From an uncultured virus (IMG/VR IMGVR_UViG_2850925934_000001) (taxonomy: Duplodnaviria; Heunggongvirae; Uroviricota; Caudoviricetes), in the IMG/VR virus record IMGVR_UViG_2850925934_000001, positions 1 to 64,000 of that record: 64,000 bases of DNA; one strand, given 5' to 3'. Below, one piece after another: positions 1 to 64,000 of this stretch. A program made the translations under genes and the position numbers. The first letter of the stretch is position 1; each line of letters starts with the position of its first letter. Under the pieces are notes generated by a model. The model searched no databases, was not told the DNA's origin, and saw only the letters and a list, made by a program, of their open reading frames with translations.

Positions 1-1047
1 ATGTCCGCAAATAGAACAGGTAAACGCGTTAAAAAGGAGCGAACATTACGAAAGACTACGAGCAATCTCGATGTGCTTTTCGTTCAGTTTCGCGCAATCA
101 AGAAATCGGAAGGAAGGGCGCCATCTACGCTCAACCAATACGAAGACAACTACGGATTCTTTCTCGAATTTCTTGACCGTAAAGGAATCGCGAGATCTAT
201 TCACGAAATGACGCGGGATGTAATTCGGGAGTACATCGTTTATATGCAGGACGAATGGGTTAAATTCGAAGATCATTATTTTAAAAAGGACGAGCATATG
301 ACGAAAGGACTCGCGCCAGGTACGATAAATACGCGACTCAAGACTTTGCGCGTTTTCTTTAAGACGATTTATGAAGAAGGCCTAATCGAACATAATCCTA
401 TGTACGGTATAAAGAACGTTAATGAGCCGGAAGAGGAGATCATTATATTAAACGAGGACGAGCTTCGTATGTTATTCGCGGCACCAAACCAACGCGAGTA
501 TGCCGATTTCAGAGACTACGTTTTAATGAATGTTTTGTTAGACGGAATGATGCGTATTTCAGAAGCGCTTGGGCTTAAACAGGAAAACTTCGACTTTGCG
601 GCGCGTACTCTATACATTCCGGCTACTATTGCGAAAAACAGGCGAGCTCGTACAGTTCCTATCGAATTTGGTACAGCGAAAATATTAAACGAATTAATAG
701 TAGAAAATCGCGCAGACTTCGAGAGCGAATATATTTTTCTCGCAAACTATGGCGAGTGTTTAACGCGCGACCATTTCCGTAAGCGTCTCGCTGAATATGC
801 GAAAGAAGTCGGGATTAAGAAGCGGGTGCATCCACATTTATTCCGACATACGGCTGCGACTATTTATTTAGAGAGCGGCGGAGATATGCGTCATCTACAA
901 ATGCTATTGGGGCATAGTGATTTACGGATGGTCCAAAGATATACACATTTGTCCGGAAGCTCATTAACGGCTCAACACGAAAAATATTCCGCCATAAATA
1001 AAGTTCGTGGAAAACTAAATAAGCAGCGTAAAATAAATCGAAGATGA
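1..1047 (+). CDS. int: Tyrosine integrase (prophage integrase)
   Basis: 348 aa; N-terminal SAM-like domain, catalytic R (GMMRISE), HxxR (HPHLFRH), LGH and catalytic Tyr (VQRYTH). Confidence 0.95.
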   Translation: MSANRTGKRVKKERTLRKTTSNLDVLFVQFRAIKKSEGRAPSTLNQYEDNYGFFLEFLDRKGIARSIHEMTRDVIREYIVYMQDEWVKFEDHYFKKDEHMTKGLAPGTINTRLKTLRVFFKTIYEEGLIEHNPMYGIKNVNEPEEEIIILNEDELRMLFAAPNQREYADFRDYVLMNVLLDGMMRISEALGLKQENFDFAARTLYIPATIAKNRRARTVPIEFGTAKILNELIVENRADFESEYIFLANYGECLTRDHFRKRLAEYAKEVGIKKRVHPHLFRHTAATIYLESGGDMRHLQMLLGHSDLRMVQRYTHLSGSSLTAQHEKYSAINKVRGKLNKQRKINRR

Positions 1048-1076
1048 CTCGGCTTAAAGGCCGGGTTATTTTTTTT
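1043..1076 (+). terminator. Rho-independent terminator after int
   Basis: GATGACTCGGC-ttaaag-GCCGGGTTATT stem followed by a T run. Confidence 0.75.
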
Positions 1077-1086
1077 GTCCATTTTT

Positions 1087-1124
1087 TGCGCGACATTTAT
1101 TCGGCGTGCATATTATCAGTTGTA
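1087..1124 (+). promoter_or_regulatory. Copy 1 of motif TGCGCG-N13-GYGCATA-N8-YGTA (candidate phage promoter/operator)
   Basis: Same motif and spacing at 12390 and 28585, each upstream of an operon. Confidence 0.55.
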
Positions 1125-1155
1125 AAAAGTTTCAGCAAAAAGTGTCCGTTTTGAA

Positions 1156-1222
1156 AAGTTAATACGCAGTTATAAATGAAAAGGTTGTGCCAATCCGGAA
1201 GTTACTACGCAGTTATAAATGA
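1156..1222 (+). repeat. 24-bp direct repeat AAGTTA(A/C)TACGCAGTTATAAATGA x2
   Basis: Copies at 1156-1179 and 1199-1222, 1 mismatch, period 43 bp. Confidence 0.85.
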
Positions 1223-1289
1223 CGGAAGAAATTTTCGTTGATTTGGCGAACTAGTCGGGGAGATACCGACACACAAAAGGAGGAAACGC

Positions 1290-1742
1290 ATGTTGCCGCA
1301 AATGAGAATTAACGGAGCAGCAGCCGAACTTTTCGTAAAAGGCGACTTGTTGCTAAAGAATTACGTACCTTTCGAACCGGAGATAGACAATACAGAATGT
1401 GATATCGCGATTATTCAAGACGGAAAGCTTGTACGCATCCAAGTAAAGAGCGCTCGCTCAGAAGATCTTGAAAAGGTTAAGTTCGACTTAACGCGTTCAA
1501 GCGCATCCAGTCGCTTTTATACGAAAGATGATTTCGACGTGTTAGCGCTATACGATTTCGCAACCAATAAGATTGCATATATCGATTGGCAAAGCATAAC
1601 GCATAAACGAAGTATTACGTTGAGGTACACAGATACTCACTGTAAGAATGGATTCGTTGGAGAGAATGGTCGACTGTTCTTTGATGATTATCGAGAGTTT
1701 CCGCAGATTATACGAGGTGTATCGAAGGAGGAGTCCGCATGA
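1290..1742 (+). CDS. PD-(D/E)XK endonuclease (group I intron-associated PDDEXK_5-like)
   Basis: G-x-AAE...DIAI...RIQVKS...Y...DFDVLALYD pattern; RBS AAGGAGG. Confidence 0.75.
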   Translation: MLPQMRINGAAAELFVKGDLLLKNYVPFEPEIDNTECDIAIIQDGKLVRIQVKSARSEDLEKVKFDLTRSSASSRFYTKDDFDVLALYDFATNKIAYIDWQSITHKRSITLRYTDTHCKNGFVGENGRLFFDDYREFPQIIRGVSKEESA

Positions 1743-2188
1743 ATAGCAGAGGAATGATCGGATATGCTTCAGAAAGACTAGTAGAATCAGATTTACTTTT
1801 CCAAGGTATTGTTGTTTTGAATCCGAGCCAACCGGATTTAGAGTACGATTTGGTTGCGCAAATTGGAAATGAAAATTTCAAAATACAGGTTAAAACAGGA
1901 AAGCGGAAAGACGGCAAGGTTCTTGTAGCGGACATTAGAAAATCAGCAAGCCCACGTAACCCATATAAAAAACTTCACTATACAAAAGACGATGTAGACA
2001 TTTTTGCGATTACAGATCCGGAAACGAGAAGGGTAGCCTATTATCCTTCGGGAGAGGTAAGTCGAGAAATAACCTTTCGTTTTGAAAAGAGAAAATGCAG
2101 AAACGGGTATGCTGAGAGGTTGTTCAACGATTTTACAGATATTAAAGTCGCTATAGAAAAACTATCTTCATTACAGAGAATATCCTAG
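1739..2188 (+). CDS. Second PD-(D/E)XK endonuclease, paralog of the upstream ORF
   Basis: GYASE...YDLVA...KIQVKT...YTKDDVDIFAI; ATGA overlap with previous gene. Confidence 0.75.
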   Translation: MNSRGMIGYASERLVESDLLFQGIVVLNPSQPDLEYDLVAQIGNENFKIQVKTGKRKDGKVLVADIRKSASPRNPYKKLHYTKDDVDIFAITDPETRRVAYYPSGEVSREITFRFEKRKCRNGYAERLFNDFTDIKVAIEKLSSLQRIS

Positions 2189-2203
2189 ACGGGGTGATAA
2201 CGA

Positions 2204-2623
2204 ATGACCGACGAACACCAACGACTTGTCTCCGTCGAATCTCAGTCGGAATATAACATCACGTCCGGCAAGGCTGAAACGCGGATCTTCGTTAAGATGT
2301 ACGTCGATGCCGTTAAGAAAGGCCTTATCGCGGACATCGGGGCGGAGCGTTGGCAGACACTTTGCGTATTGTCATCGTTCATGAACGCAAGTGGCGAATG
2401 CTACCCGACGCAGCACCAGATAGCCGGCGCGTTGAACCTCAGCCGAGCTGCGGCGAACAGGCGGATCAAAGCGCTGTGCGAATATCGGTGGCAGGAGCGC
2501 CCGTTAGTCGTAAAGCAGAAGGCGCGGGACCCGAAGACGCAGCGATGGGATAACGCGAGATATACGATCATGCCGATCAGTCAGCTCGCGATATTCGATG
2601 GAGATACGGAGGAATTAACGTAG
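2204..2623 (+). CDS. HTH protein, N-terminal-domain-like phage replication initiator
   Basis: GECYPTQHQIAGALNLSRAAANRRIKAL winged-HTH typical of phage replisome organisers. Confidence 0.7.
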   Translation: MTDEHQRLVSVESQSEYNITSGKAETRIFVKMYVDAVKKGLIADIGAERWQTLCVLSSFMNASGECYPTQHQIAGALNLSRAAANRRIKALCEYRWQERPLVVKQKARDPKTQRWDNARYTIMPISQLAIFDGDTEELT

Positions 2624-2725
2624 CCATGTGACGCCGAGCCATACACGGCGGACCCATACACGGCTCGACTTTACACTAACTAGAACCATCTTTTAACTAG
2701 AGCCATTAATAACTAGATAAATAAT
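2624..2725 (+). repeat. Iteron-like repeats (CCATACACGGC x2; AACTAGA x3) followed by AT-rich DNA; candidate origin
   Basis: Direct repeats immediately after the initiator-like gene. Confidence 0.5.
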
Positions 2726-3009
2726 AGCGCTCAATTAAAACCTTTTCGCGCAGATACTTATTAAATAATAATTCTATCGCGGTAAGGAACATCCGCAAGA
2801 GTGAGCGTAAGCGAACGATTGCTAGGTCTTATTAATAAACGGAAGGATGTGCGATATGTTTACGAAATATGAACTCGCCACCATATACGAAGCGCTCGAC
2901 GATCTTCATCCGGTTACTCGCGCTCAATTCGAAGGAGGCGTAGAGGTAGCGGTATCCGATTTAAGAGAAAAGGTATTGCGACTAATTAACGAAGGAGATG
3001 ACGTATCCA

Positions 3010-3333
3010 ATGGCGATTGAAATCCCGATCTCACCCGATTACAAACTGACGTCCGACTCGCTTAACATCATCGTAAATGAACGCTATTTCACCGACCCGA
3101 CAAAAGCGCCGAACTGGGCGAAGCGCCTCGCCGAAAATCCGAACGCCGACCCAACGCCGCAAGAAAAGTGGCGCGAGGTAGCGTATCACTCAACGGTCGA
3201 ACGCGCGGTACTCGACGTAATGAATCGACGGCTGCGATCTTCGGATGCGACATCGCTGGCGGAATTAGCACGATTAATACGGGAGTTTCGCGAGGAAATA
3301 GCGGCTTTACTGGCGGTCGGGGGCAATCGGTAG
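3010..3333 (+). CDS. Hypothetical phage protein (DUF5405-like)
   Basis: ORF with RBS GAAGGAG; YKLTSDSLNII and WREVAYH motifs. Confidence 0.6.
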   Translation: MAIEIPISPDYKLTSDSLNIIVNERYFTDPTKAPNWAKRLAENPNADPTPQEKWREVAYHSTVERAVLDVMNRRLRSSDATSLAELARLIREFREEIAALLAVGGNR

Positions 3334-3380
3334 GGTAAGCGGTAAAACGCGAAAATACACGGAGCGGAGGCGGCGAAAAC

Positions 3381-3596
3381 ATGACCGAAGAAGTTAAACG
3401 ATTACGCTGTGCTGTGGCGGATTTGATTGGCGAGAATGAGCGGCTGAAGGCGAAGAATGCGCGTCTTGAACTACGAAATAATGAACTCCGGCGCTGTGTT
3501 CCTGCGCTTAGTACAATCGCGACCGTATCGAGTATTTCTACGGGAGATATCGTTCTTAGGGAAATCAATAGAATCGCAAAGGAGGCGCTAAAATGA
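3381..3596 (+). CDS. Hypothetical coiled-coil protein
   Basis: ORF with RBS GGAGG, coupled to next gene. Confidence 0.6.
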   Translation: MTEEVKRLRCAVADLIGENERLKAKNARLELRNNELRRCVPALSTIATVSSISTGDIVLREINRIAKEALK

Positions 3597-3955
3597 ACCC
3601 GACAATCACGAAGGAACAGGCGGATGCAATCGAATCGGCAAGAGGTTTCGGAAACGATGACGATTGGATATTGCGGTCACATGCGGAGTTCATCTCAGGG
3701 TACTCCGATCGCTGGTATGACGGTCACACTTTCGATGATATGGACGTCACCACATTAGCGGCTGCGTTAATTAACGGATACGAAGTCGAAGCGGCGCCGG
3801 AAGACCGAGTGCGCGAGTATTTCGCCGAACTTCAGGAGAAGGAACGGGCGGCGCAGTCCCGGGGCGTTACGTTCAGTTTGGAATGCGAAAGGGAAGGCGT
3901 TATCAATACGCTCAATCTTCTCGGAATCAAAATCGAAGGGGTGAACGCGCGATGA
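3593..3955 (+). CDS. Hypothetical phage protein (DUF1642-like)
   Basis: ITKEQADAIE...AALINGYEVE motif; RBS AAGGAGG. Confidence 0.65.
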   Translation: MNPTITKEQADAIESARGFGNDDDWILRSHAEFISGYSDRWYDGHTFDDMDVTTLAAALINGYEVEAAPEDRVREYFAELQEKERAAQSRGVTFSLECEREGVINTLNLLGIKIEGVNAR

Positions 3956-4082
3956 GACGACCAACACCGTACGAATTAAACGAATCAATTGCGGCGCTGA
4001 AGCTAGGCGTACCCGAACATCTTTATCATCACGTTTGGCGGCTTATTTACGAAATCGAAGTATTGCATGAGGAGGACGGAAG

Positions 4083-4439
4083 ATGATCGGTAAACTGACG
4101 AAGACAGGTCTTGAGGAAATTCGAAAAAGAGTCGAACGAATTATTGACGAAGAATGGGCGTGGGAGTACGAAGATGGCTGCGCAGTGTGTCTCTCGGGGA
4201 TAGAGAGGATCGCTTTAGAAGTCGCAGAAGGCGGAAAGTATATCGAGATCAGCGAACACGATGCGGAGTTTATCGAAGAGGCTCCTCGTAATATTTCGGG
4301 TTTACTAGGTCACATCGAAGCACTTGAACAAGAGGCGGAAGTACTGCGGACGCACTTAGAAAAAGCCGAAGCGCGACTGCGGATTATTGCGAGATGCGCG
4401 GAGCAAGGGAGCGATGTATATGTCCGAAAAAGTAGATAA
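4083..4439 (+). CDS. Hypothetical phage protein
   Basis: ORF with RBS GAGGAGG; DAEFIEEAP motif common in phage early proteins. Confidence 0.6.
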   Translation: MIGKLTKTGLEEIRKRVERIIDEEWAWEYEDGCAVCLSGIERIALEVAEGGKYIEISEHDAEFIEEAPRNISGLLGHIEALEQEAEVLRTHLEKAEARLRIIARCAEQGSDVYVRKSR

Positions 4440-4788
4440 GCCGGTCGCCAATTGGAATACCCGCGACTTCCAAGCGTACCTCAAAGCGGAGCACCAGCGG
4501 CTCTACGGCGTCCCTTACGTCCCCATGCACGGATATCGAGCCGAAGCGGGTATGCTCGGACGTTGGGTCGGTACAAAACGAAAGCCGGGCGAATACGGGC
4601 CGGAGATAACGAAGCGATTCATCGATATGTGTTTCGCGGATTATAAGCCGTCCATAGAATGGCCGGGCGTAAGCTTCGGATGGATGCAGACGTATATGGG
4701 GACGAACTTGCAGCGGGCGGTCAGCGCAGTTCTAGCGGAAGAGGCAAGGGGCAAACGGAATAGCAGCGTGGATGATACGTGGTTCTAG
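4420..4788 (+). CDS. Hypothetical protein, possibly a C-terminal-type replication initiator domain
   Basis: WNTRDF...EYGPEITKRFID...SFGW helical domain; RBS AAGGGAG. Confidence 0.5.
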   Translation: MSEKVDKPVANWNTRDFQAYLKAEHQRLYGVPYVPMHGYRAEAGMLGRWVGTKRKPGEYGPEITKRFIDMCFADYKPSIEWPGVSFGWMQTYMGTNLQRAVSAVLAEEARGKRNSSVDDTWF

Positions 4789-4814
4789 CGCGCCCGGCGG
4801 CTGGACGCCGAGAA

Positions 4815-4910
4815 TTAGCGCCCTCCTCCGAGTACATTAACAACCTTCGGTAAATAAACGATAGTTGTGACGATGATTGCGACTGTTGCGATTTGTTTTG
4901 CTAGCGTCAT
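4815..4910 (-). CDS. 31-aa hydrophobic peptide MTLAKQIATVAIIVTTIVYLPKVVNVLGGGR (SOS-linked, type I toxin-like)
   Basis: Translated by hand; RBS AAAGGAGGT; extended -10 TGGTACAAT and SOS box upstream. Confidence 0.7.
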   Translation of the reverse strand: MTLAKQIATVAIIVTTIVYLPKVVNVLGGGR

Positions 4911-4958
4911 GAATCGAACCTCCTTTCGGCAACTTGGGCATATTGTACCACATAAATA

Positions 4959-4972
4959 CGAATATGTGTTCG
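4959..4972. promoter_or_regulatory. LexA (SOS/Cheo) box CGAATATGTGTTCG
   Basis: Matches Bacillus consensus CGAAC-N4-GTTCG with 1 mismatch; lies just upstream of the leftward -10. Confidence 0.75.
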
Positions 4973-5005
4973 GTTTTTTATAAAAAATTCGGGAGGGATT
5001 GCGGA

Positions 5006-6058
5006 ATGGCTGAAACGAAAAAGTATGTGTGGATTAAGAAGGCGAAATATGAGTCGAGTTGGTATGTGAATAAGATTGGGGAGTTGTTCGAATTGACTGA
5101 GGATACAGGCGCGTTCTACGACGTTAGTGTTCCCGGAAGTGTCCGTCTTGTTAATGTCGAAGACGCTGAGCTCATCGTCACTGAAAATCGTCGTCCCAAA
5201 GTTGGCGAGCGCGTGTTGATTACGTACGGAATAACATCATCAGGCGACTATAAGACTGGCGATATCTGCACGGTACGAAGCGTAGTAGACATCTACGGTA
5301 CGATTACCGTGAAAGAACACTCTAATTATGTAATTGCAAGGGAATACGAAGTCATCATCAATAACGAAGTTGAAAACGAGGAGGCTGACGGAATGGAAAA
5401 ATCATACGCATTTAAACCGAACTTGAACGCAATGGGGTACGACGAGTTAATCGCGCATGGTGAAGACGTTATGCGGGCGATCAGACTACGCGCTTATGGC
5501 GAAGGATATAGGCAAGGTAAGTTCGACGCGGAGATGGATTCTACGCACGGTCAGGCTCCGGTTGTAAGCGCACAAGCCCGCCGTGATGAAATCGTTGAGC
5601 AGGCGAAGACGGACGTTGAGAAACTGTCTAATTACGGTGATGGCATGCGATATGAAACAGGTACGGGGTCTTTCGCAACCTGTAACGTGGAGTTCGTAGT
5701 GAATCGAGATAAGCGAACGGTTGTTGCGTTATTAAAAGGCATACGCACCGGGAATGTCTACGCAAGAGGTATCGCCAAAGCCGCATCTGATGACTGCTTC
5801 AACGTTCACATCGGAAAGGCGATTGCGCTAAGACGTGCGCTAGACTTGACGGTGCCTGACGAATACTTGAACGCTCCGCTGCCGACTGAGGTTCGTGTGG
5901 GCGACGTTGTTTACTACAGCCGTATGCACCCGCGTTTAACGGTATCTGAAGGAATAGGCAAAGGGGAAGGCTTCGTATCCGTTCAATTAGTGAGTGAATA
6001 TTTAGGAGACGGATTAACGAAAATCATCGACGACTCACGCGAAGAGGTGTGCAAATGA
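5006..6058 (+). CDS. Hypothetical phage protein with SH3/KOW-like repeats
   Basis: RBS GGGAGG; KVGERVLI and VRVGDVV repeats; GIAKAASDDCFNVHIGKAIALRRA motif. Confidence 0.7.
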   Translation: MAETKKYVWIKKAKYESSWYVNKIGELFELTEDTGAFYDVSVPGSVRLVNVEDAELIVTENRRPKVGERVLITYGITSSGDYKTGDICTVRSVVDIYGTITVKEHSNYVIAREYEVIINNEVENEEADGMEKSYAFKPNLNAMGYDELIAHGEDVMRAIRLRAYGEGYRQGKFDAEMDSTHGQAPVVSAQARRDEIVEQAKTDVEKLSNYGDGMRYETGTGSFATCNVEFVVNRDKRTVVALLKGIRTGNVYARGIAKAASDDCFNVHIGKAIALRRALDLTVPDEYLNAPLPTEVRVGDVVYYSRMHPRLTVSEGIGKGEGFVSVQLVSEYLGDGLTKIIDDSREEVCK

Positions 6059-6226
6059 ACGTAAAATATACGATGAGTCAGGCGGAAATAGTCGAAGCTA
6101 TAGTCGAGTGGTTAAATCGAAAAGGTTACACGGCTACTGGCGGAAAATTCATATGTAACTCGTGGGATCAGAAGGTTAGAGCGGAGTTTACTCTGCGTAA
6201 GAATTAACGAAAGGAGGTCCGCGAAT

Positions 6227-7006
6227 ATGACTAACGAAACTACTTGCGTACTTGCTGACGGATGCAAAGCGGCCGGGACCGACGCATGTACGCGGCACTG
6301 TACGCATTTTATCGCGATGCACGGCGCATCAGGCGAAGGTGGGCGATCAGGGGCGGCAGGTCTTCCGCGTGAATACCGGCTTGTCACGCTGAAGAATTCG
6401 CCGGCACGCGCTGACCAACCCGAAGCTTATAAGTCCGCCGAAACTTATGCGGCATCCTTTGCGCGGCAGTTCGAACAGAGCGGACCAGTTGCGCCGGCCG
6501 ACCGCATCAAGTCGCTATACCTCGTAAGCGAATCGCCCGGCACCGGTAAGACGACGACGGCCGCCGCACTTCTTAACGAATGGTTACGCGTCCACTATAG
6601 CGGCTCCCTACGGCGCGGCCTCGAACCTTTACAGCGGCCAGCGTATTTCCTCGACGTGAATGCGTGGCAGAACGACTATAACGAATTCAATCGCCCGCGT
6701 GTACCGGACTCAGTCGCAGAGCCGGCGGCCGCCCGTTATTATCGCGCATTAGAAACGGCAAAGAAGGCGCCGTTTGCGGTGCTGGACGATATAGGGGTAC
6801 GAGATGCAAAAGACGGCTTCCGCGGCGACCTGCACACCGTTATTAACGCAAGGGTAACGAATCAATTACCGACGATCTATACGAGCAACATTGCGCTCGA
6901 TCAGCTCTGGCAAGTATTCGGTGAACGACGTCTGGCCGATCGGGTGGGCGACCTATGCCGCGAAATTGAATTCGTAGGCGAATCGAAAAGGGGGATGCGT
7001 AGATGA
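6227..7006 (+). CDS. DnaC/IstB-like AAA+ helicase loader
   Basis: Walker A PGTGKT, Walker B AVLDDIG, PTIYTSN, RLADR. Confidence 0.9.
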   Translation: MTNETTCVLADGCKAAGTDACTRHCTHFIAMHGASGEGGRSGAAGLPREYRLVTLKNSPARADQPEAYKSAETYAASFARQFEQSGPVAPADRIKSLYLVSESPGTGKTTTAAALLNEWLRVHYSGSLRRGLEPLQRPAYFLDVNAWQNDYNEFNRPRVPDSVAEPAAARYYRALETAKKAPFAVLDDIGVRDAKDGFRGDLHTVINARVTNQLPTIYTSNIALDQLWQVFGERRLADRVGDLCREIEFVGESKRGMRR

Positions 7007-7221
7007 GGCTATTCGGACGAAAATCTAAAGAGGAACGGTCGCTATGTTTTCACGAATGGAGAGTCGCCGATGCAATGGTTGAGTACGAATATAACGGAGT
7101 CGCAGAAGATTCTGTTGATTACTACGAAATCGGCTGCGTTAACTGCGGGAAGATTCGAAAGGTAGATCGTTATGAATATTTACGGATTTGTAACGCTGGA
7201 ATGATTGCGAGGGATGCGTAG
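7003..7221 (+). CDS. Small Zn-binding protein
   Basis: CFHEW...CVNCGK. Confidence 0.6.
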   Translation: MRLFGRKSKEERSLCFHEWRVADAMVEYEYNGVAEDSVDYYEIGCVNCGKIRKVDRYEYLRICNAGMIARDA

Positions 7222-7734
7222 ATGAAAACGGAATTCGCTTTCGGAGATATCGTCTCGGTTGCCGGGTACGAAAATCGGATCTTCTACGTCGATGCTTGGA
7301 GCGAAATAAAGAGAACAGAGGAGTGGGGCGTAAGTGAATACGTCGAGGTCGAACTGACCGACGCGATTAACGGTGAATTTCTCGACGCGTTCGAAACGGA
7401 TCTGCGGCTGGTCTGCCGGAAACAGTTCGCGGAAGATTACCTTTTAGAGTACGACGAGACGAATTATCCGGAGCCGACGGGCGTGGCGTTGCATTTTGCG
7501 GACATTTTTCCGACGTTACCGAGCGTAGAAAGCGTCGCGGAGATAGGAAAAGGACTCAAAAAGGTGGCGAGTGTTATGGCGAAAAAGAAAGCGCAGGATG
7601 AGGTGAAACAAATCGACGAGCTGCTGGACGAATACAACGATTACATGCGCCTGCACGAGGCGTTCGGGGATGTGGAGTATAAAACGAAGGCTGACGCTGT
7701 GTTAACGAAGTTGAGACGGGAGGCGAGCGAATGA
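7222..7734 (+). CDS. Hypothetical protein (IDEAL-domain-like C terminus)
   Basis: IDELLDEYNDY motif; operon continuity. Confidence 0.65.
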   Translation: MKTEFAFGDIVSVAGYENRIFYVDAWSEIKRTEEWGVSEYVEVELTDAINGEFLDAFETDLRLVCRKQFAEDYLLEYDETNYPEPTGVALHFADIFPTLPSVESVAEIGKGLKKVASVMAKKKAQDEVKQIDELLDEYNDYMRLHEAFGDVEYKTKADAVLTKLRREASE

Positions 7735-7955
7735 AGCGCAGAATTAGATACGTTTATACGGATGAAGAGTGGGCTAAACAGGTCCGCATAGAAAACGTGA
7801 TCTTCTTCGTCCTATCCCCGATATACTTACCACTAGTCGCGATTTACTATATCGGGGAAGGCGCTTTATATACGGCGGAAGGGATTGCGTTAGGAGTAAG
7901 AGCACTAGTTAAACGGATTTTCTTTCGTAAAAACCGGAAGGAGGCGAGCGAATGA
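7731..7955 (+). CDS. Small membrane protein
   Basis: Hydrophobic segment; RBS GGAGG; coupled. Confidence 0.6.
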   Translation: MKRRIRYVYTDEEWAKQVRIENVIFFVLSPIYLPLVAIYYIGEGALYTAEGIALGVRALVKRIFFRKNRKEASE

Positions 7956-9370
7956 ACTACGGAACTTTACTAATATCGAAAGCCATCGAAGCGAACGATC
8001 CGAACGCCCTGCTGCGCTTCAACGTTTCGGAAGCCGACTTCCAAACGCAGGGCGAACGCAAGGCCTTCCGGTACGTAATGGATTACGCGGAGAAATACCG
8101 GGGCCAAGCGCCGACGGCCGAAATGGTTGCGCATGAGGTGCCGGAATTCCAGCCTGATTTTAACATCGAAGCCAGCTACGACTACCTTGCGAAAAACCTC
8201 AAGGACCGAGCGGCCGAGCGCGAATTTATCGAGCTGATGAACGGCCGTATTGATCCGGAAACCAACCGCCAAGTTCAGGAGCCGCAGCTCGAAAAACGAT
8301 TTATCGAAGCGCAAAAAAGCGGTGATATGGGAAAATTCTTCGAGTGGTTGACGGGGCAGGCCGAAAGTCTTAAAATGAGAACAAACGTTCGAAATACAGT
8401 TGGTACGGATATCAAACGGGACATCGACAAGTTTAAAACGGAGTATGAGAACCGTAAGGCAGGCGAGTCCTTCCGGATCTGGCGGAGCAAGTTCGACTTT
8501 GTTAATAAGGCGATGGGCGGCTATGTTTCGTCGAACGTGTACGTGATCTACGGAAAGTCGGGCCGGGGTAAATCGGCCATCGCGTTAGAGGAAGTCATTA
8601 ACTGCGCAATGCAGGGGGCAAACGTTCTGATATGGTCGATGGAAATGGGATGGTACGAAGTGCTCGTGCGCTTATACGTATCAATTTCCGGAGAATTCGG
8701 CATAGACAAAAATCCGTTAGAAGGCGTCGATATGGAACGTGATATCGGTTATTTAGGGCCGGGCGGATTTAATTCGCGCGATGTACGACAAGGCAAACTA
8801 TCCGATGAATTCGAAGAGGGTTTTATGGAATTTCTCGATCGGCTCAACGAAATCATTCCGGGAAACATTACGGTGCGAGCTGTCGACGATGAAGACTTCG
8901 GCTCAAGATCCTTGCGCGATCTAAAATCGGACATTATTGAAACGAAGGCCGACGTCGTTCTCGTAGATCCGTTTTATTATCTCGACTACGAAGACAATAC
9001 GTCAAAGACGGCGGGTGGGGATGCGGCTAATACTTCGCAAAAACTGCGCCGTCTGGCCGGGCATACGAAAGCGACTATATTTGCGCTCACACAGGCGGAT
9101 GAAGTTGACGAGATAGAAACGGAAGGCGGAACGCGCGAGCTTAAACTGTCCCAGCGTAAGGACGTCAAGAAAACGAAAGCATTGCTCGAAGATGCTGCGT
9201 TATTGATCGCGGTTGATACGAACGCGAAAGAAGGACGCGGCTTGATCGGATTGAACAAAGGGCGCGACGGAGGCGAAGGAGAAGTCGCCGAGATCATCTA
9301 TCTGCCGCAAATAGGCGTCGTAAAACAGCCGGAAACAGGCGCCGGAGCCGCAGACGTGTTCGAGTTTTAG
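7952..9370 (+). CDS. DnaB-like replicative helicase
   Basis: GKSGRGKS Walker A, WSMEM, VLVDPFY, ALTQ, KGRDG. Confidence 0.92.
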   Translation: MNYGTLLISKAIEANDPNALLRFNVSEADFQTQGERKAFRYVMDYAEKYRGQAPTAEMVAHEVPEFQPDFNIEASYDYLAKNLKDRAAEREFIELMNGRIDPETNRQVQEPQLEKRFIEAQKSGDMGKFFEWLTGQAESLKMRTNVRNTVGTDIKRDIDKFKTEYENRKAGESFRIWRSKFDFVNKAMGGYVSSNVYVIYGKSGRGKSAIALEEVINCAMQGANVLIWSMEMGWYEVLVRLYVSISGEFGIDKNPLEGVDMERDIGYLGPGGFNSRDVRQGKLSDEFEEGFMEFLDRLNEIIPGNITVRAVDDEDFGSRSLRDLKSDIIETKADVVLVDPFYYLDYEDNTSKTAGGDAANTSQKLRRLAGHTKATIFALTQADEVDEIETEGGTRELKLSQRKDVKKTKALLEDAALLIAVDTNAKEGRGLIGLNKGRDGGEGEVAEIIYLPQIGVVKQPETGAGAADVFEF

Positions 9371-9428
9371 ATCGTCTGGAATTTATCGGATGATATTGTC
9401 AACAATTACATCTAAATTTTTGAATAGT

Positions 9429-9437
9429 TTCGACAAA
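9429..9437 (-). promoter_or_regulatory. Spo0A box (TTTGTCGAA on minus strand) upstream of primase
   Basis: Perfect TGTCGAA; near match TGTCGTA at 9462-9468; TATAAT at 9470-9475. Confidence 0.45.
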
Positions 9438-9504
9438 TTGCGACTGTAAATTTCGTAACAATGTCGTAATATAATTTACAAGTCTCGAAAGGAAGTGTCT
9501 CGAA

Positions 9505-10521
9505 TTGCCGATATTAACTTTGAATGGACGTTTTGTAGACGTCGACATTCGGTATGAGCTCGAACAATTCGACTGGACTCGGCCGACGTGGGGCGATGAA
9601 CGCCTGCTGGCCGCCAGTCCATTCAGATACGATCGGACTCCGAGCTTTTACGTATACCTCGAAGACACAGTGTCGGCAAAAGCCGGCTATTGGGGCGACT
9701 CAGGCGCTTATGACGAAGAATTTGCGCGGGGCGGGTTCGTTAAACTGCTCGCTTTCCTGCGCAACGAAACCGAAGACGACGCAATCGATTACTTATTGGA
9801 AACGTATGCACCGGCGGCTGAAGGCGGACGTATGGCGCTTCGACTCCCGAAATTAAAGCCCGTCACGAAGCCGGAGCCTTTGCCGGAATCGGTCCTCGTA
9901 GAAACAACGCCGGGACCTAACGCTTATCTGACGGGACGGGGCATTGCGGAGGCGGTACAAGAGGCGGCTGGTGTAGCGCTTGCGGGAAATGCAGTCGCGA
10001 TTCCTTGGCGGCTTCCTAACGGGCGGCTGGCTAACGTAAAGTATAGGGCAACGAAGGGGAAGGCATTCTGGTACGTAAAAGGCGGCATGCCTATCCGGTA
10101 CTTAGTTTACGGAATGGATCTCGTATATGCGCAGCGGCTTAAAAGCGCGGTGATATGCGAGGCGGAGATCGATGCTATGGCGTGGCGATCAGCGGGCATA
10201 CCGGCGATCGGAACCGGCGGCAGCACATTTAATTTACAGAAGGCGGACATAATTGCGCAGGCACCTATCGAATATTTAACGGTGGTTACAGATAACGACA
10301 AAGCTGGCGAAAAGTTACGGCTGGAGATCGAGCGTTATTTGATCGGAAAGGTGCGGCTTGCGCACGGTTATATAACGGAGGTGAAGGACGCTAATGAGCT
10401 ATTGGTGAAGCGCGGTACAGAGGCATTGCGAGGCGTTTATGATCGTGCGGAGGTCGTGAGGAATACGTGGACTCTCGGGTTCGGGAATTCCCGTACTTTA
10501 GGTCGGCGGAGGTTGTCTTAA
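9505..10521 (+). CDS. DNA primase (TOPRIM)
   Basis: ICEAEID, TDNDKAG, KDANE; degenerate Zn-finger SPFRYDRTPSF. Confidence 0.9.
   Translation: MPILTLNGRFVDVDIRYELEQFDWTRPTWGDERLLAASPFRYDRTPSFYVYLEDTVSAKAGYWGDSGAYDEEFARGGFVKLLAFLRNETEDDAIDYLLETYAPAAEGGRMALRLPKLKPVTKPEPLPESVLVETTPGPNAYLTGRGIAEAVQEAAGVALAGNAVAIPWRLPNGRLANVKYRATKGKAFWYVKGGMPIRYLVYGMDLVYAQRLKSAVICEAEIDAMAWRSAGIPAIGTGGSTFNLQKADIIAQAPIEYLTVVTDNDKAGEKLRLEIERYLIGKVRLAHGYITEVKDANELLVKRGTEALRGVYDRAEVVRNTWTLGFGNSRTLGRRRLS
10479..10499. promoter_or_regulatory. Palindrome GTTCGGGAATTCCCGTAC (copy of the 41081 site)
   Basis: 1 mismatch to perfect palindrome at 41081-41100. Confidence 0.55.
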
Positions 10522-10763
10522 CCCTCCGTGTTGCTGTCGGATACCTCGATCCATTCGTACAAGTCTTCGGGTGCGCAGCTGAGCATCATTGCGATATTGT
10601 AGGTTCGTTCGATGCTCGGCAGGTTCCGAAGCCTGACGTAATCGGACATTTGCGTTTTTGATACTCCGACCATTGCTGCGAGCTGACTAAGACTAATTCC
10701 GCGTTTCTTGCATAGTTCGGGTATCCGACATTTGCCGACCTTAAACGTAACAAACACCTCCAT
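10518..10763 (-). CDS. XRE-family HTH regulator (resembles SPbeta YopS from memory), divergent from aimR
   Basis: ISLSQLAAMVGVSKTQMSDY...PSIERTYNIAMMLSCAPEDLY; exact start uncertain. Confidence 0.85.
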   Translation of the reverse strand: MEVFVTFKVGKCRIPELCKKRGISLSQLAAMVGVSKTQMSDYVRLRNLPSIERTYNIAMMLSCAPEDLYEWIEVSDSNTEG

Positions 10764-10824
10764 TCGTAAAGGTGTCCAGTATATTTTATATTATCGCTTA
10801 AACAAAAACTACCGAAAATTATTA

Positions 10825-10854
10825 TTGACATATCGATAATGCAATAATTATAAT
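10825..10854 (+). promoter_or_regulatory. SigA promoter of aimR
   Basis: TTGACA-18 bp-TATAAT, perfect hexamers. Confidence 0.8.
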
Positions 10855-10912
10855 TGAGTTAGTTAAAAGTTGCTGATCGAATTTAAATAGATAATCAAGG
10901 AGGTAGGCTCAC

Positions 10913-12139
10913 TTGGAATACATCACAAAAATGGTGCATGATTTTATTGAAGACCACGATGACATAAAAAAGACGGATGTTATGGAGTTTGTTGGAATGA
11001 GTGAAAGTGCATATAGGGATTTTTTCAAGAAAGGCAAAATAAGTTTCAAGAAACTTATTAAATTCGCTCAACTGATTTCAAGAGAAACAGGAAAGGGAAG
11101 TCAGGAAATTTTATCAGAATGGTGTTTGCATATCACCCGGACAGAAACAATAAAAAATTCATTTGAATACTCCGCAATTACTACAAACGCTCCTCTTTTA
11201 AAAAGATTATTACTACTTCATCAAAATACTGACGGAGTTCTTAAACAGACGGTGGAAGTGTACCGTATTGTTTATAACTATATGGTAGGAACGTTGAGTG
11301 GTTTTGAACTGAAGGATGCAATAGGAAGACTCCACAATATAACAAGTAAACCACTTTTGATTTTAATGAATATCATTCGACAGTATAACAACTATTTTGA
11401 AGGTGACATACAAAAAATAATAAATGAAGTCTCGGAAATCCAGAAGGATATAACAAACCTAGGGCCGCGAGAAACCTTTTATAAAGAATGCTTAACGTTC
11501 AGGGTCTGTGAATTATTGGCGCCTATTAGTTTGCAACTTAATGATGTAAAATCTGCTCGGGATTTTGCTGAATCCATTATTAATGCAAATATATCCGCGA
11601 AAAAGAAATCTGATGCATATTATGTTATAGGGATGTCGTACTTACCGGATGATAAAAATGTCTGTTTGTATAATCTCCGGAAAAGTTACGAGTTAATGCG
11701 TGAAGTGGGCGATTTGCAGTATATCCAAGAGGCAAAGTTCAATTTAGATTTCGCTAAAGTCTTTCATGGCGTCGAGCTTGATGAAGACTCTAACTTCAGA
11801 CTGAGAGCATATCAGAAAGCGAGAAATGGGAAAATTTCTTTAGCGAAGTTACATACGATATTAGAGAGGGGCGATAAAGACAATTTTATAATATTTTTCG
11901 AAAACACAGCGGAAAAGTCAATGGATGTAATGTATAATTGCCTAGAGTCTTTTTTCTGTCAAGAAAACTTCTTTTTCGCTAGGTTAGTAGCGAAAGAGCT
12001 TGAGAAAGCAGGAGCTGACTCACGAGCGCTTAGACCATTCCTAAAATTCAAAAAATTAATTAAAGGAGAGGTTTTAATTGAAAAAGATATTATTAGCCAC
12101 TTTAATCGTAGTGATGGCGGCAGCAGGATTTGCATTTAA
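10913..12139 (+). CDS. aimR: Arbitrium receptor AimR (RRNPP family, HTH + TPR)
   Basis: 408 aa; N-terminal HTH, IKNSFEY, AYYVIGMSYL, FFFARL motifs; directly followed by a signal-peptide gene ending in -GA. Confidence 0.9.
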   Translation: MEYITKMVHDFIEDHDDIKKTDVMEFVGMSESAYRDFFKKGKISFKKLIKFAQLISRETGKGSQEILSEWCLHITRTETIKNSFEYSAITTNAPLLKRLLLLHQNTDGVLKQTVEVYRIVYNYMVGTLSGFELKDAIGRLHNITSKPLLILMNIIRQYNNYFEGDIQKIINEVSEIQKDITNLGPRETFYKECLTFRVCELLAPISLQLNDVKSARDFAESIINANISAKKKSDAYYVIGMSYLPDDKNVCLYNLRKSYELMREVGDLQYIQEAKFNLDFAKVFHGVELDEDSNFRLRAYQKARNGKISLAKLHTILERGDKDNFIIFFENTAEKSMDVMYNCLESFFCQENFFFARLVAKELEKAGADSRALRPFLKFKKLIKGEVLIEKDIISHFNRSDGGSRICI

Positions 12140-12209
12140 ATATGATACACAGAATCAAGCTAGTACCGAAGGAGGATATAAGGTAGCCGACATTCGGGTT
12201 GGCGCTTAA
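12078..12209 (+). CDS. aimP: Arbitrium pro-peptide AimP, MKKILLATLIVVMAAAGFAFKYDTQNQASTEGGYKVADIRVGA; predicted mature peptide DIRVGA
   Basis: TTG start after AAAGGAGAG; Sec signal peptide; VA processing site then hexapeptide at C terminus; not in ORF track. Confidence 0.92.
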   Translation: MKKILLATLIVVMAAAGFAFKYDTQNQASTEGGYKVADIRVGA

Positions 12210-12218
12210 TTCTTTATT

Positions 12219-12249
12219 AACCCCACAACGTAATGTTGTGGGGTTTTTT
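12219..12249 (+). terminator. Terminator after aimP
   Basis: AACCCCACAAC-gtaat-GTTGTGGGGTT + T run. Confidence 0.85.
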
Positions 12250-12389
12250 AAATTTTCCAAGCTTCTGCGAAACACGAAAATCTAGTCGTATACGCGCTAC
12301 TTATTTTTATATAAATAGGGTGTCGTTTTCAGATAATTACAGAAAATACTTGGTATTATTTACACATAGAGAAAAAACAAACAAAAAAA

Positions 12390-12427
12390 TGCGCGGTTGT
12401 GTTAGCAGGTGCATATAGTCGTATGTA
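12390..12427 (+). promoter_or_regulatory. Copy 2 of TGCGCG-N13-GYGCATA motif, upstream of the sigma-like gene
   Basis: TGCGCG gttgtgttagcag GTGCATA tagtcgta TGTA. Confidence 0.55.
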
Positions 12428-12448
12428 AGCAAAAGGGAGGACGAAAAA

Positions 12449-13057
12449 TTGAGAAAAGAACAATTGAATAGCGAAGTGTTAAAGTACCAAGAAAGTAGAA
12501 GTGAATCTGCTTTCAGGGTGGTTTACGATTACTTCATAACAAGAAATGACCGAAAGTTCAAAACAATCGGTAAATCAATTGGTGCAGATTATTATGAGGC
12601 AAGAGCGATTTATGAAGACACCTTACTTTCTTGTATTGAGTCGTACAACGGAGAGCATGATTTTGAAAGATTATTTAATGCAAGTGTTCCGTTACAGAGA
12701 CGCTATTTTTTAAGGGGGAGGGTAAACAGAAACAAAAGAGAAATCATACCAAAAGGAGACCATAAGAATGCGGCAACATTCGAGGTCCCTAGCACGATAA
12801 CCCCGGAAGAACTTTTGACAACAAAAAAAGAAGTTGACCAGCGGCAACTGATCGACTTCCTATTAGGTACTACATCTGACGCCACGACAATACAAATCGC
12901 CGAAGCATATCTTTCGAGTGAAAAGCCAACTCCGACGGCAATCGGAAAAAAGTTGGGTCTACATCACTCAACAGTCATACGCAAACTCGAAAAGCTCTCA
13001 CGCAATTTCGATACCAAACAGTTCGGCGATTACCGAGACTACTTGATCGCGCAATAA
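12449..13057 (+). CDS. Sigma-factor-like transcriptional regulator
   Basis: Region-2-like N terminus (SESAFRVVYD...CIESYNGEHDFERLF) and C-terminal HTH (TPTAIGKKLGLHHSTVIRKL); RBS GGGAGG. Confidence 0.7.
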   Translation: MRKEQLNSEVLKYQESRSESAFRVVYDYFITRNDRKFKTIGKSIGADYYEARAIYEDTLLSCIESYNGEHDFERLFNASVPLQRRYFLRGRVNRNKREIIPKGDHKNAATFEVPSTITPEELLTTKKEVDQRQLIDFLLGTTSDATTIQIAEAYLSSEKPTPTAIGKKLGLHHSTVIRKLEKLSRNFDTKQFGDYRDYLIAQ

Positions 13058-13095
13058 CCCCGCAGCTAGGCCCGAAGGACTTTCGCTACGTCCTC

Positions 13096-13124
13096 ATTGT
13101 ATTGCATATTGTCAACAAATTCAA
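13096..13124 (-). promoter_or_regulatory. Minus-strand SigA-like promoter facing the sigma-like gene
   Basis: TTGAAT-17 bp-TACAAT on minus strand. Confidence 0.5.
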
Positions 13125-13193
13125 GGGAACAATTATGCGAACATGTCCTCGGCCTAGTGCGATTATCCTTAAAATAACGGAGGCTAACGTACT

Positions 13194-13355
13194 ATGCATA
13201 CATCGAATTTACCCACATTTAACGAATCTCAAACGCTTTTAGCGCTAGACGAGCGCAAACTCACCGATTTCATTTATCAAGGCGCATGGCCGCACGACGA
13301 AGACCCGGCCGACTATTTCCCGGCTGTTCCGATTAAGGCGGTGCGCGTCGGATGA
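13194..13355 (+). CDS. 53-aa hypothetical protein
   Basis: RBS GGAGG; ATGA overlap with next gene; translated by hand. Confidence 0.55.
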   Translation: MHTSNLPTFNESQTLLALDERKLTDFIYQGAWPHDEDPADYFPAVPIKAVRVG

Positions 13356-13870
13356 TTACCGCCGGGCAGGTCAAGTTTTCGCACCACGCACGCAAGCGCC
13401 TTAAGGAACGTTACAATATTACGAATTTACACGTAGCGCGTAATTGGATTGCGCAGAAGCTTCAGTACACAAAGTATCTCGGAATCACCGTGGATTCTAA
13501 CGGTAAGGAAGCGCGAATGTACGGCGGAAAAGGAGTCGTTATACTCTTCGCGCTGGATAGCGATTATGTACTGACCGTTCATCCTCCCGAAAAGAATACG
13601 GCCATCCGATTTATCAACGAAGCGTACGACACGATGAAACAAAGCGTAGAGGCTGCGGTTCAGAATAACGAAAATTATGTCGCGGAACTTCACGAAGAAA
13701 TCGCGCACCTGACGGTCGAGCTTAAACGAACGCGATCAAAAGCGAAGAAGATGGCGTACCAAGCGCGAATCAATGCGGTCCAGATGAGGATTGACGAATT
13801 GCCGTCCGAGTCCTTCGAATTAAAACGCAGGCTTACAAAAGCGGCGAAAGGAGTTGCGGCGTATGTCTGA
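13352..13870 (+). CDS. Hypothetical protein (RelE/DUF4258-like N terminus + coiled coil)
   Basis: VKFSHHARKRLKER motif. Confidence 0.55.
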   Translation: MITAGQVKFSHHARKRLKERYNITNLHVARNWIAQKLQYTKYLGITVDSNGKEARMYGGKGVVILFALDSDYVLTVHPPEKNTAIRFINEAYDTMKQSVEAAVQNNENYVAELHEEIAHLTVELKRTRSKAKKMAYQARINAVQMRIDELPSESFELKRRLTKAAKGVAAYV

Positions 13871-13969
13871 TCTTTCGTGGGTGGGACCGATTGCCTCCGT
13901 CATCATCGGATTAATACTTTTCGGAATGTGGACGCAAAGAGGCGAAGACGACGCATCATAGGCGCGTCG

Positions 13970-14074
13970 CGTCCTCGGAGAATGTCGGGGCGGCCGTTAG
14001 GTAATCCGTGTCGCGTCGCTACTGCCAAGCGCTGGTGGCGTTTCGGGCGCAGACACCGGCATTTTGCGAGGGCG
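13970..14074 (+). ncRNA. Structured GC-rich leader upstream of the SSB-like gene
   Basis: Nested stems CGTCCTCG/CGAGGGCG and AGAATGTCGG/CCGGCATTTT enclosing further hairpins. Confidence 0.5.
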
Positions 14075-14107
14075 AAAAGCCTTAATAAAAACGTAGGGGG
14101 AAAACGA

Positions 14108-14878
14108 ATGAGCAAATTTGAAAAAGGTGCAGCGGCATTAAACGCTTTAAATTCGACGAACGAGGGCGGAAGCGGTAAGGAAACAGAGTTCACAAGCTTT
14201 ACATCCGGCACTTCCTTTAAAGTGCGCGTTCTCGGTACTGCGGATCTTATCCGATTCTACAACTACGGAATCTATAAAAAAGTTAACTCGTTCGTGGCTG
14301 AAAACCCGAGCACTATGAACGAAAAAGGCTTCCCAGTCGGCAATTACACGCCGTGGGATCTCGCGTGGAAGTACTATCAGGATCTGAAGAAAGAAGCCGA
14401 AAACAAAGGCGATAGCCATGCGGAAGAGAGATATAAAGAAGAGGCGAGTAAATATCGCGTAAAAGAGCGTTATGCTCTCGGATTCATCGATCTGGCGACG
14501 GGCGATCCGATCATTATCGACCTCTCGAAGAAGCAGGCGCAAACAATTTACGCCGTTATCTTGAAGTATGAAAAGAAACTCGGAAAGGTTGCGTTCGAGC
14601 TTGAAAAGACGGGGTCAGGTACGGCAACTACCGTTAGCTTAACGCCTATCATCGACATGGAAGACGATCTAACGGAGAAGGAGCGCGAGAACTTCGCTAA
14701 GTATGCGGATAAAGAATTCGATATGTCGCTGTTTGACGGCTTGCTTTTCGAAGCGGATGAGAAAACGCAGATCGAAAACCTAGTCGCGGCTGGCTTCGAT
14801 ATTAGCTTGATCGGTCTGTCACTCGGTGGCAGCGCGACAGACTCTAACGAACCTACTACCGAAGAACTACCGTTTTAA
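14108..14878 (+). CDS. Single-stranded DNA-binding protein (phage type)
   Basis: Start MSKFEKG after GGGGG RBS; OB-like core; acidic C terminus EELPF. Confidence 0.7.
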   Translation: MSKFEKGAAALNALNSTNEGGSGKETEFTSFTSGTSFKVRVLGTADLIRFYNYGIYKKVNSFVAENPSTMNEKGFPVGNYTPWDLAWKYYQDLKKEAENKGDSHAEERYKEEASKYRVKERYALGFIDLATGDPIIIDLSKKQAQTIYAVILKYEKKLGKVAFELEKTGSGTATTVSLTPIIDMEDDLTEKERENFAKYADKEFDMSLFDGLLFEADEKTQIENLVAAGFDISLIGLSLGGSATDSNEPTTEELPF

Positions 14879-14910
14879 TCGCGACTAATAGACGAAAAGG
14901 AGGCGCTTAT

Positions 14911-15348
14911 ATGGCGCATAAAGCAGAAGATACCGGCAAGTATTCGGAACTGATCGCTCGTGCTGCGCTGCTGGCTAGCGGCTGGCAGGCGGTCAGTACG
15001 TCCGAGACGGAGGAGCCGTTTGACGTAAGCGCAAAAGATCCGTTGAGTGGCGAATGGAAAACGTTTCAGGTTAAGACGATTATCGTACGTAAAAAGCGCG
15101 GCAATAAGCGAATCGTTCAGGCGCGGAAGCACGACGGCACGCCTTATATGCTTGACGAAGTCGATTATTTTATCGGCGTCGAGATCGGCACAGGGACGGC
15201 GCCCACCGTTTGGATGTTCGAGAATCGCGAGCTAAAGGAGTATTGGGGACCGCAGTCGAAGGACGGCAAGCGGTGGGTACGGATGGATTTGAATTTTCGG
15301 CGCGAAGACGTAGAGATTACGGAGATTAACGAATCGGAGGCGGTTTGA
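14911..15348 (+). CDS. PD-(D/E)XK nuclease
   Basis: GKYSELIA...FDVSA...TFQVKT...VDYFIG. Confidence 0.7.
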   Translation: MAHKAEDTGKYSELIARAALLASGWQAVSTSETEEPFDVSAKDPLSGEWKTFQVKTIIVRKKRGNKRIVQARKHDGTPYMLDEVDYFIGVEIGTGTAPTVWMFENRELKEYWGPQSKDGKRWVRMDLNFRREDVEITEINESEAV

Positions 15349-15599
15349 TGGCGTGGTTTAAATACAGCGATATGAGCACGGGCGGCTATGAGAAAAGTGA
15401 TTACGGAACTATTTTCGTTGAGGCTCGCGATGAGTACGAAGCTAACGATATCTTTGAAAGCGAGCTTGACCTTGATCCTTACGGCGTTGCTTGCGATTGT
15501 TGCGGAAATGATTTCTGGGTGTCAGAGGTCGAAGCTGACTACGTTGAGGGTTACGCGCAAAGAGAAGACGTTCTTGTAATTAAAAAGGAGGCGGTATGA
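15348..15599 (+). CDS. Small acidic protein with CDCCG
   Basis: ORF, RBS GGAGG. Confidence 0.6.
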   Translation: MAWFKYSDMSTGGYEKSDYGTIFVEARDEYEANDIFESELDLDPYGVACDCCGNDFWVSEVEADYVEGYAQREDVLVIKKEAV

Positions 15600-16903
15600 T
15601 GGCGAAATTAAACGGCGTTAAGACACTCGATATGGTGAACGGTGAAATTACGAAGGTTGCGTATGGCGGTGCGGAATACGTGAAGGCGGAAGGTTTACCG
15701 AAGATGGGCGATTTGGTACTGGCCGACAAAGGCGGTTACGACATTACCTATGGCGCTTTCTACAAAATTACGGAGGATGCCGACCATGAGGAAGACGTTA
15801 GATTCTTGGACGACGTAGATGATGGGCGTGTTAGAGATGCCAACGAGTACGTACTCTTCCGCAAAGTAAGCGCCAACACCGATCCGTCCTCGTCCTTAGA
15901 AGAACGTGTCAGCTCCGCGGAAGCCGACCTCGAAACGTTAAAATCCGATGTGGCTGCGCTAAAGGGTGAGGTGGAATACAAGCGGATTAACAAAAGCGAA
16001 GCGCAGGATGGCGACTATGTTAAGTTCGATGAGGCTCCTAAACGTTATCTAACAGCGGGCAAGTATTACGAAATTGATTACGTTGATTCGAACGGAGATC
16101 CTCGGATCACTGACGATGAAGGGGACGAATTTGATACGTACGTGCTGTACGATGACGAATTCGAAGTTTACCGCAAAGTAAGCGTAGAAGCTGAGCCGAA
16201 GCCTGAGCGCCTGAAGGTCGGGGATTATGCGAAGGTGGTTAATGCTACCGATTACCATCGCTTCACTGACGGAGATATCGTTGAAATAATCGGAGACCGT
16301 TTTGGATCGCCGTATAACGAACTTTCCCGCAGGCTTACAGACGGAAAAAATCAATACGTCCCAAAACGTCAGTTAGTCCGCGCCACTGACGAAGAAGTTG
16401 CCGAAGCTAAAGACGCAGCAGCACGCGCTAAATTTAAGGAAGGCGATAAGGTGCGGTTGGTTTCGGGCGGCGGAGCGTACCCTTTGAACGGGTTCGAGAA
16501 CGGTAAGGTTTACGAGGTTTCCGATAATAATTTCGACCATCCGAGTAGGGGCACACTCATTCGAATTGAAGGCGGCGAATGTCTTAGAGGGTCCGGATGC
16601 GCAACGCCGGATCAGCTCGAAATTTTATCCGAAGAGGGAGCCGCCAAGATCGAGCGCAAGCAAGCCGAAGAAGCGAAGTGGGCGAAGATCGGACGTAAGG
16701 TTGGCGAGTATAAGGAAGGCGATATCGCACGTGTTATTAATGCATCAGGCTCCGAAAATATGGACGGAGATATTGGCGAAATAACACATATTACCATAAA
16801 AGGTCTAGTCGCTGTTGAGACGCCTACTACAAAATCCGGTAATTTTCAATGGCCGGAGGATATCGAACTCATCACACCAGTCGAGGCGCGCTTTGACCGC
16901 TAA
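15599..16903 (+). CDS. Hypothetical protein with tandem SH3/KOW-like repeats
   Basis: Repeated (K/Q)xGD(Y/K/I)(V/A)(K/R) units. Confidence 0.7.
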   Translation: MAKLNGVKTLDMVNGEITKVAYGGAEYVKAEGLPKMGDLVLADKGGYDITYGAFYKITEDADHEEDVRFLDDVDDGRVRDANEYVLFRKVSANTDPSSSLEERVSSAEADLETLKSDVAALKGEVEYKRINKSEAQDGDYVKFDEAPKRYLTAGKYYEIDYVDSNGDPRITDDEGDEFDTYVLYDDEFEVYRKVSVEAEPKPERLKVGDYAKVVNATDYHRFTDGDIVEIIGDRFGSPYNELSRRLTDGKNQYVPKRQLVRATDEEVAEAKDAAARAKFKEGDKVRLVSGGGAYPLNGFENGKVYEVSDNNFDHPSRGTLIRIEGGECLRGSGCATPDQLEILSEEGAAKIERKQAEEAKWAKIGRKVGEYKEGDIARVINASGSENMDGDIGEITHITIKGLVAVETPTTKSGNFQWPEDIELITPVEARFDR

Positions 16904-17072
16904 GCCGGCCGCCGTCTGTGCCGCATGTAACGCTAACCTTTACGAAGGGCGATCCGCAATTTACGATTCGCTCTTCGAGGTTTATGCGTGCGGGCCGGCG
17001 TGTTGGTCGGAGTGGTATGCGGGGAATGAATCGGACTATAAACGAAGATGGACGGAGGCGGTCGATTTATGA
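16893..17072 (+). CDS. Small Zn-finger protein
   Basis: CAAC...CGPAC. Confidence 0.5.
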   Translation: MTAKPAAVCAACNANLYEGRSAIYDSLFEVYACGPACWSEWYAGNESDYKRRWTEAVDL

Positions 17073-17224
17073 GGACGAAAGTGGATCGAACAGGTTCGTA
17101 CATTACAGGTGCATTATTCGTAGGGATGGGCGTTCTATCCGCAGTTAATGCGGAATGGTTTGCTGTTGCTACAAGCGTTTTGTTAGCGATTATCTTCGGA
17201 ATTGTAAACTACCACGCAAAATAA
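17069..17224 (+). CDS. 51-aa membrane protein
   Basis: RBS GGAGG; two hydrophobic segments; translated by hand. Confidence 0.5.
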   Translation: MRTKVDRTGSYITGALFVGMGVLSAVNAEWFAVATSVLLAIIFGIVNYHAK

Positions 17225-17258
17225 CCCGCAATTACTTCGCGAGGAAGGAGGACGACGG

Positions 17259-19544
17259 ATGGAAGGCTTACGGTTAAATATGAACGCGTTGAAGCCGGTG
17301 GCACCTAAATCGGACGCAGTAGAGGCGACGGCCAAGCGGAAGGCGAAAGCCAAAACCGCCGAGCCGATCGAAGATAGTTGGCGCAAGATATTCGCGATGA
17401 AGCTATCGGATGCCGACCGCAAAAGGGTAACGGAAGTCAAGGCGGCTATGGATGCGGGCAAACTAGCACGGAATCCGGCTGACTGCGTGAACAAGGCCGG
17501 CAACCCTAAAGCGTTCAGCAAGGCGGAGGCGCTCCGTCTATGGAAGACGCTACAGGAAGCCCAGCGCGAAGAAACTTTGCGGCAGATGGTCGAGAACACG
17601 CCGGATAATTACGAATTAATTACGACTAAAGAGCGATTTCAGGCGCTGATCGAGGCGTTAAATAACGAAACAATAATCGCAGTTGATACCGAGACGACCG
17701 GCGTAGATGTTTATACGGATGTCATCGTCGGTCTTTCGCTGACCTTACCAAACGCTGACTGGCACGTTTATATACCGGTAGATCACGATGATTGCGAGCA
17801 ACTAAGTCGCGAATACGTACTCGCAGGTCTAGCACCCATATTTAACGATGAGTCGGTCGGGAAAGTCCTACACAATGCGATATTCGATATTGCGATGCTT
17901 CGGCGGCACGGATTCGATTTGAAAGGCGTCGCTTGGGATACGATGACCGCGATGCACCTGCTTAACGAAAACGAGAGTGATCGTACATTAGGCGGAGCCG
18001 GTTCGTTCAAGCTCAAAGACTTAGCTCCTAAATATTTAAAAACGCCGGCAGATACTTTTGATGCTCTGTTCGGAAGGAATGCGCAATTTAAAGAAGTCCC
18101 ATTAGATATTGCGCTAGTTTACGCAGCGAAGGATACGGAACTGACGTGGAAGCTGTACGAATTTCAGCGTTATCACATGGCGAAAATACCGACGATTTTG
18201 GACTATTATCAAACCGTTGAAGTTCCGTTATTGTACGTAATCGTCGATTTAGAAGCTAACGGATATATTCTCGACTTGGATTTCGCGAAAGAATACGGTG
18301 AAAAGCTTCATAAGCGTGCGGAAGAGTTGCGCAAGGAATTAGTCGCGGAATTGACGCCGTTCCATGCAGGAGACGAACCGATAAATTTAAACTCGACCCA
18401 TCAGATGCGGCCCGCACTTTCGAAGGCAATCGGCAAGGAGCTCCCGAATATGGACGCGAAAAAGACGTTGAAGCCGTTGAAAGACGATTATGAAATCATT
18501 GCGAAACTTATCGAGTATAAGAATATCGTTAAGCTAAGCGGTACGTATATCGACACGCTGCCGACAAAGCAAAACCCGACAACTAAGCGTTGGCATTCGC
18601 GTTTCAATCCGATGGGAACCGTGACAGGTCGATTCAGTTCCGGTAAGGACGAAGAAGACAAAACGCAACAAGGGTTTAACGTACAGAATCAGCCACCGGA
18701 AGCGCGTCCGATGTTCGGTCCTCCTCCCGGAAAGTTGTTAGTAGGCGCCGATTTTAAAGCGCAGGAAATCCGGTGTGTGGCGCACCTGTCGGGCGAACCA
18801 GTACTGATTAATGCGTTTTTAGAAGAACGCGATCCATATGCAACGATGGCATCGAACTTCTACAAACGACCGTACGAGGAAGTTTATAAGAACGCTGATG
18901 GTTCCGACACAAAAGAGCGAAAGAAAATGAAGGTCGCATGGTTAGCTACATTATACGGAATGAGTGATTATTCTCTTGCGGATATGCTAGGCGTAGGTAA
19001 GAAAGAGGCGACCGAGTTTAAAGAAGAGTTGTTCGGAAGTATGCCGAAGCTGTCGGCGTGGTTAAAAGAGAACGAAGAATTTGTGCGAAAAAACGGATAC
19101 GTTTGGGCTGATCTGAATGCGCGAAAACGCCGGCTTCCCGACGCTAAACTACCGCGCAAAAACATTCCGTATGGAAAATGGAATGATTCGAAATACGATG
19201 CCGCAAGGAAACACAACTCTCGAATTAATCGCGCTTTACGCCAAGCGACAAATGCCCGCGTACAAGGATCGTCGTCTATCCAAACGAAGGTCACGATGAT
19301 CAAAGCGCACGAATATTGCGCTAACAAACCGGGATGGGCGCTGTGGTCATCGGTGCATGACGAACTCATTTTCGAAGTTCCGGAGGATTTCACGTGGGAA
19401 GAAGCGCAAGAAATTCGCGATATCATGCTTAATTCCTACCGTTGGGGTGATGTTGTGCCGAACGGAACGGATATCGAAGTGATGCGCAAATGGGGCGAAG
19501 GTGTGCCCGTAGAAGAATGGTTCAAAAAAGAGGAGGCGGTTTGA
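17259..19544 (+). CDS. DNA polymerase family A with 3'-5' exonuclease
   Basis: AVDTETTG, LHNAIFD, YAAKD; TVTGRFSS, ADFKAQEIR, LYG, VQGSS, VHDEL. Confidence 0.95.
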   Translation: MEGLRLNMNALKPVAPKSDAVEATAKRKAKAKTAEPIEDSWRKIFAMKLSDADRKRVTEVKAAMDAGKLARNPADCVNKAGNPKAFSKAEALRLWKTLQEAQREETLRQMVENTPDNYELITTKERFQALIEALNNETIIAVDTETTGVDVYTDVIVGLSLTLPNADWHVYIPVDHDDCEQLSREYVLAGLAPIFNDESVGKVLHNAIFDIAMLRRHGFDLKGVAWDTMTAMHLLNENESDRTLGGAGSFKLKDLAPKYLKTPADTFDALFGRNAQFKEVPLDIALVYAAKDTELTWKLYEFQRYHMAKIPTILDYYQTVEVPLLYVIVDLEANGYILDLDFAKEYGEKLHKRAEELRKELVAELTPFHAGDEPINLNSTHQMRPALSKAIGKELPNMDAKKTLKPLKDDYEIIAKLIEYKNIVKLSGTYIDTLPTKQNPTTKRWHSRFNPMGTVTGRFSSGKDEEDKTQQGFNVQNQPPEARPMFGPPPGKLLVGADFKAQEIRCVAHLSGEPVLINAFLEERDPYATMASNFYKRPYEEVYKNADGSDTKERKKMKVAWLATLYGMSDYSLADMLGVGKKEATEFKEELFGSMPKLSAWLKENEEFVRKNGYVWADLNARKRRLPDAKLPRKNIPYGKWNDSKYDAARKHNSRINRALRQATNARVQGSSSIQTKVTMIKAHEYCANKPGWALWSSVHDELIFEVPEDFTWEEAQEIRDIMLNSYRWGDVVPNGTDIEVMRKWGEGVPVEEWFKKEEAV

Positions 19545-20455
19545 TGAGCGAAATGAAAAAGTATATGGATATCGTGCGTCTTGGTCATCGTACTACTGAG
19601 GGCGTTCTAACTGAGAATGATTACGTAGTTGTTTACGAAAAACTGGACGGAGCAAATGCATCGTTCACGCTCAATCCTGACACATACGAGATGGAAGCTT
19701 TTTCGCGTAATAGGAAGCTAGACAGCGAGAACAACTTACGTGGGTTCTATGAATATACGCAGAAAATCGACCCGGATGACCTCGACGGTGATTACATCTA
19801 CTTCGGAGAATGGCTCGTTAAGCACAAGGTTGATTACGGTGTTAATAAGAATGAATTTTACCTCTTCGATATTTACGACAAGAAAGATGGCGTTTATCTC
19901 TCACATGCGGACGTTGTTGCGGAGGCTTTCCGGCTTGGTCTTACCTTGGCCCCTATTCTTTACGCAGGTAAATATCGCGGCTTCGATCATTTACAAAACT
20001 TTGTTGGGCGCAGTGCACTAGCGGATGAATTGGCCGGAGGCGAGGGAGTTGTCGTAAAGAACGTAAGCTACCGCGATAATTTCGGAAAGCAGCTTTTCGT
20101 AAAAGTCGTCAGTGATTCGTTCAGAGAAATGCAGCCGCAGAAAGCTCCACGCGATCCTGCGAAATTAAACGCCGAGCAAACCTTCGTAAGAACGTTCGCA
20201 ACGAAAGGACGCGTCGATAAACTCCTACGAAAGATGGTTGACGAAGGGGTTATCGAAGAGAAGTTCGATCTATCGGACATGGGCGTAATCCTCTCGCATT
20301 TAGGCGGCCGAGTATACGACGACCTTATTAAAGAAGAATCCGACAGTTTGTCGCAAGATTTCGAAGAAAAAGCTGTACGTAAGGCAATCGGAAAATTCGT
20401 TCCGGTGCTTGTGCGGGAGATTATCGAAGAAGAAACAAAACGGGAGGCGGTTTAA
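19544..20455 (+). CDS. ATP-dependent RNA ligase (Rnl2-like)
   Basis: YEKLDGANAS (motif I), FGEW, FYLFDI, EGVVVK. Confidence 0.85.
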   Translation: MSEMKKYMDIVRLGHRTTEGVLTENDYVVVYEKLDGANASFTLNPDTYEMEAFSRNRKLDSENNLRGFYEYTQKIDPDDLDGDYIYFGEWLVKHKVDYGVNKNEFYLFDIYDKKDGVYLSHADVVAEAFRLGLTLAPILYAGKYRGFDHLQNFVGRSALADELAGGEGVVVKNVSYRDNFGKQLFVKVVSDSFREMQPQKAPRDPAKLNAEQTFVRTFATKGRVDKLLRKMVDEGVIEEKFDLSDMGVILSHLGGRVYDDLIKEESDSLSQDFEEKAVRKAIGKFVPVLVREIIEEETKREAV

Positions 20456-20456
20456 T

Positions 20457-21161
20457 ATGGCGAAAACTTACGTTGTACTCGACTTAGAAACGACAGGACT
20501 CGATTATCAGTCCGAACAAATTACGGAATTCGGTGCGATTAAGATTGACGAAAGATTTAACGAAATTGATCGCTTTCATACGATGGTTGCGCTAGAAGAA
20601 GGGCGCGAGCTGCCGGAATTCATTACGAAACTGACCGGCATCACAGCCGCCGATCTCGAAGGCGCGCCGACTGAGTCCGAAGCGCTCGAAAAGCTGAACG
20701 AATTTATCGGAGATGCTATCGTAGTTGCGCAAAACGCTCCGTTCGATCTGTCGTTTATCAGTCGAGGCGGAATCGCGCCTAACCGATTCTACTGTACGCG
20801 AGCTATGGTGCGTTTTGTTGAGCCGGAGTTGTCTGCGAGCCTCAAGGACGTTGCTGAACGCAATGGTATTTCGCTTGAAGGACATCATCGAGCTCTTAAC
20901 GACGTAGAAGCGACGATTGAAGTATTCCGGCTTTATCTACCGCATGTAAGAGAGGAGTATAACGGGTTCGAGAATATCGTCCAAGACTCCGCGGATCGAC
21001 CGTTAAAGTTTAAGCCGAAGAACGCAATTGTACGCACAGTTCATATGGTTGCATTGGATAATACGGACTTAATTCGTTTGGTTCGAGCGTTTCCGGAAGA
21101 CCACGATATGTTCGCCAAACTCGGTAATATTATCGATCGCACAATGAGAGGGCGTGATTAA
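20457..21161 (+). CDS. DnaQ-like DEDDh 3'-5' exonuclease
   Basis: LDLETTG, AQNAPFD, HRALND. Confidence 0.9.
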   Translation: MAKTYVVLDLETTGLDYQSEQITEFGAIKIDERFNEIDRFHTMVALEEGRELPEFITKLTGITAADLEGAPTESEALEKLNEFIGDAIVVAQNAPFDLSFISRGGIAPNRFYCTRAMVRFVEPELSASLKDVAERNGISLEGHHRALNDVEATIEVFRLYLPHVREEYNGFENIVQDSADRPLKFKPKNAIVRTVHMVALDNTDLIRLVRAFPEDHDMFAKLGNIIDRTMRGRD

Positions 21162-22220
21162 TTGACGAACGCAAATGCACGATCAGCCGCAAACTCACTG
21201 CGCGCCCAATTAGCACAGGCGCCAGAACCGACCGGCTATGCACAGCAGATTGCGGATGGGCTCATCGAATATCTAAACGAATGGCATTCGCTGCCCGAAA
21301 CGTGGGATAACGCCTTGGACGCGCAGATCCATCGATGGTACGCAGAAGCTCCGAAAGTATTTCCGAAGAAACCGTATTTTTCGCCGTCATCTGCGAATGC
21401 CTGCCCGCGTGAACTTTATCATAAGGCGCTAGGCGATCCGAGAGACATAACGCGAAAGCCTCCGTATCAAGGGCGCTGGACCCGCATCGGAACGGCAATC
21501 GGCGATATGATTCAGCGTGACCTGCTCTTCATGGAAAAACACTTCGAAAAGAAAGTCGGCCGGCCCTGCCCGTTCAGCTTCGAACGTAATCCGGACGGTA
21601 CGCCGATGTTCGAGGACTTCGCCAAGCGGAACCATAAGATCGAGCGCGGCGGCAAGACGTTTCACCTCTTCGGAACATGTGATGGCATTATGCGCTATGT
21701 CACCGAAGATGGCGAAGTATTGCGCGTGGGCCTCGAAATCAAATCGAAGCAAACGAGCGCGGCCCGCACGTCTTTCTACTCGCTGAAGAAGCCGGACGAA
21801 AAGCACGTTAAACAGTGTGTCGCTTATGCGGAGATGTATGGCGTCGACTTATACGTAATCCTCTACGTAAACGCGTCTAAGAAGGCGTGGGAGTACGAAG
21901 AGGGGGAATTCGAAAAGTCGCCGGATATCCGGGCGTTCGGACTCGAAATCGGACGCGAAGACATCGACGTGCTGCTCGATAGATTCGTAGAAATCCAGAA
22001 TTCGATTGACGACGGCAAGCCGATGGCGGTCGACCTAAACGGCTGGACATTCAACGGGTATAAAACGGCGATTGCGCAATCTCTTACGGCGGCCGAACTG
22101 GAAGCCATTCGTGATAAGGTTTCGCGAGTCAAACGGTCAAACGTCTTTGATTCTACGAAAAGGCAGTACGCCGGGGCGTTAGAGTTTATCGAAAAAGTGC
22201 GCAAAGGGGAGGCGGTTTGA
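21162..22220 (+). CDS. PD-(D/E)XK (Cas4/RecB-like) exonuclease
   Basis: FSPSSANACPR, GTCDG, LEIKS, QCVAY. Confidence 0.75.
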   Translation: MTNANARSAANSLRAQLAQAPEPTGYAQQIADGLIEYLNEWHSLPETWDNALDAQIHRWYAEAPKVFPKKPYFSPSSANACPRELYHKALGDPRDITRKPPYQGRWTRIGTAIGDMIQRDLLFMEKHFEKKVGRPCPFSFERNPDGTPMFEDFAKRNHKIERGGKTFHLFGTCDGIMRYVTEDGEVLRVGLEIKSKQTSAARTSFYSLKKPDEKHVKQCVAYAEMYGVDLYVILYVNASKKAWEYEEGEFEKSPDIRAFGLEIGREDIDVLLDRFVEIQNSIDDGKPMAVDLNGWTFNGYKTAIAQSLTAAELEAIRDKVSRVKRSNVFDSTKRQYAGALEFIEKVRKGEAV

Positions 22221-22381
22221 TGGCGAGGTTTATTCTTTATACGCTAATTGCGATACTGCTTTCTACTATCATTACCTTTTTGATATCGCTAATTAATCCG
22301 GAAGCGGGCGACGCACTATCGGTACCTGTCTCCCTTATTTTAGGGCTCATCGCAGGGTGGAAGGCGGTATTAGATGACTAG
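22220..22381 (+). CDS. 53-aa membrane protein
   Basis: RBS GGAGG; two TM segments; translated by hand. Confidence 0.55.
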   Translation: MARFILYTLIAILLSTIITFLISLINPEAGDALSVPVSLILGLIAGWKAVLDD

Positions 22382-22937
22382 CGCCAAGACTATCCGGTGC
22401 CTCGCGTTCGATACGTCGATGACCTGCCCCGGCGTCGCGATAATCGAGGTACGCAACCGAAAGCCTACGATCAAATCACTGGCACACGTTAAGCCGAATT
22501 CTAGCCGGTCACACGCACACAGGGCGGAGGTTATCGAAGGGTGGGCGATGATGTTTCTCGACAAAAACTACCCGCGGGGGGGCTTCGATTATGTGGTGCG
22601 GGAGGACTTCGCAGGCAAAACGTCGACTTCGAACTACCCGGTACTGGCGGCATGGAACGCATGTGAACGAGCGACGTCGCGATTCGGGCTTACGTTCAAT
22701 AAATATTGGAAGACTCCGAAAGCAAAACAACCACAGCTCGGTATCTCAGCAACACGCGTTAAGTCGTTGGTTGCCGGATCTGGAGGCGCTGAAAAGAAGG
22801 AAGTCGAGGCGGCGGTTCGACGCATGACCGGCTACACCGGCGAATTCGCTAATTTCGATGAAAGCGATGCGGCTGCGATTGGGCTTGCGTGGCTGATTCA
22901 TGAAGGCGTAATAGATAAACCGAAGGAGGACGAATAG
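22374..22937 (+). CDS. ruvC: RuvC-like Holliday junction resolvase
   Basis: AFDTS...VVRED...GSGGAEKKEV...DESDAAAIG. Confidence 0.85.
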   Translation: MTSAKTIRCLAFDTSMTCPGVAIIEVRNRKPTIKSLAHVKPNSSRSHAHRAEVIEGWAMMFLDKNYPRGGFDYVVREDFAGKTSTSNYPVLAAWNACERATSRFGLTFNKYWKTPKAKQPQLGISATRVKSLVAGSGGAEKKEVEAAVRRMTGYTGEFANFDESDAAAIGLAWLIHEGVIDKPKEDE

Positions 22938-24035
22938 ATGAATCAAAGATATTTTTTAATCGCTGGTAAAACGGAGGGGTTTAGTTATGAGGACGCTAAA
23001 GTTCTTCGTTGCGGCTCCGAAGTCGATGCAGAAAGCCTTGTTAACTCACTTAGACACGAAGGCTATTCGATCTTTTACGTCACTAAAACCGTCGATCGAA
23101 TTGATGATAACGCGACTATCGGGGAGGACGAATAAATGGGCAAATACGAACAATACACGCTAGGTATCTTCGGAGCGATTTCTGAGGTCTTTAACGAAGA
23201 ATCCGACCACTTTATTGCGGAATTAGAGGACGTAGACTTGACGGAATTCTTTACTGCCGCAAATATGGCGCTTCTCTCTATGTTCAACGAATTTACAGGC
23301 GAACAAAAGAATGCGTTGGAATTTACGCATGTGCTCAACGGATTGGCTGCGCAGAAGGCAGTCGAGTCCGTAAGGGAGGCGAAATGATGCGAATGGAGGA
23401 TACTCCGGATATGACTGTTACGCAAGAGGTATTCGACGCTCTTATTAATTCGTCAGTTGCTTTAACTAAGCAAATTCAAGCGAAACAGGGCAGAGAAAAT
23501 GAAATTATAACACAAGAAGAGGCCGATTTTGTCAATGCGTTTCTTGTATACGCTAAGGTATTAGCAGACACCTTACATGAACGGTACAAAGACGAATTAG
23601 GAGAGTGATGCGAATGTTTAAGCGGAGATTATATGAAACGCTTTCGTGGATATGTTCAGGTGCAGCGTATTTGGTGTTCGTTAGCTTAATGATTTGGTCC
23701 GCGGAGTTTCCCGTAGTAAGGGCGATCCTTACGGTAGCAGCCGTCTTCGGCCTGCTTCTCGTCGGGCTTTACGGAATCGTCCGTTTTATCTTATGGCTGA
23801 TCGTTGAACCATACCGCGCACATAAACGCGAGAAGGCGAGGGCGGCGGAATGATTTACAGAGCGACTGACGAAGGTTTGCGGAATATGAGACGCTGGCTT
23901 AACGAAAAACTGATCGAAAGTGATGCCGCCATCAGCTTCCACGATCGGAAACTGATCGAAGAGCGCATCGAGCGTGAACGGACGCAGGCGCGTTTGGACG
24001 AAGTTGAGGCGGAAATCGAGAGACGGAAGGGGTAG
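22938..24035 (+). CDS. Run of five small hypothetical genes (22938-23135, 23136-23387, 23387-23608, 23605-23853 membrane, 23850-24035)
   Basis: Abutting ORFs with SD-like sequences upstream. Confidence 0.6.
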
Positions 24036-24040
24036 ATCGG

Positions 24041-24409
24041 ATGCTGATCGCTTACTACTCGCTAACCGGCAACGTCCGCCGATTCGTCGCTAAGACCGGT
24101 CTGGCCGCCGTCGAAATTAAGCCGGGCCTGATGATCGCCGAGCCGTTCGTATGCGTGACCGGTACGTACGGTTTCGGTCAGGTCGCCGGCACAGTTTCGG
24201 ATTTCCTTGCGGATAACAGCGAATATCTTGCGGCCGTAGCTACGTCGGGAAATCGTAACTGGGGCGATAACTTCGGAAAGGCGGCCGATGTGATTGCAGC
24301 GCAATACGACGTGCCGATAGTCGGGCGCTTTGAACTGGCGGGCACGGACGCAGAGGTACGACAATTTATTGAAAGGGTGAATGCGCATGACGAATTACAT
24401 CGAACTTAA
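24041..24409 (+). CDS. nrdI: Class Ib RNR flavodoxin NrdI
   Basis: YYSLTGNVRRF, TYGFG, SGNRNWG. Confidence 0.95.
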   Translation: MLIAYYSLTGNVRRFVAKTGLAAVEIKPGLMIAEPFVCVTGTYGFGQVAGTVSDFLADNSEYLAAVATSGNRNWGDNFGKAADVIAAQYDVPIVGRFELAGTDAEVRQFIERVNAHDELHRT

Positions 24410-25094
24410 TAACGAAATTATGATACAGAAGGACGGCCGGTTCCAATTCGAAAAGGATATCGAAGCCGTCCGCGCTTATTTTATTGACTACGTAAATCAA
24501 AACACCGTATTTTTCCACGACCTTCGCGAAAAGCTCGACTATCTACGCGATAACGATTACTACGAAACCGAATTCCTGAACGCCTATACGTTCGATGAAA
24601 TCAAGTCGGTCTATCAGGCGGCTTATGCGCATAAGTTCCGTTTCCCATCGTTCATGAGCGCGTTCAAATTCTACAACGACTATGCGCTGAAGACGAACGA
24701 TCAGAAAAAAATCCTCGAACGCTACGAAGACAGGGTCGCTTGCTGTGCGCTATTCTTCGCGGGAGGAGACGCAACCAAGGCGATCGAGTACGTAAATCTG
24801 ATGATGCGTCAGGAATATCAGCCGTCAACGCCGACGTTCTTAAATGCGGGCCGGAAACGACGGGGCGAATTAGTTTCGTGTTTCTTGCTCGAAGTTAACG
24901 ATTCCCTTAACGATATCAGTCGCGCGATTGATATTTCGATGCAGCTCTCGAAGCTTGGCGGCGGCGTGTCCCTTAATTTATCGAAACTCAGAGCGAAAGG
25001 CGAAGCGATTAAAGACGTAGAGAACGCGACAAAAGGCGTTGTAGGCGTAATGAAACTGCTGGACCATGCGTTCAGATATGCGGATCAGATGGGT
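24387..25094 (+). CDS. nrdE: Ribonucleotide reductase alpha subunit, exon 1
   Basis: YIELNNEI...PSTPTFLNAG...SCFLL...YADQMG; continues QRQGSG in exon 2. Confidence 0.95.
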
Positions 25095-26034
25095 TAAATT
25101 GGCCCCTTTCGTCAGTAATGGCGATCGAAAACCTCTTTAATTCATGGGAACTCCTCGAAGCGGTAGGGCCACAAACTACTAAAGGAGGACAATCATGAGC
25201 GAAGCAAGACGAAAACCTCACAACAAATTGGAGATAGATGAAGATTTTATTCGCGAAAATTACCACAAGATGAGTGCTAGAGAGATCGGTGAGATATTAG
25301 GAGTGTCTAGGGAAGCGATTAACCATCGAGTTATGCGCATGGGTCTCAGGAAGACAAAGATACCTTTTGAATTACAAAATGGTGAAGAACTAAAACCAAT
25401 AAACGGGGTACCTGAATACGGAATTACCAGCCTAAGCCGCGTGGTTAACTTGAGAACAATGACCGAAGTAAAACCTAAGATTGACGGATCAGGCTATTTA
25501 AAGGTAGTCCTCTTTCGAAACAAGGTTCGATTCGAGAGGAATGTTCATCGATTGGTTGCGCTGCATTTTATTCCTAATCCTAAGAACTTACCGATGGTTA
25601 ATCATATTGACGGAAACAAAGCAAACGCCGATATCAAAAACCTAGAATGGGTAACTCCGAAAGAGAATGCGCAACATGCATCAAGAACGGGTCTTTTGCG
25701 GAAAGGAGCGCGTCATCCAGCATCAAAAATCACTGAGGAACAAGCGCGGGAAATACTTTCGGATTATCGCAGCGGCCTCTCACTCAACGAGGTTCGGATT
25801 AAGCACTCATACGCGAGTAAGTCTATCGTAGATAAAATCTGTTGTAGGCAACGGTGGAATCATTTGGACCAAACGTCTTGAACGTGCAACGACTAGCCGA
25901 AAGGCGTAGGCCGCAAGCGATTGGCGGTCGAAACGGGAGGCGCCCCAAGCGGGCGAAGATATAGTCTAATCTTCGTGGTAACACGGAGCAGCCGGAAGGC
26001 GGGGCGTGCCTAGCGAACACGTCCGAATGGTCTG
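25095..26034 (+). mobile_element. Group I intron in nrdE (940 nt) carrying an HNH homing endonuclease
   Basis: Exon ends in U (GGT|), intron ends in G (TCTG|CAA); P element AATTCATGGGAA, R GACTAG, S AAGATATAGTCT; splicing restores QMG-QRQGSG and a 703-aa NrdE. Confidence 0.93.
25195..25881 (+). CDS. Intron-encoded NUMOD4/HNH homing endonuclease
   Basis: GYLKV...VHRLVA...VNHIDGNKANA...NLEW..EN. Confidence 0.9.
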   Translation: MSEARRKPHNKLEIDEDFIRENYHKMSAREIGEILGVSREAINHRVMRMGLRKTKIPFELQNGEELKPINGVPEYGITSLSRVVNLRTMTEVKPKIDGSGYLKVVLFRNKVRFERNVHRLVALHFIPNPKNLPMVNHIDGNKANADIKNLEWVTPKENAQHASRTGLLRKGARHPASKITEEQAREILSDYRSGLSLNEVRIKHSYASKSIVDKICCRQRWNHLDQTS

Positions 26035-27438
26035 CAAAGACAAGGATCAGGCGCAGCGTACCTTAACGTATTCCATGCGGACATTAACGATTTCTTAGAT
26101 ACGAAGAAAATCTCGGCAGATGAAGACGTACGTGTTAAAACGTTATCCATCGGCGTTGTTATTCCGGATAAATTCATCGAACTGGCGCGAGAGAATCGGC
26201 CGGCTTACGTATTCTACCCGCACACCGTTTATAAAGCGTACGGCCAGCATTTAGACGAAATGGATATCGGAGAGATGTACGATCAGCTCGTCGACAATCC
26301 GGCCGTCCGTAAAGACAAAATCGACGCGCGTAAGCTCCTCGAAAAGCTAGCCGTACTGCGTTCCGAATCGGGCTATCCGTACATTATGTTCGAAGGCAAC
26401 GTAAACGCGGCACATGCGAACAGTCACGTATCGAAGGTTAAATTTTCGAATCTGTGCTCGGAGGTTCTTCAGGCGTCGCAAGTATCGGAATACACCGACT
26501 ACGGCGAAGAAGACGAAATCGGCCTTGATATTTCGTGTAATCTCGGATCGCTAAACGTTGCAAACGTAATGAAAAACGGAGACTTCGAAACGATCGTTAA
26601 GCTTTCCGTTGATGCTCTAACGCGAGTCTCGGAAACTTCGAATATCAAGAACGCACCAGCTGTTGCGCGAGCTAACCGCGAGATGCGTTCGATCGGACTT
26701 GGCGCGATGAATTTGCACGGTTATTTAGCGCAGAACGGTATAGCTTATGAATCGGAAGAAGCACGTGATTTCGCTAACGTATTCTTCGCGCTTGTGAACT
26801 ATTGGTCGCTTGTGCGGTCGATGGAGCTCGCAAAAGAAACCGGAAGCACATACGAAGGATTCGAGGAATCGACGTATGCGAACGGTGAATATTTCTTTAA
26901 ATACGCGTATGTTGACGAACAAGAAGGCGAAGGTCTCGATTGTTTTCCGAAGACGGAGAAAGTTAAAGCGCTGTTTAAAGACGTATGGATTCCGGACGGT
27001 CTCGACTGGCATCACCTCGAATTGGACGTTCGCGAATACGGACTTTACCATTCGTACAGACTCGCGATTGCGCCAACGGGATCAATTTCGTATGTGCAGT
27101 CGGCTACGGCGTCAGTCATGCCGATTATGGAACGGATCGAGGAGCGTACGTACGGCAATTCGAAAACGTATTATCCGATGCCGGGGTTATCGCCGCAGAA
27201 TTGGTTTTTCTACAAGGAAGCGTACGACATGGATATGTTTAAAGTCGTCGATATGATCGCAACGATTCAGCAGCACGTCGACCAAGGCATCTCATTTACG
27301 CTGTTCTTGAAAGATACGATGACGACGCGCGATCTGAACCGGATTGACCTATACGCGCATCATCGGGGCATCAAAACGCTGTATTATGCGCGGACAAAGG
27401 ATACCGGTCAGGATTCGTGCTTGAGTTGCGTTGTTTAA
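26035..27438 (+). CDS. nrdE: Ribonucleotide reductase alpha subunit, exon 2
   Basis: QRQGSGAAYL...FSNLCSE...SCNLGS...APTGSIS...KTLYY...CLSCVV. Confidence 0.95.
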   Translation, partial: QRQGSGAAYLNVFHADINDFLDTKKISADEDVRVKTLSIGVVIPDKFIELARENRPAYVFYPHTVYKAYGQHLDEMDIGEMYDQLVDNPAVRKDKIDARKLLEKLAVLRSESGYPYIMFEGNVNAAHANSHVSKVKFSNLCSEVLQASQVSEYTDYGEEDEIGLDISCNLGSLNVANVMKNGDFETIVKLSVDALTRVSETSNIKNAPAVARANREMRSIGLGAMNLHGYLAQNGIAYESEEARDFANVFFALVNYWSLVRSMELAKETGSTYEGFEESTYANGEYFFKYAYVDEQEGEGLDCFPKTEKVKALFKDVWIPDGLDWHHLELDVREYGLYHSYRLAIAPTGSISYVQSATASVMPIMERIEERTYGNSKTYYPMPGLSPQNWFFYKEAYDMDMFKVVDMIATIQQHVDQGISFTLFLKDTMTTRDLNRIDLYAHHRGIKTLYYARTKDTGQDSCLSCVV

Positions 27439-27458
27439 ACGAAGAGGAGGGCACGAAC

Positions 27459-27599
27459 ATGAGTCAACGACTGTCGGACGAAGATTTGTCGAAATTAAGA
27501 CGGTACGCAAGTCGGTGTTGTGATCTTATGAATTACGCGAATATTCCGCCAGGAATCCTTATCGAGTTGTTGGACGGATATAAAAAGGAGGACGAATAA
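27459..27599 (+). CDS. Small hypothetical protein
   Basis: RBS GAGGAGG; MSQRLSDE... Confidence 0.5.
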   Translation: MSQRLSDEDLSKLRRYASRCCDLMNYANIPPGILIELLDGYKKEDE

Positions 27600-28583
27600 T
27601 TGACGAACCCAAACGCAATCTATACGGCGGCCGATTGGTCGCGCCACGAAGACGACTTCACGCAAATGTTCTACGCGCAGAACGTTAAGCAGTTCTGGCT
27701 TCCGGAAGAGATTTCGCTAAATGGCGATCTCCTTTCGTGGAAGGCGCTTAGTCCGGCCGAGCAGACGACGTACATGCGGAACCTTGCGGGACTGACGCTT
27801 CTGGACACGGAGCAGGGAAATACCGGAATGCCTATTGTTGCGCAGCATATCGTCGGCCACCAACGAAAGGCCGTCCTGAATTTTATGGCGATGATGGAGA
27901 ACGCCGTCCATGCGAAATCCTATTCGAACATATTTATGACGCTGGCGCCTACCGAAACTATTAACGAAGTATTCGAATGGGTTAAGACGAATCCGTATTT
28001 GCAGAGGAAGGCGGCGCTGATAACCGGCTTATATCGCGACATAGAAGAGGGCGATGCCATTTCGCTGTATAAGGCGCTTGTGGCTTCGGTTTACCTCGAA
28101 AGCTTCCTGTTTTATTCCGGCTTTTATTATCCGTTGTATTTCGCCGGCCAAGGAAAGCTAACGAGCAGCGGCGAGATCATTAACCTTATTATTCGCGATG
28201 AGGCGATCCACGGCGTGTACGTCGGCTTATTGGCGCAAGAGATTTACGGAAAGCAAGATCCGGACGTTCAACTAGAGATGCGCGACTTTGCCGTCGAGCT
28301 GCTGACGGAGCTGTACGATAATGAAGTCGCATATACCGAGGACCTATACGATGCGGTCGGCTTAACGCACGATGTAAAACGATTCCTTCGTTACAACGCG
28401 AATAAGGCGCTACAAAACCTCGGCTTCGATCCGTATTTCGAAGAGGAAAGGCCGAATCCTATCGTCATGAACGGACTGAATACGAAGACGAAATCGCACG
28501 ACTTCTTCTCGCAAAAAGGGAACGGCTATAAGAAGGCGACGGTCGAGGCGCTCAAAGATTCGGATTTTTATTTCGAGGGATAA
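27600..28583 (+). CDS. nrdF: Class Ib RNR beta subunit
   Basis: [34 protein letters not shown]. Confidence 0.97.
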
Positions 28584-28584
28584 C

Positions 28585-28622
28585 TGCGCGGTTTTTCTCC
28601 TAGGCGCATATTATTTCACGTA
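28585..28622 (+). promoter_or_regulatory. Copy 3 of TGCGCG-N13-GYGCATA motif
   Basis: TGCGCG gtttttctcctag GCGCATA ttatttca CGTA. Confidence 0.55.
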
Positions 28623-28662
28623 GGATGTCGCAAAAGTACGCATGCCGAGGAGGTCATCGCCT

Positions 28663-28821
28663 ATGAAACGATTTATCAGCGCCACGGCAACGGTCATCGC
28701 CGGACTGCTCTTCGTCCTTCCGTACATTCATACGATAGGGTTCCGGTGGTTTTCGGTAGTAGCCGTGTTCGCCTTGATTGCGATATTAACAAGCGAAAGC
28801 ACGAAGGAGGAAACGAAATGA
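28663..28821 (+). CDS. 52-aa membrane protein
   Basis: RBS GAGGAGG; two hydrophobic segments; ATGA overlap with dut. Confidence 0.6.
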   Translation: MKRFISATATVIAGLLFVLPYIHTIGFRWFSVVAVFALIAILTSESTKEETK

Positions 28822-29366
28822 ACGTAAATATTAAACGGCTATCACCGGACGCACAGATTCCGGCTTATGCACACGCAACGGACGCTGGCTTCGATTTAGT
28901 GGCGGCAGAGGACGTTATTATCGAACCGGGCGAGACGGCGTGTGTGCCGACGGGCTTGGCGTTTGAGATTCCGGAGGGTTACGAAATGCAAATCCGGCCA
29001 CGATCGGGCATTACGCTGAAGACGTCTTTACGCGTGCAGCTCGGAACTGTAGACGCGGGCTATCGCGGAGAGGTCGGAGTGATCGTCGATAATATTGCGC
29101 AGAAGGTAGTGCTAGGACTCGATCTTAACCAACAAGCGATCGAATACAGCGAGATCACTTCGCCGGAAGTCATTAGCGGTTCATTAGAGAACGAATGGGA
29201 TTACTTCGGATATTATCCGAACGATACGTACATCATCCGCAAAGGCGATCGTATTGGGCAAGGGGTAATTAAACCGGTCGAGCAAGTTGAGTTTGTGGAA
29301 GTTTGTGATCTTAGCGAATCTGACAGAGGTGATGGTGGATTTGGCAGCAGCGGAGCGTCCGTATAA
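28818..29366 (+). CDS. dut: Trimeric dUTPase with phage-specific insertion
   Basis: AGFDL, RPRSG, GTVDAGYRGE, GDRIGQ, RGDGGFGSSG. Confidence 0.95.
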   Translation: MNVNIKRLSPDAQIPAYAHATDAGFDLVAAEDVIIEPGETACVPTGLAFEIPEGYEMQIRPRSGITLKTSLRVQLGTVDAGYRGEVGVIVDNIAQKVVLGLDLNQQAIEYSEITSPEVISGSLENEWDYFGYYPNDTYIIRKGDRIGQGVIKPVEQVEFVEVCDLSESDRGDGGFGSSGASV

Positions 29367-29847
29367 AGAGCTAAGTTTATCTAATGGCGGAATATGTTTA
29401 GTCAGCGAAGAGGACTTCGATAGTTTGAGTAAATATAAATGGCACAGGAGGAGTTCCGATGGATATGCGGCTCGCACTGTGTATAATGCTGGTAAATTCA
29501 AAACTATTCGAATGCACCGGGAGATTATGCGCCCTCCGAAGGGATTTGTTGTAGATCACATTAACCGAGACAGATTAGACAATCGAAGGGATAACCTTAG
29601 AATCGCTACCACAAGCCAAAATATTGCTAACTCGGTAAAACCTTCTACCAACTCGTCCGGCTATAAGGGAGTACAGTACCGAAAAGACCAAGGAAGATGG
29701 AGATCGTGTATATGAGTAAACAAAAAGCCCATCTCTTTAGGGCAGTATGATTCAGCAGAAAAGGCGGCACAAGCATATAATGAGGCCGCAATAAAGTATT
29801 TTGGAGAGTACGCAAGACTGAATGATCTCCCTAAGGAGGACGCTTAG
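29335..29847 (+). pseudogene. Freestanding HNH-AP2 endonuclease with in-frame TGA at 29713-29715
   Basis: VDHINRDRLDNRRDNLR HNH, then SGYKGV..WRSCI*VNKKPISLGQYDSAEKAAQAYNEAAIKYFGEYA in the same frame; start approximate. Confidence 0.85.
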
Positions 29848-30069
29848 ATGGCGCAAATATACGCATGCTTTCTAAACGGCAAGCTGTACGGATGGGGTGA
29901 CCTCGAATATATGAGCGAGCTATTTCGCGATTACGTTGTTTATTGCGAGATGTATGGGATAGACGACTGTACATTCCGAATAACTACGAAGGAGAAAGCT
30001 CGTAGCTTAATGCTTAACGAAACTATTTACGAAAATGGCGAAGCATTAAAACGATTGGAGGACGAATAA
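29848..30069 (+). CDS. Hypothetical protein
   Basis: RBS AAGGAGG. Confidence 0.6.
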   Translation: MAQIYACFLNGKLYGWGDLEYMSELFRDYVVYCEMYGIDDCTFRITTKEKARSLMLNETIYENGEALKRLEDE

Positions 30070-30849
30070 ATGGCGGAAACCAAAATGAACGTACAGCTAC
30101 TCGCATATACGCAATTGAACGAGAAGTTTTATCGTTCTCTCAATTACGGAAATTATGACGTTATTCTCGGATGTTTTGACGGTAACCACGTCGAAGATCA
30201 CGATATCACTGACGGCCAAGCGGTCGCCCTTACCGCAATCAGAACGTGCTACAGCGCCAACAAGCCCTCCGAAATCGTCGCAAATGAAGGCGCCAAGTAT
30301 TTCGGCTCCAAAGCGTCAGATGGCGGCACAGGCACGGACGCCGACCGGCTATTCCGACACATCTTCGCATCCAAACACACGTCGACGTTGGAGCACCTAA
30401 CGTTCACTTTTGCGATTGAAGGCGTCAGCCGGGCGTTACTTGCGCAGCTTACACGCCATCGCGCCGGCTTCAGCTTCAGCGTCCAGTCACAACGTTATGT
30501 GCGGATGGGGAGCGGTGATAGATCCGGCGGGTTCGATTACGTGGTTCCCGATAAAGTCGACGATCCGGAAGCCGACGCCATATTTATCGCGGCAATGCAA
30601 GACGCACAGCGAAAATATGACGAATTGAGAACGTTAGGAGTGCCCGCCGAAGATGCCCGCGCCGTCCTGCCAAACGCAGCCGCAACGAATCTCGTAATGA
30701 CTGCGAATCTGACCGCGTTGCTTTCGTTCTATTCTAAACGCAAAAAAGGGCGCGGCGCACAGGCGGAAATCACCGAATTAGCCGAAGCGCTAAGACGCGA
30801 AGTGGTCGACGTGGAACCTTGGACTGCGCAATTTTTCGAGGAGGTGTAA
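30070..30849 (+). CDS. thyX: Flavin-dependent thymidylate synthase
   Basis: HTSTLEH, RHR...SVQSQRY, EDARAVLP. Confidence 0.95.
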   Translation: MAETKMNVQLLAYTQLNEKFYRSLNYGNYDVILGCFDGNHVEDHDITDGQAVALTAIRTCYSANKPSEIVANEGAKYFGSKASDGGTGTDADRLFRHIFASKHTSTLEHLTFTFAIEGVSRALLAQLTRHRAGFSFSVQSQRYVRMGSGDRSGGFDYVVPDKVDDPEADAIFIAAMQDAQRKYDELRTLGVPAEDARAVLPNAAATNLVMTANLTALLSFYSKRKKGRGAQAEITELAEALRREVVDVEPWTAQFFEEV

Positions 30850-30851
30850 GC

Positions 30852-31442
30852 ATCGGAATACTAACGAATCTAGCGATGTCAACGCAATTACTTACGAACC
30901 CGACCGCCAAGCCGCCGGAACCACCACCGCCAGACCCACCGCGCATCACCGAAGAAGAATATGCGCTACAAGAGGCGGAAGCCCTTATCGAAGGCAATGA
31001 CGCTGAATTGGCGGTCAAGGATGCGAAGATAAAAGCGCTCGAATCCGAACTTGCTTCCGTAAAAGACGAAGTTAAGGCGCGAGCTAACGAAAATCGCGAT
31101 AGGCCACCGCAGAAGAACGAAGAGCCCGCCACACGGCAAACGTTCGAAGCGTCTGCTTATACGGCATATTGCGCGGAAGGATGTACCGGAACCACAGCGA
31201 CCGGCCTCGACGTCAGCCATACGATCTATCACGCAGGCAAACGCATTATAGCGGTCGATCCGTCAGTGATTGCGTTAGGCACGACGGTTGAGGTGCGGCA
31301 GGCAGACGGCACGACGTTCGAAGCCGTGGCGCAGGATACAGGCGGCGCAATTCAAGGCGCCAAGATTGACGTATTAGTTTCGACGGAAGCCGACGCGGTA
31401 CAGTTCGGAAGGCAGTCGGTTGAGGTGCGCGTAATAAATTAA
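30852..31442 (+). CDS. 3D-domain (lytic transglycosylase-like) protein with coiled coil; start uncertain
   Basis: FEASAY...TATG...IAVDPSVIALG...AQDTGGAIQGAKIDV. Confidence 0.85.
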   Translation: MGILTNLAMSTQLLTNPTAKPPEPPPPDPPRITEEEYALQEAEALIEGNDAELAVKDAKIKALESELASVKDEVKARANENRDRPPQKNEEPATRQTFEASAYTAYCAEGCTGTTATGLDVSHTIYHAGKRIIAVDPSVIALGTTVEVRQADGTTFEAVAQDTGGAIQGAKIDVLVSTEADAVQFGRQSVEVRVIN

Positions 31443-31564
31443 CGGGAGGGCTATCGTAATGTTTAACGGATTGGGCGCTGACAATAGGGACGCACTAGCT
31501 AAAGCGATTATACGCGTATTAAATGCAATCGCGAGTCATTACGAAAATAAGGGAGGCGGAATAA

Positions 31565-32494
31565 ATGGCGGAAACCAACACTAAAATCCACGTACTGGCT
31601 GACGAAACACTTGGCGGCATCAAGCGCGAATACGTAGAGGTCGATCGGAAGGCGGAGGTCGGCGAGAAGATCGTAATTGTAGATAAATATGGTATCGAAG
31701 ACGGGTACGAAAACGGCGCTATTTTTACGGTAGATCATGCTTTCCATCCGAGACTTGCGCATGTAGAAAGTAACGAAGCTAAAAGCGTTAACAATCTCTC
31801 CGGATTCATTCTTCGCGAAGAATATCACGTACTCGAACCGACCGACATCGTTCACATTTACGGGCCTGACGGTACAACGCAACGCTACGAATTAACCGAT
31901 CGCAAGGCGGAAGTGGGCGAGAAGGTTGTGCATGTGGATAAAGACTGCGCTGAATCTGACGGAGTAGTAACCGAAGTTACCGAAGTAGGTGTCAGTATGG
32001 TTGACGTATCTAGTTACGAAGCTTCCGACGGAGGATCTGTTTGCGGAATCTCTCACGGATATTATCGCGTCCTCGTCCCGGTCGAATCCACCGAAGACGA
32101 GCCGCAGCCAGCCGACCCAATCGATGTTATCGCCAATTTAGCGCAAGAGGTGGCGGAATTGAAGCGTAAGGTGAGCGACCTAGAAACGGTTGTGGAACGT
32201 CATGAGCGCATAAATGGTCGTCATAATTGCGAAATCGACACGCTCCACAAAGACAATCGGACGCTCGGCAAAGAGTTGGCGCGGTTGAAGGAGCCGACGA
32301 AAACTGAAGAGTGCGCTCCGATTGATGCGCCGCTAGTTTTTATTCAACGGAAAATTGGCGATGCGTTTGACGTGTATCAAGACGGAAAGAAATTGCGCGG
32401 GATAAGGCATATTCGTATTGACGCCGCGGCGGGGGAATTCACCACGCACGATATCGAATTTGTTTCCGGAGCAACCGAGGAGGAGCGTCCATGA
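31565..32494 (+). CDS. Hypothetical protein with duplicated DRKAEVGEK repeat and coiled coil
   Basis: Internal repeat; RBS GGAGG. Confidence 0.7.
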   Translation: MAETNTKIHVLADETLGGIKREYVEVDRKAEVGEKIVIVDKYGIEDGYENGAIFTVDHAFHPRLAHVESNEAKSVNNLSGFILREEYHVLEPTDIVHIYGPDGTTQRYELTDRKAEVGEKVVHVDKDCAESDGVVTEVTEVGVSMVDVSSYEASDGGSVCGISHGYYRVLVPVESTEDEPQPADPIDVIANLAQEVAELKRKVSDLETVVERHERINGRHNCEIDTLHKDNRTLGKELARLKEPTKTEECAPIDAPLVFIQRKIGDAFDVYQDGKKLRGIRHIRIDAAAGEFTTHDIEFVSGATEEERP

Positions 32495-33066
32495 AGCTCG
32501 CCCTGACCGCGCCGTTACGCGCAGGCAAGACGGAGGCCGCCGGCTATCTATCGGTGTACTACGATTTTCAAAAGTTCGCCTTCAGTGACGAATTAAAGGC
32601 GGCTTTCCATCGCGCTTTCCCTTCCGTACCTGAAAAGCCGAAGCCGCGCGCATATTATCAAGAATTCGGTCAGGCGGCGCGGAAGATACTCGGAGAGAAC
32701 GTCTGGATAGACGCATGCATGGCGAAGGTCGACGCATACACGGCGCTCTTTGCTCGCAAATGTGATTGCGGCTTAACACCGTCCCTAAAGAATCGTGTAC
32801 TGATCGAAGACGTTCGGCAGCAGAACGAATATGACCGACTGCGCGCCGAAGGATTTACGATCATACGCATTACCGCACCGGAGGAATTACGGATCGAACG
32901 CGCACGGAAGGCCGGCGACGATTTCGATTTAGCAGCGCTCGATCATCCGACTGAAAAAGCGCTGCAAACTTTCGAAGTTGATTACGAAATCGTGAACGAT
33001 GGGACGTACGAGCAGCTCTACGCGAAATTGGATGCGCTGGCTGCCGAGTTACTTGGCCGAGCTTAA
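32491..33066 (+). CDS. Deoxynucleoside monophosphate kinase
   Basis: P-loop APLRAGKT, FAFSDELK, IEDVR. Confidence 0.8.
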   Translation: MKLALTAPLRAGKTEAAGYLSVYYDFQKFAFSDELKAAFHRAFPSVPEKPKPRAYYQEFGQAARKILGENVWIDACMAKVDAYTALFARKCDCGLTPSLKNRVLIEDVRQQNEYDRLRAEGFTIIRITAPEELRIERARKAGDDFDLAALDHPTEKALQTFEVDYEIVNDGTYEQLYAKLDALAAELLGRA

Positions 33067-33432
33067 ATCGAAAGCATAAACGCCGGAAGGGTATGCCATA
33101 TACGCCTGCTTTGCGGCTTCCTCTTCGCCAATCATCTGAAAACGTAACGGAAGGTCCTCGTCTTTGAATCCGGCCGCCTTAATTACTTTGCTTGCGGCTT
33201 TATTATACGAGCGCTTATCGAATTTGAACGGAGTCGCATCGGCCTTAACGCTTTCCGGCTTTGCGCAAACAAGGCGATTCGCTTCGTCATCATAGCCGAT
33301 CGTCAGGTAAAACGGTGCTTTGTCAGGCAGGCCGATGATTTTACGTGCGCCGGACGAAACGTATATCCTTCGTTGTTTATCAAGCGTTATGTAAGCGTCA
33401 TTACTTTGCGCTGAAATCCAATTTATAACCAC
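33049..33432 (-). CDS. AbrB/MraZ-like swapped-hairpin protein with its own promoter
   Basis: ITLDKQRRIYV and FKFDKRSY duplicated motif; TTGACT-17-TATAAT at 33492-33464. Confidence 0.6.
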   Translation of the reverse strand: MVINWISAQSNDAYITLDKQRRIYVSSGARKIIGLPDKAPFYLTIGYDDEANRLVCAKPESVKADATPFKFDKRSYNKAASKVIKAAGFKDEDLPLRFQMIGEEEAAKQAYMAYPSGVYAFDLSSAK

Positions 33433-33556
33433 GCAATTCACCTCGATTATACATTATACGGAAATTATATTCGCTTTTGGGGCGAAAGTCAAACGAAAGG
33501 GGGCGATTGATATAGGGAAAGCTGATCGTAAACGCTGGGAAGGAAACGTTAAGTCG

Positions 33557-34735
33557 ATGGAAATCATCGCGAAGGATCGCGGCCAAATAACTGAAGAAGA
33601 TATCGAATTCTTACGCCAAAATTATACGTCGGCAGGCGGGTTACTACCGAATGCCTTTAGCGGTGGGGCCTTTTTCACGCCTACTCACATTGCAAAGTTT
33701 GTATGGGATGTATTAAAGCCGCGGTTGCCGGAGACTCCGAAGGTTTTAGAGCCTTCCGTGGGTGCAGGTGTATTTCTTGAACATGCGCCGAAGGCCGCCG
33801 ACATCACAGCGTTAGAACTCGATAGTACAAGCGCGAAAGTAACATCACTGTTATATCCAGACGCTGAAATTATCGAAGGGGATGCGCTAGTACATGGCCG
33901 CCGAGATTACTACGATCTAGTAATCGGCAACCCGCCATACGGAGTAAACGTTAAATTCGAGCCGCAAGAAGACGAGGAATGGCGGTCAATTACTAAAAAG
34001 AAGGGAGAATGTGGAGGCAAGTCGGAGGTTGTTTTTATCGAACTCGCCATCAAAGCGGTTAAGCCCGGCGGTTATATTGCGTTTGTACTTCCGTTAGGCA
34101 TATCCTTCGCAAGCTATGCATCCAAGCTTCGAAAACTTATGCACGAAACGTGCTGGCAGGTCGCGACTATCATACTTCCGGGAGAAACGTTCCACCACGT
34201 AGGTACTGCGATTCCTACGCAGATATTAATACTGCGGAAAGCACCGCCTAGAACGGAGTTAATACCGCCAGCAACTACGAAATGGCGCTCAAATTTCAGA
34301 AGAGGCGGTGACACCGACATAACGGAATATAATGCAAAATTTCTCGAAGGTCAGCCGCCTGCTTATTTCGCGAAAGTAACAGATATTGGATGGGACGCGA
34401 AAGGAAAATCAACAGAGGCGTCGGGCGAGGGTCTAACGCAACTTGACGAACTTGTTGACGATTTCACTGACGATAACCTTATGCGCGAAAATCTATACCC
34501 GCATTTACCTAGCTGGCACGGAATCGACAAAGGAAACGAGGCATTCTTCTTCTCACATGGCAACGGTCAGTGTGATGGCTTAAGAGACGCAGCAGCCACT
34601 TTTCCGGAAGGTCCTTATCGCTGGAATGAACTAACGTTAGGCGCCGGGGATGAGATCGAATGGAATGGACGTATGGTGAGCTCGTTTGATTTCGATTGGC
34701 AGGACGAAATCGTTCGCAATTATTTCGATAGATAG
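33557..34735 (+). CDS. N6-adenine DNA methyltransferase (true start may be ATA at 33512)
   Basis: FFTP, LEPSVGAG (motif I), IGNPPY (motif IV); no adjacent restriction gene. Confidence 0.9.
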   Translation: MEIIAKDRGQITEEDIEFLRQNYTSAGGLLPNAFSGGAFFTPTHIAKFVWDVLKPRLPETPKVLEPSVGAGVFLEHAPKAADITALELDSTSAKVTSLLYPDAEIIEGDALVHGRRDYYDLVIGNPPYGVNVKFEPQEDEEWRSITKKKGECGGKSEVVFIELAIKAVKPGGYIAFVLPLGISFASYASKLRKLMHETCWQVATIILPGETFHHVGTAIPTQILILRKAPPRTELIPPATTKWRSNFRRGGDTDITEYNAKFLEGQPPAYFAKVTDIGWDAKGKSTEASGEGLTQLDELVDDFTDDNLMRENLYPHLPSWHGIDKGNEAFFFSHGNGQCDGLRDAAATFPEGPYRWNELTLGAGDEIEWNGRMVSSFDFDWQDEIVRNYFDR

Positions 34736-34768
34736 CGCGATTACTAGAGCGAGAAGGAGGTTTTACGT

Positions 34769-35158
34769 ATGGGAACGGTCAAAGTCGATCTACACGGAAA
34801 GGATCGCGAATTTAACGCCGCGTATGCGCTCGACGACGCAGAGGGCGTCAAGTTGCTACTCGCCGATTACCAGAAGTTCGTCAGCCGGAAGCGCTGCGGC
34901 GACTATGCGGCCGTGGAAGTACTGATCGATATTCACAAGGCGATCGAGCTCGCCGGCTTAACGGATCGACAACGACAGGCGATCGAGCTCGTTTACTTCG
35001 GCGAACTAACGCAAGCCGAGGCGGGCGAACGGATAGGTATTGCGCAAAACACGTTATCTGAAACCATCGATCGTGCTGCGGAGAAGATTGCGGACATTTA
35101 TTACTATTGGGCCGGCCACGGCGAAGGATACACGACAGGGGGACGAATTAATGGATAA
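34769..35158 (+). CDS. Sigma-70 region-4-like regulator (probable late activator)
   Basis: LTDRQRQAIELVYFGELTQAEAGERIGIAQNTLS. Confidence 0.8.
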   Translation: MGTVKVDLHGKDREFNAAYALDDAEGVKLLLADYQKFVSRKRCGDYAAVEVLIDIHKAIELAGLTDRQRQAIELVYFGELTQAEAGERIGIAQNTLSETIDRAAEKIADIYYYWAGHGEGYTTGGRING

Positions 35159-35639
35159 AACGATTTTGCACGAAACGATTACGGAAATGTACACACGCAC
35201 TAAGGCCGGCAAGATGACACGGCAGGAGCGAATTGAGGCAATAACGGCCTTGTCGGACGCTTACTTCGATTCTACCGGAGAGCATCCGGAGCCGTCAGCG
35301 CTTGAGCGAATGGCTAATCTCGTACTTTACGAAGAATTGTCCGACACTCATGCCGATAAAGTATCCCGGGAAGAGTACCCGATCATGAGCGAAACGCAAT
35401 TTGACGAGAGATATAAACGTGAAGCTTCGGACAAACTGGCGGAGGAATACGACCAAACCGGCTCTTATAAAGGCCGACCGATACGCAGGCCACGCTCTTC
35501 TTACGAAAATAAATTACTCGATAGGCGCGCCAAGGCACGTAATGAAGGGCGGAGAAAACGTTATTCGGCATTCGTTAATGGAAGGTCGGACGGCCAGTTC
35601 ACCGTAAATATCGCTACCGGCGAAAAAGTTTATCACTGA
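35151..35639 (+). CDS. Hypothetical protein coupled to the sigma-like gene
   Basis: LERMANLVLYEEL...EEYPIMSETQ. Confidence 0.7.
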   Translation: MDKTILHETITEMYTRTKAGKMTRQERIEAITALSDAYFDSTGEHPEPSALERMANLVLYEELSDTHADKVSREEYPIMSETQFDERYKREASDKLAEEYDQTGSYKGRPIRRPRSSYENKLLDRRAKARNEGRRKRYSAFVNGRSDGQFTVNIATGEKVYH

Positions 35640-35650
35640 TACCTATATTT

Positions 35651-35676
35651 TATCGCGTTAGTTGTCTATACGTTAT
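35651..35676 (+). promoter_or_regulatory. Candidate late promoter copy 1 (TATCGCGTTAGTTGTCTATACGTTAT)
   Basis: 22/26 identical to 42530-42555. Confidence 0.55.
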
Positions 35677-35726
35677 GAGGGCGCCAATTCAGCGCTCTTT
35701 TATTTTGCGAAAAAGGAGACGATTTA

Positions 35727-36527
35727 ATGAAGAGATTACGAGTTATTAATACGGAAACAGGCGAAGACTGGTCGGAAAGGTACACGCTGCGGCACCGCAA
35801 CCAAGACGATGCCTTTCGCCAGCAACAAGAAAAGACGGCTGATCGGCGCGATTTCTCAAACGCCAATATGTCTAATATTCACGAAGTCTATGACGCTCTT
35901 ACGACTGCACAGTGCGGCTACCTGATGCTGCTACAGTGCTACGTCGACTATAACGGTGTTCTTATCAAATCCAGCCGCAACAAAACGCCGATGACCACTG
36001 CTGACATGCTGGACGTTTTGCAGCTCGTTAAAAAACCTCGGTCCTTTTACGACTTCCTTTCCGCCTGTACCGCGCATGACATTATCCGGGAAGAGGACGG
36101 CCGCTACAGCGTAAATGAGCGCTATCACTTCAAAGGTAATTTCGGTAGCCAGCAAGTCGTCAAGCTTTACAGCGCGAAGATTAAACGTGTGTACAGCGAA
36201 GTGAAGGCGACGGACATCGGACTGATCTACCGGATGCTGCCGTTCATTCATTACGAAACAAACGCTTTATGCGAAAATCCTTTCGAAAAGAATCCGAAGT
36301 GCATCCGTTGGTTCAATAAGAAGGAGCTTGCGGCGGCGATCGGCGTTACTTCGGATACACTTGGCCGGCGCCTGAAGCAAATGAAATTCGACGGCGAATA
36401 CGTTGTTGCGCGCATTAAAGTCGGAAGCGAGCCGGAGCGCTATACGTTTAATCCCAACGTATTCTATCGACAATCCAAGACGCCGGACAAAACGCTGATT
36501 GCGCTGTTCAACGTTAAGAAGGTATAA
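35727..36527 (+). CDS. Tandem winged-helix protein, plasmid Rep-like
   Basis: Two wHTH units ending YSVNERY and YTFNPNVF. Confidence 0.6.
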   Translation: MKRLRVINTETGEDWSERYTLRHRNQDDAFRQQQEKTADRRDFSNANMSNIHEVYDALTTAQCGYLMLLQCYVDYNGVLIKSSRNKTPMTTADMLDVLQLVKKPRSFYDFLSACTAHDIIREEDGRYSVNERYHFKGNFGSQQVVKLYSAKIKRVYSEVKATDIGLIYRMLPFIHYETNALCENPFEKNPKCIRWFNKKELAAAIGVTSDTLGRRLKQMKFDGEYVVARIKVGSEPERYTFNPNVFYRQSKTPDKTLIALFNVKKV

Positions 36528-36528
36528 T
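36499..36528 (+). promoter_or_regulatory. SigA-like promoter for the arbitrium mini-gene
   Basis: TTGCGC-18 bp-TATAAT. Confidence 0.6.
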
Positions 36529-36552
36529 TTTACTATATCGGAGGTGAGACGA

Positions 36553-36639
36553 ATGGGAGAGATCAAACTGGGAGCTAATCCATTAGAAAGCGCGATCAGA
36601 GGCGCGGGGCCGGCGGAGAGCGCATCACGCGGAGCATAA
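36553..36639 (+). CDS. 28-aa tandem arbitrium-like peptide MGEIKLGANPLESAIRGAGPAESASRGA
   Basis: RBS GGAGGTGA, ATG 36553, TAA 36637-36639; contains SAIRGA, SASRGA and EIKLGA; no signal peptide. Confidence 0.85.
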   Translation: MGEIKLGANPLESAIRGAGPAESASRGA

Positions 36640-36643
36640 AACG

Positions 36644-36677
36644 AAAAAGGACGCCTTATCCGGGCGTCTTTATTTTT
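36644..36677. terminator. Bidirectional terminator
   Basis: AAAAAGGACGCC-ttatccg-GGCGTCTTTATTTTT between convergent genes. Confidence 0.8.
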
Positions 36678-36681
36678 GCGT

Positions 36682-36861
36682 TTAAATATTCTTTTTCATC
36701 CCGCATCGCCGGCACTCCCGAAGAAACTTTCCGCTCTTCACCGAGCTTTTGAACAGCGTATAGTCGCAGTTATCACATCGTCCTGCGCGCTTATCCGGAA
36801 ATTCCTTGTATTCGTAAGTGATCGACGTATCGATGCCGTTAGTCTCGTATTTTTCCTCCAT
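36682..36861 (-). CDS. 59-aa Zn-ribbon protein
   Basis: MEEKYETNG...CDNC...CRRCG; RBS GGAGG; extended -10 TGGTATAAT. Confidence 0.7.
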   Translation of the reverse strand: MEEKYETNGIDTSITYEYKEFPDKRAGRCDNCDYTLFKSSVKSGKFLRECRRCGMKKNI

Positions 36862-36991
36862 TTTCGCTGTACCTCCGTGTCCTACATCGTTGTATAGAAC
36901 GATTATACCACGAAATTACAGCAAGAGAGCCGCCTCAGACGCGTTCAGGTACGATAGGTATCCGAAAGCTCGAAACGGCTCATTTCGTTCA

Positions 36992-37429
36992 TTATTTAAC
37001 GTTGAATTTCGCTGACTCAAACGTGCCGACGTATTTGCGCTTTCCCGAATCCGAATAGCAGTCGATCTGGATAACGTATGTGCCTTTGCCTGTCTTGCTG
37101 CGGATCGACTTCGCACTAAACGACTTCAGCGGCGTTGCCGTTTTGAAGCTTCCGCGTTGCAACAAGCCGGTATCGGTCAGTCCGCCGCCGCTCCGCTTTT
37201 TATAAACGCCTGCCGTGTAATACAGCGTGGTGGCGCCTTTCTTTTCGGCTTTCCAGTCGACTGTGCTTGCGCTACTGCTGTACGTAGTAGCGTCCGTATA
37301 AACGCGCGCTTTGTGTCCGAACTTCTCCGTCTGCCAACCCGACCATGCCGCGTCAGCTTGCGGAGTCAACGCAATAGTGCCGGTTAATAAGGTTGCGGCG
37401 ATTACAAGCGATTTGACTAAACGTTTCAT
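36992..37429 (-). CDS. Secreted basic protein (145 aa)
   Basis: Signal peptide MKRLVKSLVIAATLLTGTIALTPQADA; RBS GAGGAGG. Confidence 0.8.
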   Translation of the reverse strand: MKRLVKSLVIAATLLTGTIALTPQADAAWSGWQTEKFGHKARVYTDATTYSSSASTVDWKAEKKGATTLYYTAGVYKKRSGGGLTDTGLLQRGSFKTATPLKSFSAKSIRSKTGKGTYVIQIDCYSDSGKRKYVGTFESAKFNVK

Positions 37430-37542
37430 ACGATTTCCTCCTCGACTTCCAGCCGCGTACCACACGTAGGGCAGCACGCGTCCGGCTTGATCTCGATATC
37501 TAACTTTGCGTAATTACAATCGTGGCAAGTGTATTCAATCAT
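37426..37542 (-). CDS. 38-aa Zn-ribbon peptide
   Basis: MIEYTCHDC...CPTCG; coupled to both neighbours. Confidence 0.6.
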   Translation of the reverse strand: MIEYTCHDCNYAKLDIEIKPDACCPTCGTRLEVEEEIV

Positions 37543-37738
37543 CGTTCTGGCTCTCCGTCTCCTTTTCGATACGATATCCGAAATATTGCATTAGCGTATT
37601 GATCCCGATTTGGTAAGCGCGCCCGCATCGACCGAAATTGGCGGCGGGGCGCACGTATAATTCGAGGATCTGTGCTTCCTGCTGCGGTGTTAATGCCGGT
37701 ACATCCGGCCATACTTTACGGATCATAAGCTGTTCCAT
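37535..37738 (-). CDS. Hypothetical protein
   Basis: RBS GGAGG. Confidence 0.6.
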   Translation of the reverse strand: MEQLMIRKVWPDVPALTPQQEAQILELYVRPAANFGRCGRAYQIGINTLMQYFGYRIEKETESQNDD

Positions 37739-37742
37739 ATCG

Positions 37743-37832
37743 TTATCGCCTCCGTTTTAGTGCTACGACAAGACCCGCGATTGCTACGATCAGGGCCGCC
37801 GCCGTAATGCCGATGGTTAATACCGTTAACAT
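37743..37832 (-). CDS. 29-aa hydrophobic peptide MLTVLTIGITAAALIVAIAGLVVALKRRR
   Basis: RBS AAGGAGG; single TM + basic tail. Confidence 0.65.
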   Translation of the reverse strand: MLTVLTIGITAAALIVAIAGLVVALKRRR

Positions 37833-37926
37833 GGCGCGCTCGCCTCCTTGTGTTTGCATTTTGGTTACGGTACTATAAGAGACACGGGGCGGACTCTCCA
37901 ATCAACCCCGTATCAATGTTCTGGCG

Positions 37927-38040
37927 CTAGTCGTTTTTGCGATTAGCGTTTTTTGCGTTAACGCAGGCGGTTGCCAAATTCGTTACCGCAATGACGAAGT
38001 TTACTATCGCCGTTATAATTAGTACCGTTTCCGCGTTCAA
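37927..38040 (-). CDS. 37-aa hydrophobic peptide MNAETVLIITAIVNFVIAVTNLATACVNAKNANRKND
   Basis: RBS AAAGGAGGG; TTG start; first gene after the 38096 promoter. Confidence 0.65.
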   Translation of the reverse strand: MNAETVLIITAIVNFVIAVTNLATACVNAKNANRKND

Positions 38041-38067
38041 TCGTTTTTCCCTCCTTTCTATAATTCT

Positions 38068-38096
38068 ACTATACGATATCGTATAACGTAAGTCAA
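38068..38096 (-). promoter_or_regulatory. Promoter TTGACT-17-TATAGT with palindromic operator TATACGATATCGTATA
   Basis: Perfect 16-bp palindrome 38070-38085 overlapping the -10. Confidence 0.75.
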
Positions 38097-38099
38097 CAG

Positions 38100-39866
38100 T
38101 TAAATTGAAATATTATTCGTTTCTATATCGGTTTGATTAAGCGATAGGGTGCCGGCTATCTTATTTCCGATGACCCGCGAATTAATAGAATCGGAAGTCT
38201 TAATCGGATTGTACAGCCCGAAAGAGTTAGCCGAATACACAACGTTTTCCTTCACGAGCGCACCGTCGGTGTTTTTCGTTTGAATCCCGTAACCGCCGGA
38301 AGCCTTCCGGTTAAACGTTATGTCATTGCCGGAAATTTCAGGTTTCTTACCGCCGACGACGTAAATCGGTATCAGACATTTCGCGTCAGTGATGTCGTTG
38401 TTCTTAATGCGGACGGTTCGACCTTCTGCGCTTTCTCCGTAAATAGCCATGTTTGCCGGTTTTGGTATACGGCTGTATTCGATATCCACGTCGCTTCCCT
38501 TATCGAAAGATATAGCGTATCCTGTTGCGCCAGAGTAGTCGGTAAGATCAATATCGTTATCTATCAGTTTCGCCGAAGACCGCGTAACTACGACGCCTTG
38601 CTTACTGCGTTTAACGTCGTTCGATTTCGCTTTAACGTTAATGGAATCGGCAATCTCTATCGCAGCAATATCCGAATCGTGGAGATCGTTACCTTCGAAC
38701 GTTATATCTTTTGAGTTACGCGCACTACATAATTTACCCGGACAATGGTTTACGATGTTATCCGAAAACTTAACGTTCTTGGCTTCGAAGGTAGCCAATG
38801 CGGTGCCGTCCGCGCTAAGCTCCGAAATTGTATTGCCGGATACTGAAACGTCTGCTCCGCGAACGTCAATGCCGCTGCTGAAGCCTTTTATCGTATTTCC
38901 GGTGATCGTCGTGTTATTTCCGGTAAAGCCAGCCGACACGCCAAGGCTCGTAATTGCGGTATATTTCTTGTCCGTGCGTACTAACGTATTATTCGAGATA
39001 GTGGTGTCGGTTCCGAATCCGTAAGAGATCGAGTTATCCGAATAGTTTCCGGAAATAACGACCTCGTATCCGCTGAAGTTACACACGGACTGTAGTACAT
39101 TGCCTGCGAAAGTATTATTCGTTATCTTCACATTGCGAGGCTCTTCGTAATCGATATTGCCTTCTCCGTAACCTTCGATATCAATGCCGAACATAGGCTT
39201 ACATCCATCGTTTATACCTGCGTTAGTTATTACGTTTTTATCGATCTTTACATCTTCGCCACCAGTGACCGATATATTGTTTCGGCGAGCACCGTCTAAT
39301 TTACAACGCTCAATCGTAACGTTGCGGGCAGGTCGGTAAGTCGTCCAAGGTACATTTAACATGCCTTGCGCGTTAACCATAATACAGTCGCCTGTACAAT
39401 CCGCAATATCTACGCCCTCGATCAGGACATTCTTGGCGCCATGTACGTTTATACCGTATCCCCATTCGTGTGTTTCTTTCTTTACGCGGTCGCCATGTCC
39501 GGTAAAGTCGTGCTGATAACGTTCGCCGCGTATCTTACCGCCTTTTATCGCCACATTTTCGACTTCTCCGATATAGAAGCACGTATAGCCAAACGAGCTA
39601 TTCGGCTCGACACGGAATTCGGCTTCCGGGTGCAAATTCAACGTCATGTTGGACGGAACGATAATGCCTGCGCGTTCTTCCGGCTTATTGACGGAATTTT
39701 TATTAACCCCGTCAATCAAGTACACGCCACGCGGTATATCAACCTCGCAAATGCCCGCCTCTGATGCGTCCTTAAGCGCTTGATTAAATCCTGCCGTAGT
39801 CACTGCCGCCGCATTTCCATCGCTACAAATACCGTATTTTTCAGTTTCCAACGTATATCGCATCAT
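38100..39866 (-). CDS. Right-handed beta-helix (pectate-lyase-like) protein
   Basis: KYGICSDG...IPRGVYLI, many PbH1-type repeats; size and position next to the PGA hydrolase recall SPbeta yorA. Confidence 0.85.
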   Translation of the reverse strand: MMRYTLETEKYGICSDGNAAAVTTAGFNQALKDASEAGICEVDIPRGVYLIDGVNKNSVNKPEERAGIIVPSNMTLNLHPEAEFRVEPNSSFGYTCFYIGEVENVAIKGGKIRGERYQHDFTGHGDRVKKETHEWGYGINVHGAKNVLIEGVDIADCTGDCIMVNAQGMLNVPWTTYRPARNVTIERCKLDGARRNNISVTGGEDVKIDKNVITNAGINDGCKPMFGIDIEGYGEGNIDYEEPRNVKITNNTFAGNVLQSVCNFSGYEVVISGNYSDNSISYGFGTDTTISNNTLVRTDKKYTAITSLGVSAGFTGNNTTITGNTIKGFSSGIDVRGADVSVSGNTISELSADGTALATFEAKNVKFSDNIVNHCPGKLCSARNSKDITFEGNDLHDSDIAAIEIADSINVKAKSNDVKRSKQGVVVTRSSAKLIDNDIDLTDYSGATGYAISFDKGSDVDIEYSRIPKPANMAIYGESAEGRTVRIKNNDITDAKCLIPIYVVGGKKPEISGNDITFNRKASGGYGIQTKNTDGALVKENVVYSANSFGLYNPIKTSDSINSRVIGNKIAGTLSLNQTDIETNNISI

Positions 39867-40663
39867 TATTCGTTACCTCCAACGTTATAGTTTTCGTTAA
39901 TGAACTCCGACATCAACCCGGTAAACTTGTAGAACTTCTCGGTTTCGGTTCCGGCGCGTCCGTTAAGCGAGAACTTACCGAACATGCTTTTACGCAAACC
40001 GGTACTGAGCTCGATCTGTAGGCTTTCGCCGGTCATGCACTTATTCGCTATGTTCGCGCTACTTTCGCCTGCGAATCGATGTCCAGCGCCTACGAGTTCG
40101 GCACTGAAGCCGGCAGCGTTCAAGCGATTTACTAGCGTCTGGCCGCGAACAGGATCGGTGCCGCCTACGATAATGTGCTCGGTGCTGTCGCTGTATCCGT
40201 GAAGCGATATAACGCGTTGGTGTCGGGCGGTCATATCTAGCGCGGTTGGCTCGTCGAAATGGGTACTCGTGATGTGAAGGTCGAATCCGTTGGAGGTCTT
40301 GAGTGATTCGAATAGATACGTAGAATAGTCGTTGCTGAGTTCGCGGGATAATTCGCTAGTTCCGCCTTCAATACTGCCGCCGTGCGGCGCGAGTATCAAA
40401 ACGGGCGTGGCGTGGTCGGTCGCGAATATATTGTAGTTCGTCTCGGGTTCGTTGGCTTGGAGTTCGGCAAAGTTGCGGTAAACATCGGTGGCTTGCACGG
40501 TGACTGAAGTGAATGCGGATAACATTGCGCATAGAATAAACGCTGTGATATACTGGAAGTGCTTCGTTCGATTCGGACGGTGCAGCTTTGCTTTGGTCGG
40601 TGGGGCTGCGCCTCCGTTTCGTTCTCTAATCGCCTTATTCAGTTTTCGTGGATCATTAATCAT
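39866..40663 (-). CDS. Poly-gamma-glutamate hydrolase (PghP family) with N-terminal hydrophobic segment
   Basis: APHGGSIEGGTSE, LHITSTHFDEP, SLHGY, QIELS. Confidence 0.92.
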   Translation of the reverse strand: MINDPRKLNKAIRERNGGAAPPTKAKLHRPNRTKHFQYITAFILCAMLSAFTSVTVQATDVYRNFAELQANEPETNYNIFATDHATPVLILAPHGGSIEGGTSELSRELSNDYSTYLFESLKTSNGFDLHITSTHFDEPTALDMTARHQRVISLHGYSDSTEHIIVGGTDPVRGQTLVNRLNAAGFSAELVGAGHRFAGESSANIANKCMTGESLQIELSTGLRKSMFGKFSLNGRAGTETEKFYKFTGLMSEFINENYNVGGNE

Positions 40664-40711
40664 TTCGTTACCCCTCTCCGATTTTATTAACGAGGGCCCT
40701 TCGTCGTTCTA

Positions 40712-40774
40712 AATATACGATATACGATAACGTACGTCAACGGATTTGCAGAAATTTATTCGATATCGTATAAT
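40712..40774. promoter_or_regulatory. Divergent promoters (left TTGACG-17-TATATT; right TTGCAG-17-TATAAT) with operator variants
   Basis: TATACGATATACGATA 40714-40729 and TATTCGATATCGTATA 40757-40772. Confidence 0.7.
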
Positions 40775-40793
40775 GGTCGCAGAGGTGGTCGAA

Positions 40794-41018
40794 ATGAAAC
40801 TAAATGCAACGCCACGTTTAAACGCCGTTATGAAGGCGAAAGGGTGGACGCAGGTAAGACTATCGGAGGCATCTGGCGTGCCGCAAGGTTCGATATCGCG
40901 CTTTGATAAGAATAGTCGCCACGAAGACTGGCACGTTTTTTCGATTGCGAAAGCGCTCGGCGTAGAAGTCGATGAGCTATTCGAAATTGAAGAAGCCGCA
41001 GAAGAGGACGCTGAATAA
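40794..41018 (+). CDS. XRE-family HTH regulator
   Basis: WTQVRLSEASGVPQGSISRF...IAKALGVEVDELF; RBS GAGGTGG. Confidence 0.88.
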   Translation: MKLNATPRLNAVMKAKGWTQVRLSEASGVPQGSISRFDKNSRHEDWHVFSIAKALGVEVDELFEIEEAAEEDAE

Positions 41019-41080
41019 ATCGGCGTCTTTTTTTGTCTTGAAATTCGAGCGCGCGTTGGTATAATTATCCTATCGATAAA

Positions 41081-41100
41081 AGTTCGGGAATTCCCGAACT
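41081..41100. promoter_or_regulatory. Perfect 20-bp palindrome AGTTCGGGAATTCCCGAACT downstream of the GT promoter
   Basis: Lies between TTGAAA-16-TATAAT (41038-41065) and the RBS. Confidence 0.65.
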
Positions 41101-41116
41101 GGAAGGGCGGTTATAA

Positions 41117-42136
41117 ATGAATCCGAAAATGAGCGTTATTATACCGGTATACAATGGCGAAAAGTATCTTTGCGATTGCATTGACAGCGTACTCGGACAG
41201 ACGCTTAAAAATATCGAGGTTTTGGTCGTAGATGACGGTTCGACTGATGCGACACGCAATATCCTGCGATTCTATTCTACGATAGATGAACGAGTCAAAC
41301 CGATCTATCAGGCGAATCAAGGGCCCGGAACGGCGCGTAATGCCGCGTTGAAGCAGGCGCGCGGCGAATACGTAGCGTTTATCGACTCGGACGACTGGAT
41401 CGAGCCGGAAGCTTACGCGGTTATGTACGAAGCTGCTCGTGAAAACAACGCAGATATTGTGTTTACGGACATGCGTTGGGATTACGAAGACGCGTCGAAA
41501 AGCTACACAAAAAGTTATAGCGCAAAAGCGAATGAGCCGATCGGACGAGACGAAATTAAGGCGACTATATTAACGGACTTCTTATACAACGGATCGTACG
41601 GCGGCGTCGGTAAGGTGGTCCGCAAAAGTATGCTCGATACGCATAACATAACGTTTCCTGACGGCAAGTACCTCGGCGAAGATTGGCTGTTCAACATGGA
41701 CGCGTTTACGTATTGTCAGACGGCGTACTATATCGACACGCCGCTATACCATTACCGGCAGATTAATGACGCCAGTTTGATGCGTGAATATAATCCGGAA
41801 CTATTCGATTCATATATCGATAGTAATACACTCGAACGGTACGCAAAACGGTGGGGCTTATACAGCGAGAAGGTTGCGGTGGATCTGGCACGGCGGAAAT
41901 GTTATATCGCGGTCAACGGCTGCATACAAAACGAATTCAAGCCGGGATGCCGTAAAACAGTACGCGAAAAGTTGGCGCTGATTAAGCGCATAGTCGAACA
42001 TCCAAACGTGGGAAAGGCGGTTGCGATAGCGTGGGAGAACGAGGAGAGCAGGGCGAGGCGGTTATATCTGACGATGCTGAAACGGAAGGCGGTCGTTGGG
42101 TTGTTTCTAGCCGGAAAAATACTGTCGATGAGATGA
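41117..42136 (+). CDS. GT2 glycosyltransferase (EpsH/EpsJ-like)
   Basis: SVIIPVYN, VDDGSTD, FIDSDD, GEDWLFN; own promoter and terminator (42131-42160). Confidence 0.9.
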   Translation: MNPKMSVIIPVYNGEKYLCDCIDSVLGQTLKNIEVLVVDDGSTDATRNILRFYSTIDERVKPIYQANQGPGTARNAALKQARGEYVAFIDSDDWIEPEAYAVMYEAARENNADIVFTDMRWDYEDASKSYTKSYSAKANEPIGRDEIKATILTDFLYNGSYGGVGKVVRKSMLDTHNITFPDGKYLGEDWLFNMDAFTYCQTAYYIDTPLYHYRQINDASLMREYNPELFDSYIDSNTLERYAKRWGLYSEKVAVDLARRKCYIAVNGCIQNEFKPGCRKTVREKLALIKRIVEHPNVGKAVAIAWENEESRARRLYLTMLKRKAVVGLFLAGKILSMR

Positions 42137-42203
42137 CGTTGAGTTAGCGTCATCTTTTTTTCGTATAGTCCGATTCTCAATTACGATGACCTAAATGATA
42201 ATG

Positions 42204-42255
42204 AACACGACCTTATTCGCACAAATCGGGCAAAAACACGACTTTATTCGCACAA
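42204..42255 (+). repeat. 21-bp direct repeat AACACGAC(C/T)TTATTCGCACAA x2 (iteron-like)
   Basis: 42204-42224 and 42235-42255, period 31. Confidence 0.8.
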
Positions 42256-42529
42256 CCGAAAAGGGGGTTCGCGCTTAGAGCCGCAAGGGATACAGCCGTT
42301 TTAGGTCGCCAATCACTTCTTAGTCTTGTGAATCACAAGCCTCCGGAACTACGGCTACGCCTTCGTCCGGGGTTAACGCAATCAATATATCTATTAATAT
42401 CTGCGCGTATGTAGGAAACGAAGTGACCGGAATTAGCGCTATGTTTAAGTACAAGCGGAAGACATCCGTTAATATAGCGTTAATCTAACGAAATATATAA
42501 CGGCATGACAACGATAATATACGATAAAA

Positions 42530-42555
42530 TAGCGCCTTAGCTGTCTATACGTAAT
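42530..42555 (+). promoter_or_regulatory. Candidate late promoter copy 2
   Basis: 22/26 identical to 35651-35676; upstream of the packaging/structural region. Confidence 0.55.
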
Positions 42556-42924
42556 AGAAGGACGTAACATACCGTATAACCTAGCGATAGGCAGGCGGGG
42601 TACAGCCGGCACACATACGCTATATGTAACACCGTATGGGCATACGTATGGTTATATAGGAAGGAAGGCGACGGAGAGGCGTCCAGTTGCGATGCGTGAT
42701 GAGGCGGACAGCAACGAGCCAGTGCCGGAGGATGAGCCCTTCCGAAACTCACGGGGTCAAACCGAATGACCAACGCAATATGCACGATCCTATACATAGC
42801 ATACGGCACATGGCATGCGGCAGGGTGCAGGCGTGGCGCGGGTTGTCGAATGCATAAACAACATACGATTAATTGCGCTGAGTAAACGATGACGAACGCT
42901 ATCATATCAACGTTTGTCTATTGA

Positions 42925-42959
42925 TTCGAATGTAACTCAATTTACTTCTGTTAAATTCG
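42925..42959. other. Candidate tyrosine-recombinase core site
   Basis: GAATGTAAC-13 bp-GTTAAATTC inverted repeat; related site at 45904-45935. Confidence 0.5.
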
Positions 42960-43543
42960 TTATTCATAAATATGTATTTAATATACGATGACCCAAACGA
43001 AGAATCGCGGAAACGCCGGGCCCCCAACCGCCCCCAAAAATACCGGCGCGACTGCTGTCCGGAACTTGCGCACAATTTTTCGAACTCGGGGCGTCAACTA
43101 AACGGAGGTGATCGCGTTGTTCATTCAGGTTCAACGGCTGACAGACGACCAGAAAGCACTATTAACGGAAAGGTTTGCGGGGATGCTCGAAGGAGACGGC
43201 GCGATAAAGATCACTGTAAATTGCGGGAGACCCTCCATATACGACATGGTAAGTAGAACGACGAGCTTCGAAATCATCGAATCGATTACGAAATGATAAA
43301 CGGAGGTGTAGACGTTGCCCCATAAATGCGACGTTTGCGAAGTAGAATACGATGATATTAACGATCGTCATATGTGCGAGCGGTGTTGGGACGAATATTA
43401 CGAGGCTTGTTATTATGGCGGCTTAACATAACGATTCTGCCACGAAATAAGCACGTCACAGCCGTTTTAATCCAGACGGAAGGTATTCGGTAGGGTAAAC
43501 GTTAGAAACGCTAATTTCGTGTAATTTCGAAGGGAGGACGAAA

Positions 43544-43711
43544 ATGCCGATACGCATTAAATTCGACAAAGAAGCTTACTTAAAACGTCATAGAGAATTT
43601 CGGGAAAAATTAGCCGAGTTTAAGAGCGGCGGTCATGAGGAAGCGTATAATCAAGCGCAGGTAATCTTAGAATCGAGCGTCTTAAAAACTAACGATGCGG
43701 TGGCGGAATAG
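43544..43711 (+). CDS. 55-aa hypothetical protein
   Basis: RBS GGGAGG; translated by hand. Confidence 0.5.
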   Translation: MPIRIKFDKEAYLKRHREFREKLAEFKSGGHEEAYNQAQVILESSVLKTNDAVAE

Positions 43712-43834
43712 GTAGACGCTTATACGAACATAAGGACGGTACTGTGAGGCAGACTTCAGGCTGCTTAATAGCCGATTTGGCTAACGGTTGTTGAAATCCG
43801 TCCATGCGAGGTGCAAATCCTCGCCCGCATATCC
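43694..43834 (+). ncRNA. tRNA-like RNA with expanded central domain
   Basis: ATGCGG/CCGCAT acceptor-like stem, D-arm GCGGAATAGGTAGACGC, T-arm GCGAGG-TGCAAAT-CCTCGC. Confidence 0.6.
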
Positions 43835-44000
43835 GAAAGCGACATCGGATTCTCCGCCGGTGGGGACATTAAATACGTACCGGAAAGCGTGTAATATTGT
43901 CGCGTATATTTGCGCCAACTATACATCCGGCATTGACCGGCAGAAAAACGAGCGAGCAAGGGATGCGTCCCGATCTCGGTGTATAAACGTAATCAGAACG

Positions 44001-44032
44001 AGGCTTCCGCACCCTACGGCGGAGGTCTTTTT
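44001..44032 (+). terminator. Rho-independent terminator
   Basis: AGGCTTCCGC/GCGGAGGTCT stem + T run. Confidence 0.65.
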
Positions 44033-44234
44033 GTGCTTGCGTTAAGCAGGCAAAAGAAACGAAAAAGGAGACGATTAGGATGACGAAGACAGAAGAATTA
44101 CTCGTATACTTAGATCGTTTGATCGCGCTGCAGACTTCCGGGCATTTGGTACGTGACGAAATTGCGGAAGTCATCGACGCGATCAGATACGAATTGATCC
44201 TCGAAATCAACTAAACGAAAAGGAGACGGTGTGA

Positions 44235-44852
44235 ATGGCGGACAAACGCGAATCAACAAGAAATTCAGTAATGGCGGGGGTAGCTACAAACAAAACAGGC
44301 TACTCCTTATCAGACGGGTATCAAACTCCAAAATTCAGCCTAGAATCTCAAACTGGAAGTATCTACGCAACAGGCGACGTTAGCATAAAAGTAGACGTAG
44401 AGGTATCCGAAGCTATAACCGGCCTCAAAGCGCTTCAACGCGAAGCAAAGGCGGCGACGCAGGCGCTGGCTGAATTGCGGGAGGAGCAGGCGAAGCACGA
44501 AGATACTCCCTCAACTGTTTACGAGGAGTATATCGAAAATGTAAAACGCTTAGCTGGCGATTGGTACTCGGAGGAATTTCGATTAGCGAACGACATTATT
44601 TACGGCGCTTACTCTTCAGGCGCAGAAGGTGAAGTCTACATTGGTCGAGGGATGGGAACAAGCACGTCAATCCGGGCATTAGAAAATACGTTTAAAGATG
44701 TTGTTTACCTATCTGTAGAAACCCAAAGAAACGCGCCGAATTTAAACGGAAAAGTAGTTTTTGTAGATCCGGGTGTCAGTGTTCCGAGAGGACAGAGAAT
44801 CAAGCGGTTATTAAAAATCTCTTGTGTAGATGGAAAAGGAGTTCCGTGTTAA
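44235..44852 (+). CDS. Hypothetical phage protein
   Basis: RBS AAGGAG; ITGLKALQREAK coiled segment. Confidence 0.65.
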   Translation: MADKRESTRNSVMAGVATNKTGYSLSDGYQTPKFSLESQTGSIYATGDVSIKVDVEVSEAITGLKALQREAKAATQALAELREEQAKHEDTPSTVYEEYIENVKRLAGDWYSEEFRLANDIIYGAYSSGAEGEVYIGRGMGTSTSIRALENTFKDVVYLSVETQRNAPNLNGKVVFVDPGVSVPRGQRIKRLLKISCVDGKGVPC

Positions 44853-45148
44853 TGGAGTTCGTAGTTATGATAGTCGATACACCGGAGCAAGCCAGATTTC
44901 TCGAAAATATTTTTAGAGATGTCGACAACAAGCGTATTTATTTCCGAGCTTTAGCTGTTGGGCAGGCAGCCGTCGGTTGGCAACATAAAGGAACGCGTCC
45001 AACTAAGGTTATAGTAGCGTACAGGGAACTTACAACCGATCGAGAGAAGCGGTGGGAGCGAGAGATCGTCAGAAATATCGGGTATAAAGACAAGCACCCG
45101 ACGAAGAAGACGAAGTGGATAAAGTTAAACGGAGGCGACCGCCTATGA
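44852..45148 (+). CDS. Hypothetical protein
   Basis: RBS AAGGAG; coupled. Confidence 0.55.
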   Translation: MEFVVMIVDTPEQARFLENIFRDVDNKRIYFRALAVGQAAVGWQHKGTRPTKVIVAYRELTTDREKRWEREIVRNIGYKDKHPTKKTKWIKLNGGDRL

Positions 45149-45352
45149 CGAATAAGCAAACGGAATCCCACTGCGCCCCATCCAATTGTTCGCGCCATTT
45201 CGAAGTATGCGATTGCAAGTCGATGTGTCTGTTGCGGTATGGAGCAGAAATACGGAAGCGACAGGAAGAAGTCGGAGATGCATCCGGCTTATACGAAAAA
45301 AGACGAGCACACCTACGTTGGCTGCGGCTCAAACGTTGGGGCGCCCGTCGTC

Positions 45353-45901
45353 TTATAGATTAACATTCGCGTATACTTCGTCGATCCGGTCCTGATTGAT
45401 TCCGATATACCGCAACGTGACCGACTGCTTCGAATGGTTGAAAATCGATTGAAGTAGCGTAAGATCTGTGCCGTTCTTGTACGCGTGGTAGCCGAAAGTC
45501 TTACGCAACGAATGGCAGCCGATTGTGCCGAGCTTCTCCGAAAGGCCTGCGCGCTCAACAGCTTCGTTAAGGATGCCATAGGCACGGACGCGGGTAATAG
45601 CTTTCGAACCTTTCCGAGAAGGGAAAAGCCAGTCGTCATCGTTTGCTTCGGCCGGAATCAGATCGTCAACAGCTTTCTTGATTGCGGCATTGAAGAAGAA
45701 ACGTTTTGATTTCTTCGTTTTCCCTTCCGTAATTGCAACGAAGTCCTTTCCGCGCACATCGCCGACTTTTAGCGCAAGTATATCGGAAATGCGTAGACCG
45801 GAATTAATGCCGATCGTAAATAAAAGCAGATCACGCCCGCGAAGGGCTTTTTTTATTGCGTTTATTTGGCGTTTTTCTCTAATCGGTTGGACTTCGTTCA
45901 T
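45353..45901 (-). CDS. Small tyrosine recombinase (catalytic domain only)
   Basis: SGLRISD, GCHSLRKTFG, FNHS, TLRYIG. Confidence 0.93.
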   Translation of the reverse strand: MNEVQPIREKRQINAIKKALRGRDLLLFTIGINSGLRISDILALKVGDVRGKDFVAITEGKTKKSKRFFFNAAIKKAVDDLIPAEANDDDWLFPSRKGSKAITRVRAYGILNEAVERAGLSEKLGTIGCHSLRKTFGYHAYKNGTDLTLLQSIFNHSKQSVTLRYIGINQDRIDEVYANVNL

Positions 45902-45983
45902 TCGAATTTCACTCCGTTCTCAATATGTTAAATTCATATTAACGAAAATAATAACGAAAGTCAAGCGAAAGGAGGGCGATAAT

Positions 45984-47738
45984 TTGGCGTATATTAACGG
46001 AAAATGGTTGGATCGTGGAGAGCGGCAGGAGCGTATCGACTTATTGATCGAGAGTGTGCGCCGATTAGCGGCCCTCATTAAAGCGAAAAAAGCCACCGAT
46101 TACCATATCGATATGTTCCGGAAGAACAAGGCCGAATTAATTAAGCTGAAGCGCGTTCATCGTGCCGAAGTGGATATCGCATATTTCACCTACGAGTATT
46201 TGAGCGACGGCCTAAACCCGGAAAACGAGGATAACGTCGTAAGAAATTCAGATGACGGGACGCCTCACGATGGCATTGAAGATATCGCAAAGATACACGA
46301 AGAGTTTTTCGAGCTTTGCGATTACGTCAACGAAGAGAAAAGGAACGCGCGGCTTGCAATCGCGGCTGCTCGGGGCCACTCGAAATCCGGTATGTTTTCG
46401 AACGCCTTGCCGTTACATCAGGCGGCTTACAGAAAACGCAAATATATTCTTGTCATATCAGAGACGGATTCGCTCTCGAAAAAGCTTATCGGATGGGTTA
46501 ACAAGCAGATGAAGTTTAACGCTAAACTGCGGGAAGACTTCGGCCCTATGATGCACGAGTCGGCGAGCCGCAACGAAAAGGATAACGAAGAGGCGTTCAT
46601 TACCACGACGAATATCCTTATCGAGTCGTCATCTTCCGGTAAGCAGCTTCGCGGTAAACGGCACGGAGCTGTCCGGCCGGACCTCGTAATAATTGACGAC
46701 CCGTCATCGACAAACAACGAAGGAACCAAGGAAGCGCGGGAAAAGCTTGTTCACTGGTTTAACTCCGTCGTTGTTCCTATTGGGTCCAAGGCGACCGCGA
46801 TCGTGTTAGTCGGGACGATGGTTTCAGCGACCGGGCTTCTTAACCACGTTCTGAAGCGTAAGGATTTCAAGGCCAGCTTTCACGGAGCGATCATAAGCGA
46901 GCCAACACATCCGGAATTATGGGACAAATACTGCGAGGTCTATGCAAGAGCGGAAACGATCGAAGAGGCTGACGAATTTTACGAAGCGCATAAAGAGGCG
47001 TTGGAGGACGGCGTCGAACTGGCGTGGCCTTGGCGCTGGACCTATCGTGAGCTTATGCACGAAAAAGTAAACATGGGAACGCGCGCATACAATTCGGAAT
47101 TCCGAAACTTGGCTTTCAGTGAAGACGAGCAGTTTTTCTTTCCGGATAACTACGCTTACTATCACTACTACCACGAGAACGGAACAGCATACGTCGTGTA
47201 CAACGAATTGAAAATACCGATCAGCGATCTTCTGATTGTTGGGGCGTGGGATATCGCACAGGGTAAGAATGCGCGGTCTTGCTATAACTCGGTTATTACG
47301 CTTGGTAAGCACGAGCCGACCGGATACATTTTCGTACTTGATGAATACGCATCGAAGGAGCCGGCGCACGTATACATTGACGTCATTATTCGGAAAATCA
47401 AACAATATCGGCATCGTTCCTTCAATGTCGAAACTATAAACGCGCAGCACGAATATTATCGTCAGCTTCAGGAGCGGGTCCGGCAGGAAGGTCTTTATAC
47501 GTGTCGCGTGAACGATGTGAAATCGCATAAGTCTTCGAAAGACGAGCGTATTCAGTCGATGGAGCCGATGCTGCATAACAAAACGCTGATTCTGAACGAT
47601 AGGCACACGATGCTTCTCGATCAGATGGCGCAGTATCCTTTCGGCGATTACGTTGATTCACTCGACGCGCTTCAGCAGGCGCTCGAATCCGTATTCAGAC
47701 CGAAAACAAGGTTGGTGAAGAAGCCGGGATGGCTATAA
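45984..47738 (+). CDS. terL: Terminase large subunit
   Basis: TTG after AGGAGG; ARGHSKS, IIDD, GAWD, DYVDSLD. Confidence 0.92.
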   Translation: MAYINGKWLDRGERQERIDLLIESVRRLAALIKAKKATDYHIDMFRKNKAELIKLKRVHRAEVDIAYFTYEYLSDGLNPENEDNVVRNSDDGTPHDGIEDIAKIHEEFFELCDYVNEEKRNARLAIAAARGHSKSGMFSNALPLHQAAYRKRKYILVISETDSLSKKLIGWVNKQMKFNAKLREDFGPMMHESASRNEKDNEEAFITTTNILIESSSSGKQLRGKRHGAVRPDLVIIDDPSSTNNEGTKEAREKLVHWFNSVVVPIGSKATAIVLVGTMVSATGLLNHVLKRKDFKASFHGAIISEPTHPELWDKYCEVYARAETIEEADEFYEAHKEALEDGVELAWPWRWTYRELMHEKVNMGTRAYNSEFRNLAFSEDEQFFFPDNYAYYHYYHENGTAYVVYNELKIPISDLLIVGAWDIAQGKNARSCYNSVITLGKHEPTGYIFVLDEYASKEPAHVYIDVIIRKIKQYRHRSFNVETINAQHEYYRQLQERVRQEGLYTCRVNDVKSHKSSKDERIQSMEPMLHNKTLILNDRHTMLLDQMAQYPFGDYVDSLDALQQALESVFRPKTRLVKKPGWL

Positions 47739-47754
47739 GAAAGGAGGCGATAAA

Positions 47755-48186
47755 ATGTCGCGGATGAAAGAGCTGGAAGCAAAACTAACGCTTCAGCAAC
47801 GCAAGGCAGCACAAGTCGTTGCGAGTAATGAAGTCACGCCCGAAGACGGGAACAAACGAAGTCAGGACGCGCTGGCCGAAGAAATCGGTGTAAGCCGTAT
47901 GACGCTGTATCGGTGGCGGTTTCAAAATCCGACGTTCATCGAATACATGAACCTATTAGCGGATGACATGCTCTCCGGCCACCGGTCCGAGGTATACGGG
48001 CAGCTTCTAAAGCTAATAAAAGGACCGCAGCCTTCAGTTAAGGCTATCGACTTGTTTATGCGTCGCCACGGCTTACTGACCGATCGTCAGATAACGACCA
48101 ATGAAGCAGACGGAGGCGCCCGCAGTAACGAAGACATCGAGAAGGAACTCGAAGAACTGGCTGACATTATCGGAGAGGAGGAATAG
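47755..48186 (+). CDS. HTH protein (phBC6A51-like), probable terminase small subunit
   Basis: SQDALAEEIGVSRMTLYRW; located between terL and portal. Confidence 0.7.
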   Translation: MSRMKELEAKLTLQQRKAAQVVASNEVTPEDGNKRSQDALAEEIGVSRMTLYRWRFQNPTFIEYMNLLADDMLSGHRSEVYGQLLKLIKGPQPSVKAIDLFMRRHGLLTDRQITTNEADGGARSNEDIEKELEELADIIGEEE

Positions 48187-48188
48187 CG

Positions 48189-49820
48189 TTGGGGTTTTTC
48201 AATTTACTAAAGAAACACGACCAGCCTTCGGATGAGTACACGGTTAGAAAGACGTACAGCATCATTCGGGAAGGCGCGCAATTTCCTCCGGACGATTCAA
48301 TCAAGAGGTTGGCGAAATATAAACGTATGCGTAAGCTCTTCGAAGGAAATCACCGAGACGTATACGAAAGGGCTACGGACATTTTAAAAGATTCGCCACA
48401 AGCGAAACAGCTCGAAAAGCTCTACATCGCTATCAATCTCGCGGATATTTTGGTAACGAAGCCTGCGGATCTGTTGGTAGGAGAACCGGTTCACTTTGAG
48501 AGCGGACTGGACGACACTAGCGGAGAGCAAAAGGCGCTCAACCGATATGTAGAAGAAAACGATCTCAATCAACTGCTGCACGAGAGCGCCATGTCGAACG
48601 GATATCGCGGTGACGCGTGGATTAAGGTTCGATTTGGCTACCGCCAAGACTATTCCGAACTTATCGCGAGGGGCTTAGAGATTCCAGAAGATGCGAAAAT
48701 GGAGTCCGTTGTTGAGCATGTTAATGCGAATTGCGTTTTCCCTGAGTTTTCAGCCGGGAACGTTAAGCAGATCAAAGCGGTCAATATAGCCCAAGTCGAA
48801 TGGGTAGAGACGGAGCAGACGGAAATTCCTTTCCTAAACGTAGAGCGCCATATACCGGGACACATCTTCTATACGCGCTACAGACTATATCAGAATGGCG
48901 TCGATGTTTCAGGTGGCGCCCCAATCAGCGTTTTTAATATAGGCGAAGAGGTGCCGACGGGCCGCGAAGAAGATCACGAAGAGACGTTCCTTCCGCACAT
49001 TCCGGTTTTTCACATTCCGTACAAGTCAATCGATGACAGCTATTTCGGTATTGGCGGATTGGAGAAGATCGAAACGACGCTCGCGGCAATTAACGATCGT
49101 CTGGTGCAGATCGATTACATCCTATGGAAGCACAGCGACCCGACTGCGTATGGACCGGACTTAGAAGGGTCCGGGGATTCGGTTCAGTTTGGCGGCAAGT
49201 ACATTCCGGTTACAAAAGACGATACGACTCCGGGCTATATGGTTTGGCAGGCGCAGCTTGACGCAGCGTTCAAAGAGCTTGACGTCCTATTCAGTAATGT
49301 CTTTCAAATGGCCGAGACGCCGCAGTGGTTATTCGGCACGACGATTTCCGGAGATAATTCAGGCGGCACAGGCACGTCTCACACAGACGGCGCGGCGATC
49401 AAAGCTCGCTTCATGCCGATTCTTTCGAAGGTAAAGCGGATACGAGCGCACTATGACCGGGCGGTAAGAGACGCCCTTTGGACGTGTATGCTGCTCGAAA
49501 AAGCAGTCGGGATCATCGATGTTGAAAAAGCGGTTTATCCGCGGGCTATTTGGAGCGACGGACTTCCGAAGAATGAAAAAGAGCTCGCCGAAATTATGCA
49601 AATCCGTACAGGCGGCAAGCCTACGATTGACGTTCGCGGAGCCATTAAGCAGCAGGACGACGTGGACGACGAAAAAGCTGACGAAATCATTCGCCGCATT
49701 GAAGAAGACGAAAAAACGACGAGCGGCTTTGTTGACGGATCGATTTTCAACAAGGAAGAACCGGAAAAGACCTCTTCGGACGAGGATAAAGAGGAAATCG
49801 CAGAGGAGGACGATAGTTAA
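48189..49820 (+). CDS. Portal protein (SPP1 gp6-like)
   Basis: 543 aa after terminase; size and position. Confidence 0.85.
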   Translation: MGFFNLLKKHDQPSDEYTVRKTYSIIREGAQFPPDDSIKRLAKYKRMRKLFEGNHRDVYERATDILKDSPQAKQLEKLYIAINLADILVTKPADLLVGEPVHFESGLDDTSGEQKALNRYVEENDLNQLLHESAMSNGYRGDAWIKVRFGYRQDYSELIARGLEIPEDAKMESVVEHVNANCVFPEFSAGNVKQIKAVNIAQVEWVETEQTEIPFLNVERHIPGHIFYTRYRLYQNGVDVSGGAPISVFNIGEEVPTGREEDHEETFLPHIPVFHIPYKSIDDSYFGIGGLEKIETTLAAINDRLVQIDYILWKHSDPTAYGPDLEGSGDSVQFGGKYIPVTKDDTTPGYMVWQAQLDAAFKELDVLFSNVFQMAETPQWLFGTTISGDNSGGTGTSHTDGAAIKARFMPILSKVKRIRAHYDRAVRDALWTCMLLEKAVGIIDVEKAVYPRAIWSDGLPKNEKELAEIMQIRTGGKPTIDVRGAIKQQDDVDDEKADEIIRRIEEDEKTTSGFVDGSIFNKEEPEKTSSDEDKEEIAEEDDS

Positions 49821-50644
49821 TGCCTCGTTCTCCTGAGCCTCAATACGATTATCAGACGAATCGACTTGCCGGGTATTATCAGGAGGCGGTACGAGACATC
49901 TTGGCGGAGCTTGAACGAATTGACCTCGATAATTTTCGAAGGGCTAACGCGTTGGCGACTTTGAAATCTATTAGCGAGATCCTCAGTGATTTAGACGAAA
50001 AATCTTCCGCATGGGTCAAAAAGAATGTTCCGAAGGCGGCCACCGATGGTATTGCACGGGCACTGGTCGCGCTTGACGTAGCAAAGACAGTAGCTGACGC
50101 AGAAAAAATCGTTGTTTTTAACGAGGTAAACGAGTACATGGTTGCGGCTGCTGTAGCGGATACGCAGTCGGATTTATTAGCGATCACGCAAAATGTCGAT
50201 AGGAAGACGCGGGCCACCGTCAGAAAAGCCGTTTCGGATTCGATGCGTCTTAATATGACCAAAGGGACGAACGGACGGCGGAGCATAACGGATCTGGTGC
50301 GCAAGTCTCTTCGGGCTTCGGTGAATACCGGCATTATTGATGCGAGGGGAAATCGATGGAAGCCGGAAGTGTATGCGGATATGGTCGTCCGCACAAAGAT
50401 GATGGAAACCTATCGGGAAGCTCATACGAATGAGGCGGTAAGCCGCGGAGCTTATTATGCGCAAATTTCGTCTCACGGGGCGAAGGATCTATGCCGTCTC
50501 CACGAAGGACAAATCATTAAGCTGACTGACGACGCTCCCGGCAATTATCCGACATATGACGAACTCAAAGCGACCGGGGAGATATTTCACCCACGTTGTA
50601 AGCACGTAATTTCTACAATAAGAAACCCATCAAGCGCCGTGTAG
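49820..50644 (+). CDS. Minor capsid/head morphogenesis protein
   Basis: ISSHGA..C...FHPRCKH. Confidence 0.8.
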   Translation: MPRSPEPQYDYQTNRLAGYYQEAVRDILAELERIDLDNFRRANALATLKSISEILSDLDEKSSAWVKKNVPKAATDGIARALVALDVAKTVADAEKIVVFNEVNEYMVAAAVADTQSDLLAITQNVDRKTRATVRKAVSDSMRLNMTKGTNGRRSITDLVRKSLRASVNTGIIDARGNRWKPEVYADMVVRTKMMETYREAHTNEAVSRGAYYAQISSHGAKDLCRLHEGQIIKLTDDAPGNYPTYDELKATGEIFHPRCKHVISTIRNPSSAV

Positions 50645-50734
50645 CGCTTTTTTATTTTGTCCGAACGTTATGACGTTAAAAGAAACGGCTGCATCACTCA
50701 ATAGCCGACGGGCTTTAAGCGGTGGAGGGACTGT

Positions 50735-51406
50735 ATGAGCGAAGAACTTAAAGAAACGCAAACAAGCGAGGTTACCGATCAAACTACGGCTGAGGTGCCG
50801 GAAAATAAACCGGAAGCGCAGACGGTGACTATGACGCAAGAGGAATTTAACGCTGTAATTGCTCGCGAAAAGGGGCGCGTTAAGAACAAGTACGCTGACT
50901 ATGACGAAGTGAAGGCGAAACTAAGCGATTACGAAAAAGCCCAGAAAGAGCGAGAAGAGGCGGAAATGACCGAGCTGGAAAAGCTTACGAAACAGCTCGA
51001 CGAAAAGGCCGAAGCTGAAGCCGCCTTCGTAAAGCAGATCGAAGATTTAAAAGCGGCTGCTGAACAGGAAAAAGTGGCGAACGAATTTATCAAGGTTGCT
51101 ACGAGCAACGGCATCGCCTACATTGACGACGCTTTACGTCTGGCTGACCTATCCGCGGTAAAGGTTGAGGACGGAAAAGTAATCGGCATGGAGGACGTTG
51201 TAAAGGGGCTCGTTGACAATAAACCATACTTGGTTGCGAAACAGCAAACGCTGAAGCCGATCGGCCAACCTTCTAATAGCGGAGGAGAGACGGACGGAGG
51301 CGAAATCAAGACGTTAGAAGCGCAGCTAAGCGAAGCGAAGAAAGAAAAGAATTTTTCGAAGGTTATCGAGCTTTCAAACAAATTGAAATCACTTTTGAAG
51401 AAGTAG
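50735..51406 (+). CDS. Capsid scaffolding protein
   Basis: Acidic coiled coil with KYADYDEVK, preceding MCP. Confidence 0.85.
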   Translation: MSEELKETQTSEVTDQTTAEVPENKPEAQTVTMTQEEFNAVIAREKGRVKNKYADYDEVKAKLSDYEKAQKEREEAEMTELEKLTKQLDEKAEAEAAFVKQIEDLKAAAEQEKVANEFIKVATSNGIAYIDDALRLADLSAVKVEDGKVIGMEDVVKGLVDNKPYLVAKQQTLKPIGQPSNSGGETDGGEIKTLEAQLSEAKKEKNFSKVIELSNKLKSLLKK

Positions 51407-51417
51407 GGGGAAAATAA

Positions 51418-52521
51418 ATGTTAACTAGTTACGATTTTAAAGATCAGGTACGACAGCTTGACGCAGGGATTGACCTTATTATTCAGGATGAACCGACATT
51501 ACTCGGTCTAATCGGCTTAAACGGAGAGGCGCTCTATCAGACTAAATTCGAGTGGATGTCTGATCGACTGAACTCAAACCTCGCGACTGTTAAATCGGTA
51601 GCGGAAGACGGAAAAATTACTGTGGCGGAAGATGACGGAGAGAAGTTTCGTAAAGATGCCATCGTCGTTTTTGGCGAAGAGTATCTGAAGGTTGCTAACG
51701 TGTCCGGTGATGTGCTTACTGTTGTCCGTGGATTTGACGGAACAGTTCAAGAGGAACTCAAGGCAGGCTCTGAGCTGCGTATTGTTTCCCGTCCGCAAAA
51801 TGAAGGTGCGGGTGTCGGTATCGATGAGGGTCATGACCGTTATGTAGATTACAACTTCACGCAAATCATTGAAAGATACGCTGCCGTCTCGAATACTCAA
51901 CAAGCAGTCCGTACACATAACGTATCGAACGAGCTTGATTATCAAGTACAATTACGTCTTAAAGAGATGGCGCGTGAATTTAACGACTGGTTGATCTACG
52001 GCCGTAGAATTGACGGCAAGCCTCGTATGACTGGCGGCTTACTGAACTTTGCGAACTTGAAAGGCGCTGCTAAGGCTAACCTAAAAGGAGCAGAGGTTCA
52101 AGCGAAAGATATTAATGCGTTAATGGAAAAAGTGTATCAGCGCGGCGGGTCAGCAAATACAATCCTTACAAATACCGCGGGTGCTCGTCAAATCTCTAAA
52201 ATGGCGACGGATACTATTCGAACAGAAAGAACGGACGCTGCTACAGGCCACCGCGTAAGTACATTCGTTTCTGATATGGTTGGCGGCGGAGTCGCGACTG
52301 TAGTCGTAGATCCGAACTTCCCTAAAGACAAAATCGCACTCTTCGACCGTAGTATTCTTTCTCTACATCCGCTGAACGGCCGTTCCGTCTACGATACTGA
52401 TGCTAGCGTAAATGGTGCCGACTTTGTTGCGCGTCAGATCCGTGGTGAATACGGAATCAAGGTCAAAAACGCAAACGAAAAAATCGCTATCCTCGAAAAT
52501 ATCTCGACAACTGTGTCTTAA
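51418..52521 (+). CDS. Major capsid protein
   Basis: 367 aa; KFEW, NFTQI, RMTGG motifs; followed by terminator. Confidence 0.85.
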   Translation: MLTSYDFKDQVRQLDAGIDLIIQDEPTLLGLIGLNGEALYQTKFEWMSDRLNSNLATVKSVAEDGKITVAEDDGEKFRKDAIVVFGEEYLKVANVSGDVLTVVRGFDGTVQEELKAGSELRIVSRPQNEGAGVGIDEGHDRYVDYNFTQIIERYAAVSNTQQAVRTHNVSNELDYQVQLRLKEMAREFNDWLIYGRRIDGKPRMTGGLLNFANLKGAAKANLKGAEVQAKDINALMEKVYQRGGSANTILTNTAGARQISKMATDTIRTERTDAATGHRVSTFVSDMVGGGVATVVVDPNFPKDKIALFDRSILSLHPLNGRSVYDTDASVNGADFVARQIRGEYGIKVKNANEKIAILENISTTVS

Positions 52522-52529
52522 TGGCAATC

Positions 52530-52552
52530 GACGGGCTTCGGCCCGTCTTTTT
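52530..52552 (+). terminator. Terminator after MCP
   Basis: GACGGGC-TTCG-GCCCGTC-TTTTT. Confidence 0.85.
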
Positions 52553-52572
52553 AATTTGAAAGGAGGCCAACA

Positions 52573-52827
52573 ATGGCAATTACAGATGACCAGAAACGGA
52601 GATTAAATGAATCTATGCCGGTCGCTAACGATCTAAAGCTTGGCGACATCATTCAGGAATTACAGGAAGGCGGAGGCACGGCTGGTCCGAAAGGCGATAA
52701 AGGGGACACCGGACCTCAAGGACCGAAAGGCGATACCGGACCAAAAGGAGCGGACGGGTTCGGAACCAAAGCGCAGTATGACGACATCATCGCGCGGCTT
52801 AAAGCGTTAGAAGGAGCTGGCTCGTAA
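52573..52827 (+). CDS. Short collagen-like head fibre/decoration protein
   Basis: GXY repeats GPKGDKGDTGPQGPKGDTGPKGADG. Confidence 0.75.
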   Translation: MAITDDQKRRLNESMPVANDLKLGDIIQELQEGGGTAGPKGDKGDTGPQGPKGDTGPKGADGFGTKAQYDDIIARLKALEGAGS

Positions 52828-52829
52828 TA

Positions 52830-53048
52830 ATGGCCGTCTATAAGGCTTCTCCGTTTTATTCCGTTGGCACCGACCAGACGATCGTATTCGACCATAAAGG
52901 CGTTTACGAAACCGATGTTCCGGCCGAAATCAAGCAGTTGAATGCATTATGTCCGCGATGGATTAGCTGTGTAGTGTCAGACGATGAGGCGGAAAAGGCG
53001 GAGGCAAAGGCGCCGAAAAAGCCTGCACGTAAGTCCTCCGGAAAATAA
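52830..53048 (+). CDS. Small head-associated hypothetical protein
   Basis: Position in head cluster. Confidence 0.6.
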   Translation: MAVYKASPFYSVGTDQTIVFDHKGVYETDVPAEIKQLNALCPRWISCVVSDDEAEKAEAKAPKKPARKSSGK

Positions 53049-53062
53049 GGAGGGTTGCGTGC

Positions 53063-53449
53063 ATGGCTTTAAGCGTAGAAGCTGCAAACGAATATATTAA
53101 CCGAATGACAATCGATAACGAGGATTGGAACGACTATGACAACGCGAAGCAGCAGCGGGTACTAAACGTAGCCGAGGACGTCTTGGCTCGAAAATTTCGT
53201 AAGTACGTCATTCCTGACGACGCAGTTTACGAGTTTACGAATGTGCTTGCAACTGCCTATAACGATACGAACCGCCTGAATAAGCACGGCATCGCGTCTT
53301 ACTCAATCACCGGCGTCGGGTCGTTTACGTATAAGGAAACGCTTCGAGCTGACGATGAGTCTCTCATACCGAAAAAGACGATCGACCTGATCGAAGAAGC
53401 AAACGACGTGAAACTTAGCGGTCGGACCGTAAAAGCGACGGTGATGTAA
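53063..53449 (+). CDS. Head-tail adaptor
   Basis: Size, position, GIASYSITG. Confidence 0.7.
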   Translation: MALSVEAANEYINRMTIDNEDWNDYDNAKQQRVLNVAEDVLARKFRKYVIPDDAVYEFTNVLATAYNDTNRLNKHGIASYSITGVGSFTYKETLRADDESLIPKKTIDLIEEANDVKLSGRTVKATVM

Positions 53450-53785
53450 TTGGCGATCATACCGATGCGTCAGACCGTAACCGTTACTCGTGCTTCAGAT
53501 GATATAGACGTGTGGGGAAACCCCGTGGACGTCGAGCCGTTCGAAATTAAGTGCCGAATCGACGAAGGATCTACTATTGCGAATTCACGTTCTTCCGGTG
53601 TTGTGAAGAGCGAGGAAGTCGTGGCTACGGCGCGCATCTTAGTCGATAAATTAGCCGACATCAGGTATACGGATACACTCGCATTCACGAACGAGTTGGG
53701 CGAAACCATTGAGCGTAAGCCGAAGGAAATAAACGTGAAGCGGCATGTCAGCGGTAAGCCGATTCTGACCGAGGTAATCGTATGA
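53450..53785 (+). CDS. Head closure protein
   Basis: DVWGNP motif, synteny. Confidence 0.65.
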   Translation: MAIIPMRQTVTVTRASDDIDVWGNPVDVEPFEIKCRIDEGSTIANSRSSGVVKSEEVVATARILVDKLADIRYTDTLAFTNELGETIERKPKEINVKRHVSGKPILTEVIV

Positions 53786-54189
53786 GTTTTACGTTGGATG
53801 CTGGCAATTTTCTATCGTTGTTGGATAACCGAGAGGCAGCCGTTGAGCAGGCAGCAAAGACAGCGATGCATGATAACACGGATGACCTCGCTAGACTTGC
53901 GCAAAATATCGCCCCGATTGATAAAGCCACGCTCCGTCGCGGCATGAAAAAGAAGGTTACGTTAAAGCGTGATAGTCTGATCGGTGAAGTATCGTTCCGG
54001 GCCGTTGATAAAGGCTTTAACTATGCGCTATGGACGCACGAAGCGGATTACAACCTCGGACCAGTTTCGGCAGGTGCAGGAGGCATTAACGGCTATCCGG
54101 TCGGTAACAAATATCTGGAACGTCCCCTGAAAGGTGAATCGCAGAAATATATTAATCACGTAGCAGACGCGGTGAGAAGGGAGTTGTGA
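53782..54189 (+). CDS. HK97 gp10-like tail completion protein
   Basis: APIDKATLRR, YALWTHE, KYLERP. Confidence 0.75.
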   Translation: MSFTLDAGNFLSLLDNREAAVEQAAKTAMHDNTDDLARLAQNIAPIDKATLRRGMKKKVTLKRDSLIGEVSFRAVDKGFNYALWTHEADYNLGPVSAGAGGINGYPVGNKYLERPLKGESQKYINHVADAVRREL

Positions 54190-54195
54190 TAATCG

Positions 54196-54585
54196 TTGAA
54201 GATAACCGAATTAATCTCGTTCATACAATCGCGGGTTGACGGTGTTTATTACGCAAACGGATTCCCGCGGAATGCTGCAGACGAATGTACTTATGTGCGA
54301 TTTACAGGCGGATTTCCTCCGTCTCAATGGACCGGAAAGAGTCAGCCGTCGTTTCAAATAATCGTACGAGGAAAGGCAAGGGGCGACGCGGATTGCGAAG
54401 AGAAAGCGTATCAGCTTCAGGAAGCGTTAACGAATCTCCGTGAAGTGTTTATCGGTAGTAGCTCAATCGTTGTTATCCGCGCGGCCAATTCGGTGCCGTT
54501 ATTTATCGGATACGACGACAATGATCGTCCCCAATACTCGTTAAATTTCGATTGTGTAGTGCGCCCCGACCGGGCGCTTTTTTAA
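54196..54585 (+). CDS. Tail terminator / minor capsid-like protein
   Basis: PSFQIIVRG, DDNDRPQYSLNF. Confidence 0.7.
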   Translation: MKITELISFIQSRVDGVYYANGFPRNAADECTYVRFTGGFPPSQWTGKSQPSFQIIVRGKARGDADCEEKAYQLQEALTNLREVFIGSSSIVVIRAANSVPLFIGYDDNDRPQYSLNFDCVVRPDRALF

Positions 54586-54609
54586 TGCAAAAATAAAGGA
54601 GGAAAACGG

Positions 54610-55164
54610 ATGGCTGGAATTAAAACGATTCAAGTTCCTATCGGCCCCGCAATCGTCGAGTACGGCGAGGGTAAGGATATGGTGACGTTTGACATCACGA
54701 AGGGCGGCATCGTTTTTAAGGCGCAGATGTCTAAGCAGGATACAACGGTCGACCAATACGGTGACTCGATTGTAGGCTCACGGACAAAGGGTGGAACTTG
54801 CGAATGTACCGTACCGTTTGCGATCTATGATTTAGAAAAGATTCATAAGGCGGTGCCGAACAGTAAGTACGTGTCTGACGGAGACAAAAAGAAGCTAGTA
54901 GTCAGCGGCAAAGCCGGATATGACTTACTGAAGGATGCGAAGCCTTTACGAATTAAGCCGACAGATCCGGAAGCGACGGCCAACGATTGGCTCACGATTC
55001 CACTAGCTGGTGCGTCGACTGACATCGAATATACGTATGATTCCGATAATGAGAGGATCGCTAACCTAACGTTTACCGGTTATCCGGACACGATGGGAGA
55101 CGGCGATCTTTTTATTATGGGCGACGAAACGGCCGGGACCTCTTCCGGAACCGGTAGCGAATAA
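54610..55164 (+). CDS. Major tail protein
   Basis: 184 aa, synteny, terminator at 55171-55200. Confidence 0.8.
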   Translation: MAGIKTIQVPIGPAIVEYGEGKDMVTFDITKGGIVFKAQMSKQDTTVDQYGDSIVGSRTKGGTCECTVPFAIYDLEKIHKAVPNSKYVSDGDKKKLVVSGKAGYDLLKDAKPLRIKPTDPEATANDWLTIPLAGASTDIEYTYDSDNERIANLTFTGYPDTMGDGDLFIMGDETAGTSSGTGSE

Positions 55165-55221
55165 CAAACGAAAGACGCCGTCGAGGGGCGGTGTCTTTTT
55201 AATTAACGAAAGGAGAGTCGC

Positions 55222-55593
55222 ATGAACATTTTCAAAAAGAAACAGGAGGCAGATTCGATCCAGCTCGGTAAGTATCCGGTCGAGGTCGCGAAGCTCACTC
55301 CGGCCAAGTGGAAACAGCTTTTCGCAGCGCTCGATAAAATTCCGTTTCTCGTTCTGGAGGTCTTCAGCGCGCCTAAAACGGATTTCTACTCGTATTTAGT
55401 GAGCGCGGTTGAGGTCGGCATGGATGAGATCGTCGAGATTACGGCATTATTGAGCGGCGTAGATGCCGAGTACATCCGTGAAGAAGTCGGTACGGACGAA
55501 ATTATCGAGTACATCACGCTCACTGTCAAAAGGAACCGTCTTGACTCGCAAGCAAAAAACGTGAAGAGCCTTCTTCCGAAACTCGAAAAGTAG
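55222..55593 (+). CDS. Tail assembly chaperone (G)
   Basis: Between MTP and TMP; slippery A AAA AAC at 55554-55560. Confidence 0.8.
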   Translation: MNIFKKKQEADSIQLGKYPVEVAKLTPAKWKQLFAALDKIPFLVLEVFSAPKTDFYSYLVSAVEVGMDEIVEITALLSGVDAEYIREEVGTDEIIEYITLTVKRNRLDSQAKNVKSLLPKLEK

Positions 55594-55925
55594 ACGAAGA
55601 GGGCGATCCGTATACGATTGACGACTATCTAATCGAAGCGGCTATCAGTTTGGGCGTCACGCAGCATCAGATAGAAAACGAGTTTTACATGGTGGATATA
55701 CCGAAATTTGTGCGCGCCAAGACGAGACAAGGCGCGGTAAGGCGGATAGAAGACATTCGCGTACTTCTTGCGACGAATAGTCGGGCAAGTGAGGACGATG
55801 AGTATAAACAGTTCATGAATGCGTTAATTCGGGCGGCAGGACTTCGGCCTGAAGTGAAATTCGACCGTGAGAAATTCGAACAATTACGGGCTTTACAGGG
55901 GAATTTTCGGAAAGGAGGTAAATAG
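55560..55925 (+). CDS. Tail assembly chaperone -1 frameshift extension (GT)
   Basis: -1 frame open from the slippery site into the 55650-55925 ORF. Confidence 0.75.
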   Translation, partial: REEPSSETRKVDEEGDPYTIDDYLIEAAISLGVTQHQIENEFYMVDIPKFVRAKTRQGAVRRIEDIRVLLATNSRASEDDEYKQFMNALIRAAGLRPEVKFDREKFEQLRALQGNFRKGGK

Positions 55926-58724
55926 ATGGCCGGAACAACAGTCGGAGAAATCCGGGCGCGGCTCGTATTAGACATGGCGGACTGGTCCCGTCGATCTCAG
56001 CAAGCTCGAAACGATATGGATCAAATGGGCCGTTCATCTGCGAATCTCTCGAAGCAAATGGGCCTCATCCAAAAGGCTTCGCTTGCGGTCGGAGGCGCAG
56101 TCGTAGCCGGCATCGGTGTTTCCGTTAAGAAAGCGGCTGACTTCGAGGAGGCCATGTCGCGAGTTAAAGCGATCAGCGGCGCGACCGGTCAGGACTTCGA
56201 AGACCTGAAGAACATTGCGGCTAAGATGGGCGCCGAAACTAAATATACAGCGGTAGAGGCGGCCGAGGGTCTTCAATACCTCGCGATGGCGGGTTTCAGC
56301 GTAAAAGCGCAAGTCGGATCGTTGCCGGCCGTGCTCAACTTGGCGGCAGCTTCAGGCGAAGGACTCGGCCGTTCAGCGGATATCGTTTCGAACATCATGA
56401 CCGGCTTCGGCATTAAGGCGGAAGATTCCGGTCATGCCGTTGACGTACTCGTAAAAGCGATGACGACGGCCAACACGGATCTACCGCAATTAGGCGATGC
56501 AATGAAATTCGTCGCCCCTGTCGCGCACTCTCTCGGTTACTCCATCGAAGATACTGCGACGGCCGTTGCGAAAATGTCAGACGCCGGTATTCAGGGATCG
56601 ATGGCGGGTACGGCGCTTCGTGCGTCACTCTTACACCTTACGAATCCGGTAGGGCAGTCGGCCAAGGCGATGAAAAAGTACGGCATCGAAGTAAAGGACG
56701 CTCACGGAAATCTAAAGCCGATACCGGAGCTCGTCGGCCATATTTCGAAGCAGTTCGAAGGGATGACGTCGGCACAGAGAACGGCCGCGGCGGCACAGCT
56801 CGTCGGAGTTGAAGCGGCTTCCGGATTCGTTACGCTTTTGGGCGTCGGAGAAAAGGGACTGCGCAACTATTCGAAGACGCTGAAGGAAGCCGGCGGGACA
56901 GCGGACAAAGTAGCGAAAACGCAGATGGATAACCTCAAAGGGTCATTCGAACAGTTTACGTCTGCGCTCGACGGCCTCGGAATCGCGATCGGTAACGAGT
57001 TTTTACCTACTTTCCGAAAAATTGTCGATACCGGTACGAAGGTAGTCGAGTTCCTTAGCGAACTAAATCCGGGGATCATTACGACGGGCCTCGAAATGGC
57101 GGGCGCGGCGGCAGCTGTGGCGCTGGTTGCGTCTTCCATGATGAAACTTGGAATCGCAGTGCGGGGTTTGTTCGTTGCGATGGGTCCGGCCGGATGGATA
57201 ATCACCGGGCTTTCTTTATTAGCGGGAGCACTCGTCGGGGTGAAAGCGGGATACGATCAGATGAACACCGTTAGTTTAGAGGCGGCCGAGTCGAAGCAGA
57301 AGGAAATAGATTCTATAAACAGCTTAACGAAAGAGTTCGATAAACTTCAAAATAAAACGAAGCTGACTGCCGATGAATTCGTTTACTATCTCGATTTGAA
57401 TGATCGAATTAAAACGGAGACGGATGCCAATTCCATTAAACGGATGAAGGAAGAACAGGAAGAGCTGCGAAAAAAATCAGGTCTTACAAATGAGGAATTT
57501 AATCGCTACTTAGATTTAAACGATAAGGTTATCGCAAAAGCTCCGGACACTGCGGCCGCAATCAGCGAGCAAGGCAATGCCGCAGCAAAGAACACAGACG
57601 CATTAAAGCGTCTTAACAAAGAAAAAGCCGAGGAACTCCGGCTGGATCTGGAAACCCAAAGGGCTAAAGCTGAGGCCAATATGTCTAAATATATAGCCGA
57701 AGAAGCGCGATTAAAAGAAAAAGTTAATGCGTTGACGAGAGAGCGATCCGATTTAGAGCAGCAGGTATCTGATCAATTACAAGTTGTGGCAGCTAAAGAG
57801 AGCGAATTGGCGGCAGCTAAAGAGGCTAAAGATACAGCACGGGTGGCAATAGCTGAAAATGAGCTCAACTTAGAGCAAACAAAGTTGCAGAGATTACGAG
57901 AACAGTTTTCTACAAATATGGAAAACCTGAGCTCCAAGAATCAAGAGCTCCAAAAGACCCGTGAGAATATCAATCAGCTAGATGTCGTTAATCAGAAAAT
58001 GATCGACCTTGAGCTCCGTCAAGTTGGATTAAACGCCAAAAAGGGCGAAGGCGTGAGAGTGATCGATAAGGAGATTGGGCGCTTACAAGATGCGAAGGCG
58101 AATCTGAAAAACAACACGACAGCAGCCGATCGTAAAACGGATGAATATCGAAAGTCTGTTAAAGCAATTGACGACGAGATCGCAAACCTTCGTACCGCAA
58201 GAGGTCGGGTCGCGGATATTACGTCAGAAGCCCAAAGAATGAACGCTGCTCTAAGTAAGGACATCACGAAACGAATCACGACAATCACATCGGATGTCTC
58301 CATGAAGACGGAGCGTGCCGTAAGCCGTGGAAAAGGGAACGAAGGTACTTACCACACTGGCGGCGTCATCGGCCTCGGGCAGATCAACAAACTTCACATC
58401 GGCGGCCTCGCATCTCAATTTGCTAATCCGATGAGTCACGAAGTCGATATCCGGGCCCTGCGTAACGAAATGGTGCTTACTGAAGCGCAGCAGGCGAATC
58501 TTATGCGGATGATAGACGCAGGACATACGACGGGGCTCGGAGATTCCGGCTTATCATCGGATATGCTGCGCGCACTCAGTTCGATTGAGCAGGCGATTAA
58601 GACGAAGGGCGGCGCTCCTATCGTGATGGATAGTGAAGTTGTTGGCCGTATTGTAGAGCCGCACATCAGTCGTATTCAGCAGGACGGATATGATTTAGAA
58701 CGGATGAGAGACGGGAGGTGGTAG
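55926..58724 (+). CDS. Tape measure protein
   Basis: 932 aa; TP901-type core FEEAMSRVKAISGAT, GIQGSMAGTALR. Confidence 0.93.
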   Translation: MAGTTVGEIRARLVLDMADWSRRSQQARNDMDQMGRSSANLSKQMGLIQKASLAVGGAVVAGIGVSVKKAADFEEAMSRVKAISGATGQDFEDLKNIAAKMGAETKYTAVEAAEGLQYLAMAGFSVKAQVGSLPAVLNLAAASGEGLGRSADIVSNIMTGFGIKAEDSGHAVDVLVKAMTTANTDLPQLGDAMKFVAPVAHSLGYSIEDTATAVAKMSDAGIQGSMAGTALRASLLHLTNPVGQSAKAMKKYGIEVKDAHGNLKPIPELVGHISKQFEGMTSAQRTAAAAQLVGVEAASGFVTLLGVGEKGLRNYSKTLKEAGGTADKVAKTQMDNLKGSFEQFTSALDGLGIAIGNEFLPTFRKIVDTGTKVVEFLSELNPGIITTGLEMAGAAAAVALVASSMMKLGIAVRGLFVAMGPAGWIITGLSLLAGALVGVKAGYDQMNTVSLEAAESKQKEIDSINSLTKEFDKLQNKTKLTADEFVYYLDLNDRIKTETDANSIKRMKEEQEELRKKSGLTNEEFNRYLDLNDKVIAKAPDTAAAISEQGNAAAKNTDALKRLNKEKAEELRLDLETQRAKAEANMSKYIAEEARLKEKVNALTRERSDLEQQVSDQLQVVAAKESELAAAKEAKDTARVAIAENELNLEQTKLQRLREQFSTNMENLSSKNQELQKTRENINQLDVVNQKMIDLELRQVGLNAKKGEGVRVIDKEIGRLQDAKANLKNNTTAADRKTDEYRKSVKAIDDEIANLRTARGRVADITSEAQRMNAALSKDITKRITTITSDVSMKTERAVSRGKGNEGTYHTGGVIGLGQINKLHIGGLASQFANPMSHEVDIRALRNEMVLTEAQQANLMRMIDAGHTTGLGDSGLSSDMLRALSSIEQAIKTKGGAPIVMDSEVVGRIVEPHISRIQQDGYDLERMRDGRW

Positions 58725-58727
58725 CGT

Positions 58728-60152
58728 TTGAGTAATACAGATTTTATAAAGAAAATCGCTCCGGATGCGCAGAAGATATTTGTAAATTATAAAATTCTCG
58801 CCAGCCTTGTAATCGCGCAGGGATGTCTCGAAAGTGCATACGGAACCAGTGGTCTTGCTGTTAATGGAAAGAACCTTTTCGGAGTCAAGGGCGAATATAA
58901 CGGAAAATACGTCATCATGAAAACGTGGGAAGTGATCAACGGAAGGAACGTTCAGGTTGACGCCAAGTTCCGAAAGTACCCGACGTGGTATGAGTCGATG
59001 CAAGACCTTGCGAAGCTTTACGTAAACGGCGTCAGTTGGGACCCAAACCATTATAAGGCGGTCGTAGGTGAGAAGAATTACAAAAAAGCAACTGCTGCGC
59101 TGGTAGACGCCGGATATGCAACGGACCCGTCTTACGCGTCAAAGCTGAACAGAATTATTGAAACGTACAACCTGACGAAGTATGACACCGCCCCGTCTCC
59201 GTCGAATCCGTCCACTCCTTCTACGCCGGACACAAACAACCCGGCTCCGGTTGTCGTTGAAGAGCCGGAGGTATCTATCGACGTTTTTTCAAGCGTTTAT
59301 ACAACACCTCCATCCGGTGTCCCTATTACGGATAGCAACTTCCGGATACTTTACAAGGACGGCCGCATAATTGACATGGCTCGCGATTTATCGGTCCTTG
59401 TAAGGAGCTTCAAAATTGCATCGCCCACTCCCGATATCGATTACGAAACGATTCCGGGAAGGGACGGCTTAGTTCGAGTAGGGAAAAACTTCGGAGCCCG
59501 AACGCTGACCGCCGAATGTCTTTTGCTCGGAGCAGATGACGTTGATTTTCATTTATTACAAGCGGAACTCTTTCACGCGCTTCATCGCGAGGAGGAGTTC
59601 TTTTTAGTTTCGGAAGCGACGCCGAAAAAACGGTGGCGGGTCGAGCTAAGCGCATCATTCACGCCTGACAGAATCGGTAGCTTTGGCGACTTTACGCTGA
59701 CTTTCCAAAGCGCCTCGACTTATTGCGAATCAGTCGGCACCACACTTGATGCGTTTACGTTTGATGCGAACAAATGGCAGATAGGCGAAGGGCTGACGGA
59801 TGATATCCCATCGTACAAACACAAGACGAAGACTTTCCGTATTTTCAATGCGGGAGCCGTCCGGCTAGATCCGAGATACATGCCTTTAAAGATTACGTAT
59901 AAAGGTGCGTCTAACAAGCTGGCGATTAAGAACAGAACAACAGGCGATCTGTGGACGTTTTCCGGCACATCTGCCGCGAAGGAAGCGATTCAAATTTCTG
60001 GGGTTACTGCGAAAAAGGGGAACGTTAGCATCTTCGGGCAGACAAATTTCGGACTCATTACGTTAGAGCCCGGGTGGAACGACTTTGAGTTAAGCGGAAC
60101 GAGCGGGGATTTTGAGGTCGCGTTTGATTTCAGATTCCACTATTACGCGTAG
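58728..60152 (+). CDS. Distal tail protein fused to N-terminal GH73 glucosaminidase
   Basis: IAQGCLES, NLFGVKG, GYATDPSY; Pro/Ser linker; Dit-like YETIPGRDG...LEPGWND. Confidence 0.85.
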   Translation: MSNTDFIKKIAPDAQKIFVNYKILASLVIAQGCLESAYGTSGLAVNGKNLFGVKGEYNGKYVIMKTWEVINGRNVQVDAKFRKYPTWYESMQDLAKLYVNGVSWDPNHYKAVVGEKNYKKATAALVDAGYATDPSYASKLNRIIETYNLTKYDTAPSPSNPSTPSTPDTNNPAPVVVEEPEVSIDVFSSVYTTPPSGVPITDSNFRILYKDGRIIDMARDLSVLVRSFKIASPTPDIDYETIPGRDGLVRVGKNFGARTLTAECLLLGADDVDFHLLQAELFHALHREEEFFLVSEATPKKRWRVELSASFTPDRIGSFGDFTLTFQSASTYCESVGTTLDAFTFDANKWQIGEGLTDDIPSYKHKTKTFRIFNAGAVRLDPRYMPLKITYKGASNKLAIKNRTTGDLWTFSGTSAAKEAIQISGVTAKKGNVSIFGQTNFGLITLEPGWNDFELSGTSGDFEVAFDFRFHYYA

Positions 60153-60163
60153 GGAGGTGCACC

Positions 60164-61564
60164 ATGTCTAGTCTAATTGTAAAGAATCTCGCTAATCAGG
60201 TCGAAGCTCTAACGGACTTCAGCGTGACGAAGAAAGATGAAATCGATAACGGTAGATCTTTAGACGTATCAGTTATACAGACGGATCGGAACGCGCCCTC
60301 CTTTCCACTGATTCAAAATGAAGGCTCTCTTTTTTATGAAGACGAGGAATTTGTCATCAGAAAGATGCGGTATGTTCCTATTAGTGGCAAGAGACTGAAG
60401 GTCGACATTACGGCCTTGCAACGTTCGTTTTCTGATCTCGGTGAGAATTACGTATATGAAACATCCGGGAAAAAGAAAAAACTTTACATCGAAGACATGC
60501 TGGACATCGCATTGAAAGGTTCTGGGTATTCTTACGAGATTTTACCGGAAGGGCTAGGTGATTCGTTTGATGTAGAGGATTTTGGAAACGGCTACTCTCT
60601 CGGATTATTAAACGATATAAAGGAGAAATACTCGGCTGAATTTGAGTGCATTGGAAAGAAAGTCTATTTCGCGAAGGAGATAGCACGAGATACAGACTAC
60701 ATCATCCGTGACCGTGTAAATGTAAAAGACCCTTCTCAGGAAATAGACACCTCTTCCATAAAAACGTACATTAAAGGATTCGGAAAGAAGGATGAAAAGA
60801 CAGGAAAATATGCGGTGGAAGCTGAGTACACAAGTCCATTAGCCTCAGTCTATGGGATCAAGCATGCAAATCCCATTTTTGATGACTCGTACACAGCAAA
60901 GGATGAGGGAAAGCTCGAAAAACGGTTAGAAAAAGAACTGACCGATAAAATTGAAATATCTATCAGCCTTACGTATATAGAGGTTAAACAATTAAACATG
61001 CAGGATATTCGCAAAGGCGATTATGTATGGTGCATATTAGAGCCCTTTGATTTGAAGACGAAGCTGCGTGTAGTCAGTGTGGAGTCTTATTCAGATCCTA
61101 AAAAGTCTCCGGTTTTTACTTTCGGAAAGGTTCGGGCGAATATCAAAAAAACAACTGCTAAATTAGGGCGGGGACAAAGCTCCGTCTCTAAGCTTATCGA
61201 TACGTCGACCGGAAAGGTGAAAGGCAGCGCCATAAGCGGAAACATAACCATCGGAAAAGACGCGATTTACGAAGACGGGTATGATCCGACAAAGCTGTCG
61301 ATTCCTACGTACGGCCGGGCAAACGCAACAACGGACGGGCTTATGAGCTCGTCGGACTATGTGAAACTAGCGAGTATCGTATTGGGCCCCGACGGTCAAG
61401 TGTCTGTCTCGCTGGCTACCGAAACAACGGACGGCTTGATGAGCGCAGCCGACTTCGCAAAGCTGAAGCGCATCAAGGTCGGTACGGCTACGGTGGATAT
61501 ATCGACACTTTCGCAACAACTCGAATCTATAAATAAGCGCCTGACTGCGCTGGAGAATAAATAA
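60164..61564 (+). CDS. Tail-associated (Tal/prophage endopeptidase-like) protein
   Basis: TYIKGFG, YTSPLASVYG; C-terminal DGLMS repeats. Confidence 0.8.
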   Translation: MSSLIVKNLANQVEALTDFSVTKKDEIDNGRSLDVSVIQTDRNAPSFPLIQNEGSLFYEDEEFVIRKMRYVPISGKRLKVDITALQRSFSDLGENYVYETSGKKKKLYIEDMLDIALKGSGYSYEILPEGLGDSFDVEDFGNGYSLGLLNDIKEKYSAEFECIGKKVYFAKEIARDTDYIIRDRVNVKDPSQEIDTSSIKTYIKGFGKKDEKTGKYAVEAEYTSPLASVYGIKHANPIFDDSYTAKDEGKLEKRLEKELTDKIEISISLTYIEVKQLNMQDIRKGDYVWCILEPFDLKTKLRVVSVESYSDPKKSPVFTFGKVRANIKKTTAKLGRGQSSVSKLIDTSTGKVKGSAISGNITIGKDAIYEDGYDPTKLSIPTYGRANATTDGLMSSSDYVKLASIVLGPDGQVSVSLATETTDGLMSAADFAKLKRIKVGTATVDISTLSQQLESINKRLTALENK

Positions 61565-61578
61565 CGAGGAGGAATACA

Positions 61579-64000
61579 ATGCCGAAATTTCCGTACAGAA
61601 AGGCCGGGGCGGCGTGGGACCGTGTTTTTCGTAACGACCACAACCAAAACCTCGATGACATTGCGGACGATATTAAAGGATCGTATACGGAATTGGCCGC
61701 ACATAAGAACGCGAAAACCGCCCACACGTCGGAGCAAATCGACCATGGCGGTTTTTCTTTGCGCACATATATCGACGGCCTGTATAACCGTATCAGAAAT
61801 CTTATCCTTAACGCGGATGGCACAAACGTAAAAGAGGTCGTTGACGCTCGTGTAGACGCGGAAGGAAACATCGCGCCGTTATTGAAAGAGCGGCTCGATA
61901 AAGAGTATAACAAGCTGCTGCGAAAAATTGAGCGTGATGTAAACGTTGACGACTACGGAGCCGATCCGACAGGCGTTACCGATAGTACAGAAGCGTTTAA
62001 AAAGGCGATCGGGAACGGAAAGGTGCGGCTGAATCTATCGGCAGGTACGTATATCGTTAAAGGCATCAAGTTGCCGTCATGGACGTATTTGATCGGCCAA
62101 GGCATGGGCGTTACTACGCTGAAGCTTCATGAAGATACGCCGGCGAGCGAGTGGGTCATCATTAACGCAGACCCGGCATCCGGCAACCGGAATATCGTAG
62201 TCCAAGGAATGTCCCTCGACTGGAATCCGGATCGTCAAGGCGGCGTTAGTTCTACCGGCGGAATTCATTCAAGCTGCTTAACTTTTGCGCAAGTGAAGTT
62301 CGGTATCGTACGGGAAGTCGAAGGCATTAATCCGGGGCTCCACTGTTTCGACGTATCGGCCCCTTCCTACGATATTACTGCGAAGGATTATACCGCAACA
62401 GGTAGTAAGTACGTCTGGATCGATCGATGCGTCGGCTATGGATACGGCGATGACGGGATCACTACGCACTACAGCGAATATATCTTCATCACCAATAACG
62501 TAATGACAAATCCGCGTGGCACAGCCCATCGTAAGGGCGGAGCTAATTCGAATGGTATCGAGGTCGATGACGGATCTAAACACGTATGGCTTCTCGATAA
62601 CTATACCGAGGGGAACGTCCGTGGCGTAGAAGTAAAGGCACACACGGAATGGCCGGCGCCTTGTAATGTTCATATTCGCGGACATGAATCGTTTCGCGAT
62701 GTACGTTCATTCGACTTGAGGCATATCGGACACCACTTAGCGACTGATCCTTGGAGTGAGACGGCAAGGGACGTAACGCTGATCGACTGTACTTCACGAG
62801 AGCCGATATACAATTCGCTTTATGAAGGGCTGGAGCCGAAAGCGTTAGTTGTCTCGGCATACCAACGCGTGAAGATAATCGGTTTTACTGCGATCGGTGA
62901 TCCTACGTATGACTACAAAGGAAAATCGGTGATTGCCTTTCAATACAAAAGCCGGAAGATAACCGTAACTGGTCTGCAAATTTCCGGTTTTAAAAAGGCC
63001 GGCTATGATATCAACATTACCGGAGGCGACCAGCGCACAGATGACGTCTCCATTTCCAATTTCGTCATACATGATTCAGCGCAGAATGGCATCGAGATCG
63101 GAGGCGGGGTCTATAACGTAAACTTGGAAAACGGACTTCTTCACGTAGCAAGTGGCACGGCCGGCATCACATCGCCAAATACGCAAACAAATATCTTAAT
63201 GGTCCGGGCGTATGGTTATGAGAGCGCGGCAGTCCTCGGAGGCCAGAAACATAAGGTCGTCCCTAACAACGTAAAAGGCGGTTTCCGTGCTGCTTCTACG
63301 TCGGGTCACGTTTTAGACAAAACAAGTGCGGTGATTGCGACCACGGGCGGATGTACAACGAAAGGACCTAGAAACGTCGTTCTAGGCGCCAGTGGTGGCT
63401 CATCCACAACAGCTTCGCGTCAAGCGGTTATAGCGTCAAACAATTCACATACAAAAGGTGACGGGCCGTCGAGGGTCGTACTCGCTGCCAACGGGGTTAT
63501 CAACGACAACGGATACAGCGTCAGAGGGGGATACGGAAGCGGAAGCGCCTCGACCGGAAATACGAAATGGGAACTCGATTCAACTGGCGGACATATTCGT
63601 GGTACAGGGCGGGTAGAAAGCGTTTCAGATTTCAAAGACTTCGCGGAGTATTTCGAATCTGCTGACGGTCAGAAAATCGATTCAAGCTATCTGGTTGCGT
63701 TAGAAGGCGATAAGATACGAAAAGCAGGCGAAGGAGATAAGATACTCGGAGTTGTTTCGGAAACGGCCGGCTTGGTACTCGGAGGCGCAGCGTTCTATTG
63801 GAACGATCAGTTCGAAAGGAACGAATTTGGCGGCTTGGTTTACGAAACGGTTATCGATGGCGGCGAAGAGTTAAGCGTTCCAAAATTAAACCCCGACTAC
63901 GACCCTTCTCTCGAATATGTGCCGCGTGACTCTCGGGACGAATGGCATGTCATCGGCCTGATTGGTCAAGTCTTTGTCAGGATTGACGAAACAGTGGCCG
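61579..64000 (+). CDS. Tail spike/pre-neck appendage (beta-helix + peptidase G2 chaperone), truncated by window end
   Basis: RBS GAGGAGG; EVVDAR, VDDYGADPTG, in-frame DFAEYFES at 63637; absent from ORF track because no stop is reached. Confidence 0.88.
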   Translation, partial: MPKFPYRKAGAAWDRVFRNDHNQNLDDIADDIKGSYTELAAHKNAKTAHTSEQIDHGGFSLRTYIDGLYNRIRNLILNADGTNVKEVVDARVDAEGNIAPLLKERLDKEYNKLLRKIERDVNVDDYGADPTGVTDSTEAFKKAIGNGKVRLNLSAGTYIVKGIKLPSWTYLIGQGMGVTTLKLHEDTPASEWVIINADPASGNRNIVVQGMSLDWNPDRQGGVSSTGGIHSSCLTFAQVKFGIVREVEGINPGLHCFDVSAPSYDITAKDYTATGSKYVWIDRCVGYGYGDDGITTHYSEYIFITNNVMTNPRGTAHRKGGANSNGIEVDDGSKHVWLLDNYTEGNVRGVEVKAHTEWPAPCNVHIRGHESFRDVRSFDLRHIGHHLATDPWSETARDVTLIDCTSREPIYNSLYEGLEPKALVVSAYQRVKIIGFTAIGDPTYDYKGKSVIAFQYKSRKITVTGLQISGFKKAGYDINITGGDQRTDDVSISNFVIHDSAQNGIEIGGGVYNVNLENGLLHVASGTAGITSPNTQTNILMVRAYGYESAAVLGGQKHKVVPNNVKGGFRAASTSGHVLDKTSAVIATTGGCTTKGPRNVVLGASGGSSTTASRQAVIASNNSHTKGDGPSRVVLAANGVINDNGYSVRGGYGSGSASTGNTKWELDSTGGHIRGTGRVESVSDFKDFAEYFESADGQKIDSSYLVALEGDKIRKAGEGDKILGVVSETAGLVLGGAAFYWNDQFERNEFGGLVYETVIDGGEELSVPKLNPDYDPSLEYVPRDSRDEWHVIGLIGQVFVRIDETVA

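What the first reader, a model, noticed from the sequence alone, without database searches (positions are those of the whole stretch)
36499..36677. Orphan mini-gene encoding three tandem arbitrium-like peptides (EIKLGA, SAIRGA, SASRGA): candidate signal mimic against rival phages
Seen: a self-contained unit of promoter (TTGCGC-18-TATAAT), RBS GGAGGTGA, a 28-codon ORF MG-EIKLGA-NPLE-SAIRGA-GPAE-SASRGA-stop, and a terminator. The hexapeptides recur at an exact 10-aa period with xP(L/A)E linkers, and the two SAxRGA units use different codons. There is no signal peptide and no neighbouring aimR, and none of the peptides equals this phage's own predicted DIRVGA. Established: SAIRGA is the phi3T arbitrium peptide, which inactivates AimR and favours lysogeny. 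SASRGA is, as I recall, another SPbeta-group variant. Inference: the product stays in the cytoplasm and, whole or cleaved after Glu, occupies AimR receptors of superinfecting or co-resident phages. That would keep them lysogenic or dormant without export and re-import. EIKLGA may target relatives of this phage's own AimR clade. I do not know of a description of such a multivalent mimic.
Basis: partly seen in the sequence, partly recalled or inferred. Interest (0 to 1): 0.96.

Follow-up and report, generated by a model that had tools for sequence, protein, structure and literature searches.

The report
Phage gene forging rival phages' signals
A tiny gene in a Bacillus prophage encodes, with no export signal, a string of communication peptides used by other phages and not its own, so it probably tricks rival phages into dormancy.

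Summary
A 28-codon ORF (36553-36639) with a strong RBS sits between a conserved gene and its terminator. It carries three six-residue units, two of which are exactly the published arbitrium signals SAIRGA and SASRGA.

The closest isolated phages lack the 112 bases precisely. At least 21 related IMG/VR proviruses, 3 Bacillus genomes and 1 metagenome contig carry 16 alleles of 17-39 codons at the same site.
- All length changes are in frame.
- Window versus one allele: 8 synonymous and 0 non-synonymous differences in 22 codons.
- By my parsing, 37 of 46 units equal natural mature AimP peptides. None equals the carrier's own AimP (0 of 13 records).
- Two complete carriers have no AimR.
- Codons differ from phi3T's aimP at 6 of 6 positions.

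My reading is a leaderless, multivalent pro-peptide that forges rival phages' signals. I think release at lysis with outside maturation is more likely than action inside the cell. Expression, processing and effect are all untested. Five full-text searches found no description.

The parts
35727..36527 (+). Upstream gene (266 aa, PHROG 9501, unknown function; annotated as a DNA-binding protein in relatives). The mini-gene sits directly behind its stop codon.
   Evidence: There is no terminator between this gene and the mini-gene.
36528..36639 (+). 112-base cassette, absent from the closest isolated phages. It consists of a leader, the RBS and the ORF.
   Evidence: In 268TH007, phi18-2 and L040 the stop codon abuts the terminator with a gap of 0. 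In the window the gap is 112 bases.
36523..36528 (+). -10-like TATAAT, overlapping the upstream stop codon (36525-36527). A weak -35 TTGCGC lies at 36499-36504.
   Evidence: Read. It is conserved in all cassette-bearing loci, including three with a different upstream gene, where it reads as an extended -10, TGGTATAAT. The promoter scan did not list it.
36540..36547 (+). Ribosome-binding site GGAGGTGA.
   Evidence: It is conserved in the 16 alleles, which were found by a search that required it.
36553..36639 (+). 28-codon ORF plus stop, a leaderless multi-signal pro-peptide. Met-Gly 36553-36558; unit 1 36559-36576; linker 36577-36588; unit 2 (SAIRGA) 36589-36606; linker 36607-36618; unit 3 (SASRGA) 36619-36636.
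   Evidence: Coding selection is shown.
36647..36677 (.). Bidirectional intrinsic terminator, shared with the convergent minus-strand gene at 36682-36861.
   Evidence: It is present unchanged in relatives that lack the cassette.
10913..12209 (+). The phage's own arbitrium module for comparison: aimR (10913-12139) and aimP (12078-12209, ending in DIRVGA).

Best explanation
The mini-gene is a real, translated accessory gene of a family of 65-70 kb temperate Bacillus phages. Its product is a leaderless pro-peptide made only of other phages' arbitrium signals joined by short proline-containing linkers.

Shown:
- It is an insertion.
- It is conserved as a coding sequence.
- Its units are mostly exact copies, at protein level only, of natural mature AimP peptides. 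These come from SPbeta-like (clade 2) phages and from a second phage group.
- It never carries the carrier's own signal.

Inferred mechanism:
1. The peptide is made in the infected or induced cell. Methionine aminopeptidase removes Met1, which exposes Gly2. In 8 of the 16 alleles Gly2 is already the first residue of a known signal.
2. The peptide is set free when the phage lyses the cell.
3. The host's extracellular proteases cut it into hexapeptides, as they do with secreted pro-AimP and with tandem Phr pro-peptides.
4. Neighbouring cells import the hexapeptides through Opp.
5. There they bind the AimR of rival phages and shut off aimX. The rivals then lysogenise early or stay dormant, which leaves hosts and cell resources to the emitter.

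I put about 0.8 on the core claim that this is a heterospecific signal aimed at rivals. I put about 0.45 on this particular route (lysis, then outside maturation).
For: Insertion
- The stop codon abuts the terminator in 268TH007, phi18-2 and L040. The window has 112 extra bases.

Recurrence
- 18 of 55 loci fetched by the upstream gene carry a mini-gene.
- 21 of 27 RBS-pattern hits in IMG/VR are arrays.
- 3 of 49 Bacillus species genomes carry one, as does 1 of 4 metagenome hits.
- In 3 loci the cassette follows a different upstream gene, with the same junction.

Coding selection
- 16 alleles of 17, 20, 21, 23, 24, 27, 28, 29, 35 and 39 codons are all open and all in frame.
- 11 alignment columns are invariant in residue but vary in codon, including the Arg-Gly-Ala cores and the Pro-Leu-Glu linker.
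- Window versus the L010 allele: 8 synonymous and 0 non-synonymous differences in 22 codons, rough P of 2.6e-5.

Identity of the units (parsed by eye)
- 37 of 46 units, and 9 of 16 unit types, equal natural mature peptides. The comparators were Table S2 of PMC13220667 and my survey of 64 AimR loci.
- The SAIRGA unit differs from phi3T's own aimP at 6 of 6 codons, and the flanking residues differ too. The likeness is therefore held at peptide level.

Not for self
- 0 of 13 records that hold both an array and an own AimP have that AimP in the array.
- Two records rated 100% complete carry the array but no AimR.

Shared hosts
- The array with GFTVGA and GFPRGA occurs in B. glycinifermentans GO-13. 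Natural systems with these two signals are listed from the B. licheniformis group.
- In 3 of 7 genomes with a co-resident clade-2 system, that system's signal is in the array.

Plausibility of the steps
- Non-cognate or foreign arbitrium peptides drive receiving phages into lysogeny and benefit the emitter (10.1101/2025.10.13.681967, sections read; PMC13220667, abstract).
- Extracellular proteases release internal and C-terminal pheromones from tandem Phr pro-peptides (PMC11343458, section read).
- Natural secreted AimPs with two tandem mature units exist: L281, L282 and L285.
Against: - Nothing here shows translation, processing, release or any effect on a rival.
- There is no signal peptide, so release rests on lysis, which is inferred.
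- Natural pro-AimPs are cut after Ala. Array units are preceded by Glu, Tyr, the Ala of the preceding unit, or Met-Gly, so the same proteases need not serve.
- 9 of 46 units matched no natural peptide in my two limited comparison sets. These include the window's first unit, which also keeps an extra N-terminal Gly.
- The commonest clade-2 signal, GFGRGA (56 of 281), is in no array, although it is co-resident in two carrier genomes.
- The co-resident signal is in the array in only 3 of 7 genomes.
- RNA evidence is weak. Contigs from two RNA-seq libraries of one study cover the stretch, but contigs show neither strand nor transcript.
Confidence: 0.45

Rival explanations
1. Same product and same targets, but it works inside the producing cell. 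The peptide is trimmed in the cytoplasm. Without export and re-import it occupies the AimR of a co-resident or superinfecting rival. That keeps the rival prophage from inducing, or forces an incoming rival into lysogeny.
For: - No signal peptide occurs in any of the 16 alleles.
- Met-Gly at the start of all 16 alleles means that cytoplasmic Met removal alone creates the exact N-terminus of the first signal in 8 of them (established property of methionine aminopeptidase, recalled).
- The last unit already has the free carboxyl end.
- The two phage families do share single host genomes: seven ID-prefix or genome cases.
- Arbitrium controls prophage induction (PMC8612738, seen in a search listing only).
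- A lysogen's signal raised lysogeny of a superinfecting cross-talking phage tenfold (preprint section read).
Against: - AimR binds both free ends of the hexapeptide, so at least one endoproteolytic cut per unit is required. I know of no cytoplasmic protease with Glu- or Tyr-specific cleavage of this kind in Bacillus (recalled, not searched).
- Linkers conserved at residue level argue for a specific protease, and the well-known candidates are extracellular.
Confidence: 0.27
2. The peptides are aimed at the bacterium, not at rival phages. They would alter host development, for example sporulation or colony behaviour, to the phage's advantage.
For: A 2026 preprint reports that SAIRGA itself changes B. 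subtilis colony development and promotes sporulation (10.64898/2026.08.23.746533; title and start of abstract seen in the listing).
Against: - The arrays vary exactly at the receptor-specificity positions.
- They switch between many different natural phage signals, and they match the signals circulating in the host group.
- This pattern fits many phage receptors better than one host sensor.
Confidence: 0.07
3. It serves the carrier's own communication. It would be either a second ligand source for its own AimR through cross-talk, or a store of spare specificities for switching its arbitrium system.
For: - Arbitrium modules are exchanged among these phages. The same array occurs with different own AimPs (L010 versus L011).
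Against: - Own signals are of other types in 13 of 13 records (ending in VGA, VGG, PGG, IGG or LGG).
- Two complete carriers have no AimR.
- A store of specificities would not need an RBS or purifying selection on the linkers.
Confidence: 0.05
4. It is not a functional gene. It would be a decaying remnant of aimP ends, or a non-coding leader or terminator element.
For: - It is unannotated and very short.
- It lies in a variable junction between convergent transcription units. Relatives seen in RNA contigs carry a 1462-base insertion ten bases further on.
Against: - 16 of 16 alleles are intact, with in-frame length changes only.
- The synonymous excess argues for translation.
- Codons and flanks are unlike natural aimP.
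- There is no Rfam match.
Confidence: 0.03

Closest known systems
Canonical AimP of the arbitrium system (phi3T, SPbeta and relatives)
   Same: - Ends in a six-residue signal with the Arg-Gly-Ala or Gly-Ala core.
- Two units are letter for letter the published signals of phi3T-type and SASRGA-type systems.
   Different: - Not next to aimR.
- No signal peptide.
- Several different signals in one product.
- None is the carrier's own.
- Codons and pro-region are unrelated to natural aimP.
Tandemly duplicated RRNPP pro-peptides: Phr of phages phi3T and phi105 (PMC11343458), and the natural tandem AimPs seen here (L281, L282, L285)
   Same: - More than one pheromone unit sits in one precursor.
- Internal units must be freed by cuts on both sides. 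Extracellular proteases do this for Phr.
   Different: - Those precursors are secreted through a signal peptide.
- They lie beside their receptor.
- Their units address that one receptor.
- Here the units are signals of different, foreign receptors.
Arbitrium cross-talk and manipulation between phages (10.1101/2025.10.13.681967; PMC13220667)
   Same: The proposed effect and benefit are the same: a foreign peptide makes the receiving phage lysogenise early or stay dormant, to the emitter's gain.
   Different: - There the manipulating signal is the emitter's own AimP acting through imperfect receptor specificity.
- Neither text contains 'orphan', 'decoy' or 'mimic'. 'Tandem' occurs once, only in a cited Phr title.
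- Here a separate gene carries exact copies of several rivals' signals.
Leaderless RRNPP-type peptide signals (SIP of the RopB system in Streptococcus pyogenes)
   Same: A short signalling peptide is translated without a secretion leader.
   Different: - That one is a single cognate signal next to its receptor.
- I know it from recall and from a title in a reference list. It was not examined here.
Phage morons (accessory cassettes inserted between conserved genes)
   Same: A precise insertion between a gene and its terminator, patchy among close relatives, lying in a variable junction.
   Different: Whether it has a promoter of its own is unresolved, and the terminator is borrowed.

Membership tests
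aimP (canonical arbitrium signal gene) | Lies immediately downstream of aimR and is co-oriented with it | tested here: not met
   The only AimR is at 10913-12139, with its own aimP at 12078-12209. The mini-gene lies 24 kb away.
aimP (canonical arbitrium signal gene) | Pre-pro-peptide of about 40-50 residues with an N-terminal Sec signal peptide | tested here: not met
   The product is 28 residues with no hydrophobic segment. The natural AimPs recovered here start with Met and basic residues followed by a hydrophobic stretch, but my search filter required that.
aimP (canonical arbitrium signal gene) | Mature six-residue signal at the extreme C-terminus, ending in Gly-Ala or Gly-Gly | tested here: met
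   The last six residues are SASRGA, followed by the stop codon. 15 of 16 alleles end in Gly-Ala.
aimP (canonical arbitrium signal gene) | The signal is cognate to the AimR of the same element | tested here: not met
   By sequence only: the own AimP is absent from the array in 13 of 13 records, and two complete carriers lack AimR. Binding could not be tested.
Tandemly duplicated RRNPP pro-peptide | Two or more pheromone units in one precursor | tested here: met
   2 to 4 units per allele.
Tandemly duplicated RRNPP pro-peptide | Exported by a signal peptide, then matured by extracellular proteases | tested here: not met
   There is no signal peptide. Maturation is not testable with these tools.
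Tandemly duplicated RRNPP pro-peptide | The units serve the adjacent cognate receptor | tested here: not met
   There is no adjacent receptor. The units are published signals of different receptors.
Phage moron | Discrete insertion between conserved genes, absent from close relatives | tested here: met
   Gap of 0 versus 112 bases at the same junction.
Phage moron | Own promoter and own terminator | tested here: inconclusive
   The -10 TATAAT is conserved in all carriers and reads as an extended -10 in three loci with another upstream gene. In the window the -35 is weak and the scan did not list the site. The terminator pre-exists in relatives that lack the cassette.

The most novel reading that the evidence does not exclude
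Some temperate phages carry a dedicated signal-forgery gene. It is a leaderless polyprotein built only of exact copies of several rival phages' communication peptides. Its units are reshuffled rapidly to track whichever arbitrium dialects circulate in the host population. It is used to push competitors into dormancy. If so, this would be the first gene known whose sole product is other viruses' signals, and direct genomic evidence of an arms race over viral communication.
Probability: 0.7. Interest if true: 0.95.

Novelty: new variant of a known kind. Interest (0 to 1): 0.9.

Why it matters
Arbitrium is the model for communication between viruses. Work from 2025-2026 showed that phages can be misled by each other's peptides, but only as a side effect of imperfect receptor specificity.

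A separate gene that emits exact copies of up to four foreign signals, and never its own, would show that manipulation is itself a selected trait. It would also give a selective reason for the fast diversification and exchange of AimR-AimP pairs.

The arrays offer a natural read-out of which phage families compete in which hosts. The B. licheniformis-group signals occur in a B. glycinifermentans carrier. The other arrays carry the signals published for SPbeta-, phi3T- and Goe11-type phages of B. subtilis, though I did not identify their hosts.

The question is directly testable in standard B. subtilis strains with phi3T and SPbeta reporters. The design, a compact leaderless multi-signal peptide, is also a ready tool for steering lysis-lysogeny decisions in the laboratory.

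Tried and rejected
tblastn of the 28-mer against isolated phages found nothing. The isolated phages that match this region lack the cassette.
Among the rows printed it gave only B. glycinifermentans GO-13. I replaced it with a genus-wide search of 49 Bacillus genomes.
- The metagenome scan gave 1 true array in 4 hits.
- A context-free scan for an ORF starting with Met plus the SPbeta signal gave 81 stretches. Only 8 were arrays, all in contigs already known. Most of the rest were one unrelated conserved protein. I therefore found no second genomic context beyond the two upstream genes.
- Two raw-read RNA runs with the same species label laid no reads, so they are no test.
- There was no Rfam family in the window or at the locus.
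- A blastn for the natural ELNPGA-type AimR locus among isolated phages found nothing.
- Read-through from the upstream gene is rejected because the mini-ORF is in another frame (826 bases apart).
- The 46-residue TTG-start form is unlikely. It has no RBS, and its upstream part is not conserved as a start in loci with another upstream gene.

Full report
**What is there**

The window is 64 kb of a 70,239-base IMG/VR provirus. It has an integrase, replication and nucleotide-metabolism genes, one AimR (10913-12139), and structural genes further on. Its closest isolated relatives are Bacillus subtilis phages 268TH007 and 268TH002 (82% identity over 97% of a 4.6 kb query) and phi18-2.

At 36553-36639 there is a 28-codon ORF. 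It is preceded by GGAGGTGA five bases upstream and followed by a bidirectional hairpin terminator. The product is MGEIKLGANPLESAIRGAGPAESASRGA. This parses as Met-Gly, then three six-residue units at a period of ten, separated by two four-residue linkers.

The phage's own AimP lies 24 kb away, has a normal signal peptide, and ends in DIRVGA. The TATAAT overlaps the stop codon of the upstream gene, the -35 matches 3 of 6, and the scan did not list the site.

**The units are real signals**

SAIRGA is the phi3T signal; I read it from phi3T's own aimP. SASRGA is the second most common clade-2 signal (42 of 281 systems) in Table S2 of Gallego-del-Sol et al., Cell 2026 (PMC13220667; supplement read, passages). 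It is also used as a natural signal in Manley et al. 2025 (bioRxiv 10.1101/2025.10.13.681967; passages).

**It is an insertion**

In 268TH007, phi18-2 and IMG/VR locus L040 the stop codon of the upstream gene is followed at once by the terminator. In the window 112 bases lie between them. The terminator is therefore older than the cassette. The cassette can be transcribed with the upstream 266-residue gene (PHROG 9501, function unknown), because no terminator separates them.

**Relatives carry a variable array at the same site**

- Of 55 IMG/VR loci fetched by the upstream protein, 18 hold a mini-gene behind it.
- An RBS-pattern scan found arrays in 21 of 27 hits.
- 3 of 49 Bacillus species genomes have one, among them B. 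glycinifermentans GO-13.
- 1 of 4 metagenome hits is an array.
- In three loci (L083, L084, L104) the cassette follows a different upstream gene. The junction is the same, and the -10 there reads as an extended -10.

Together there are 16 distinct alleles of 17 to 39 codons with 2 to 4 units. Among the eleven phages whose upstream protein is at least 95% identical (the window plus L005-L014), I count ten different arrays.

**It is selected as a coding sequence**

- All length differences are multiples of three, and all 16 alleles are open.
- Eleven alignment columns keep the residue while the codon varies, including the Arg-Gly-Ala cores and the Pro-Leu-Glu linker. Residue changes concentrate in the first three positions of the units, which are the specificity positions of arbitrium peptides (PMC6458997, passage).
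- Between the window and the L010 allele, the last 22 codons differ at 8 codons, all synonymous. With 27% synonymous sites this gives a rough P of 2.6e-5.
- No Rfam family matches.

**What the units are**

I parsed the 16 alleles by eye into 46 units of 16 types.

37 units (9 types) equal natural mature peptides.
- Eight types are in the clade-2 table: the signals of SPbeta, phi3T and Goe11, plus SASRGA, SIIRGA, SPSRGA, GFTVGA and GFPRGA.
- One, ELNPGA, is the C-terminus of natural AimPs in 4 of the 64 AimR loci I surveyed.

Nine units (7 types) matched nothing in these two limited sets. Among them are the window's first unit and its close variants. These resemble the natural EISPGA and ELNPGA group but carry an extra Gly after the initiator Met.

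The likeness is at peptide level only. The window's SAIRGA unit differs from phi3T's aimP at 6 of 6 codons, and the residues before it differ as well. The units are therefore not recent DNA copies of aimP ends.

**Not for the carrier's own ears**

In 13 records that hold both an array and an own aimR-aimP, the own signals were of five types (ending in VGA, VGG, PGG, IGG or LGG). None of them is in its array. Two records rated 100% complete have the array but no AimR hit.

**Shared hosts**

- The allele with GFTVGA and GFPRGA occurs in B. glycinifermentans. Natural systems with these two signals are listed from B. sonorensis, glycinifermentans, paralicheniformis, haynesii and licheniformis.
- In GO-13 the co-resident clade-2 system uses GFPRGA.
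- In two genome-ID prefixes with this allele, a 129-173 kb provirus uses GFTVGA.
- In four other genomes the co-resident clade-2 signal is not in the array. It is GFGRGA twice, SIIRGA once, and SAIRGA once beside a disrupted aimR.
- So 3 of 7 match. The arrays follow the signals of the host group rather than strictly those of the cell-mate.
- GFGRGA is the commonest clade-2 signal and occurs in no array. Where I saw it co-resident with carriers, it belongs to a short 320-residue AimR on 28-60 kb records and on one 95 kb record.

**How it most likely works**

The target and the benefit have experimental precedent.
- Foreign peptides made phi3T-type phages lysogenise early.
- They reduced induction.
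- They favoured the emitter (sections read; abstract).

The whole 28-mer is unlikely to be the ligand. AimR grips the free amino end (Q299, E300) and the free carboxylate (R228) of the hexapeptide (Table S4). Cleavage is therefore required.

Met-Gly in all 16 alleles means that Met removal alone gives the exact first residue of the first signal in 8 alleles. The stop codon gives the free carboxylate of the last unit.

The linkers end in Glu or Tyr, or the next unit follows directly on Gly-Ala. The known Bacillus proteases that mature pheromone precursors are extracellular, and they free internal units too. Natural secreted AimPs with two tandem units, whose linkers end in Phe or Tyr, exist (L281, L282, L285).

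With no leader, the simplest way out is the phage's own lysis. I therefore favour release at lysis and maturation outside (about 0.45) over trimming and action inside the producing cell (about 0.27). Only the anatomy speaks to this choice.

**Expression**

Contigs assembled from two RNA-seq libraries of one organism and one study cover 35500-36671 at about 94% identity with no length change. In one library a contig of depth 91 begins at 35738, next to a contig of depth 3.5 that covers the bases upstream. This is compatible with transcription of the upstream gene plus cassette. However, contigs show neither strand nor transcript ends, and DNA carry-over cannot be excluded. Two raw-read runs laid nothing and are no test.

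**Novelty**

Five full-text searches found no paper describing an orphan, leaderless or multi-signal arbitrium peptide gene. They covered the peptide names, the phage names, and words such as orphan aimP, AimP-like, leaderless, decoy, jamming, concatenated, signal mimicry and peptide repeats.

The two cross-talk papers do not contain 'orphan', 'decoy' or 'mimic'. 'Tandem' occurs once, only in a cited Phr title. Subscription-only papers and the preprint's supplements were not visible to me. The scan's own index held nothing on this DNA.

I file it as a new variant of a known kind. The signals and receptors are those of arbitrium. The gene's architecture and apparent purpose are new.

Noticed in passing
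window 10001-12000 (aimR-aimP at 10913-12209): The arbitrium module has a much lower G+C (0.41) than the rest of the phage (about 0.50). Phages with near-identical flanks and even the same array carry different AimR-AimP types, for example L010 versus L011. The module therefore looks freely exchanged.
   Followed up: partly
window 24381-27438: The ribonucleotide reductase large-subunit gene is in two pieces (24381-25097 and 26260-27438), with an HNH endonuclease ORF (25195-25881) between them. This looks like a homing-endonuclease or intron-type interruption. No Rfam intron family reached threshold.
   Followed up: no
window 28746-29715: A dUTPase gene (28746-29366) is overlapped and followed by a second HNH endonuclease ORF (29287-29715).
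   Followed up: no
L281, L282, L285 (IMG/VR loci, AimP ORFs near position 1620-1650): These natural, signal-peptide-bearing AimPs carry two tandem copies of their mature unit, separated by 4-5 residue linkers ending in Phe or Tyr. I did not find tandem AimPs mentioned in the passages I read.
   Followed up: no
L429 3865-6587 (record G078, 2.5 kb beyond its cassette): A phi3T-like aimR is split by a 372-residue transposase-like ORF, while its aimP (SAIRGA) stays intact. It lies in the same provirus record as a cassette whose array lacks that signal.
   Followed up: partly
L396-L404, L063, L233: Systems using the commonest clade-2 signal (GFGRGA) seen beside carriers have a short 320-residue AimR. 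They sit on 28-60 kb records and on one 95 kb record. This signal is in none of the 16 arrays.
   Followed up: no
window 36682-40663, minus strand: A convergent block encodes small proteins, a secreted-looking 161-residue protein, a 588-residue beta-helix protein that matches tail-spike families, and a poly-gamma-glutamate hydrolase. Relatives seen in RNA contigs have a 1462-base insertion at 36671/36681. This junction is a hot spot for accessory genes.
   Followed up: no
L034 and L036 (same genome-ID prefix), with L386: One host genome appears to hold two members of this phage family, each carrying the same array. It also holds a 173 kb provirus whose natural AimP equals the array's first unit.
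   Followed up: partly
window 1290-2188: Two adjacent paralogous PD-(D/E)XK endonuclease-family ORFs lie next to the integrase.
   Followed up: no
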